64,000 nt of DNA from Escherichia coli (GTDB lineage: Bacteria; Pseudomonadota; Gammaproteobacteria; Enterobacterales; Enterobacteriaceae), in NCBI RefSeq assembly GCF_011045215.1, contig NZ_CP049201.1. One strand, 5' to 3'. The notes beneath the pieces were generated by a model. It saw only the letters and a program-made list of their open reading frames with translations. It searched no databases and was not told where the DNA came from. The first letter of the stretch is position 1. Each line of letters opens with the position of its first letter. Both the position numbers and the translations under genes were made by a program. Below, one piece after another: positions 1 through 64,000 of this stretch.

Positions 1-1
1 C

Positions 2-592
2 GGTAATCCTCCGGCATTTTCCCTGACATCAGACGGGAGACTGACGGCGAAAAATGCGGATATCAGTGGCAGTGTGAATGCGAACTCAGGAACGCTCAAC
101 AATGTCACGATTAACCAGAACTGTACGATTAAGGGCATGCTGGAGGCGACCCAGGTCAGAGGAGATTTCGTTAAAGCTGTATCAAAAGCCTTCCCGAAAA
201 AAGTCGGTACGTGGGGTAACACGGAAACACCAAACGGTACGGTTACAGTCACCATCAGCGATGATCATAACTTTGACCGCCAGATTATTATTCCGCCCAT
301 TATTTTTAACGGTATAGCGTATGACGATCCGGGGAGCGGAAATAACCCAGGAGGCACGCGATACACGGGTTATGGTTTTGAAGTTCGCAAAAACGGCGTA
401 TTAATCGCATCCAGAGAAACTAAAGGGGCCATTCCCGGTAGTTACAGTGCAGTTATTGATATGCCGAGTGGCAGGGGAAGCGTCACTCTGGAGTTTAAGA
501 TTTTCCAGAAAGGCAATCAGGGGGCAGGCAATATCACCGACTGTACGGTGATTGTGACCAAAAAAGCCGCTTCCGGCATCAGTATTCGTTGA
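2..592 (+). CDS. Phage tail tip / host specificity protein J, C-terminal part (5' end lies before the window)
   Basis: The reading frame is open from position 2 to the stop at 592. It is followed by lom, stf and tfa in the canonical lambda order J-lom-stf-tfa. Confidence 0.6.
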   Translation, partial: GNPPAFSLTSDGRLTAKNADISGSVNANSGTLNNVTINQNCTIKGMLEATQVRGDFVKAVSKAFPKKVGTWGNTETPNGTVTVTISDDHNFDRQIIIPPIIFNGIAYDDPGSGNNPGGTRYTGYGFEVRKNGVLIASRETKGAIPGSYSAVIDMPSGRGSVTLEFKIFQKGNQGAGNITDCTVIVTKKAASGISIR

Positions 593-614
593 AATATTTA
601 TAACCCCAATAAAG

Positions 615-638
615 GGCGTCAGGAATGACGCCTTTTTT
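615..638 (+). terminator. Rho-independent terminator after J
   Basis: 7-bp stem GGCGTCA/TGACGCC with GGAA loop, followed by a T6 run. Confidence 0.5.
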
Positions 639-662
639 ATTGCAGAAAAGCGAGAGGTAATT

Positions 663-1262
663 ATGCGTAAAGTTTGTGCAGCAATTTTGTCCGCAGCCAT
701 TTGTCTGGCCGTATCCGGTGCGCCTGCATGGGCGTCTGAACATCAGTCCACGCTGAGCGCGGGGTATCTTCATGCCTCGACGAACGTCCCCGGCAGTGAT
801 GATCTGAACGGGATTAACGTGAAATACCGTTATGAGTTTACGGACACACTGGGGCTGGTGACGTCATTCAGCTATGCAGGAGACAAGAATCGCCAGCTGA
901 CCCGTTACAGCGATACCCGCTGGCATGAAGATTCCGTTCGTAACCGCTGGTTCAGCGTAATGGCGGGGCCGTCTGTGCGCGTAAATGAATGGTTCAGCGC
1001 GTATGCGATGGCGGGTATGGCTTACAGCCGTGTGTCGACTTTCTCCGGGGATTATCTCCGCGTAACTGACAACAAGGGGAAAACGCACGACGTGCTGACC
1101 GGAAGTGATGACGGTCGCCACAGCAACACGTCTCTGGCGTGGGGAGCTGGCGTGCAGTTTAACCCGACCGAATCCGTGGCCATTGATATTGCTTATGAAG
1201 GCTCCGGCAGTGGCGACTGGCGCACTGACGGTTTCATCGTGGGTGTCGGTTATAAGTTCTGA
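663..1262 (+). CDS. lom: Lom-like outer membrane protein (Ail/Lom/OmpX beta-barrel family)
   Basis: 199 aa with a signal peptide (MRKVCAAILSAAICLAVSGAPAWA), alternating beta-strand pattern and C-terminal aromatic residue (GVGYKF). Position between J and stf matches lambda lom. Confidence 0.8.
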   Translation: MRKVCAAILSAAICLAVSGAPAWASEHQSTLSAGYLHASTNVPGSDDLNGINVKYRYEFTDTLGLVTSFSYAGDKNRQLTRYSDTRWHEDSVRNRWFSVMAGPSVRVNEWFSAYAMAGMAYSRVSTFSGDYLRVTDNKGKTHDVLTGSDDGRHSNTSLAWGAGVQFNPTESVAIDIAYEGSGSGDWRTDGFIVGVGYKF

Positions 1263-1290
1263 TTAGCCAGGTAACACAGTGTTATGACAG

Positions 1291-1316
1291 CCCGCCTGTT
1301 CAGGCGGGCTTTTTTG
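1291..1316 (+). terminator. Rho-independent terminator after lom
   Basis: GC-rich stem GCCCGCCTG/CAGGCGGGC followed by a T6 run. Confidence 0.55.
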
Positions 1317-1326
1317 TGGGGTGAAT

Positions 1327-4300
1327 ATGGCAGTAAAGATTTCAGGTGTACTGAAAGACGGCACAGGAAAACCGGTACAGAACTGCACAATCCAGCTGAA
1401 AGCAAAACGTAACAGCACCGCGGTGGTGGTGAACACGCTGGCCTCAGAAAATCCGGATGAAGCCGGGCGTTACAGCATGGACGTTGAGTACGGTCAGTAC
1501 AGCGTTATTCTGTTGGTGGAAGGATTCCCGCCGTCACATGCCGGGACCATCACCGTGTATGAAGATTCCCGACCCGGTACGCTGAATGATTTTCTCGGTG
1601 CCATGACGGAGGATGATGCCCGTCCGGAGGCTCTGCGCCGTTTTGAACTGATGGTGGAAGAGGTGGCGCGTAACGCGTCCGCGGTGGCACAGAACACGGC
1701 AGCCGCGAAGAAGTCAGCCGGCGATGCCGGCACATCTGCCCGTGAGGCGGCAACCCATGCGACTGATGCTGCAGGCTCAGCACGCGCAGCCAGCACGTCA
1801 GCCGGACAGGCCGCTTCGTCGGCTCAGTCAGCGTCTTCCAGCGCAGGAACGGCATCAACAAAGGCCACTGAAGCATCAAAAAGTGCTGCCGCTGCAGAGT
1901 CCTCAAAAAGCGCGGCAGCTACCAGTGCCAGTGCCGCGAAAACGTCAGAAACGAATGCTGCAGCGTCACAACAATCAGCAGCCACTTCTGCATCCACCGC
2001 GACCACGAAAGCGTCAGAAGCTGCCACCTCAGCCCGGGATGCGTCGGCTTCAAAAGAGGCGGCAAAATCATCAGAAACGAACGCATCCTCGAGCGCCAGT
2101 AGCGCATCTTCCTCGGCAACAGCGGCAGGAAATTCCGCGAAGGCGGCAAAAACGTCAGAGACGAACGCCAGGTCTTCTGAAACGGCAGCGGGACAGAGCG
2201 CCTCGGCTGCGGCAGGCTCAAAAACAGCGGCTGCGTCGTCTGCCAGTGCAGCGTCAACAAGTGCCGGGCAGGCCTCAGCCAGTGCCACCGCCGCCGGAAA
2301 ATCGGCAGAAAGCGCCGCATCGTCTGCTTCAACAGCCACAACGAAGGCTGGCGAAGCCACTGAACAGGCCAGCGCAGCAGCGAGGTCTGCTTCCGCAGCG
2401 AAGACATCCGAAACGAACGCGAAAGCGTCGGAAACCAGCGCAGAATCCTCAAAAACGGCTGCCGCATCGTCAGCCAGTTCGGCGGCGTCATCGGCATCAT
2501 CGGCGTCTGCTTCAAAAGATGAGGCGACCAGACAAGCGTCAGCAGCGAAGAGCAGCGCCACGACGGCATCCACGAAGGCGACAGAGGCTGCTGGCAGTGC
2601 GACGGCGGCAGCTCAGAGCAAAAGTACGGCGGAATCCGCGGCAACGCGCGCCGAGACAGCAGCTAAACGGGCAGAGGATATTGCATCCGCCGTGGCGCTT
2701 GAGGATGCAAGTACGACGAAAAAGGGGATAGTACAGCTCAGCAGTGCGACCAACAGTACGTCTGAAACGCTGGCGGCAACGCCAAAGGCAGTAAAATCAG
2801 CCTATGACAATGCAGAGAAACGTCTGCAGAAAGACCAGAACGGCGCTGATATACCCGATAAGGGATGCTTCCTGAACAACATTAACGCGGTCAGTAAAAC
2901 AGACTTTGCTGATAAGCGTGGTATGCGTTATGTGCGGGTTAACGCTCCTGCAGGTGCAACATCTGGAAAATATTACCCTGTTGTTGTTATGCGTTCTGCT
3001 GGCTCAGTAAGCGAACTGGCATCAAGAGTCATTATCACCACGGCAACGCGAACCGCAGGCGATCCGATGAATAACTGCGAGTTTAACGGATTTGTTATGC
3101 CTGGTGGCTGGACTGACAGGGGGCGTTATGCTTATGGCATGTTCTGGCAATATCAAAACAATGAACGAGCCATTCACTCAATAATGATGAGTAATAAGGG
3201 CGATGATTTGCGCTCTGTGTTCTATGTTGATGGCGCTGCTTTCCCTGTTTTTGCGTTTATTGAAGATGGCCTGTCAATATCCGCACCTGGTGCTGATCTC
3301 GTTGTTAATGATACGACCTATAAGTTTGGGGCAACAAATCCGGCGACTGAATGTATCGCGGCGGACGTTATCCTTGATTTTAAGAGTGGGCGTGGTTTTT
3401 ATGAGTCTCATTCGTTAATCGTTAACGATAACTTGTCGTGCAAAAAACTTTTTGCCACAGACGAAATTGTAGCGCGTGGTGGTAATCAGATTCGAATGAT
3501 AGGTGGGGAGTATGGGGCATTATGGCGTAATGATGGCGCTAAAACTTACCTGCTGCTTACCAATCAAGGTGATGTTTATGGTGGCTGGAATACATTAAGA
3601 CCGTTTGCTATTGATAACGCAACCGGCGAACTGGTTATTGGAACCAAACTGTCCGCAAGTCTGAACGGTAATGCATTAACAGCAACAAAGCTGCAAACGC
3701 CAAGACGGGTTTCTGGTGTTGAGTTTGATGGTTCCAAAGATATTACTTTAACCGCCGCGCATGTGGCTGCTTTTGCCAGAAGGGCAACGGATACATATGC
3801 CGATGCGGATGGTGGCGTTCCCTGGAATGCCGAATCAGGCGCTTATAATGTCACCCGCTCTGGCGACAGCTATATTCTGGTTAACTTCTATACCGGAGTC
3901 GGAAGTTGCCGGACCCTGCAGATGAAGGCGCATTACAGAAATGGTGGTCTGTTCTACCGTTCTTCAAGAGACGGTTATGGTTTTGAGGAAGACTGGGCAG
4001 AAGTTTATACCTCGAAAAATCTTCCACCAGAAAGCTACCCAGTCGGCGCACCAATCCCGTGGCCATCAGATACCGTTCCGTCTGGTTATGCCCAGATGCA
4101 GGGGCAGACTTTTGACAAATCTGCCTACCCGAAACTTGCAGCCGCTTATCCGTCAGGCGTGATCCCTGATATGCGTGGCTGGACGATTAAGGGCAAGCCC
4201 GCCAGTGGTCGTGCCGTATTGTCTCAGGAACAGGACGGCATTAAATCGCATACCCACAGCGCCAGCGCATCCAGTACGGATTTGGGTACGAAAACCACAT

Positions 4301-4728
4301 CGTCGTTTGATTACGGAACCAAATCCACGAATAACACCGGGGCGCATACCCATAGTATTAGCGGGACTGCAAATAGTGCCGGTGCGCACCAACACAAGAG
4401 TTCCGGTGCATTTGGTGGCACGAACACGAGCATTTTTCCTAATGGTTATACTGCGATTTCAAATCCAAGCGCGGGGATTATGAGCACAACAAGCGGTACT
4501 GGCCAGACTCGTAATGCAGGGAAGACATCATCAGATGGTGCTCATACCCACTCACTGTCCGGCACTGCTGCAAGCGCAGGTGCACACGCACATACTGTCG
4601 GTATTGGTGCTCATACGCACTCCGTTGCGATTGGTTCACATGGACACACCATCACCGTTAACGCTGCTGGTAACGCGGAAAACACCGTCAAAAACATCGC
4701 ATTTAACTATATTGTGAGGCTTGCATAA
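1327..4728 (+). CDS. stf: Side tail fiber protein (Stf family)
   Basis: Long ORF whose N-terminus ([26 protein letters not shown]...) matches the prophage side-tail-fiber family. It has an Ala/Ser/Thr-rich repeat tract and C-terminal GAHTHS-type repeats. ATG at 1327 is preferred over the GTG at 1321 used by the ORF track. Confidence 0.85.
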
Positions 4729-5309
4729 TGGCATTCAGAATGAGTGAACAACCACGGACCATAAAAATTTATAATCTGCTGGCCGGAACTAATGAATTTA
4801 TTGGTGAAGGTGACGCATATATTCCACCTCATACAGGTCTGCCAGCAAACAGTACCGATATTGCACCGCCAGATATTCCGGCAGGCTTCGTGGCTGTTTT
4901 CAACAGTGATGAGGCATCGTGGCATCTTGTTGAAGACCATCGGGGTAAAACGGTTTATGACGTGGCTTCCGGCGACGCGTTATTTATTTCTGAACTCGGC
5001 TTATTACCGGAAAATGTCACCTGGTTATCCCCGGAAGGGGAGTTTCAGAAGTGGAACGGCACAGCCTGGGTGAAAGATGCAGAAGCAGAAAAACTGTTCC
5101 GGATCCGGGAGGCGGAAGAAACAAAAAACAACCTGATGCAGGTAGCCAGTGAGCATATTGCGCCACTTCAGGATGCTGTAGATCTGGAAATCGCAACGGA
5201 GGAAGAAAACTCGTTGCTGGAAGCCTGGAAGAAGTATCGGGTGTTGCTGAACCGTGTTGATACATCAACTGCACCTGATATTGAGTGGCCTGTAATACCA
5301 GAAGTTTAA
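4728..5309 (+). CDS. tfa: Tail fiber assembly protein (Tfa)
   Basis: 193 aa; its start overlaps the stf stop (TAATG). Sequence and position are typical of lambdoid Tfa chaperones. Confidence 0.8.
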
Positions 5310-5314
5310 AATAA

Positions 5315-5340
5315 AAGCCCGCTTAAAATATCGCGGGCTT
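5315..5340. terminator. Bidirectional terminator hairpin between tfa (+) and the catalase gene (-)
   Basis: Stem AAGCCCGC/GCGGGCTT. On the minus strand it is followed by a T-rich tract (complement of TTTAAAATAAAA). Confidence 0.45.
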
Positions 5341-5428
5341 CGAAATATAAATGTATTTTCAGAGGCTAGAGCTTAGGATATCTCAGCGGCAATTAACTTA
5401 TGAGGGATAGCTAAATACCAGAAGATAA

Positions 5429-6319
5429 TTAGTTTTTACTATTTATCTTTGTTTGTGGTTCTCCTTCAGCAAGCTCAGCGCCAGTGACAGGATTGATGTC
5501 TTCATGGGATTTCAACCTTGTTGCCATAGCTTTTATCATAGCTTCTTGCTTGGTCGAAAGATTTATCGAGGCCTTCCCATCCCCACCGTCAACCGCTGGA
5601 ACTGGATCGGAAATATAGTCAAAGTTTTCATCACTGTTCCAACTACCTCTGACGTCTTCACCTTCTGACATGTTGTAATATACGTTTTTGTATTTCTCAA
5701 TTGGTGGTAATTTTCCTGGTGGAAAGGTGTTGCGAATTGAATGTAATGCTTTTTCAAATGAAAGCATGTGTGCTGCTTCCCTGGTCATTAAAAATGCCAG
5801 AGTGTCTTTTACTCCAGGATCATCAGTAACATTAATGAGACGTTCGTAAATGATCTTTGCCCGAGCTTCAGCTGCAATATTTGAACGAAGATCGGCCGTG
5901 ACTTCGCCAATAGTATCAACATAAGCTGCAGTCCAGGGTACTCCAGCTGAATTAGTTAATGCTGGGCCTCCTCCGTAGAGGAGAGAAGTTATATGGCTGT
6001 CATTGCCATTTTGAGTTAAGGAACGGTAAAGCTCAGCTTCATTCTCAGTTCCTTCAGCAAGTGCTCCTTTTGCACCTTTGTTGAGCATACCAACAAGAGA
6101 ACCAATAATTTCGAGATGACTTAGTTCTTCTGTTGCTATGTCCATCAGCATATCCCTTCGGCCTGCATCTTCATCACTTAAGCCTTGAGTGAAGTATCGG
6201 CATGCTGCTGCAAGCTCACCCTGTGGCCCGCCGAATTGTTCTAAAAGTAGATTAGCCAAGCCTGGGTTTGGCTCACTTACACGTACTGTATATTGAAGTT
6301 TTTTCACGTGTCTAAACAT
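5429..6319 (-). CDS. katN: Manganese (non-haem) catalase, KatN-like
   Basis: 296-aa protein with ferritin-like di-metal catalase features, resembling Salmonella KatN. A GAGGAGG ribosome-binding site lies 6-12 nt upstream. It is the last gene of a co-directional four-gene cluster. Confidence 0.8.
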   Translation of the reverse strand: MFRHVKKLQYTVRVSEPNPGLANLLLEQFGGPQGELAAACRYFTQGLSDEDAGRRDMLMDIATEELSHLEIIGSLVGMLNKGAKGALAEGTENEAELYRSLTQNGNDSHITSLLYGGGPALTNSAGVPWTAAYVDTIGEVTADLRSNIAAEARAKIIYERLINVTDDPGVKDTLAFLMTREAAHMLSFEKALHSIRNTFPPGKLPPIEKYKNVYYNMSEGEDVRGSWNSDENFDYISDPVPAVDGGDGKASINLSTKQEAMIKAMATRLKSHEDINPVTGAELAEGEPQTKINSKN

Positions 6320-6337
6320 AATGCCTCCTCAAAAGAA

Positions 6338-6844
6338 TTATTTTTTGGCTTCAACTCCATCAATTTCAGATCTGACCATGAATTGCTCAGTGGTGTCAGG
6401 AATATGGTTAAGAAGCCATTCAGCCATTTGTTTTTCTTCATTAAGAATTGCTTCAATAATGGGTACTGAAGCTGTATCACCCGCATTTTTGGCTGCTGCG
6501 AGAAGAGATGTGTAGCACGCAATTTCAAATTGTTCGAAAACATAGCCACTGATCGAACCTTTGACAATTTCATCAGATGGAAAAATTCCACCAATGGATT
6601 GCCCAAACGCGGCCATTTTACTCATAGAGTCTTTAATGACAGAGCGCGAAATATTATTACGATCAAGTATGCTTTCAAGCTGTGAAAGCTGGTTCTTTGT
6701 TTCGCTAATGTGCTGCTCAATTCTGGAACGTAACTCTGGATAGTTTTCTATCCGGCTGGCCATAGACTCAAGCATTTTTTCAGCTTGTTTCTCCATCGCA
6801 TGTGCATCACGAAGCCAGTCATGGTAATGTTCAATTCTATTCAT
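6338..6844 (-). CDS. yciE: YciE-like ferritin-like (DUF892) stress protein
   Basis: 168 aa; resembles YciE; tightly linked upstream of the catalase gene. Confidence 0.75.
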   Translation of the reverse strand: MNRIEHYHDWLRDAHAMEKQAEKMLESMASRIENYPELRSRIEQHISETKNQLSQLESILDRNNISRSVIKDSMSKMAAFGQSIGGIFPSDEIVKGSISGYVFEQFEIACYTSLLAAAKNAGDTASVPIIEAILNEEKQMAEWLLNHIPDTTEQFMVRSEIDGVEAKK

Positions 6845-6880
6845 AATCTGTTTATCCTAAAAGAAATTGAAGTCTATAGT

Positions 6881-7387
6881 TCAGGAGTTATCCTGAGCTT
6901 TTTTATTAACGTTATTAAATGCCAGGTCTGTTAATTTGACATCAGTAGCTTTTTCCTCTTCCAGTGTTTCTTTCAGGAGTTTAGCCGCTTTTTTATATCC
7001 TAATTGCTCAGCGAGTGTTACCAAAGTGCCATAACTGGCAATTTCATAGTGCTCTACTTTTTGTGCTGCAGCAATCAATGCAGCATCACGTACTTCATTT
7101 TTATCAGTGCTTTCAATTACCTCATTCGCCTCTTCGATAAGTCCTTCCATTGCGGCACACTTAATTCTTTTCAATTTAAGACCATCTTCAGAATCAACAA
7201 TCTGATCGATGCGTTCAATTTGACCATGTGTCTCATCAAGATGTGACTGAAAAGCAGCGGTTAATTTATCACTATATGCAGAGCGACTAAGTTTAGACAG
7301 TGCCTTTGTTAGTTGTTTCTCAGCGCTGTATGTATCCGATAATAAGTGGATGAAGATATCTTCAACAGATTTAATTTGCATAATCAC
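6881..7387 (-). CDS. yciF: YciF-like ferritin-like (DUF892) stress protein
   Basis: 168 aa; YciF-like sequence; same orientation and operon context. Confidence 0.75.
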   Translation of the reverse strand: MIMQIKSVEDIFIHLLSDTYSAEKQLTKALSKLSRSAYSDKLTAAFQSHLDETHGQIERIDQIVDSEDGLKLKRIKCAAMEGLIEEANEVIESTDKNEVRDAALIAAAQKVEHYEIASYGTLVTLAEQLGYKKAAKLLKETLEEEKATDVKLTDLAFNNVNKKAQDNS

Positions 7388-7400
7388 TCCAGAGTTTTCA

Positions 7401-7422
7401 CTGCGAGCCCGTAGGCTCGCAG
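7401..7422 (-). other. Perfect 9-bp stem hairpin between the yciG-like and yciF-like genes
   Basis: CTGCGAGCC-CGTA-GGCTCGCAG. No clear U-tract follows, so it is more likely an RNA stabiliser or partial attenuator than a full terminator. Confidence 0.3.
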
Positions 7423-7459
7423 TTAGCTTCAGTTATTCACGAATGTAGGGGATGATAAA

Positions 7460-7642
7460 TTAAGAGTCAGATTTACGGCCGCCACCATGGCTATTCTGAC
7501 CACCTTTTTTCCCTGCTTCTGATGCTCTTTGTGGATCGTTTTTAAAATTACCGCCACTATGTTGGCCGCCTTTACGACCAGCGTCAGAAGCTTTTTGTCG
7601 ATCTTCAGCGAAATTACCTGCACCGCCACGATGTTCGGTCAT
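7460..7642 (-). CDS. yciG: YciG-like KGG-repeat general stress protein
   Basis: 60 aa with repeated KGG and GGNF motifs (MTEHRGGAGNFAEDRQKASDAGRKGGQHSGGNFKNDPQRASEAGKKGG...); first gene of the cluster. Confidence 0.7.
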   Translation of the reverse strand: MTEHRGGAGNFAEDRQKASDAGRKGGQHSGGNFKNDPQRASEAGKKGGQNSHGGGRKSDS

Positions 7643-7707
7643 ATCATTTCTCCTCTGATTTTCAAATTGTAAATAACATGTGCCTTGTCAGCACCCAATT
7701 AACTTTA

Positions 7708-7770
7708 GTAACAAATAAGAAAGTGTCAAATAACAGATTGGTATGCGCATTTTGATGTGACAAATAACAG
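7708..7770. promoter_or_regulatory. Putative promoter/operator region of the yciG-like operon with direct repeats
   Basis: Two near-identical 14-mers, GTGTCAAATAACAG (7723-7736) and GTGACAAATAACAG (7757-7770), plus a partial third copy ACAAATAA (7711-7718), in AT-rich DNA just upstream of the yciG-like start. Confidence 0.3.
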
Positions 7771-7872
7771 TTGTAAAAAATATGTGCTCAGTGAGTATAA
7801 TTTATTGATATCTTAGTGATTAATGGGAAGTTTAGGTTGTAACTCAAAAGATTAATATACCCAAATTTACAT

Positions 7873-8211
7873 TTATATATTATTTGATGCTCCTGGTGTT
7901 GTTTTTCTCAATAAGAATACTCTGTAAAATAATTCAATCGTAAGATGGTGGTTATTCATATTTTTGAGATACTTCCTAATAGAGTCCATCCCTTGAATAA
8001 ATAATTGTTTTAAAATTTCGTCTAACAAACTAATTACAAAAACTTTTATATAACCCAAAGAATCATGATTATTCTTAATCGTCAAGATTTGACCGTAAAA
8101 ATTTAAGCACAGAAAATTGTGTGCAAGGATGTGTTGTTCAGTCTGTCGAACTTTCGATAGTTTGAGTATTAAATGATTTCCAGCCGTTATTGATTTTACG
8201 CGTAATTCCAT
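7873..8211 (-). CDS. Hypothetical protein (AT-rich orphan ORF, may be spurious)
   Basis: 112-aa ORF in a strongly AT-rich stretch between the stress operon and ydfJ. No recognisable motif and no obvious ribosome-binding site. Confidence 0.2.
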   Translation of the reverse strand: MELRVKSITAGNHLILKLSKVRQTEQHILAHNFLCLNFYGQILTIKNNHDSLGYIKVFVISLLDEILKQLFIQGMDSIRKYLKNMNNHHLTIELFYRVFLLRKTTPGASNNI

Positions 8212-8377
8212 AAAAAACTTATCTGTTGGAGAGTTATTTGGGGCATATATGGGACAGAAATCGGCCCCAGATAGACAGTGAGATCGATCTCAGGACGCTT
8301 TTGAAAAAATGCAACTATCTGAAAAAACGTAGAAAACGCCAAGGAACCCACAGGATGTGAAAAAACACCTGTGAATT

Positions 8378-9661
8378 ATGGATTTCCAGTTATATTCGCT
8401 CGGCGCAGCGTTGGTGTTTCATGAAATATTTTTTCCTGAATCATCAACGGCAATGGCGTTAATTCTGGCAATGGGAACCTACGGTGCAGGTTATGTCGCG
8501 CGTATTGTCGGAGCATTTATTTTCGGCAAAATGGGCGACAGAATAGGGCGTAAAAAAGTGCTCTTTATTACCATCACCATGATGGGGATCTGTACCACCT
8601 TAATTGGTGTGTTACCGACCTATGCACAGATTGGTGTTTTTGCACCCATCTTGCTGGTGACGCTGCGTATTATTCAGGGATTGGGTGCAGGTGCGGAAAT
8701 TTCCGGTGCCGGTACGATGCTGGCGGAATATGCGCCAAAAGGTAAGCGCGGAATTATCTCCTCATTTGTGGCTATGGGAACTAACTGCGGAACCTTAAGC
8801 GCAACGGCAATCTGGGCCTTTATGTTCTTCATTCTCAGTAAAGAGGAACTGCTGGCGTGGGGATGGCGTATACCGTTCCTGGCGAGCGTTGTCGTGATGG
8901 TCTTTGCTATCTGGTTGCGTATGAATCTGAAAGAAAGCCCGGTCTTTGAGAAGGTTAACGACAGCAACCAACCAACAGCAAAACCTGCACCTGCTGGTAG
9001 CATGTTCCAGAGCAAATCCTTCTGGCTGGCAACAGGGCTGCGTTTTGGTCAGGCAGGTAACTCCGGATTAATTCAGACTTTCCTTGCAGGCTATTTAGTG
9101 CAGACGTTATTGTTTAACAAAGCAATTCCAACAGATGCATTGATGATCAGTTCGATTCTCGGCTTTATGACCATTCCGTTCCTTGGTTGGTTATCCGATA
9201 AAATTGGTCGCCGGATCCCGTATATTATTATGAATACCTCCGCGATTGTGCTGGCATGGCCAATGCTTTCTATCATCGTAGATAAAAGCTATGCCCCGAG
9301 CACCATTATGGTTGCACTGATTGTGATTCATAACAGTGCGGTGCTGGGATTATTTGCTCTGGAAAATATTACCATGGCAGAAATGTTTGGTTGTAAAAAC
9401 CGCTTTACCCGGATGGCTATTTCAAAAGAAATTGGTGGTCTTATCGCTTCCGGTTTTGGTCCTATCCTGGCAGGTATTTTCTGCACCATGACGGAATCCT
9501 GGTATCCGATCGCCATTATGATCATGGCATATTCAGTGATTGGTTTAATCTCTGCGCTGAAAATGCCAGAAGTGAAAGACCGTGATTTAAGTGCGCTGGA
9601 AGACGCTGCGGAAGATCAACCGCGTGTTGTAAGAGCTGCGCAACCTTCCAGAAGTCTGTAA
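8378..9661 (+). CDS. ydfJ: MFS transporter YdfJ (apparently N-terminally truncated)
   Basis: 427 aa with an MFS signature (GKMGDRIGRKK loop). The first transmembrane region expected in this family appears to be missing, consistent with a gene interrupted at a prophage junction. Confidence 0.85.
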   Translation: MDFQLYSLGAALVFHEIFFPESSTAMALILAMGTYGAGYVARIVGAFIFGKMGDRIGRKKVLFITITMMGICTTLIGVLPTYAQIGVFAPILLVTLRIIQGLGAGAEISGAGTMLAEYAPKGKRGIISSFVAMGTNCGTLSATAIWAFMFFILSKEELLAWGWRIPFLASVVVMVFAIWLRMNLKESPVFEKVNDSNQPTAKPAPAGSMFQSKSFWLATGLRFGQAGNSGLIQTFLAGYLVQTLLFNKAIPTDALMISSILGFMTIPFLGWLSDKIGRRIPYIIMNTSAIVLAWPMLSIIVDKSYAPSTIMVALIVIHNSAVLGLFALENITMAEMFGCKNRFTRMAISKEIGGLIASGFGPILAGIFCTMTESWYPIAIMIMAYSVIGLISALKMPEVKDRDLSALEDAAEDQPRVVRAAQPSRSL

Positions 9662-9669
9662 ATCCTCAA

Positions 9670-9699
9670 TCCCTTCTCTTACCGGAGAGGGGATTTTTA
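9670..9699 (+). terminator. Putative terminator after ydfJ
   Basis: Imperfect hairpin CCCTTCTCTTACCGGAGAGGGG followed by ATTTTTAT. Confidence 0.35.
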
Positions 9700-9749
9700 T
9701 CCATATAACAAAACATGTAGCTTGCCATATTTAAATTTAAGGAATTGTT

Positions 9750-11210
9750 ATGGGAAATAATTTGTTATCAGCAAAAGCGACACTCCCTGTTTATGATCGT
9801 AATAACCTGGCCCCAAGAATTGTTCATTTAGGCTTTGGTGCATTTCACCGTGCGCATCAGGGCGTGTATGCCGATATTCTTGCTACAGAACATTTCAGTG
9901 ACTGGGGATATTATGAGGTCAACTTAATCGGTGGCGAACAGCAAATTGCCGATTTACAACAGCAAGATAATCTTTATACCGTTGCGGAAATGTCGGCCGA
10001 TGCGTGGACGGCTCGCGTCGTTGGCGTCGTTAAAAAAGCCTTGCACGTACAGATAGATGGCTTAGAAACCGTGTTGGCTGCGATGTGTGAACCGCAAATC
10101 GCGATTGTCTCTCTGACAATCACCGAAAAAGGGTATTTCCACTCTCCGGCGACCGGACAGTTAATGCTCGATCACCCGATGGTCGCTGCCGACGTGCAAA
10201 ATCCCCACCAGCCGAAAACAGCAACAGGGGTGATTGTTGAGGCGCTGGCTCGCCGTAAAGCGGCAGGACTTCCCGCATTTACCGTCATGTCATGTGACAA
10301 CATGCCAGAAAACGGTCATGTTATGCGTGACGTTGTCACTTCCTACGCGCAAGCCGTTGATGTAAAACTGGCACAATGGATCGAAGATAACGTGACTTTC
10401 CCATCAACAATGGTGGACCGTATTGTGCCCGCAGTGACAGAGGATACGCTGGCGAAAATCGAACAACTTACCGGTGTGCGCGATCCTGCTGGCGTTGCCT
10501 GTGAACCTTTCCGCCAGTGGGTAATAGAAGATAATTTTGTTGCCGGACGTCCGGAATGGGAAAAAGCGGGAGCAGAACTGGTTAGCGATGTACTGCCTTA
10601 TGAAGAGATGAAGTTGCGCATGCTCAACGGCAGTCATTCATTCCTGGCGTATCTGGGTTATCTTGCCGGATATCAGCACATTAATGACTGTATGGAAGAT
10701 GAACATTATCGTCATGCGGCGTATGGCTTGATGTTGCAGGAACAAGCGCCGACGCTGAAAGTGAAGGGCGTTGATTTGCAAGATTACGCTAACCGATTAA
10801 TTGCACGCTATAGCAACCCGGCGTTACGTCATCGAACCTGGCAGATTGCGATGGATGGCAGCCAGAAATTGCCACAGCGGATGTTGGATTCTGTTCGCTG
10901 GCATCTGGCGCATGACAGCAAGTTCGATCTGCTGGCGCTGGGCGTCGCGGGTTGGATGCGTTATGTCGGTGGTGTTGATGAACAGGGAAATCCGATAGAA
11001 ATCAGTGACCCACTGTTACCTGTTATTCAGAAGGCTGTACAAAGTAGTGCCGAAGGGAAAGCGCGCGTCCAGTCATTGCTGGCGATTAAGGCGATTTTTG
11101 GTGGTGATTTGCCAGACAATAGCTTGTTTACTGCAAAAGTGACGGAAGCGTACTTGTCTTTATTAGCGCATGGCGCGAAAGCGACCGTGGCGAAATATTC
11201 CGTGAAGTAA
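9750..11210 (+). CDS. ydfI: Mannitol dehydrogenase-family oxidoreductase YdfI
   Basis: 486 aa; N-terminal Rossmann motif ([13 protein letters not shown]) typical of the mannitol/altronate dehydrogenase family. Confidence 0.85.
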
Positions 11211-11217
11211 AAAAAGC

Positions 11218-11238
11218 AATGCCGCCATCGGCGGCATT
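11218..11238. terminator. Bidirectional terminator between ydfI and ydfZ
   Basis: Stem AATGCCGCC/GGCGGCATT with a short loop, preceded by an A-run. Confidence 0.45.
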
Positions 11239-11245
11239 CACACGC

Positions 11246-11449
11246 TTAGTTCATGCCGAGACGAATCAGGTCCAGAGGTGCCAGTTTCTCTTCACAACCT
11301 TCAACAACTACGGTTTTTCCGCGGCGGATTTGCTCAGCGGTCAGACCTTCAGTATCAATCGACAGGATCTTGCCAGTGTGACCGGTGCCGCTAACCATAA
11401 CACGGCTGCCAGTGGTGATTGCGTTACGGTTACGATCGTAGGTCGTCAT
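11246..11449 (-). CDS. ydfZ: Small protein YdfZ
   Basis: 67-aa ORF ([27 protein letters not shown]...) matching YdfZ; conserved position between ydfI and rspR. Confidence 0.8.
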
Positions 11450-11625
11450 AGGTGTTTTCTCCTTTCTGATTTACAGTCGAAGCCCACGTAACGGGCGCAA
11501 TATAAATACTCCTGTCGAGTGAAATATTTTTTGTTTTTGATCAAGCTCACATCTTTTTTGATGCATGCATGAGCCATAAGGCGGGGGTAAAGACTCTCAT
11601 CCCGGATGGGATGAGAGGAAATGAA

Positions 11626-12312
11626 TTACTCTTCGCTAAACCAGTCGCTGTTTTCCTGGCGGATCTGGCGCACGGATTCGCTGATTTCCTGCAAATGTTG
11701 CGTCATTGCACGTTCTACCGCATCGCCATCACGTTTTTGCAGGGCAGAGAAAATATCAAGATGCTGGCGTAACAGCATTTCTGGTGGAGAAACATGGTCG
11801 AAACTCATATAGCGCACGCGATCAACGGTCGCTTTCAGGTTCTCAATGGTATCCCACGCCAGTTGACAGTCGGCAATCTGCGTCAGGAGTTGATGGAAGT
11901 TGTCATCAAGTTCAAAAAAATCATCCAGTTGCTTGCGCTCAATGGCAATGCGTTGCTGGTGAAGATTTTGTTCCAGTTGGTAGCACTGGCTTTCAGTAAT
12001 CATGCTCGCCGCCCGACGCGCCACCGCGCACTCAATGGCCTGACGGATAAAACTGCCGTTGCGCACCTGGGCCATGGAAATTTTGTTGACGTAGCTGCCA
12101 CGCTGCGGACGAATTTGAATCAGACCATTTTCCGCCAGTTTAATAAAGGCTTCACGAACCGGCTGGCGTGACACATTGAAACGAACAGAAACTTCTTTTT
12201 CCGACAACGGTGTGCCTGGAGCAATCAGGCAATGGACAATGTCGCGACGAAGGATACGATAAATTTGCTGATTGACAGGCTGTGTGGGATTAAGTTGCGT
12301 TTCGACGGTCAT
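11626..12312 (-). CDS. rspR: GntR/FadR-family transcriptional regulator RspR (YdfH)
   Basis: 228 aa with an N-terminal GntR helix-turn-helix and a FadR-type C-terminal domain. Confidence 0.85.
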
Positions 12313-12400
12313 TCGTTCTTGCTTGTGAGTGAGTTAACTGCATGAGTCTACCACTTTTTTGTGACAAGCAATAACCCGGCAGTTACGCCGGGTATAAAAA

Positions 12401-13147
12401 TTACTGACGGTGGACATTCAGTCCGGCATAGCTTTGGGTAACCGGCATCATTTCCAGGGTATTGATATTGACGTGAGCAGGCAGCGTTGACACCCACCAG
12501 ACGGCTTCGCTGACATCTTCTGGCGTCAATGCAACGGTATTTTGATAGGTTTTTTCCGCTTTACTGTCATCGCCTTTAAAGCGGACATTGGAAAACTCGG
12601 TGCCACCCACCAGACCCGGTTCGATGTCGGTGACGCGCACCGCCGTACCATGCAGATCCGTACGCAGATTCAGGCTAAACTGACGAACAAACGCTTTCGT
12701 CGCACCGTAAACGTTACCACCGGCATACGGCCAGCTACCTGCCGTTGAGCCAATGTTAATAATATGACCATGATTACGTTCAACCATACCCGGTAAGACG
12801 GCGCGCGTCATATATACCAGGCCTTTGTTGTTGGTATCAATCATCGTCTCCCAGTCTTCAACGTTGGCTTTATGCGCAGGCTCCATGCCCAACGCCAGGC
12901 CAGCATTGTTTACCAGGATATCAATATTGCTCCACTCGGCAGGGAGCGATGCCAGCATCTCTTCAATAGCGGCGCGGTTGCGAACGTCCAGTTGGGCGAT
13001 ATACAGATTATCTCCCAGTTCGTCTTTTAACTCCTGCAACCGTTCCTGGCGACGGCCAGTGGCGATAACTTTATGCCCTTGTTGAATAAAACGACGAGTA
13101 ATGCATTCACCAAAACCTGCCGTTGCTCCAGTTACTAAAACGATCAT
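12401..13147 (-). CDS. ydfG: NADP-dependent 3-hydroxy acid dehydrogenase YdfG (SDR family)
   Basis: SDR motifs TGATAGFG and YxxxK. Start placed at MIVLVTGA (248 aa) rather than the longer ORF-track start. Confidence 0.85.
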   Translation of the reverse strand: MIVLVTGATAGFGECITRRFIQQGHKVIATGRRQERLQELKDELGDNLYIAQLDVRNRAAIEEMLASLPAEWSNIDILVNNAGLALGMEPAHKANVEDWETMIDTNNKGLVYMTRAVLPGMVERNHGHIINIGSTAGSWPYAGGNVYGATKAFVRQFSLNLRTDLHGTAVRVTDIEPGLVGGTEFSNVRFKGDDSKAEKTYQNTVALTPEDVSEAVWWVSTLPAHVNINTLEMMPVTQSYAGLNVHRQ

Positions 13148-13283
13148 CTCACTGTTCCTCAACGCTTTTGTGTGTCAATAACATAGCACGTGATGCTTAA
13201 GAGCGGGTAATACTGGTTTGCAAGATTGCACTCCGTTATCAGTAAGCCTACGCTATGGAACACCTCGCGTTCAGGAGAAGAAA

Positions 13284-15329
13284 ATGACAACAATGAATCC
13301 TTTCCTTGTGCAAAGCACATTGCCGTATCTGGCTCCTCATTTTGATCAAATTGCCAATCATCACTATCGCCCGGCATTCGATGAGGGAATGCAGCAAAAG
13401 CGGGCAGAAATTGCTGCCATCGCGCTTAACCCGCAAACGCCTGATTTCAACAATACTATTCTGACACTGGAACAAAGCGGAGAATTACTTACCCGCGTTA
13501 CCAGCGTCTTTTTTGCGATGACTGCGGCGCATACCAATGATGAATTACAGCGTCTTGATGAACAGTTTTCCGCTGAACTGGCGGAACTGGCTAATGATAT
13601 CTATCTGAACGGTGAATTATTCGCGCGGGTAGATGCTGTCTGGCAGCGCCGTGAATCCCTGGGGCTTGATAGTGAATCCATCCGCCTGGTGGAGGTGATT
13701 CATCAACGTTTTGTCCTTGCCGGAGCCAAACTTGCGCAAGCTGATAAAGCAAAATTAAAAGTACTGAATACAGAAGCTGCGACCCTAACCAGTCAGTTTA
13801 ACCAGCGATTACTGGCAGCAAATAAATCCGGCGGTCTGGTTGTGAACGATATCGCGCAGCTGGCAGGAATGAGTGAGCAAGAGATTGTACTGGCGGCAGA
13901 GGCGGCTCGCGAGAAAGGTCTGGATAACAAATGGCTGATTCCGCTGCTGAATACCACCCAACAACCGGCGCTTGCCGAAATGCGCGATCGTGCGACGCGA
14001 GAACAACTGTTTATTGCGGGCTGGACGCGAGCGGAAAAAAGTGATGCCAATGATACCCGCGCTATCATTCAACGTCTGGTGGAGATCCGTGCACAACAGG
14101 CTACATTACTTGGTTTTCCTCATTATGCCGCATGGAAAATCGCCGATCAGATGGCAAAAACACCTGAAGCAGCGCTCAACTTTATGCGGGAAATTGTTCC
14201 AGCGGCGCGTCAACGTGCAAGCGATGAATTAGCCTCCATACAGGCGGTTATCGATAAGCAGCAGGGCGGGTTTAGCGCGCAGCCGTGGGACTGGGCATTT
14301 TATGCCGAACAGGTACGGCGGGAGAAATTTGATCTTGATGAGGCGCAGCTCAAGCCATATTTTGAATTAAACACGGTGTTGAATGAAGGTGTATTCTGGA
14401 CCGCGAATCAGCTCTTCGGTATTAAGTTTGTCGAACGTTTTGATATTCCTGTCTACCATCCTGACGTTCGGGTGTGGGAAATATTTGATCATAATGGCGT
14501 GGGGCTGGCGTTATTTTACGGTGATTTCTTCGCCCGTGATTCAAAAAGCGGCGGTGCATGGATGGGCAATTTTGTTGAGCAATCAACGCTTAATGAAACG
14601 CATCCGGTAATTTATAACGTCTGCAATTATCAGAAACCCGCTGCCGGTGAGCCTGCGTTGTTACTCTGGGATGATGTCATAACCTTATTCCATGAATTTG
14701 GTCATACGCTGCACGGCCTTTTTGCCCGCCAGCGTTATGCCACGCTCTCCGGCACCAACACGCCGCGTGATTTTGTCGAATTTCCGTCGCAAATCAACGA
14801 ACACTGGGCAACGCATCCGCAGGTATTCGCTCGCTACGCCCGGCATTATCAGAGCGGGGCAGCAATGCCTGACGAACTGCAACAGAAAATGCGTAATGCC
14901 AGCCTGTTCAACAAAGGGTATGAGATGAGCGAACTGCTTAGCGCCGCACTTCTCGATATGCGCTGGCATTGCCTGGAAGAAAACGAAGCAATGCAGGATG
15001 TCGATGATTTTGAATTGCGGGCGCTGGTGGCAGAAAATATGGATCTTCCTGCTATACCGCCACGCTATCGCAGCAGTTATTTTGCCCATATTTTTGGTGG
15101 CGGATATGCCGCAGGTTATTACGCTTATCTGTGGACGCAAATGTTGGCCGATGATGGTTACCAGTGGTTTGTTGAGCAGGGCGGATTAACGCGTGAAAAT
15201 GGGCTGCGTTTTCGCGAGGCGATCCTTTCCAGAGGTAACAGCGAAGATCTGGAACGCCTGTATCGACAATGGCGCGGTAAGGCTCCTCAGATTATGCCGA
15301 TGCTGCAACATCGTGGCTTGAACATATAA
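13284..15329 (+). CDS. dcp: Dipeptidyl carboxypeptidase II (M3 zinc metallopeptidase)
   Basis: HEFGH zinc-binding motif; start at MTTMNPF with an upstream AGGAGAAG ribosome-binding site. Confidence 0.9.
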   Translation: MTTMNPFLVQSTLPYLAPHFDQIANHHYRPAFDEGMQQKRAEIAAIALNPQTPDFNNTILTLEQSGELLTRVTSVFFAMTAAHTNDELQRLDEQFSAELAELANDIYLNGELFARVDAVWQRRESLGLDSESIRLVEVIHQRFVLAGAKLAQADKAKLKVLNTEAATLTSQFNQRLLAANKSGGLVVNDIAQLAGMSEQEIVLAAEAAREKGLDNKWLIPLLNTTQQPALAEMRDRATREQLFIAGWTRAEKSDANDTRAIIQRLVEIRAQQATLLGFPHYAAWKIADQMAKTPEAALNFMREIVPAARQRASDELASIQAVIDKQQGGFSAQPWDWAFYAEQVRREKFDLDEAQLKPYFELNTVLNEGVFWTANQLFGIKFVERFDIPVYHPDVRVWEIFDHNGVGLALFYGDFFARDSKSGGAWMGNFVEQSTLNETHPVIYNVCNYQKPAAGEPALLLWDDVITLFHEFGHTLHGLFARQRYATLSGTNTPRDFVEFPSQINEHWATHPQVFARYARHYQSGAAMPDELQQKMRNASLFNKGYEMSELLSAALLDMRWHCLEENEAMQDVDDFELRALVAENMDLPAIPPRYRSSYFAHIFGGGYAAGYYAYLWTQMLADDGYQWFVEQGGLTRENGLRFREAILSRGNSEDLERLYRQWRGKAPQIMPMLQHRGLNI

Positions 15330-15373
15330 ACACCACCAATGGCTGTCCTGGAGATATCGCCAGGCCAGCCTGG

Positions 15374-15892
15374 TTATAGCAGTAACTGCAGCAGCTGGGC
15401 GAGGGCAAACCTCACCGCTAAAGCTAATACCGTTTCGCAGTCGCCAGCAAAATGCATAACCGCAGTGTAGTTCTGGCCTTTAATATGCCACGCGAACCAG
15501 ACGGTACCCGCTGGCGTACCATCTTCACCGCCCTCCGGTCCGCCGTAGCCGGTAATGGCAATACTGACATCAGCATCCGCACGCTCTATGGCACCGGTTG
15601 CCATTTCTGCTGCCACTTTCTCACTCACCGCAGAATATCGTTCAAGAGATTGCTGGCTTACGCTGAGGATTTTCATCTTTGCCTGATCGGTGAAAGTAAC
15701 AAATCCTGCACCGTAAAATTTGGGTGTATCTTCAGCTGCACACAGGGCGCTAGCCAACTTACCGCCGGTGCATGATTCGGCGGTAGTTAAGCGTAATTGA
15801 TCCGCGATAAGTCTTTGACTCAACGCGGATGTCAGGTTTTCAATAGTGTCGGTATCTGCAAGTTGTACAATTTTATTTCTATTAATGTTCAC
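15374..15892 (-). CDS. ydeJ: CinA-like C-terminal domain protein YdeJ
   Basis: 172 aa; CinA/PncC-like sequence. Confidence 0.8.
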   Translation of the reverse strand: MNINRNKIVQLADTDTIENLTSALSQRLIADQLRLTTAESCTGGKLASALCAAEDTPKFYGAGFVTFTDQAKMKILSVSQQSLERYSAVSEKVAAEMATGAIERADADVSIAITGYGGPEGGEDGTPAGTVWFAWHIKGQNYTAVMHFAGDCETVLALAVRFALAQLLQLLL

Positions 15893-16167
15893 TGTTTTTT
15901 GTCCACGCTTTTATATGTAAAGGTGATTTGCTTTTTCTGTATGCTCGTCCAATATAATAATTTCCAAACATATAAATCCGATTATTCTGAAAATATGTTT
16001 AAGACTTTTCAATCTTCTTAACTTTAGTGAGTTAAATTCTCTGAATATTTGACAGCTAGTTGGCTGATTTTAAATGCCTTATAACAATTGGCAGTATTCT
16101 TATTTGGCAATTATAAAAATAGCAACCAGACTTAATAAGTCAAACCAAACGCAATTAAGGAGTTAGT

Positions 16168-16560
16168 ATGAAATTTCAGGCCATTGTATTAGCAAGTTTT
16201 CTTGTCATGCCTTATGCGTTGGCAGATGACCAGGGCGGTTTAAAACAGGATGCAGCGCCACCGCCGCCTCATGCAATAGAAGATGGCTATCGCGGCACCG
16301 ATGATGCAAAAAAAATGACCGTTGATTTCGCAAAAACCATGCACGATGGCGCTTCGGTTTCACTACGCGGTAATTTGATTTCTCACAAAGGAGAGGACCG
16401 TTACGTTTTTCGCGATAAGAGCGGTGAAATTAATGTTGTTATTCCTGCGGCCGTCTTTGATGGACGAGAAGTTCAGCCGGACCAGATGATCAACATTAGC
16501 GGCAGTCTCGATAAGAAAAGCGCGCCGGCCGTCGTTCGGGTCACTCATTTGCAGAAATAA
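16168..16560 (+). CDS. ydeI: Periplasmic OB-fold (YgiW/BOF family) stress protein YdeI
   Basis: 130 aa with a signal peptide; YgiW-family sequence. Confidence 0.8.
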
Positions 16561-16814
16561 AAATAAATTAGCCTGATGGCCTGAACTACTGGGCCATTAG
16601 GGTATTGGGTTATGCTATTTGTCATCCTTTTATTTACGATAATGCAGAGGTAATTTACAGAATTAAACACTTTTTTATCCGCTGATTTTGTTTTAAATCA
16701 CAATGTTATCTCAGAAATGACTCATAACTTCGGATTTCTATGAAAATATTGACGTAATTTTGCTTTTCTCTCGTTAGAATAGCGCACACAAGGAACTGTG
16801 AAAAAGGAGTGGCA

Positions 16815-17705
16815 ATGATCAAGAAGACAACGGAAATTGATGCCATCTTGTTAAATCTCAATAAGGCTATCGATGCCCACTACCAGTGGCTGGTGAGTAT
16901 GTTTCACAGCGTGGTCGCGAGAGATGCCAGTAAGCCAGAAATAACGGATAACCATTCTTATGGACTGTGCCAGTTTGGTCGGTGGATTGATCATCTGGGG
17001 CCACTCGATAACGATGAATTACCTTACGTTCGGCTAATGGATTCTGCCCATCAACATATGCATAACTGTGGTCGGGAATTAATGCTGGCTATTGTTGAAA
17101 ATCACTGGCAGGACGCGCATTTCGACGCCTTTCAGGAGGGGTTGCTTTCTTTTACTGCGGCATTAACCGATTACAAAATTTATTTGCTGACGATCCGTAG
17201 CAATATGGATGTTTTGACGGGATTGCCGGGTCGTCGGGTTCTTGATGAATCCTTTGATCATCAGTTACGCAACGCTGAGCCTCTGAATCTTTATTTAATG
17301 TTGTTGGATATTGACCGATTTAAATTGGTTAATGATACCTACGGGCATTTAATCGGCGATGTAGTATTACGCACCCTGGCAACTTACTTAGCCAGTTGGA
17401 CGCGTGATTACGAAACGGTTTATCGCTACGGGGGCGAAGAATTTATCATTATTGTCAAAGCGGCTAATGATGAAGAAGCATGTCGTGCAGGTGTCAGAAT
17501 TTGCCAGTTAGTCGATAACCATGCCATCACACATTCTGAAGGGCATATCAACATTACCGTGACAGCAGGTGTCAGTCGCGCATTTCCTGAAGAGCCTCTG
17601 GATGTGGTCATTGGAAGAGCAGACCGGGCAATGTATGAGGGTAAGCAAACCGGAAGAAATCGCTGCATGTTTATTGACGAACAAAATGTGATTAACCGAG
17701 TTTAA
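16815..17705 (+). CDS. dgcZ: Zinc-sensing diguanylate cyclase DgcZ (YdeH)
   Basis: N-terminal zinc-binding (CZB) domain and C-terminal GGDEF domain (RYGGEEF); ribosome-binding site AAGGAG; start at MIKKTTEID. Confidence 0.85.
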   Translation: MIKKTTEIDAILLNLNKAIDAHYQWLVSMFHSVVARDASKPEITDNHSYGLCQFGRWIDHLGPLDNDELPYVRLMDSAHQHMHNCGRELMLAIVENHWQDAHFDAFQEGLLSFTAALTDYKIYLLTIRSNMDVLTGLPGRRVLDESFDHQLRNAEPLNLYLMLLDIDRFKLVNDTYGHLIGDVVLRTLATYLASWTRDYETVYRYGGEEFIIIVKAANDEEACRAGVRICQLVDNHAITHSEGHINITVTAGVSRAFPEEPLDVVIGRADRAMYEGKQTGRNRCMFIDEQNVINRV

Positions 17706-17820
17706 GCTCCGTTTAACATTCATTGAGAAAACTGATGCTACTGTGTCAACGATCCGTTATCAGTGCAGGAAAATGCCTGTTAGCGTAAAAGCAAAACACA
17801 AATCTATCCATGCAAGCATT

Positions 17821-17849
17821 CACCGCCGGTTTACTGGCGGTTTTTTTTT
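17821..17849 (+). terminator. Rho-independent terminator after dgcZ
   Basis: Stem CCGCC...GGCGG followed by a T9 run. Confidence 0.5.
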
Positions 17850-17924
17850 CGCCGTCATAAAAATCAGGCCCCTTGTACACAACTGTAACAAGGGGCCGGT
17901 TAGGTGAGGGATTATCTCCGTTCA

Positions 17925-18020
17925 TTAGTCATCCCATTTGTGGCTGAAATACGCGGCCAGAAAACCAGAAAATAAAATTATTCCCAGTACGGCCATAAAA
18001 ACATTCATATTACCCAGCAT
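17925..18020 (-). CDS. mgtS: Small membrane protein MgtS (YneM)
   Basis: Minus-strand translation gives MLGNMNVFMAVLGIILFSGFLAAYFSHKWDD (31 aa), matching MgtS. Too short to appear in the ORF track. Confidence 0.7.
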   Translation of the reverse strand: MLGNMNVFMAVLGIILFSGFLAAYFSHKWDD

Positions 18021-18146
18021 TATTTGCCTCCGTTTATGGTGTGGTGTGTTTCCTCGCTTACCTTAATTTTTATCTCAATGAGAAAGATATTAGCAGAGGT
18101 AACCTAAACGAAGGCTGAATTAAATTTTTATTGTGTTCGACTTAAA

Positions 18147-19334
18147 TCAACAAAGCGCGGGCTGCCCCCACGGTTTTGCACGAATCCCTTTTAACATCAG
18201 CACCCACGCAGCAATGATCACCAACGCTAAGATGATAAACAGCGAGGAAGGCGGCAGGCTGGTTAGCACTACGCCACTCACTAATGGGTTAATCGCGGCA
18301 CCAAGCCAGCCTAAAGACTGGGCGGAAAAATAGCTGGCTTTCATTCCTGGCGGCGCAATATGGTCAATCAACATATACTCGCCCGGCGCATAAATGATTT
18401 CACCGACAGTAAATACCGCAGCTGACATACCCCACAATAGCAGGCTGTTGCCGGAAAAAATAAAACCGACCAGACCGATGACGAAACAGAGGGTGCCAGC
18501 TGTCATCAGCGCGCGGATGTTAGCCGGGTTAAGGCGGCGGCCCACGGAATATTGCAACGTAACCACCATGGCAGCATTCACCGGAAGAACAACCGCGACC
18601 ACCTTTTCGGCAAAATCCCCATCAGCAATCACCATCACATATTGTGAAATGCATGATGCAAATGCGCCGCTAACAAAAGAAGCCAGAAAGCCAGAGCAGG
18701 TAAACCACAACAGTGCTTTATCTTGTAATAAAACTTTCGGCGACCAGACACTGCCTGTTTCCGTGGCGATGATTTTCTCGCTGCGCTTTACCCAAATTTG
18801 AATGAAAAGCATGGGAAACGCGGAACAGATAGCTGCCAGCCAAAAGGGCAGATTGATGCTCTGCATCACCAACAGCGTGCCGAGCGGCGGACCGATGGTC
18901 CAGCCAATGTTGAGCATGGTGTAGTTGATTGAGAAGATTTTCGTTTTGCTGGTGGACGAAAGATTGTCGGCAAACCAGGCTTTCAACACGGTAGCAAAAA
19001 CGGAATAGGCGCAGTTAATGAGGGCAAAAAAGAGCACCACCAGCGTTACGTTATTCACTAAAGGAATGGCAATAAAACCGCTGGCGAAGGCGGTAATTGC
19101 CAGTAACATATAGCGTTTCTTGTCGAACTTATCCGCCAGGATACCAAAACCGAGGCTAAAAACGACGCCAATAGTGAGCGCAATTGTCATCGCATAACCG
19201 ATTAGATCGACACTCAGGCTGTACTGGCGACTCAAGTAAATGGTCATAAATGGCAGCGTAGCGCCGCGTCCGATGGTTAATAACAATGACGAGGCAAGAA
19301 GGGCGCTGGTAGAGCGTCGTAGGGATAAGTTCAT
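18147..19334 (-). CDS. ydeE: MFS efflux transporter YdeE
   Basis: 395 aa; polytopic MFS sequence. Confidence 0.85.
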   Translation of the reverse strand: MNLSLRRSTSALLASSLLLTIGRGATLPFMTIYLSRQYSLSVDLIGYAMTIALTIGVVFSLGFGILADKFDKKRYMLLAITAFASGFIAIPLVNNVTLVVLFFALINCAYSVFATVLKAWFADNLSSTSKTKIFSINYTMLNIGWTIGPPLGTLLVMQSINLPFWLAAICSAFPMLFIQIWVKRSEKIIATETGSVWSPKVLLQDKALLWFTCSGFLASFVSGAFASCISQYVMVIADGDFAEKVVAVVLPVNAAMVVTLQYSVGRRLNPANIRALMTAGTLCFVIGLVGFIFSGNSLLLWGMSAAVFTVGEIIYAPGEYMLIDHIAPPGMKASYFSAQSLGWLGAAINPLVSGVVLTSLPPSSLFIILALVIIAAWVLMLKGIRAKPWGQPALC

Positions 19335-19528
19335 TTGTCTGTCCGGCAGTGCGTTTCGTTATGTTTTGTTTTAGAGATGTAAAGAAATAGCATGGCAAAA
19401 ATCCGAAGTATAGCGACTTATTTGCGCATTAATGCCGTCGTAACCGGCGACTAACGAATCAACTGTTAAAGAAAAGTAAATTCAGCTAAGTTGATTGCTT
19501 ACAAAAGATGAAATTCAGAGGCGGTAGA

Positions 19529-20428
19529 ATGTCGCGAAAAGATGGGGTGTTGGCGCTACTGGTAGTGGTCGTATGGGGGCTAAATTTTGTGGTCATCAAA
19601 GTGGGGCTTCATAACATGCCACCGCTGATGCTGGCCGGTTTGCGCTTTATGCTGGTCGCTTTTCCGGCCATCTTTTTTGTCGCACGACCGAAAGTACCAC
19701 TGAATTTGCTGCTGGGGTATGGATTAACCATCAGTTTTGCGCAGTTTGCCTTTCTGTTCTGCGCCATTAATTTTGGTATGCCTGCTGGACTGGCTTCGCT
19801 GGTGTTACAGGCACAGGCGTTTTTTACTATCGTGCTTGGCGCGTTTACTTTCGGGGAGCGACTGCATGGCAAACAATTGGCGGGGATCGCCTTAGCGATT
19901 TTTGGCGTACTGGTGTTAATCGAAGATAGCTTTAACGGTCAGCATGTGGCGATGCTCGGTTTTATTTTGACTCTGGCAGCGGCATTTAGTTGGGCGAGTG
20001 GCAATATCTTCAACAAAAAGATCATGTCTCATTCATCCCGTCCGGCGGTAATGTCTCTGGTCGTCTGGAGCGCATTAATCCCGATAATTCCGTTTTTTGT
20101 CGCCTCGCTCATTCTCGATGGCTCCGGAAAAATGATTCACAGTCTGGTCACTATCGACATGACCACCATTCTGGCGTTGATGTATCTGGCATTTGTAGCG
20201 ACGATAGTTGGCTACGGGATTTGGGGTACGCTGCTTGGACGCTATGAAACATGGCGTGTCGCACCATTATCATTACTGGTGCCGGTAGTCGGTCTGGCAA
20301 GTGCAGCGTTACTGCTGGATGAACGCTTAACAGGTCTGCAATTCTTAGGGGCTGTGCTCATTATGGCCGGACTGTATATCAATGTATTTGGTTTGCAGTG
20401 GCGTAAAGCGGTGAAGGTAAGAGGTTAA
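19529..20428 (+). CDS. eamA: Cysteine/O-acetylserine exporter EamA (YdeD), DMT family
   Basis: Start at MSRKDGVLALLVVVVWGLNFVVIKVGL; 299 aa with two EamA-type repeats. Confidence 0.85.
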   Translation: MSRKDGVLALLVVVVWGLNFVVIKVGLHNMPPLMLAGLRFMLVAFPAIFFVARPKVPLNLLLGYGLTISFAQFAFLFCAINFGMPAGLASLVLQAQAFFTIVLGAFTFGERLHGKQLAGIALAIFGVLVLIEDSFNGQHVAMLGFILTLAAAFSWASGNIFNKKIMSHSSRPAVMSLVVWSALIPIIPFFVASLILDGSGKMIHSLVTIDMTTILALMYLAFVATIVGYGIWGTLLGRYETWRVAPLSLLVPVVGLASAALLLDERLTGLQFLGAVLIMAGLYINVFGLQWRKAVKVRG

Positions 20429-20431
20429 CAA

Positions 20432-20449
20432 GCCCCGATATGCCGGGGC
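20432..20449. terminator. Hairpin between convergent eamA and marB
   Basis: Stem GCCCCG/CGGGGC with a 6-nt loop, immediately after the eamA stop. Confidence 0.4.
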
Positions 20450-20458
20450 CTGAATATA

Positions 20459-20677
20459 CTACATGGCTTGTTGGTTATAATAGGGCACGCCCAGCGCATC
20501 CGATTTGTCACTGCCTGTACCCATGTGATTTAAATCGAACGGTGGTTGTTCCTGCGATGGGGGAACAACCACCACATCGCCACAGGAAGTAACGAGCGGT
20601 TGCTGGGTTTGTTCCGCAAAGCCCTGCGCGGAAAAGAGAATAAGCGCAGCTGCTATTGCGGATAAAAGTGGTTTCAT
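20459..20677 (-). CDS. marB: Periplasmic protein MarB
   Basis: 72 aa with a signal peptide; last gene of marRAB. Confidence 0.8.
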   Translation of the reverse strand: MKPLLSAIAAALILFSAQGFAEQTQQPLVTSCGDVVVVPPSQEQPPFDLNHMGTGSDKSDALGVPYYNQQAM

Positions 20678-20708
20678 GATTGCCTCAGTGACGTTGTCAC
20701 GTTATCAA

Positions 20709-21092
20709 CTAGCTGTTGTAATGATTTAATGGATGTAAAAAGCGCGATTCGCCCTGCATATTGGTCATCCGGTATTTATGCGGCGGAACATCAAAGTAAT
20801 TTTTGAAGGTTCGGGTCAGAGTTTGTTGCGACTCGAAGCCATATCGTTCTGCCAGATAGAGTATTGGCTCGTTACTTTCCTTCAGCTTTTGCGCGATTTC
20901 CGTCATCTTACGGCTGCGGATGTATTGGCCTAATGAATGACCGGTTTCTTTTTTAAACATCCGTTGCAGGTGCCATTTGGAGTAACCCGAACGCTCTGAC
21001 ACTTTCTCCAGTGACAGTGGCGATTCCAGGTTGTCCTCGATCCAGTCCAAAATGCTATGAATGGTAATAGCGTCAGTATTGCGTCTGGACAT
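20709..21092 (-). CDS. marA: AraC/XylS-family multiple-antibiotic-resistance activator MarA
   Basis: Dual helix-turn-helix AraC sequence ([28 protein letters not shown]...). An alternative start six nucleotides upstream (MTMSRR, at 21098) is possible. Confidence 0.9.
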
Positions 21093-21112
21093 CGTCATAC
21101 CTCATTTTTTGT

Positions 21113-21547
21113 TTACGGCAGGACTTTCTTAAGCAAATGCTCAAGTGTTGCCACTTCGTCCGCCGTCAGGTTTTTTGTTAATTCTTGATGCAGGTCCTGG
21201 CCAACTAATTGATGGCATTGTTCACATATTGCCGCGCCGCTGGTGGTAAGTTTTACCAGTACGCCGCGCTTATCATTCGGGTTCGGCAACCTTTCAACCC
21301 AGCCTTTACAGACCAGGCGATCCAGCATACGGGTCAGTGCTCCCAGGTCGACCGACAACACTTTTTTCAGTTCAACCGGAGTAATACACGCCGCGCAGCG
21401 GATAGAGCAGAGCACCTTAAACTGTGCCGCAGTAATATCCAGCGGAGACAGATACTCATTAAGCAGACGATCTTTCTTCTGATTAACCATATGGATTAAG
21501 CGACCCAATGGAATAATTTCATTGAACAGATCGCTGGTACTTTTCAC
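21113..21547 (-). CDS. marR: Transcriptional repressor MarR
   Basis: 144 aa; winged-helix MarR sequence. Confidence 0.9.
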   Translation of the reverse strand: MKSTSDLFNEIIPLGRLIHMVNQKKDRLLNEYLSPLDITAAQFKVLCSIRCAACITPVELKKVLSVDLGALTRMLDRLVCKGWVERLPNPNDKRGVLVKLTTSGAAICEQCHQLVGQDLHQELTKNLTADEVATLEHLLKKVLP

Positions 21548-21758
21548 ATTAGTTGCCCTGGCAAGTAATTAGTTGCAGAGGATAATATTGCCCAGGCAAG
21601 TATAAGTCAAATGAATGAATTGACCGATGCCACGTTTTGCTAAATCGGTTCAAGTTTTGGTCAATGCGATGCAAGGTTAGCTAAAGAGTGACACTTTATC
21701 CTTGTTTACCCCTTATACTTTTCGCTGATAACCCAGATACACAGGATAACAACCACCA
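21548..21758. promoter_or_regulatory. marO divergent promoter/operator region (marRAB versus marC)
   Basis: Intergenic region between divergent marR and marC. Known to carry MarR operator sites and the marbox; individual sites were not mapped here. Confidence 0.6.
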
Positions 21759-22424
21759 ATGTTAGATTTGTTTAAAGCAATTGGCCTGGGGCTGGTGGTG
21801 TTACTGCCGTTAGCTAACCCATTAACAACTGTCGCGTTATTTCTTGGCCTGGCAGGCAACATGAACAGTGCCGAACGTAATCGTCAGTCGTTGATGGCCT
21901 CGGTGTACGTATTTGCCATCATGATGGTGGCGTATTACGCCGGGCAACTGGTGATGGATACATTTGGCATTTCGATTCCCGGTCTGCGAATTGCAGGCGG
22001 CTTAATCGTCGCTTTTATCGGTTTTCGGATGCTTTTTCCGCAACAGAAAGCGATTGATTCACCGGAGGCGAAAAGCAAGTCGGAAGAGCTGGAAGATGAA
22101 CCCAGTGCCAATATTGCCTTTGTGCCACTGGCAATGCCAAGTACCGCCGGTCCGGGAACCATTGCGATGATTATTAGCTCGGCGTCCACAGTGCGTCAGA
22201 GTTCAACCTTCGCTGATTGGGTTCTGATGGTTGCGCCGCCGCTGATCTTTTTCCTGGTGGCGGTTATTTTGTGGGGAAGCCTACGCAGCTCCGGCGCAAT
22301 TATGCGGCTGGTGGGCAAGGGGGGAATTGAAGCGATCTCCCGCCTGATGGGGTTCCTGCTGGTATGTATGGGTGTGCAGTTTATTATTAACGGCATCCTG
22401 GAAATCATTAAAACGTACCATTAA
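21759..22424 (+). CDS. marC: Inner membrane protein MarC (MarC/UPF0056 family)
   Basis: 221 aa; polytopic membrane protein. Confidence 0.85.
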
Positions 22425-22425
22425 A

Positions 22426-22445
22426 AAAGGCCCGAATGGGCCTTT
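22426..22445. terminator. Bidirectional terminator between marC and sotB
   Basis: AAAGGCCCGAATGGGCCTTT, flanked by an A-run and a T-run. Confidence 0.5.
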
Positions 22446-22448
22446 CAA

Positions 22449-23639
22449 CTATTGCGTCTGTTCTTCGAGTGTCACTGGCCAGCGGCGAAATATAATGATT
22501 GACCATATTAACGCGGCAAAAGCAGGCACCGCGCCCACATAACCAATCATCGACATTGACCAGTGCAGACTCACCTGATTACCTACCAACGCACCCGCCC
22601 CGATTCCAATATTAAATATCCCGGAGAATAGCGCCATCGCGACGTCGGTGGCATCTGGTGCCAGCGCCAGCACTTTAACCTGCATACCAAGCCCGATGAT
22701 CATCATCGCGATCCCCCAGAAAATACTCAGCACCCCGAGGTGTATTTCACTGTTCGCCGCAGGTAGCAGCAGTGCCAGACACACCAGCAACAGCGCAATC
22801 GCCGTACTTACCAACGCAGACGCATATTGATTACCCAGTTTACCGAAAATCACGCTGCCAATAATGCCCGCACCACCGAGTAATAACAGTAATGCCGTGG
22901 CAAAGTTGGCGCTGAATCCCGCAATGTTTTGCACAAAAGGCTCAATATAGCTGTATGCCGTGTAATGGGCGGTGACAACCACCACAGTTAACAAATAAAT
23001 GCTCATCAATGCCGGGCGGCGGAACAATAGCGGGAGGCTTTTCAATGAACCGGAATGCTCACTGGGCAGTAAGGGAAGTAACTTAATCAGGCACAAAAGG
23101 GTAATAAGCGCCCCGATACCAATCGCGAAGAAGGTCATTCGCCAACCGAAATACTGCCCCACAATGCGCCCGAGAGGTAATCCTAATACCATTGCCAGTG
23201 CTGTACCTGTGGCAATTAAACTCAATGCCTGTGCTCGCTTCCCGGCCGGAGCCATACGGATCGCCAGGGACGCCGTAATCGACCAGAAAATCGCATGTGC
23301 AAAAGCCACACCAATGCGACTGATCACCAGAACGGTAAAGCTCCACGATAAAAACGACAGTACGTGGCTGGCAATAAACACCACAAACAGGCAGATCAGT
23401 AATTTGCGCCGTTCAACCTGGCTGGTCATTAGCATAAAAGGCAATGACATTAGCGCTACTACCCATGCGTAAATGGTCAACATAATGCCGACCTGAGCGG
23501 TTTGCATGTGAAAACTTTGCGCAATGTCAGAGAGCAGGCCAACAGGGACAAATTCGGTGGTGTTGAAGATGAAGGCGGCGACTGCCAGCGTAACGACCCG
23601 TAGCCACGCCACTTTGCGGGAAACAGTGTTTGTTGTCAT
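22449..23639 (-). CDS. sotB: MFS sugar efflux transporter SotB (YdeA)
   Basis: 396 aa; MFS sequence. Confidence 0.85.
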
Positions 23640-23789
23640 AACAGATTATCGGGTGAGTTGCGAAAAAGTGATGAAATGATCTTAAAACGGTTAATGATGT
23701 GAATACAATGCATTTGTGATCTGGATCGCGTTTTCCGTTTCTCTGACGCTGATTCTTTCACGCGTCAGAGAGACGGTAAACATCACGGT

Positions 23790-24905
23790 TTAATGACGAT
23801 CAGGAATGTCTGGCGTTTTGGAGGTTGCGGGTATAGGTGGTCTGACAGGGGAGCGAGGCCTGTTTTTCACCAGGTCTTCATGAGTAACTTTTGGCGGTGT
23901 TTCATTTTTTACAAAAAGTTTGAGGGTCTTGCGCGCCATATGTTTGATAATTTTATCATCACTTAATGATGCTGGCATCAACACGTCATTCAAATCACTT
24001 TCATTGGGATTCATAAATTGGTGATAGTGTAACAACATATTGGCGAAAAATAAAAACAAGTCCTGAAAATGAGGAGGTTCTTGTTCTGCTAAAAGGGATA
24101 AAAAGCAGATGCAGACTTCGGGTAGTACATGTTTGTTAGAACCTAATGAATCCATCAGGCTTTGCAATAAATCCTCTTTTAATTCGCTGTCCGTTATGTC
24201 GAGAATGGCGGTGATCAAGTTAGGATCTTTATTGACGAACCATCTGTGAACCTCAGAGTTATTCCATAATCGGGGGAGTATGACAAAATTACCGCGAGAG
24301 ATAAAATTCAGGACAAGCAAATCAAACTGGCGTAAGTAATCTGCAGCGGTATGGTGATCCGGAGGCAGGGGTTCAATATGTGGTGTATGCGCTCTTTTGA
24401 TGGGAACGGCAGGGTTGATCATTGGAAATTGTTCAATAAAATCATTCAGAAACAGAAAGAGCACACGCTCGACGCCGGTCTGAAATACGCGCCCCATAGT
24501 GACAGGCTTTGGGTTGGGAGCGCAAAAAATATTAATTTCTCCATCATGGCGGAAATTATCTAAATAAATAGGGCTTAAATTTATTACTACCTGAAATTCA
24601 ATATTTTCTTTGTGTCTTCCATTCCTGGCGGGATAAGTGAGTTTAAACTGAACCTTTTCATTGTATAGCGTGTCGTTACCCCGAAAAGAAGTCCTCTGAA
24701 TATATGATAAGTTGTCAAGGTTATTAAATATCTTTTTTGTGGCTGAGTTGATGTTTAAAGACGTGCGCCACTCTTCATTACATATTATTGTACTAAGTGC
24801 ATCAATAAAATCCTTTAAAACTTCTTTTACCTGCGGTGCAATATTACGAACGGGAAAATCATCAGGAAGAGATATGTAATTGCTGATGCTTACTGGCGTA
24901 ACCAT
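23790..24905 (-). CDS. yneK: Uncharacterised protein YneK
   Basis: 371-aa ORF in the conserved position between sotB and yneJ; relatively AT-rich. Confidence 0.7.
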   Translation of the reverse strand: MVTPVSISNYISLPDDFPVRNIAPQVKEVLKDFIDALSTIICNEEWRTSLNINSATKKIFNNLDNLSYIQRTSFRGNDTLYNEKVQFKLTYPARNGRHKENIEFQVVINLSPIYLDNFRHDGEINIFCAPNPKPVTMGRVFQTGVERVLFLFLNDFIEQFPMINPAVPIKRAHTPHIEPLPPDHHTAADYLRQFDLLVLNFISRGNFVILPRLWNNSEVHRWFVNKDPNLITAILDITDSELKEDLLQSLMDSLGSNKHVLPEVCICFLSLLAEQEPPHFQDLFLFFANMLLHYHQFMNPNESDLNDVLMPASLSDDKIIKHMARKTLKLFVKNETPPKVTHEDLVKNRPRSPVRPPIPATSKTPDIPDRH

Positions 24906-24982
24906 ATTTGCCCCATATAGTCATAAGTCATCGGAACATCACTATATAGAGCATATTAACCGCAAGAACTATCAAAAATAGC

Positions 24983-25864
24983 TCATTGATATCCCTGTCT
25001 TGCCGAGTCAGGCACATCCAGCAGTTGAATAAATGCCTCGAGCGGACGTGTTTTCGCACCACGACGCCAGACCAGCCAGGTTGTTAACCAACGCCATTGC
25101 TCAGCTAACGGCCACGCTTCAACCTGGTGATGCCCCGGCATACTTTCCAGCATAGAGCGCGGAATAAGCGCAATGCCTGCTCCTGCGACTACACAGGCCA
25201 ACATTCCGTGATAAGACTCCATCTCATGGATAGTTCCCGGAGCGGCACCGTCAGCATGAAACCAGCTCTCGAAGTGGCGACGATACGAACAATTGGCACG
25301 GAAGGCATAAATGTTACTGCCATTAACCTGACTGGCACGGATTACTGGCGCATGACCTTGTGGCGTGACGATCATCAGCTCCTCGCGGTATACCGGTATC
25401 CCGTCAATGGCAGTATGGTTAATGGGTCCATCAATAAACGCCGCATTAAGTTTTCCCTCCAGCACACCTTCCAGCATAGTGCCGGAAGGGCCGGTGGAAA
25501 GTGAAAACTGAATTTTGGGATAACGACGGTTGAATTCCGCCAGCGTGGCCGGAATGCGAACTGCTGCGGTGCTTTCCAGCGAACCCAGAGAAAATAAACC
25601 TTGCGGCTCATCGCCAGCGACAACGCTCCGCGCTTCATCCACTAACGCGAGAATTTGTTGGCTATAGCGTAAAAAGTTATGCCCGGCAGGAGATAGACGT
25701 AAACGCTGATTCTCGCGAATAAACAGATCTACCCCCAGTTCTGTTTCCAGCTGGCGTAGACGGGTAGTGAGATTCGACGGCACGCGATGCACTATTGCTG
25801 CAGCCTGCGTAATGCTGCCAGCTTCGGCAACCGCGTTGAACATCTCCAGTTGGGTCAGATCCAT
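24983..25864 (-). CDS. yneJ: LysR-family transcriptional regulator YneJ
   Basis: N-terminal LysR helix-turn-helix ([22 protein letters not shown]); divergent from sad. Confidence 0.8.
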
Positions 25865-25964
25865 AACATTCTCGATTCGTGAATAAGTGGCTTAATATTA
25901 TTCATTTTAAAGCAAGAGTAAATCTGCGTATCTTCATACCATGACTCATAAAGGAGATACCCCG

Positions 25965-27353
25965 ATGACCATTACTCCGGCAACTCATGCAATTTCGATA
26001 AATCCTGCCACGGGTGAACAACTTTCTGTGTTGCCGTGGGCTGGCGCTGATGATATCGAAAACGCACTTCAGCTGGCGGCAGCAGGCTTTCGTGACTGGC
26101 GCGAGACAAATATAGATTATCGTGCTGAAAAACTGCGTGATATCGGTAAGGCTCTGCGCGCTCGTAGCGAAGAAATGGCGCAAATGATCACCAGCGAAAT
26201 GGGCAAACCAATCAACCAGGCGCGCGCTGAAGTGGCGAAATCGGCGAATTTGTGTGACTGGTATGCAGAACATGGTCCGGCAATGCTGAAGGCGGAACCT
26301 ACGCTGGTGGAAAATCAGCAGGCGGTTATTGAGTATCGACCGTTGGGGACGATTCTGGCGATTATGCCGTGGAATTTTCCGTTATGGCAGGTGATGCGTG
26401 GCGCTGTTCCCATCATTCTTGCAGGTAACGGCTACTTACTTAAACATGCGCCGAATGTGATGGGCTGTGCACAGCTCATTGCCCAGGTGTTTAAAGATGC
26501 GGGTATCCCACAAGGCGTATATGGCTGGCTGAATGCCGACAACGACGGTGTCAGTCAGATGATTAAAGACTCGCGCATTGCTGCTATCACGGTGACCGGA
26601 AGTGTTCGTGCTGGAGCGGCTATTGGCGCACAGGCTGGAGCGGCACTGAAAAAATGCGTACTGGAACTGGGCGGTTCGGATCCGTTTATTGTGCTTAACG
26701 ATGCCGATCTGGAACTGGCGGTGAAAGCGGCGGTAGCCGGACGTTATCAGAATACCGGACAGGTTTGTGCAGCGGCAAAACGTTTTATCATCGAAGAGGG
26801 AATTGCTTCGGCATTTACCGAACGTTTTGTGGCAGCTGCGGCAGCCTTGAAAATGGGCGATCCCCGTGACGAAGAGAACACTCTCGGACCAATGGCTCGT
26901 TTTGATTTACGTGATGAGCTGCATCATCAGGTGGAGAAAACCCTGGCGCAGGGTGCGCATTTGTTACTGGGCGGGGAAAAGATGGCTGGGGCAGGTAACT
27001 ACTATCCGCCAACGGTTCTGGCGAATGTTACCCCAGAAATGACCGCATTTCGGGAAGAAATGTTTGGCCCCGTTGCGGCAATCACCATTGCGAAAGATGC
27101 AGAACATGCACTGGAACTGGCTAATGATAGTGAGTTCGGCCTTTCAGCAACTATTTTTACCACCGACGAAACACAGGCCAGACAGATGGCGGCACGTCTG
27201 GAATGCGGTGGGGTGTTTATCAATGGTTATTGTGCCAGCGACGCGCGAGTGGCCTTTGGTGGCGTGAAAAAGAGTGGTTTTGGTCGTGAGCTTTCCCATT
27301 TCGGCTTACACGAATTCTGTAATATCCAGACGGTGTGGAAAGACCGGATCTGA
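25965..27353 (+). CDS. sad: NAD(P)-dependent succinate-semialdehyde dehydrogenase Sad (YneI)
   Basis: Aldehyde dehydrogenase family with a catalytic Cys region; start at [10 protein letters not shown]. Confidence 0.85.
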
Positions 27354-27416
27354 CGCGACATATTTAGCTCTGATATACTCGCAGGTCTTTTCAGACCTGC
27401 GGTCCAGGAGTAGAAA

Positions 27417-28343
27417 GTGGCAGTCGCCATGGATAATGCAATTTTAGAAAACATCTTGCGGCAAGTGCGGCCGCTCATTGGTCAGGGTAAAGTCGCGGAT
27501 TATATTCCGGCGCTGGCTACGGTAGACGGTTCCCGATTGGGCATTGCTATCTGTACCGTTGACGGACAGCTTTTTCAGGCCGGAGACGCGCAAGAACGTT
27601 TTTCCATTCAGTCTATTTCCAAAGTGCTGAGTCTCGTTGTCGCCATGCGTCATTACTCCGAAGAGGAAATCTGGCAACGCGTCGGCAAAGATCCGTCTGG
27701 ATCACCGTTCAATTCTTTAGTGCAACTGGAAATGGAGCAGGGTATTCCGCGTAATCCGTTTATTAATGCCGGTGCGCTGGTGGTCTGCGATATGTTGCAA
27801 GGGCGATTAAGCGCACCACGGCAACGTATGCTGGAAGTCGTGCGCGGCTTAAGCGGTGTGTCTGATATTTCCTACGATACGGTGGTAGCGCGTTCCGAAT
27901 TTGAACATTCCGCGCGAAATGCGGCTATCGCCTGGCTGATGAAGTCGTTTGGCAATTTCCATCATGACGTGACAACCGTTCTGCAAAACTACTTTCATTA
28001 CTGCGCTCTGAAAATGAGCTGTGTAGAGCTGGCCCGGACGTTTGTCTTTCTGGCTAATCAGGGGAAAGCTATTCATATTGATGAACCTGTGGTGACGCCA
28101 ATGCAGGCACGGCAAATTAACGCGCTGATGGCGACCAGTGGTATGTACCAGAACGCGGGGGAGTTTGCCTGGCGGGTGGGACTACCGGCGAAATCTGGCG
28201 TTGGTGGCGGTATTGTGGCGATTGTTCCGCATGAAATGGCCATCGCAGTCTGGAGTCCGGAACTGGATGATGCTGGTAACTCGCTTGCGGGCATTGCCGT
28301 CCTTGAACAATTGACGAAACAGTTAGGGCGTTCGGTTTATTAA
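27417..28343 (+). CDS. glsB: Glutaminase 2 (GlsB/YneH)
   Basis: 308 aa; serine-dependent glutaminase family. Confidence 0.85.
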
Positions 28344-28702
28344 TGCAGTCTCTCGATCCACTCTTCGCGCGTTTATCCCGTTCAAAATTTCGATCTCGCT
28401 TTCGTTTGGGCATGAAAGAGCGTCAGTATTGTCTGGAGAAAGGCGCGCCAGTCATCGAACAACATGCGGCGGATTTTGTCGCTAAACGTCTTGCTCCGGC
28501 ATTACCGGCTAATGACGGTAAGCAAACCCCCATGCGCGGGCATCCGGTGTTTATCGCTCAGCACGCCACTGCAACCTGTTGTCGCGGTTGTCTGGCTAAG
28601 TGGCATAACATTCCGCAGGGTGTTTCGTTAAGCGAGCAACAACAACGTTATATCGTGGCGGTAATCTATCACTGGCTGGTTGTACAGATGAATCAGCCAT
28701 GA
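28343..28702 (+). CDS. yneG: DUF4186-family protein YneG
   Basis: 119 aa; start overlaps the glsB stop. Confidence 0.7.
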   Translation: MQSLDPLFARLSRSKFRSRFRLGMKERQYCLEKGAPVIEQHAADFVAKRLAPALPANDGKQTPMRGHPVFIAQHATATCCRGCLAKWHNIPQGVSLSEQQQRYIVAVIYHWLVVQMNQP

Positions 28703-28840
28703 GAATTGCGGAAAACGACAAAATAGTATTCCCAGGGTACCTTTATTTGCCGCCGCTGTCAGCGAACATGCTATCCTTTATGAGAATTTACTTATTACGT
28801 TGAGATAATTGCCACCCGCAATTGTATGGACAGATAATTA

Positions 28841-30259
28841 ATGCATGTACACCCCATTTCAACTTTCCGTGTGTTCCAGGAAGGTCATCTGCTACGTAAT
28901 AGCATCGCTATTTTTGCGCTAACCACGCTGTTCTATTTTATTGGTGCAGAGTTACGGCTGGTTCACGAACTTTCTCTTTTCTGGCCGCTGAATGGCGTAA
29001 TGGCGGGGGTGTTTGCCCGCTATGTCTGGCTTAATCGACTGCATTACTATGCGATCAGTTATGCGGCGATGCTGGTTTATGATGCCATAACCACCGAATG
29101 GGGACTGGTTTCACTGGCTATCAATTTCTCCAATATGATGTTTATTGTTACCGTCGCCTTACTGGTCGTGCGGGATAAGCGTCTGGGGAAAAATAAGTAT
29201 GAGCCAGTAAGTGCCTTACGGCTATTTAATTACTGTCTGATTGCCGCATTATTATGCGCTATTGTCGGGGCGATTGGTTCGGTCAGTATTGATAGTCTGG
29301 ATTTCTGGCCTTTGCTTGCGGACTGGTTCAGTGAGCAATTCTCAACGGGCGTGTTGATCGTGCCTTGTATGCTGACGTTGGCTATTCCTGGAGTGCTGCC
29401 GCGCTTTAAAGCAGAACAGATGATGCCCGCCATCGCGCTTATTGTGTCGGTTATTGCCTCGGTAGTCATTGGCGGAGCGGGGAGTCTGGCGTTCCCGCTG
29501 CCTGCATTAATCTGGTGTGCAGTGCGCTATACGCCGCAGGTAACATGTCTGTTGACCTTTGTTACCGGTGCGGTGGAAATCGTACTGGTGGCTAATTCGG
29601 TGATTGATATCTCGGTCGGTTCGCCGTTCTCCATTCCGGAAATGTTCTCCGCACGTCTCGGTATTGCCACGATGGCGATATGCCCAATTATGGTTTCTTT
29701 TAGCGTGGCAGCGATCAATTCGCTAATGAAGCAAGTTGCGCTGCGAGCCGACTTTGATTTTCTGACTCAGGTTTACTCACGGTCCGGTCTTTATGAGGCG
29801 CTGAAAAGTCCATCGCTGAAACAGACACAACATCTGACTGTCATGCTGCTTGATATCGACTATTTCAAAAGTATTAACGATAACTATGGACATGAATGTG
29901 GCGATAAAGTGTTAAGCGTGTTTGCCCGGCATATTCAGAAGATTGTCGGTGATAAGGGGCTGGTGGCGCGCATGGGCGGCGAAGAATTTGCTGTTGCAGT
30001 GCCGTCGGTGAATCCTGTCGATGGTCTGCTAATGGCGGAAAAAATCCGTAAAGGCGTTGAACTGCAACCATTCACCTGGCAACAAAAAACGCTTTATCTC
30101 ACGGTAAGTATTGGCGTCGGTAGTGGTCGCGCATCGTACCGAACGCTGACCGATGACTTTAATAAATTGATGGTCGAAGCCGATACGTGTCTGTATCGCT
30201 CGAAGAAAGATGGGCGCAACCGTACCAGCACTATGCGTTACGGTGAGGAAGTTGTCTGA
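28841..30259 (+). CDS. dgcF: Membrane-anchored diguanylate cyclase DgcF (YneF)
   Basis: N-terminal polytopic membrane sensor region followed by a GGDEF domain (RMGGEEF). Start codon is uncertain. Confidence 0.7.
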   Translation: MHVHPISTFRVFQEGHLLRNSIAIFALTTLFYFIGAELRLVHELSLFWPLNGVMAGVFARYVWLNRLHYYAISYAAMLVYDAITTEWGLVSLAINFSNMMFIVTVALLVVRDKRLGKNKYEPVSALRLFNYCLIAALLCAIVGAIGSVSIDSLDFWPLLADWFSEQFSTGVLIVPCMLTLAIPGVLPRFKAEQMMPAIALIVSVIASVVIGGAGSLAFPLPALIWCAVRYTPQVTCLLTFVTGAVEIVLVANSVIDISVGSPFSIPEMFSARLGIATMAICPIMVSFSVAAINSLMKQVALRADFDFLTQVYSRSGLYEALKSPSLKQTQHLTVMLLDIDYFKSINDNYGHECGDKVLSVFARHIQKIVGDKGLVARMGGEEFAVAVPSVNPVDGLLMAEKIRKGVELQPFTWQQKTLYLTVSIGVGSGRASYRTLTDDFNKLMVEADTCLYRSKKDGRNRTSTMRYGEEVV

Positions 30260-30485
30260 CATCTTTGTTCATTCAGAGCGATTTAAATGCAATGTGTTCT
30301 ACCACTTTATGATCCAGGAAAAGGCGTTTTTCCTCGATTAAACCATGATCCGCGCCACACTTTTCTCATAAAACTGCTCATTAATCATCAGGAGTTGATC
30401 AAAACAGGGGTTCGGCGTATTAAAGTTTGTTAACCTGTCGTACCAATTCAAACAGGTTGTATGACTAATCAGAAGGGAACCCATT

Positions 30486-31937
30486 GTGAAAACACTAAAT
30501 CGTCGCGATTTTCCCGGTGCACAGTATCCAGAACGTATCATTCAGTTTGGTGAAGGTAACTTCCTGCGCGCCTTTGTTGACTGGCAAATAGATCTCCTGA
30601 ATGAGCACACCGATCTGAATTCTGGCGTGGTCGTTGTTCGTCCGATTGAAACTTCATTCCCGCCGTCACTGAGCACGCAGGATGGTCTGTACACCACCAT
30701 TATCCGTGGCCTGAATGAGAAGGGGGAAGCGGTCAGCGACGCGCGTCTGATTCGCTCGGTTAATCGTGAAATCAGCGTCTACAGTGAATACGATGAATTC
30801 CTGAAACTGGCGCACAACCCGGAAATGCGCTTTGTTTTCTCTAACACCACCGAAGCGGGTATCAGCTACCATGCGGGCGATAAATTCGATGATGCGCCAG
30901 CGGTAAGCTATCCCGCAAAACTGACACGTCTGCTATTCGAGCGTTTTAGCCATTTCAACGGTGCGCTGGATAAAGGTTGGATCATCATCCCGTGTGAGTT
31001 GATCGACTACAATGGCGACGCGTTGCGTGAACTGGTGCTGCGCTATGCGCAAGAGTGGGCACTGCCAGAAGCATTTATTCAATGGCTGGATCAGGCTAAC
31101 AGCTTCTGTTCTACGCTGGTGGACCGTATCGTTACCGGTTATCCGCGTGATGAAGTGGCTAAACTGGAAGAAGAACTGGGTTATCACGATGGTTTCCTCG
31201 ACACCGCTGAACACTTTTACCTGTTTGTGATTCAGGGACCGGAATCCTTAGCGACCGAGCTGCGTCTGGACAAATATCCGCTCAACGTGCTGATTGTTGA
31301 CGATATTAAACCGTATAAAGAACGCAAAGTGGCAATACTCAACGGTGCACACACCGCGTTGGTGCCGGTGGCGTTCCAGGCAGGGCTGGATACCGTAGGT
31401 GAAGCGATGAACGATGCTGAAATTTGCGCATTCGTTGAAAAAGCCATCTACGAAGAAATTATTCCGGTACTGGATTTGCCACGCGATGAACTGGAATCTT
31501 TCGCCAGTGCAGTCACCGGGCGTTTCCGTAACCCGTACATTAAGCATCAGCTGCTGTCTATCGCGCTCAACGGTATGACCAAGTTCCGTACCCGCATCCT
31601 GCCGCAGCTGCTGGCAGGGCAGAAGGCAAACGGCACACTTCCGGCGCGCCTTACTTTCGCATTAGCGGCGTTGATTGCGTTCTATCGTGGTGAGCGTAAC
31701 GGAGAAACATATCCGGTACAGGACGATGCACACTGGCTGGAACGTTATCAGCAACTCTGGAGCCAGCATCGTGACCGTGTTATCGGTACCCAGGAACTGG
31801 TAGCGATTGTGTTGGCAGAAAAAGACCACTGGGAGCAGGACCTGACGCAAGTGCCTGGTCTGGTCGAGCAGGTTGCTAATGACCTGGATGCGATTCTTGA
31901 AAAAGGGATGCGCGAAGCTGTACGTCCGTTGTGCTAA
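30486..31937 (+). CDS. uxaB: Altronate oxidoreductase (tagaturonate reductase) UxaB
   Basis: 483 aa; mannitol-dehydrogenase-family N-terminus ([13 protein letters not shown]). Confidence 0.85.
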
Positions 31938-31944
31938 TACTCTG

Positions 31945-31968
31945 AACCCGGTTTCGACCGGGTTTCTC
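31945..31968 (+). terminator. Rho-independent terminator after uxaB
   Basis: Stem AACCCGGT/ACCGGGTT with a TTCG loop, followed by a T-rich tract. Confidence 0.5.
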
Positions 31969-32133
31969 ATTTCACTATATTAGTTACAACATCCTATATG
32001 CCTTTATCATTAACAGGTGCCACATGCAGCACCTGTTAATGTTGTAAGCTTGCAGGTAATTTGTAAATCGTGTCTTGAGAATGTGATCGTAATCACGTTT
32101 AATAGGGCAACTTTTCCACGCCTGAAGATAACC

Positions 32134-33048
32134 ATGATCGTTCGCCCACAACAACACTGGCTGCGCCGTATTTTTGTCTGGCACGGCTCAGTATTATCCA
32201 AGATATCCTCGCGCTTACTACTCAATTTTCTCTTTTCTATCGCTGTTATTTTCATGCTGCCCTGGTACACGCATTTGGGCATCAAATTCACCCTCGCACC
32301 GTTCAGCATTCTCGGTGTCGCCATCGCCATTTTTCTTGGTTTTCGTAATAATGCCGGTTACGCCCGTTACGTTGAAGCGCGAAAACTTTGGGGGCAGTTG
32401 ATGATTGCCTCGCGGTCGTTACTGCGCGAAGTAAAAACGACATTGCCGGATTCGGCAAGTGTAAGGGAGTTTGCCCGGCTGCAAATCGCCTTCGCCCACT
32501 GTTTACGCATGACATTACGCAAACAGCCACAGGCGGAAGTGCTGGCTCATTATCTCAAGACTGAAGATCTTCAGCGTGTACTGGCTTCGAACTCTCCAGC
32601 TAACCGTATCTTGTTAATAATGGGAGAATGGTTGGCGGTTCAGCGCCGCAATGGACAGCTTTCAGATATCCTGTTTATTAGCCTCAACGATCGGCTTAAC
32701 GATATTTCAGCGGTTCTGGCAGGCTGCGAGCGCATTGCCTACACGCCAATTCCCTTTGCCTACACCCTGATTTTGCATCGTACCGTTTATCTGTTTTGTA
32801 TCATGCTGCCGTTCGCGCTGGTCGTGGACCTGCATTACATGACGCCTTTTATTTCTGTGCTGATTTCCTACACTTTTATTTCGCTGGATTGTCTGGCGGA
32901 AGAACTGGAAGATCCGTTCGGTATTGAAAACAATGATTTACCACTGGATGCCATCTGCAACGCTATTGAAATTGACCTGTTACAGATGAACGATGAAGCC
33001 GAAATTCCAGCAAAAATTCTTCCCGATCGTCATTACCAGCTGACGTGA
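32134..33048 (+). CDS. yneE: Bestrophin-family putative anion channel YneE
   Basis: Start at MIVRPQQHWLRRIF (304 aa); the ORF-track start at 32017 is an upstream in-frame extension. Confidence 0.8.
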   Translation: MIVRPQQHWLRRIFVWHGSVLSKISSRLLLNFLFSIAVIFMLPWYTHLGIKFTLAPFSILGVAIAIFLGFRNNAGYARYVEARKLWGQLMIASRSLLREVKTTLPDSASVREFARLQIAFAHCLRMTLRKQPQAEVLAHYLKTEDLQRVLASNSPANRILLIMGEWLAVQRRNGQLSDILFISLNDRLNDISAVLAGCERIAYTPIPFAYTLILHRTVYLFCIMLPFALVVDLHYMTPFISVLISYTFISLDCLAEELEDPFGIENNDLPLDAICNAIEIDLLQMNDEAEIPAKILPDRHYQLT

Positions 33049-33051
33049 TAA

Positions 33052-33810
33052 TTACTCCGTACGGCGGGCAACAATAAACAGACGCGGAAATGCCAGCAGT
33101 ATCTGTCCGTTCTCTTGCAGTGGATACTGCTCTTCCAACATCTGATGGTAACGCGTAAGAAAATGCTGCTGTTCGCTCTCGGTCAGATCTTGTAACCACG
33201 GACGTAATCCAGTGGCGGTCACCCAATCGACAATCGCCTGGTGCGACGGCATCTGGTGATAGTAAGTGGTTCGCCAGATATCGACCTTACATCCGGCTTC
33301 GCTCAAAATATCGTAGTAAGCATGAACGCCTGCCAGCGGCTCACGCCCGCGATCCGGGTAGTTTTGTTCCCAGGCAACTTCGCGCATGAGCACATGGGTC
33401 GGCTCCAGCCAGTTATCTGGCATCTGTACTGCCAGCACGCCCTGCGGATTAAGTAACGAAACCAGATGAGGAAACAATTCGTAGTGGTCGGGCAGCCATT
33501 GCAGTGAGGCATTAGCAAAAATCAGATCGAGTGTCTGTTCCGGTTGCCAGTTGCGGATGTCTGCTTCCACAAACTGGCAGTCCGGCAAAGCACTGCGTGC
33601 TTCGGCAACCATCGCCGGAGATGAGTCGATGCCCGTTATCCTGGCAGCAGGCCAACGTTGTTGTAGAAGGGCGGTGCTGTTACCTGGGCCACAGCCAAGA
33701 TCGGCAACATATTCGACATTCTCCAGCGGCACTCTGGCAAGCAGCTCCACCGCCGGACGCGATCGTTCAGCGGAAAAGTGCAGATATAAAGAGGGGTTCC
33801 AGTCAGACAT
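33052..33810 (-). CDS. tam: Trans-aconitate 2-methyltransferase Tam
   Basis: 252 aa; SAM-dependent methyltransferase motif (DLGCGPGN). Confidence 0.85.
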
Positions 33811-33866
33811 TTTTTTACTCCCGTCAGCGCGTTACCCCAATTGTAGATAAAATTGATAAATTCGCC

Positions 33867-34157
33867 TTACGGCATCAACCCATTGAACAGACGTTTTTTA
33901 CGCGGCCCGGTCATTAAAGATTCCAGTTTCGCGACACAGGTTTTGTAGTGGGGCGTGGTTTTATGGAACGCCACTGCGTCTTCATCTTTATAGGCTTCGT
34001 AGATATAAAAGCGCGAATTCACTTCCGGGTCCTGTAAGACATCGAAGCGCAAATTGCCTTCTTCCTGTACAGAGCCCAGGTGGTTCTGGCGAAAAACTTC
34101 GATAAACTCGTCAACCTTGTCTTCATGAACGTTAATTTCAACCAGTGTGACGTGCAT
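33867..34157 (-). CDS. lsrG: (4S)-4-hydroxy-5-phosphonooxypentane-2,3-dione isomerase LsrG
   Basis: 96 aa; antibiotic-biosynthesis-monooxygenase-like fold; last gene of the lsr operon. Confidence 0.85.
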
Positions 34158-34180
34158 AATTCTTCTCCTTAAATCCGCAG

Positions 34181-35056
34181 TTACTGTTTTTCACTCAGAT
34201 AGAGTTCATATGCCCGATCAGCCGTTTCGTTATGGTGTACCACCGCCTGTACGGCTTTCATCATCGCCACCGGATGGTCAGACTGGAAAATATTACGCCC
34301 CATATCCACACCAGAAGCGCCCTGATCGATAGCCTGCCAGCACATTTCCAGCGCCTCGCGCTCCGGTAATTTTTTACCGCCAGCAATAACAATGGGTACC
34401 GGACATCCGGCAACAATCCGTTCAAAACCTTTTTCGACATAATAGGTTTTGATAATTTGCGCCCCCATTTCAGCGGCGATTCGAGTCGCGAGCGAGAAAT
34501 AACGCTGATCGCGCACCATGTCTTTGCCCACGCCAGTCACGGCCATGGTCGGCATTCCCACTTTCATTCCGGCATCGACCAGCTGAATAATATTTTTGAT
34601 CGACTGATGTTCATATTCGCTGCCGATATAAACCTGCGCCGCCACCGCACAACTGTTCAGGCGCACGGCGTCATCCATCGATAACGCCACGGCTTCATTG
34701 CTTAATTCCGCCAGGATAGAGTTCGCACCTGACGCCCGCAGTACCACCGGCTTATTGGTCGCCGGGGGAACTACGCTGCGCAAAATGCCGCGCGTACACA
34801 TTAATACATCGGCATGTTCAAACAGCGGGGCGATATTTATATCAATGCGTTCAAGTCCGGTAGTCGGTCCCTGAAAATAACCATGGTCAAAAGCCAGCAT
34901 CACGGTTTTACCCGTTTTCGGATTAAATATCCGCGATAAGCGTGACTGCATTCCCCAATCCAGCGCACCGCAACCTTTCAGGGTAAAAGGGATATTTTTT
35001 TGCGGTTGATCGGTACGAAAATCTTTACCATCTTTAATATCGTCTAAATCTGCCAT
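34181..35056 (-). CDS. lsrF: 3-hydroxy-5-phosphonooxypentane-2,4-dione thiolase LsrF
   Basis: 291 aa; class I aldolase-like. Confidence 0.85.
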
Positions 35057-35082
35057 AACTTACTCCGGTTAAGTAATGCACA

Positions 35083-36105
35083 TCAGAAATCGTATTTGCC
35101 GATATTCTCTTTGTTGAATATCACGCGCTCCGGTAACAGTACGATGCCATTACCATCCGCTTCGTAGTCATAGCCCTGAACGCTGTTTGGCGAGACTTCC
35201 ACCTGACCTACGCCCTGGATATCCAGCTTGTCGCCCGTTTTCATTGATCCTTTTTTCAATAATGCATCCGCGACATACACTGAAATTTTGCCTTGCTGAA
35301 CCACATCCCACAGGCCAAATTCTTTCACCGTGCCGCGTTCCACATATGGACGCATCACGTTTGGCGTACTGAATCCGACAATCGCAACTTTGTCATTTTT
35401 CAGGTTTTCTGCGGCTTGTGCGGCAGCGGGCAGGGCGTTGGCATCGGGGGCGATAATGGCGTCGAGATCGCTATACGCTTTTAATATTCCTTCTGCGGTT
35501 TGTAATGATTTAGTGGCATCGTTATAGCCAAACTGCGTAGTGACAATTTCCCAGCCAGGATGCTCTTTGGCGATTTTCGCTTTCGCTTCTTTCACCCACT
35601 GGTTTTGGTCCGTAACGGTGGGGCTTGAGTAGAAAAACGCGACTTTGGCTTTGTCTTTATTCACCTGACGCGCCGCCATATCCACCAACATACCTCCCAA
35701 CTGGGCGGGCGTTCCCTGATTAATGTAGTAAGAGCGGCACTCCGGTTTAGTATCAGAGTCCCAGGTCAGCACTCTCACACCACGTTGCATGGCGCGTTTC
35801 AGTGCCGGACACAAGCCATCAGGCGAAACCGCAGAAACGATAATGGCGTTATAACCCTGATTGACGAAGTTATTAATCAACTGTACCTGACCAGAAACAC
35901 TGGGTTCTGTCGGCCCGTCGTAGGTCACATCAACGCCCAGCTCTTTACCCGCTTGTTGTGCGCCGTTGCCACCGCTGGTAAAAAATCCCACGCCAACCAG
36001 TTTGGGAATAAATGCAATACGCTCTGCGGCCTGCACATTCATAGAGATTGCGGCAATGCCAAGAGCGCTAAGTAAGGCGATTTTCTTAAAGCGATGAAGT
36101 GTCAT
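35083..36105 (-). CDS. lsrB: Autoinducer-2 periplasmic binding protein LsrB
   Basis: 340 aa with a signal peptide; periplasmic sugar-binding fold. Confidence 0.85.
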
Positions 36106-36116
36106 GAAGATATCCT

Positions 36117-37109
36117 TTATGGCAATGGGTTATTGGCCCGACGCGCCAGCCACTCTTTAATTTGCTGGCGATGCAGGCTAACGGAACGACCTACGACAAC
36201 GACGATAAGTAGCGCACCGGAAAGGGCGCTGGACACCTGATTTGGCACTCCTGCCATTTGCAAACCTTGTTGCAAATATCCCACTAATAAAACCGCAATG
36301 GCGGTGCCGATAATGGAACCGGAACCACCATAAATATTGGCCCCGCCAAGCACCACGGCGGTGATGGCGGGCATCAGAAACGACGCACCGAGATCGGAAC
36401 GTGCTGAACCAAAATACGATACCAGCAGCACAGCGGCGACCGCAGACGCCAGCCCCGTCATGGCATAGAGCGCACATAAGGTGCGGTTAACTGGAATCGC
36501 GCTATAAAGCGCCACGCGCGGGCTTTGCCCAATGAAAAACACATTACGTCCGGCATGGGTTTTATGCAGCCAGAGCCAGAAAACGAGGAGACATATCAGG
36601 AAGATAATCAGCGGAACGGGGAGTCCCAGCACATCCAGGTTAGCGAAATCTGTAAACGCCATCGGGAATCCACCAATACCTTCGTACCCCGTCGCTCCGG
36701 CCATCCCGGAAAGCAGCAGAGCGCTTCCAGCAAACAGATACAGCGTGCCAAGCGTAATCACCAGCGGGTTAACTTTGGTATAGATAATTAATCCGGCGTT
36801 GATCAGCCCGCACAATGCGCCGAGCAGTAAGGTCAGGAGAATCGCCAGCGGCATCGGCACACCACTTTGAAACAGTACGCCCAATGCAATGGCGCAGAGG
36901 CCGATGGTCGAACCAAACGAAATATCTATCCCGCCACTGACAATCACCATCGTCAGCGGTAGGGCGACAATGCCAATGCAGATAAAGTCACTGGTGCTGA
37001 ACAGCAACATATTGAGATCTAACATCCGCGGGTTAATTGCACCAAATGCGACAATCTCAATAACGAGCAGTGCGGCAAGAGCCAGTTCCCAACCGTAGCG
37101 AATACGCAT
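36117..37109 (-). CDS. lsrD: Autoinducer-2 ABC transporter permease LsrD
   Basis: 330-aa polytopic permease. Confidence 0.85.
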
Positions 37110-38137
37110 TATGCGGCCTCCCGTTTTTTACCTGACGAAGCAGTTTTAACGGATGGCGGTGGCGTCATAAAGCGGGCATATTTTTGCCGCCGCAGATTAC
37201 GTTCCAGCGCACAACGCAGGCGTCCATCAAACACCAGCACCGCCAGCAGAACCAGACCCGCGATAAAATCATTCCACCATGCCGGAATGCGCAACAGCAC
37301 CAGTACGCTATCGATCTGCGTCAGGAACCATGCGCCGAGTACCGCACCGATGATCGCACCGGAACCGCCGAGCAAACTAATACCGCCCAGCACGCAGGCT
37401 GCAATTGCTTTCATTTCCAGCCCGGTACCGGTCTGGTTGGGGATAAAACCAATCTGCGAAGCAAACACAATTCCCGCCAGTGCCGCCATGCAGCCGTTCA
37501 ACGAAAATGCCACAATGCGAATGGCTTCCGTACGAACGCCCAGTTGACGAGCGCCCTGTAAATTATCGCCCGTGGCATAAAAACTGCGTCCAAACGCTGT
37601 CTTCGCCAGCAGCCAGGCCATAAATGCCACCAGAATTATCGTTAACCAACCAATTGCTGAAACGCCAAGCAGCAGCGGTGCGGAGAGCTGTTTCAGTTCG
37701 GCGGGTAACCCCTCAATCCATTTACCGCCAGTCCACAGCAACATGATGCCTCTGTACAACCCTAACGTGCCAAGGGTGGCAACAATGGCAGGGATCTTTA
37801 GCCACGCGACCAGGACACCGTTGAAAAATCCCGCGAGCAAACCAAGCAGTAAAGTCGCGACACAGGCAACAGGTAGTGAATACCCCGCGTTCAGTAACAT
37901 CCCCAACAGCACCGCGCACATTCCGGTAATCGAACCCACTGAAACATCAATATTGCGCGTAAGCATTACCAGCGTCGCGCCCATTGCCAGCAGGATCAGG
38001 ATTTGCGCGCTGCTATAAACCATGGTCAGCGTTTGCACACTTAAATACTGGCGGTCGAGAAAACCGGGTAATACAAACAGCAGCACCACCGCCAGCAGTG
38101 CCGTGATTTCACGGTTGTTCTGAATAAACTTCAGCAT
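37109..38137 (-). CDS. lsrC: Autoinducer-2 ABC transporter permease LsrC
   Basis: 342-aa polytopic permease; start overlaps the lsrA stop. Confidence 0.85.
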
Positions 38138-39666
38138 GACGCCTCCTGACGCTGACTATCGCCGAAGGCAACGCGCATAATAGTCTCGACATTAATATCG
38201 CGCCCGGTCAGTGCAGAGTGGGTAATTTCGCCCTGATGCATCACATACACACGATCTGCCATCAGTTCGATCTCTTCCAGATCAGAGGAGATAAGCAGCA
38301 CTGCCACATTCTGTGCGGCGATGCTGCGCAACAGCTGGTAGATATCATTACGGGCCGAGACATCCACGCCGCGCGTCGGCTCATCGACAATCAATGCTTG
38401 CGGCGAAGCTTCCAGGCATTTGGCAATGAGGATTTTTTGCTGGTTGCCACCGGATAATGTCCGTGCAGCTTGTTCCGGTTGGTTAAATTTAATATTCAGC
38501 GCCCGACGATAACGTTCCAGGGTGGCATTATCTTTCGCGGTTTTCGCCCAGAATCCACGAAGGTTATGAGTAAGGGCGCAGACGTTCCAGGCCAGCGAAG
38601 CATCGAGATTCAGTCCGGATGACTGGCGATCTTCCGGCAGATAAACCAGACCGCGCAGTAAACGTTCTCCAGTGGAGAATCTATTGATCTCTTTACCATT
38701 CAGCATAATGCGTCCGCCACGCAAAGTACGCAGACCATAGAGCGTCTCGGCCAGTTCTGTGCGTCCGGCTCCCACCAGCCCAGCCAGGCCCAGAATTTCT
38801 CCGGCATTGAGCGTCAGGCTGACATTCCTGAAACCTTCGCCGGTCAGATTTTCCAGTGTCAGCACCGGCGTTCCGGCGGCATGTTGTGGGCGGTTACCAG
38901 GTAACTCCAGCCATAATTTTTGGCTGGCAGAGAGCGATTTTTCCCGTACCACTGGCGTGATGGCCTGAATAATGTCGTCGGTAGACAGTTCGCTGGTTTT
39001 GCCGCTTAAGGCGATGGTTCCGTCGCGCATCACGCTAATTCGATCGGCAATCTGGCGAATTTCCGGCAGCTTATGCGAGATAAAAACAATACCCACGCCA
39101 GTAGCAAGCAGCTCTTGCAAGCGAGTAAACAAGCGTTCGGTTTCCGCAGGGGTAAGCGAGGCGGTAGGTTCATCGAGGATCAGAATCCGCGAGTCGCGCA
39201 TCAGCCCGCGGAGGATTTCCACCATTTGGCGATCGGCGATATCCAGCGATCCTGCCAGACTATGCAGATCAAACTGGCAGCCCAGCGCCGCCAGCAAGTT
39301 CTTCATTTTCTGCATGGAGAGCTGTTTTTTTGCCAGCCCAAACAGGATGTTTTCTTTTATCGACAGGCTTGGGAAAAGCAGCGGTTCCTGGGGAACGAGA
39401 TAAATACCCAGCTGATGAGCATGAACTGGCGTTAATCTGGCGTAGTTGTTGCCCCCAATCTCCAGCGTACCGCTATCAGCAGGGGTAATACCGGCAATAA
39501 TCTTCATTAACGTCGATTTACCGGCACCATTGCCGCCGAGCAGGGCGTGGACCTCCCCCTGATGCAACGTAAAATCGATGCCTTTCAGGACATTGACCCC
39601 AGAATACTGTTTATAAACCGAGCGGGCGCAAAGTAGCGGTAACGCGCGGGTATCACTCGTTTGCAT
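38131..39666 (-). CDS. lsrA: Autoinducer-2 ABC transporter ATP-binding protein LsrA
   Basis: 511 aa with tandem ABC domains (two Walker A motifs, GGNGAGKST and GLVGAGRT). Confidence 0.85.
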
Positions 39667-39914
39667 ATTTCCCCCGTTCAGTTTTGCAGGTGAGTTTTGA
39701 ACAAATGTATTTCTGCTTTTAATTTGTTCATAACCTTAGGTGGACATTGCACATATTTCCGACGAATAGATCACAATTTATGCTATTTTGATTTTCACGG
39801 TTGCGTTTGTTCATACTCGTAGAGTCAAACTGTGGTTGCCATCACAGATATAAATGCGCAAGAACTGAACAATTGCATTAAAGATTTAAATATGTTCAAA
39901 GTGAAGAATGAATT
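39667..39914. promoter_or_regulatory. lsr divergent regulatory region (lsrACDBFG versus lsrRK)
   Basis: Intergenic region between divergent lsrA and lsrR. Known to carry LsrR operators and a CRP site; individual sites were not mapped. Confidence 0.6.
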
Positions 39915-40868
39915 ATGACAATCAACGATTCGGTAATTTCAGAACAGGGAATGTGTGAAGAAGAACAGGTCGCGCGGATCGCGTGGTTTTACTACCACGA
40001 CGGGCTGACCCAGAGTGAGATCAGCGATCGTCTCGGCCTGACCCGTTTGAAAGTGTCGCGATTACTGGAGAAAGGGCATCAGTCCGGCATCATTCGCGTG
40101 CAGATTAATTCTCGCTTTGAAGGCTGTCTGGAATATGAAACACAATTACGTCGTCAGTTTTCGCTGCAACATGTCCGGGTGATCCCTGGGCTTGCGGATG
40201 CTGATGTCGGCGGGCGACTGGGGATAGGCGCGGCGCATATGTTGATGAGTTTACTTCAACCACAACAGATGCTGGCGATTGGTTTTGGCGAGGCAACCAT
40301 GAATACGCTGCAACGCTTAAGTGGTTTTATTTCGTCACAGCAAATTCGCCTGGTCACGCTCTCCGGTGGCGTCGGTTCTTATATGACGGGTATCGGACAG
40401 CTTAACGCGGCGTGCAGTGTGAATATTATTCCGGCTCCGTTGCGGGCATCCTCCGCTGACATTGCGCGTACGCTAAAAAATGAAAATTGCGTCAAAGATG
40501 TTCTGCTAGCCGCGCAAGCAGCGGATGTGGCGATTGTCGGCATTGGTGCTGTGAGTCAACAGGACGATGCGACAATCATTCGCTCCGGTTATATCAGCCA
40601 GGGCGAACAGTTAATGATTGGCCGAAAAGGGGCGGTTGGCGACATTTTAGGCTACTTTTTTGATGCAAAAGGTGACGTTGTCACGGATATCAAAATACAT
40701 AACGAACTGATTGGCTTACCTTTAAGCGCGCTGAAGACCATACCCGTCCGGGTTGGCGTGGCAGGGGGAGAAAATAAAGCCGAAGCAATTGCCGCTGCAA
40801 TGAAAGGTGGTTATATCAACGCACTGGTTACCGATCAGGACACAGCAGCGGCGATTTTACGTAGTTAA
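39915..40868 (+). CDS. lsrR: Transcriptional repressor LsrR (SorC family)
   Basis: 317 aa; N-terminal helix-turn-helix and SorC-type sugar-phosphate binding domain. Confidence 0.85.
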
Positions 40869-40946
40869 ATTTGCATGACCTTATTACCGGGAATGATGGA
40901 GAACGTATAGAGGAACAGACAGAACGCATAAGCCGAGGATAATCTA

Positions 40947-42539
40947 ATGGCTCGACTCTTTACCCCTTCAGAATCAAAGTACTACCTGATGGCGCTGGAT
41001 GCAGGCACCGGAAGTATTCGGGCTGTAATATTCGACCTGGAAGGCAATCAAATAGCAGTGGGACAGGCGGAGTGGCGGCATCTGGCAGTACCGGACGTTC
41101 CTGGTTCTATGGAATTTGATCTCAACAAAAACTGGCAACTGGCGTGTGAGTGTATGCGCCAGGCGTTGCACAACGCCGGCATAGCCCCGGAGTATATCGC
41201 TGCCGTTTCGGCATGTTCGATGCGTGAAGGCATTGTTTTATATAACAATGAAGGAACACCGATCTGGGCCTGCGCCAATGTGGATGCCAGAGCGGCGCGC
41301 GAAGTTAGCGAACTTAAAGAATTGCACAACAATACCTTTGAAAACGAAGTTTATCGCGCGACCGGACAAACACTGGCTTTAAGTGCCATCCCCAGATTAC
41401 TTTGGCTGGCGCACCATCGTTCCGATATTTACCGTCAGGCATCAACCATCACCATGATCAGCGACTGGCTGGCCTATATGCTCAGCGGCGAACTTGCGGT
41501 GGATCCCTCTAACGCTGGCACCACGGGACTTCTTGATCTAACCATCCGTGACTGGAAACCTGCATTGCTGGATATGGCTGGCCTGCGTGCCGATATTCTT
41601 TCTCCTGTCAAAGAAACCGGCACATTGCTGGGCGTGGTAAGTTCACAAGCGGCGGAACTCTGCGGTCTGAAGGTGGGCACTCCGGTGGTCGTTGGAGGAG
41701 GCGACGTGCAGCTTGGTTGCCTGGGGTTAGGCGTTGTGCGTCCGGCACAAACCGCGGTTCTTGGCGGCACATTCTGGCAGCAAGTTGTAAATTTAGCCGC
41801 GCCGGTGACAGACCCAGAAATGAACGTGCGCGTTAATCCCCATGTTATTCCTGGCATGGTACAAGCTGAATCTATAAGCTTTTTTACCGGACTCACCATG
41901 CGCTGGTTCCGCGATGCTTTCTGTGCCGAAGAAAAACTGATTGCCGAACGTTTAGGCATCGACACCTATACGCTGCTGGAAGAGATGGCCAGTCGGGTGC
42001 CGCCTGGGTCGTGGGGCGTAATGCCGATCTTCTCCGACAGAATGCGCTTTAAAACCTGGTATCACGCTGCGCCTTCCTTTATTAACTTGTCCATTGACCC
42101 GGATAAATGTAACAAAGCGACATTGTTCCGTGCGCTGGAAGAAAATGCGGCGATTGTATCAGCGTGTAACTTGCAGCAAATTGCTGATTTTTCGAATATT
42201 CATCCTTCATTGTTAGTCTTTGCAGGCGGAGGTTCAAAAGGGAAATTATGGAGTCAAATTCTCGCTGATGTCTCGGGATTACCCGTCAATATTCCGGTGG
42301 TCAAAGAAGCCACTGCATTAGGATGTGCCATTGCAGCTGGCGTCGGTGCCGGAATTTTTTCATCAATGGCAGAAACCGGAGAACGCCTGGTTCGCTGGGA
42401 ACGGACGCACACACCAGACCCGGAAAAGCATGAACTTTATCAGGATTCACGCGATAAGTGGCAGGCAGTTTATCAGGATCAGCTGGGGCTGGTTGATCAT
42501 GGACTGACGACGTCGTTATGGAAAGCGCCTGGGTTATAG
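40947..42539 (+). CDS. lsrK: Autoinducer-2 kinase LsrK (FGGY carbohydrate kinase family)
   Basis: 530 aa; FGGY-family kinase. Confidence 0.85.
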
Positions 42540-42548
42540 TTTCATTGA

Positions 42549-42574
42549 CAGCCACATCATGATGACCGTGGCTG
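42549..42574 (+). terminator. Putative terminator hairpin after lsrK
   Basis: Stem CAGCCAC/GTGGCTG enclosing the palindrome ATCATGAT, followed by TTAGTTTT. Confidence 0.4.
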
Positions 42575-43068
42575 TTAGTTTTGAGTATAGTTATTCTTAA
42601 TTCCCTTCTTTTAGAACTGGCTTGTTAAATGCCAGCTTGCAGATTCATCCTTCCATCACCAGTAATATATTCAAGGGGAAATTGCTATTTTTCTTAAAGC
42701 ATTAAGCATAACCCTTATTTTATAGCGAATATTCCTAAAGACACTAATGGATGCAAAAGGGGTTTAATAAACCTCGTTTTTTAGCAATTAGTGCTATTCT
42801 TTGTTAAATATGATGATGATAATTTTCTTATTGAAAGAAACAGTTTTCTTATTAAGCAGCAATAACTCATGATTCATTTTTAAATAAAATAAGAACTATG
42901 CAATTTTTAATCTATCAATTCGAAAGCATTAGCAAATTAGCCAAATTGACACCTTCCCACCTCCAACTAACACTCAATACAGACCTCTGACAATTTAATA
43001 AGTTTCATTTTTAATGTCTGGCGACTCATCTCTTTCGTGGCTGTATTGTTTGTATATGGAGCGTTTAT

Positions 43069-46000
43069 ATGAATAGAATCTATCGCGTGATATGGAATTG
43101 CACTCTACAGGTATTTCAGGCCTGCTCTGAATTAACTCGCAGGGTAGGTAAAACATCAACGGTTAATTTGCGTAAATCCTCTGGACTGACAACGAAATTC
43201 AGTAGATTGACGCTGGGTGTTTTGCTGGCACTAAGCGGTTCAGTGTCTGGTGCGAGTCTGGAAGTTGATAATGGTCAGATTACCAATATTGATACTGATG
43301 TTGCTTATGATGCCTACCTGGTTGGCTGGTATGGCACTGGAGTGCTTAATATTTTGGCTGGCGGTAATGCCGCCTTAACCACTATTACTACCAGCGTCAT
43401 TGGCGGTAATGAGGATTCGGAGGGTACCGTTAATGTTTTGGGTGGCACCTGGCGATTGTATGATAGCGGAAATAATGCAAGGCCTTTAAATGTGGGTCAA
43501 TCCGGAACGGGGACGCTGAATATTAAACAGAAGGGTCACGTCGATGGAGGCTATTTAAGATTAGGTACACAAGCTGCAGGCGTCGGGACGGTTAATGTTG
43601 AGGGAGAGGACTCGGTTTTGACGACCGAATTATTCGAAATAGGTAGCTATGGCACAGGTTCATTAAATATTACGGATAAGGGTTACGTCACGAGTTCAAT
43701 CGTCGCCATTTTAGGCTATCAGGCGGGCAGTAATGGCCAGGTTGTCGTTGAAAAGGGTGGCGAGTGGCTAATAAAAAATAATGATTCCTCAATTGAATTT
43801 CAAATTGGTAATCAAGGAACTGGGGAGGCGACTATTCGCGAGGGGGGGCTGGTTACGGCTGAAAATACGATTATCGGTGGCAATGCCACCGGTATCGGAA
43901 CCCTGAATGTGCAGGATCAAGACTCTGTCATCACGGTACGCAGACTCTATAATGGATATTTCGGTAATGGCACAGTCAATATTTTCAATAATGGACTGAT
44001 TAATAACAAAGAATATTCATTGGTGGGCGTTCAGGACGGTTCCCACGGTGTCGTCAACGTGACCGATAAAGGGCATTGGAATTTCCTCGGAACGGGCGAA
44101 GCTTTCCGCTATATCTATATCGGTGATGCTGGCGACGGTGAACTTAATGTCTCGAGTGAAGGCAAAGTAGATTCGGGAATTATCACTGCGGGGATGAAAG
44201 AAACAGGCACAGGCAACATTACTGTTAAGGATAAGAACTCCGTTATCACTAATCTCGGAACTAATCTTGGTTATGACGGCCACGGCGAAATGAATATCAG
44301 TAATCAGGGGCTTGTTGTCAGCAACGGAGGAAGTTCACTCGGTTATGGAGAAACCGGCGTCGGGAATGTCAGCATCACCACGGGGGGAATGTGGGAGGTC
44401 AATAAGAATGTCTATACCACCATTGGTGTTGCGGGCGTCGGAAACCTCAATATTAGCGATGGCGGTAAGTTCGTATCGCAAAATATTACTTTTTTGGGTG
44501 ATAAAGCAAGCGGTATCGGCACATTGAACCTGATGGATGCGACATCATCGTTCGATACTGTGGGTATCAATGTCGGTAATTTTGGTAGCGGCATCGTAAA
44601 TGTCAGTAATGGCGCCACCCTTAATTCAACGGGCTATGGATTTATCGGAGGAAATGCCTCCGGTAAGGGAATAGTTAATATTTCAACGGATAGTCTCTGG
44701 AATTTAAAGACGTCTTCTACTAACGCCCAATTGCTACAAGTCGGTGTATTAGGCACGGGTGAACTGAATATTACCACCGGAGGTATAGTTAAAGCGCGTG
44801 ATACACAGATAGCTCTCAATGACAAAAGTAAGGGCGACGTGAGGGTGGATGGGCAGAACTCTCTTCTTGAAACATTCAATATGTACGTAGGGACATCTGG
44901 TACGGGTACGTTAACCCTGACGAATAGCGGCACGCTGAATGTCGAAGGTGGAGAAGTTTACTTAGGTGTTTTTGAACCTGCTGTAGGAACGCTAAACATT
45001 GGTGCAGCTCACGGTGAGGCGGCGGCAGATGCCGGATTTATCACCAACGCGACGAAAGTAGAGTTTGGCTCTGGCGAAGGTGTTTTTGTCTTTAATCATA
45101 CCAATAACAGTGATGCCGGCTACCAGGTCGATATGCTGATTACAGGTGACGATAAAGACGGAAAAGTGATCCATGATGCAGGCCATACGGTGTTCAATGC
45201 AGGGAATACTTATAGCGGTAAAACGCTGGTCAATGACGGCCTCCTGACCATTGCGTCTCATACGGCAGATGGGGTAACGGGCATGGGGTCGAGTGAAGTA
45301 ACCATTGCAAACCCCGGTACGCTCGACATTCTCGCATCAACGAACAGTGCAGGAGATTACACGCTGACCAATGCGCTCAAAGGCGATGGCTTGATGCGAG
45401 TGCAGCTGTCATCCTCCGACAAGATGTTTGGCTTTACCCATGCAACAGGGACTGAATTCGCCGGTGTTGCCCAATTTAAAGACAGTACCTTCACTTTGGA
45501 ACGCGACAACACCGCAGCGCTTACTCACGCGATGTTGCAGTCTGACAGTGAAAATACCACATCGGTAAAAGTTGGAGAGCAATCCATTGGTGGACTGGCC
45601 ATGAATGGAGGTACCCTCATTTTCGATACGGATATTCCTGCTGCGACGCTCGCGGAGGGATATATCAGCGTCGATACGCTGGTTGTCGGCGCGGGTGACT
45701 ACACCTGGAAAGGCCGTAACTATCAGGTAAACGGGACGGGCGACGTGCTTATCGACGTGCCTAAACCGTGGAATGATCCCATGGCGAATAACCCTCTGAC
45801 GACGCTCAATTTGCTGGAACACGATGATAGCCATGTCGGCGTTCAACTGGTGAAGGCGCAAACGGTTATTGGGTCGGGTGGCTCATTAACGTTACGTGAT
45901 TTACAGGGCGACGAGGTGGAAGCGGACAAAACGTTACACATTGCGCAAAACGGAACGGTGGTCGCCGAGGGTGATTATGGATTCCGCCTCACGACCGCAC

Positions 46001-64000: not shown

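Follow-up and report, generated by a model that had tools for sequence, protein, structure and literature searches.

The dgcF (yneF) locus of E. coli raises the question of which form of its product is the original one. In the strain analysed here the gene is an open reading frame (ORF) of 472 codons, and K-12 is annotated with a shorter product. Is the longer frame the intact, ancestral gene, and what does its additional N-terminal sequence encode? We examined the locus within a window of 64,000 nucleotides (the whole stretch of DNA that was analysed). We conclude with high confidence that the window strain carries an intact ancestral dgcF, and that K-12 has suffered a 498-bp deletion which left a silent remnant mis-annotated as a protein of 315 residues. 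The distinction between intact and K-12-truncated dgcF has been known since 2014 (PMC4287979; PMC5635695) and offers a textbook example of gene decay in K-12.

The dgcF locus

The gene and its surroundings are as follows.

27417-28343: flanking gene glsB (ORF list)
28343-28702: flanking gene yneG (ORF list)
28835..28837, + strand: in-frame TAA, the 5' bound of the dgcF ORF (translation of the upstream frame)
28841..30259, + strand: dgcF (yneF) CDS, 472 aa plus stop (ORF list; CDS of equal length in A16 and O157:H7 EC4115)
30486-31937: flanking gene uxaB (ORF list)

The ORF opens with an ATG, and the in-frame TAA sits two codons 5' of it, so that no earlier start is possible. The initiating methionine is invariant in an alignment of orthologues from four genera, and near-identical genomes carry the same 1419-bp CDS under the PGAP name 'sensor domain-containing diguanylate cyclase', all of which bears out the first-pass annotation in its claim of a 472-residue ORF. 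A megablast search with positions 28600-30500 of the window found matches at a DNA identity of at least 95% in 5414 of 5426 complete E. coli genomes; dgcF is therefore a real gene rather than a chance ORF. Its position between yneG and uxaB is conserved in the window, A16, EC4115 and MG1655, and this neighbourhood, together with near-identity to annotated DgcF proteins, places the window protein in the DgcF orthologous group. A terminator scan found none downstream of the gene.

The window protein differs from DgcF of O157:H7 EC4115 and A16 by only one to two residues and is equal to them in length (472 aa). The locus order glsB-yneG-dgcF-uxaB is also that of other strains with a full-size DgcF (EAEC O104:H4/55989, EHEC O157:H7, UPEC CFT073 and S. 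flexneri 2457T), and the differences from these proteins are allelic substitutions only, such as Ala75 here for Val in the others compared. This codon (29063-29065 of the window) falls in the third membrane helix and the substitution is conservative; none of the other 23 aligned orthologues has Ala at this position, 22 having Val and one frameshifted sequence being uninformative.

The catalytic domain

The C-terminal part of the protein is a GGDEF domain.

29747..30223, + strand: GGDEF catalytic domain, residues 303-461 (Pfam, E 2.4e-40)
29975..29989, + strand: A-site motif GGEEF, residues 379-383 (motif search; local sequence HIQKIVGDKGLVARMGGEEF)

The domain is also called by NCBIfam, and the curated thresholds of PF00990 and TIGR00254 are exceeded. 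The GG(D/E)EF motif and the substrate- and metal-binding residues are intact, with D338, D340, K343, N346, D347, H351, D355, R377, K455 and R459 at least 90% conserved across 84 distant homologues, whereas the I-site position upstream of GGEEF reads GDKG rather than RxxD. The GGEEF A-site agrees with the motif table for YneF of strain CFT073 (PMC3484386), and the features published for full-size YneF, namely an N-terminal hydrophobic domain some 300 residues long, an intact A-site and an absent I-site (Richter et al. 2014, PMC4287979), are all found here too. By these sequence features DgcF is an inner-membrane diguanylate cyclase with an intact GGEEF active site and no RxxD inhibitory site, its activity in the window strain being predicted. 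Experimental work on other strains has shown that S. flexneri DgcF raises c-di-GMP and a GG-to-AA mutant does not, and that the protein affects acid resistance, invasion and plaque size, some of these phenotypes being out of step with measured c-di-GMP (PMC11327459). In CFT073, a yneF deletion mutant forms less biofilm on glycerol and adheres less to bladder cells, and the heterologous cyclase WspR rescues it (PMC3484386).

The membrane sensor domain

The region preceding the catalytic domain is a large membrane module.

28889..29716, + strand: membrane sensor domain, residues ~17-292, about ten TM helices, divergent MASE1-like

The first-pass annotation described a polytopic membrane domain of roughly 300 residues ahead of the GGDEF domain, and this is accurate: residues 17-292 are strongly hydrophobic and about ten helices are predicted. 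An AlphaFold2 model built with 84 homologues (mean pLDDT 91.6, pTM 0.85) places these membrane helices ahead of a long helix (residues 265-304) that runs into the GGDEF fold. Three stretches of the membrane domain are invariant in a 24-sequence alignment (SLFWPLNG, DWFSEQFSTGVL and GGAGSLAFPLPALIWCAVRY), and the conserved membrane-embedded polar and aromatic motifs are SLFWPLNG, DWFSEQFSTG and GGAGSLAFPLPALIWCAVRY. An internal duplication was considered and rejected, since hhalign of the first against the second half of the domain returned a probability of 0.7%.

This sensor domain was called unique in E. coli in 2014, and its family is not obvious from direct searches. Pfam at E values up to 0.01 assigned only GGDEF to the full protein, with no MASE1, and residues 1-300 gave no match to MASE1 (PF05231) at E values up to 10; the sole direct match of the N-terminal domain was a meaningless one to SAYSvFN (E 0.18). 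A 'MASE5' family for YneF was likewise considered and dropped, as no relevant literature was found and no such model matched. The relatives of the protein are more informative. Searched exhaustively with phmmer, a set of 1.8 billion cluster representatives yielded 404 of them, many being proteins of 460-500 residues, with alignments over query residues ~20-298 at 27-40% identity and E values of 1e-15 to 1e-54. MASE1 (PF05231) was matched at E values up to 0.01 in 52 of 84 DgcF homologues, and two MASE1 hybrid histidine kinases were among the relatives. Near-whole matches to the MASE1 model at 36.2 bits (P0213) and 34.4 bits (P0256), against a gathering cut-off of 29.8 bits, came from proteins that the DgcF query itself matched over about 280 residues (E 9.2e-18 and 9.3e-15, respectively). 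A profile built from the enterobacterial DgcF clade alone matched all eight relatives tested (E values of 1e-17 to 1e-47 when scaled to the size of the full library), seven of which had a MASE1 match at E < 0.01.

The architecture is also that of the family: a polytopic membrane module of about 300 residues lies N-terminal to the signalling output domain in DgcF, as it likewise does in the MASE1 proteins DgcE, PdeF, YfeA and UhpB-type kinases, the first three of which are themselves E. coli proteins (PMC3484386). Since the window protein has no direct Pfam MASE1 match, the assignment is transitive, the enterobacterial DgcF branch being too divergent from the rest of the family for such a match. 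On this evidence the membrane domain of DgcF is best described as a putative divergent MASE1.

The predicted membrane fold resembles the S-components of ECF transporters, and superimposes structurally on the solved examples compared (RibU, FolT, ThiT, BioY, BtuM and CbiM); the 5TMR-LYT receptor fold is related. The two differ in size, with about ten helices in the DgcF membrane domain and six in the S-components. Neither sequence homology nor functional association ties DgcF to the S-components: the membrane-domain profile had no relevant match among PDB chain sequences, a weak match to PF07155 (E 0.006) occurred in only one DgcF homologue, and no ECF genes lie next to dgcF. No ECF module is involved. 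The likeness remains a structural resemblance seen on a predicted model, for which sequence support is nearly absent. A 2024 paper linked the S-component fold to 5TMR-LYT receptors and did not mention MASE domains (PMC11109136).

Combining these strands, the sensor of DgcF may be a very divergent MASE1 domain with an ECF S-component-fold core, in a gene whose K-12 5' deletion (see below) would be a natural polymorphism that has become fixed in a large lineage of wild strains. We offer this combination tentatively, judging it close to an even call and falling just short of one. If true, it would extend the link between transporters and receptors from 5TMR-LYT to MASE1-type sensors and would suggest a small hydrophobic or vitamin-like ligand inside the membrane. 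An opposing view is that the N-terminal domain is no ligand sensor at all; it would instead anchor the protein in the membrane and serve as a platform for dimerisation, or provide a site for partner-protein docking or proteolysis as in the MASE1 domain of DgcE, for which the partner protein RdcA is the signal source. No ligand is known for DgcF, and induced dgcF in S. flexneri gave a constitutively high reporter signal during infection (PMC11327459), both of which would suit such a role. Against it stand the strong conservation of the polar and aromatic motifs within the membrane and a predicted fold like that of small-molecule-binding ECF S-components; each would fit a binding pocket and neither is decisive. 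We consider this ligand-free role unlikely but not negligible. The signal for DgcF could be a membrane-embedded small ligand, which would suit both the conserved motifs and the S-component-like fold of the model, or, by analogy with RdcA and the MASE1 domain of DgcE, it could be a partner protein instead.

A working model for the full-length sensor would be that the membrane module dimerises, receives a signal at the level of the membrane or from a partner protein, and passes it through the 265-304 helix, bringing the two GGDEF domains into alignment such that two GTP molecules could be condensed into c-di-GMP. With no I-site, the predicted output would not be limited by product feedback, and the c-di-GMP formed would promote sessility and adherence. 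The divergent-MASE1 and fold results are leads on what the DgcF sensor might detect, and they leave the overall picture of an intact and a truncated allele unchanged.

The K-12 copy

The features relevant to the K-12 state, all of which are given in window coordinates, are the following.

28776..29273: 498-bp segment absent from K-12 (pairwise BLAST with BW25113, the junction being mapped base by base)
28780-28809 and 28809-28838, + strand: two overlapping sigma-70-like promoter matches, both within the K-12 deletion (consensus scan)
29312..29314, + strand: TTG, Leu158 in the window protein, at which the 315-aa K-12 product is annotated to begin (MG1655 annotation and translation)

K-12 derivatives align to window positions 28600-30500 by megablast in two pieces that cover only 74% of the query, and the gap is the same in MG1655 as in BW25113. 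It takes 65 bp upstream of the gene, the ATG, codons 1-144 and the first base of codon 145; the first third of the gene is thereby lost, and on the structure model this removes TM1-4 and most of TM5. The ends of the deletion share no microhomology beyond an imperfect GC(T/G)AT. What is left in MG1655 (b1522/NP_416039.1) is annotated as a gene of 948 bp encoding 315 residues; the first-pass annotation was thus right that the K-12 product is shorter. That remnant is identical to residues 158-472 of the window protein apart from E267Q and R434L, so the two annotated products, at 315 and 472 residues, are not the same in length and sequence. The same annotation had suggested checking for a start-site or frameshift difference; neither accounts for the disparity, the cause of which is the 498-bp deletion.

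These observations agree with published work. K-12 yneF was reported to be 5'-truncated by a deletion, with the result that its start codon was mis-annotated and that it was not expressed in W3110, expression of the full-size gene being weak and mainly RpoS-dependent (Richter et al. 2014, PMC4287979). In a later study DgcF was taken from strain 55989 because the K-12 gene is disrupted by a 5' deletion, and the protein was undetectable in K-12 (Sarenko et al. 2017, PMC5635695). The loss of the promoter-like sites is consistent with this reported absence of expression, and the scan that located them found five sigma-70-like sites in the region where 3.2 were expected, which by itself is weak evidence. 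In BW25113 and one bovine isolate the PGAP entry for the K-12-type remnant is that of a pseudogene, 'incomplete; missing N-terminus'.

Might the remnant nonetheless be a working, shorter cyclase initiated at the internal TTG, such that there are two functional isoforms rather than an intact and a dead gene? Its frame remains open and its GGDEF domain intact, and a motility phenotype of a K-12 yneF deletion has been reported by papers cited in PMC3484386. The deletion, however, takes away the native start along with the promoter-like region 5' of it, all but the last five membrane helices of the model would be missing from the remnant, and neither lacZ fusions nor tagged protein revealed expression in K-12 (PMC4287979, PMC5635695). 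We therefore regard two functional isoforms as very improbable and favour a silent K-12 remnant.

Distribution of the deletion in E. coli

The 498-bp segment is present (coverage of at least 80%) in 4190 of the 5426 complete E. coli genomes. The K-12 junction was sought as a 60-mer spanning the deletion (L001:1647-1706), neither side of which is long enough to pass the E-value limit by itself, and it was found in 1217 genomes (22%), with an identity of at least 99% in 1212 of these. The sources of an evenly spaced sample of 60 of the 1217 were checked: recognisable laboratory derivatives of K-12 made up about 11, and the remainder were human, pig, cattle, poultry, soil and wastewater isolates and one from a frog, their chromosomes reaching 5.3 Mb. 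One junction-positive bovine isolate was inspected directly. An identical junction in so many genomes, most of them from natural isolates, means that the deletion is not K-12-specific, the term 'specific to K-12' having been applied to it by Sarenko et al. 2017 (PMC5635695). The 5' deletion of dgcF is a widespread natural polymorphism that predates K-12, and absence of DgcF is common in nature rather than something produced in the laboratory.

The long form is ancestral

Searching with the N-terminal 300 residues retrieved proteins of 472 residues from E. fergusonii (87% identity) and of 478-485 residues from Citrobacter (83%) and from Enterobacter and Lelliottia (~72%), each of which ends in a C-terminal GGDEF domain. 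The existence of full-length orthologues in other genera, combined with the invariant stretches in the membrane domain, argues that the long form is ancestral and the K-12 state derived, and sequence comparison indicates that the long form is under purifying selection. The suggestion that this strain may carry the ancestral full-length sensor is accordingly upheld: in four genera there are orthologues of full length whose membrane domain is highly conserved. The converse idea, that the long ORF is an artefact peculiar to this strain, produced by mis-assembly, fusion or upstream extension, and that the 315-residue K-12 form is the true gene, has only the reference K-12 annotation of that length in its favour and is refuted to the point of near-certainty by the occurrence of the segment in 4190 genomes, by orthologues of 472-485 residues in other genera with M1 and many membrane residues invariant, by a high-confidence structure model over the whole 472-residue protein, and by the pseudogene status of the K-12 remnant, with which the literature concurs (PMC4287979, PMC5635695).

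K-12 is thus a poor reference for dgcF. Because its copy is a silent remnant, studies of c-di-GMP in pathogenic or wild E. coli need the full-length allele, which the Hengge laboratory already uses.

Other differences within and around the window

Several further rearrangements were seen in this part of the chromosome. In some E. coli assemblies the N-terminus of DgcF is fused in frame to a C-terminal part of HipA after residue 303 or 340, and in others it is joined after residue 235 to a C-terminal part resembling YneE (bestrophin); these chimeras were seen in proteins P0008, P0009 and P0058. They point to independent deletions from dgcF into downstream genes on the same strand, up to ~20 kb away, and the stretch from dgcF to hipA, in which the lsr operon lies, seems prone to deletion.

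At window position 49055, ~730 bp corresponding to the N-terminal part of K-12 hipA (MG1655 1591356-1592087) have no counterpart, so the hipA toxin gene appears to be truncated in the window strain; hipA of O157:H7 EC4115 is annotated similarly ('HipA ... missing N-terminus'). Conversely, MG1655 lacks ~3.3 kb of the window (50352-53632) at its position 1590079, which is flanked by the ydeT usher fragment and the yneL pseudogene; this seems to be a second K-12 deletion in the 64-kb window, affecting the ydeQRST fimbrial cluster. Finally, window positions 1-8152, upstream of ydfJ at the site of the K-12 cryptic prophage Qin, match K-12 only patchily (4036-5290 at 96%, in the tfaQ/stfQ region), and the prophage content upstream of ydfJ differs between the window and K-12.
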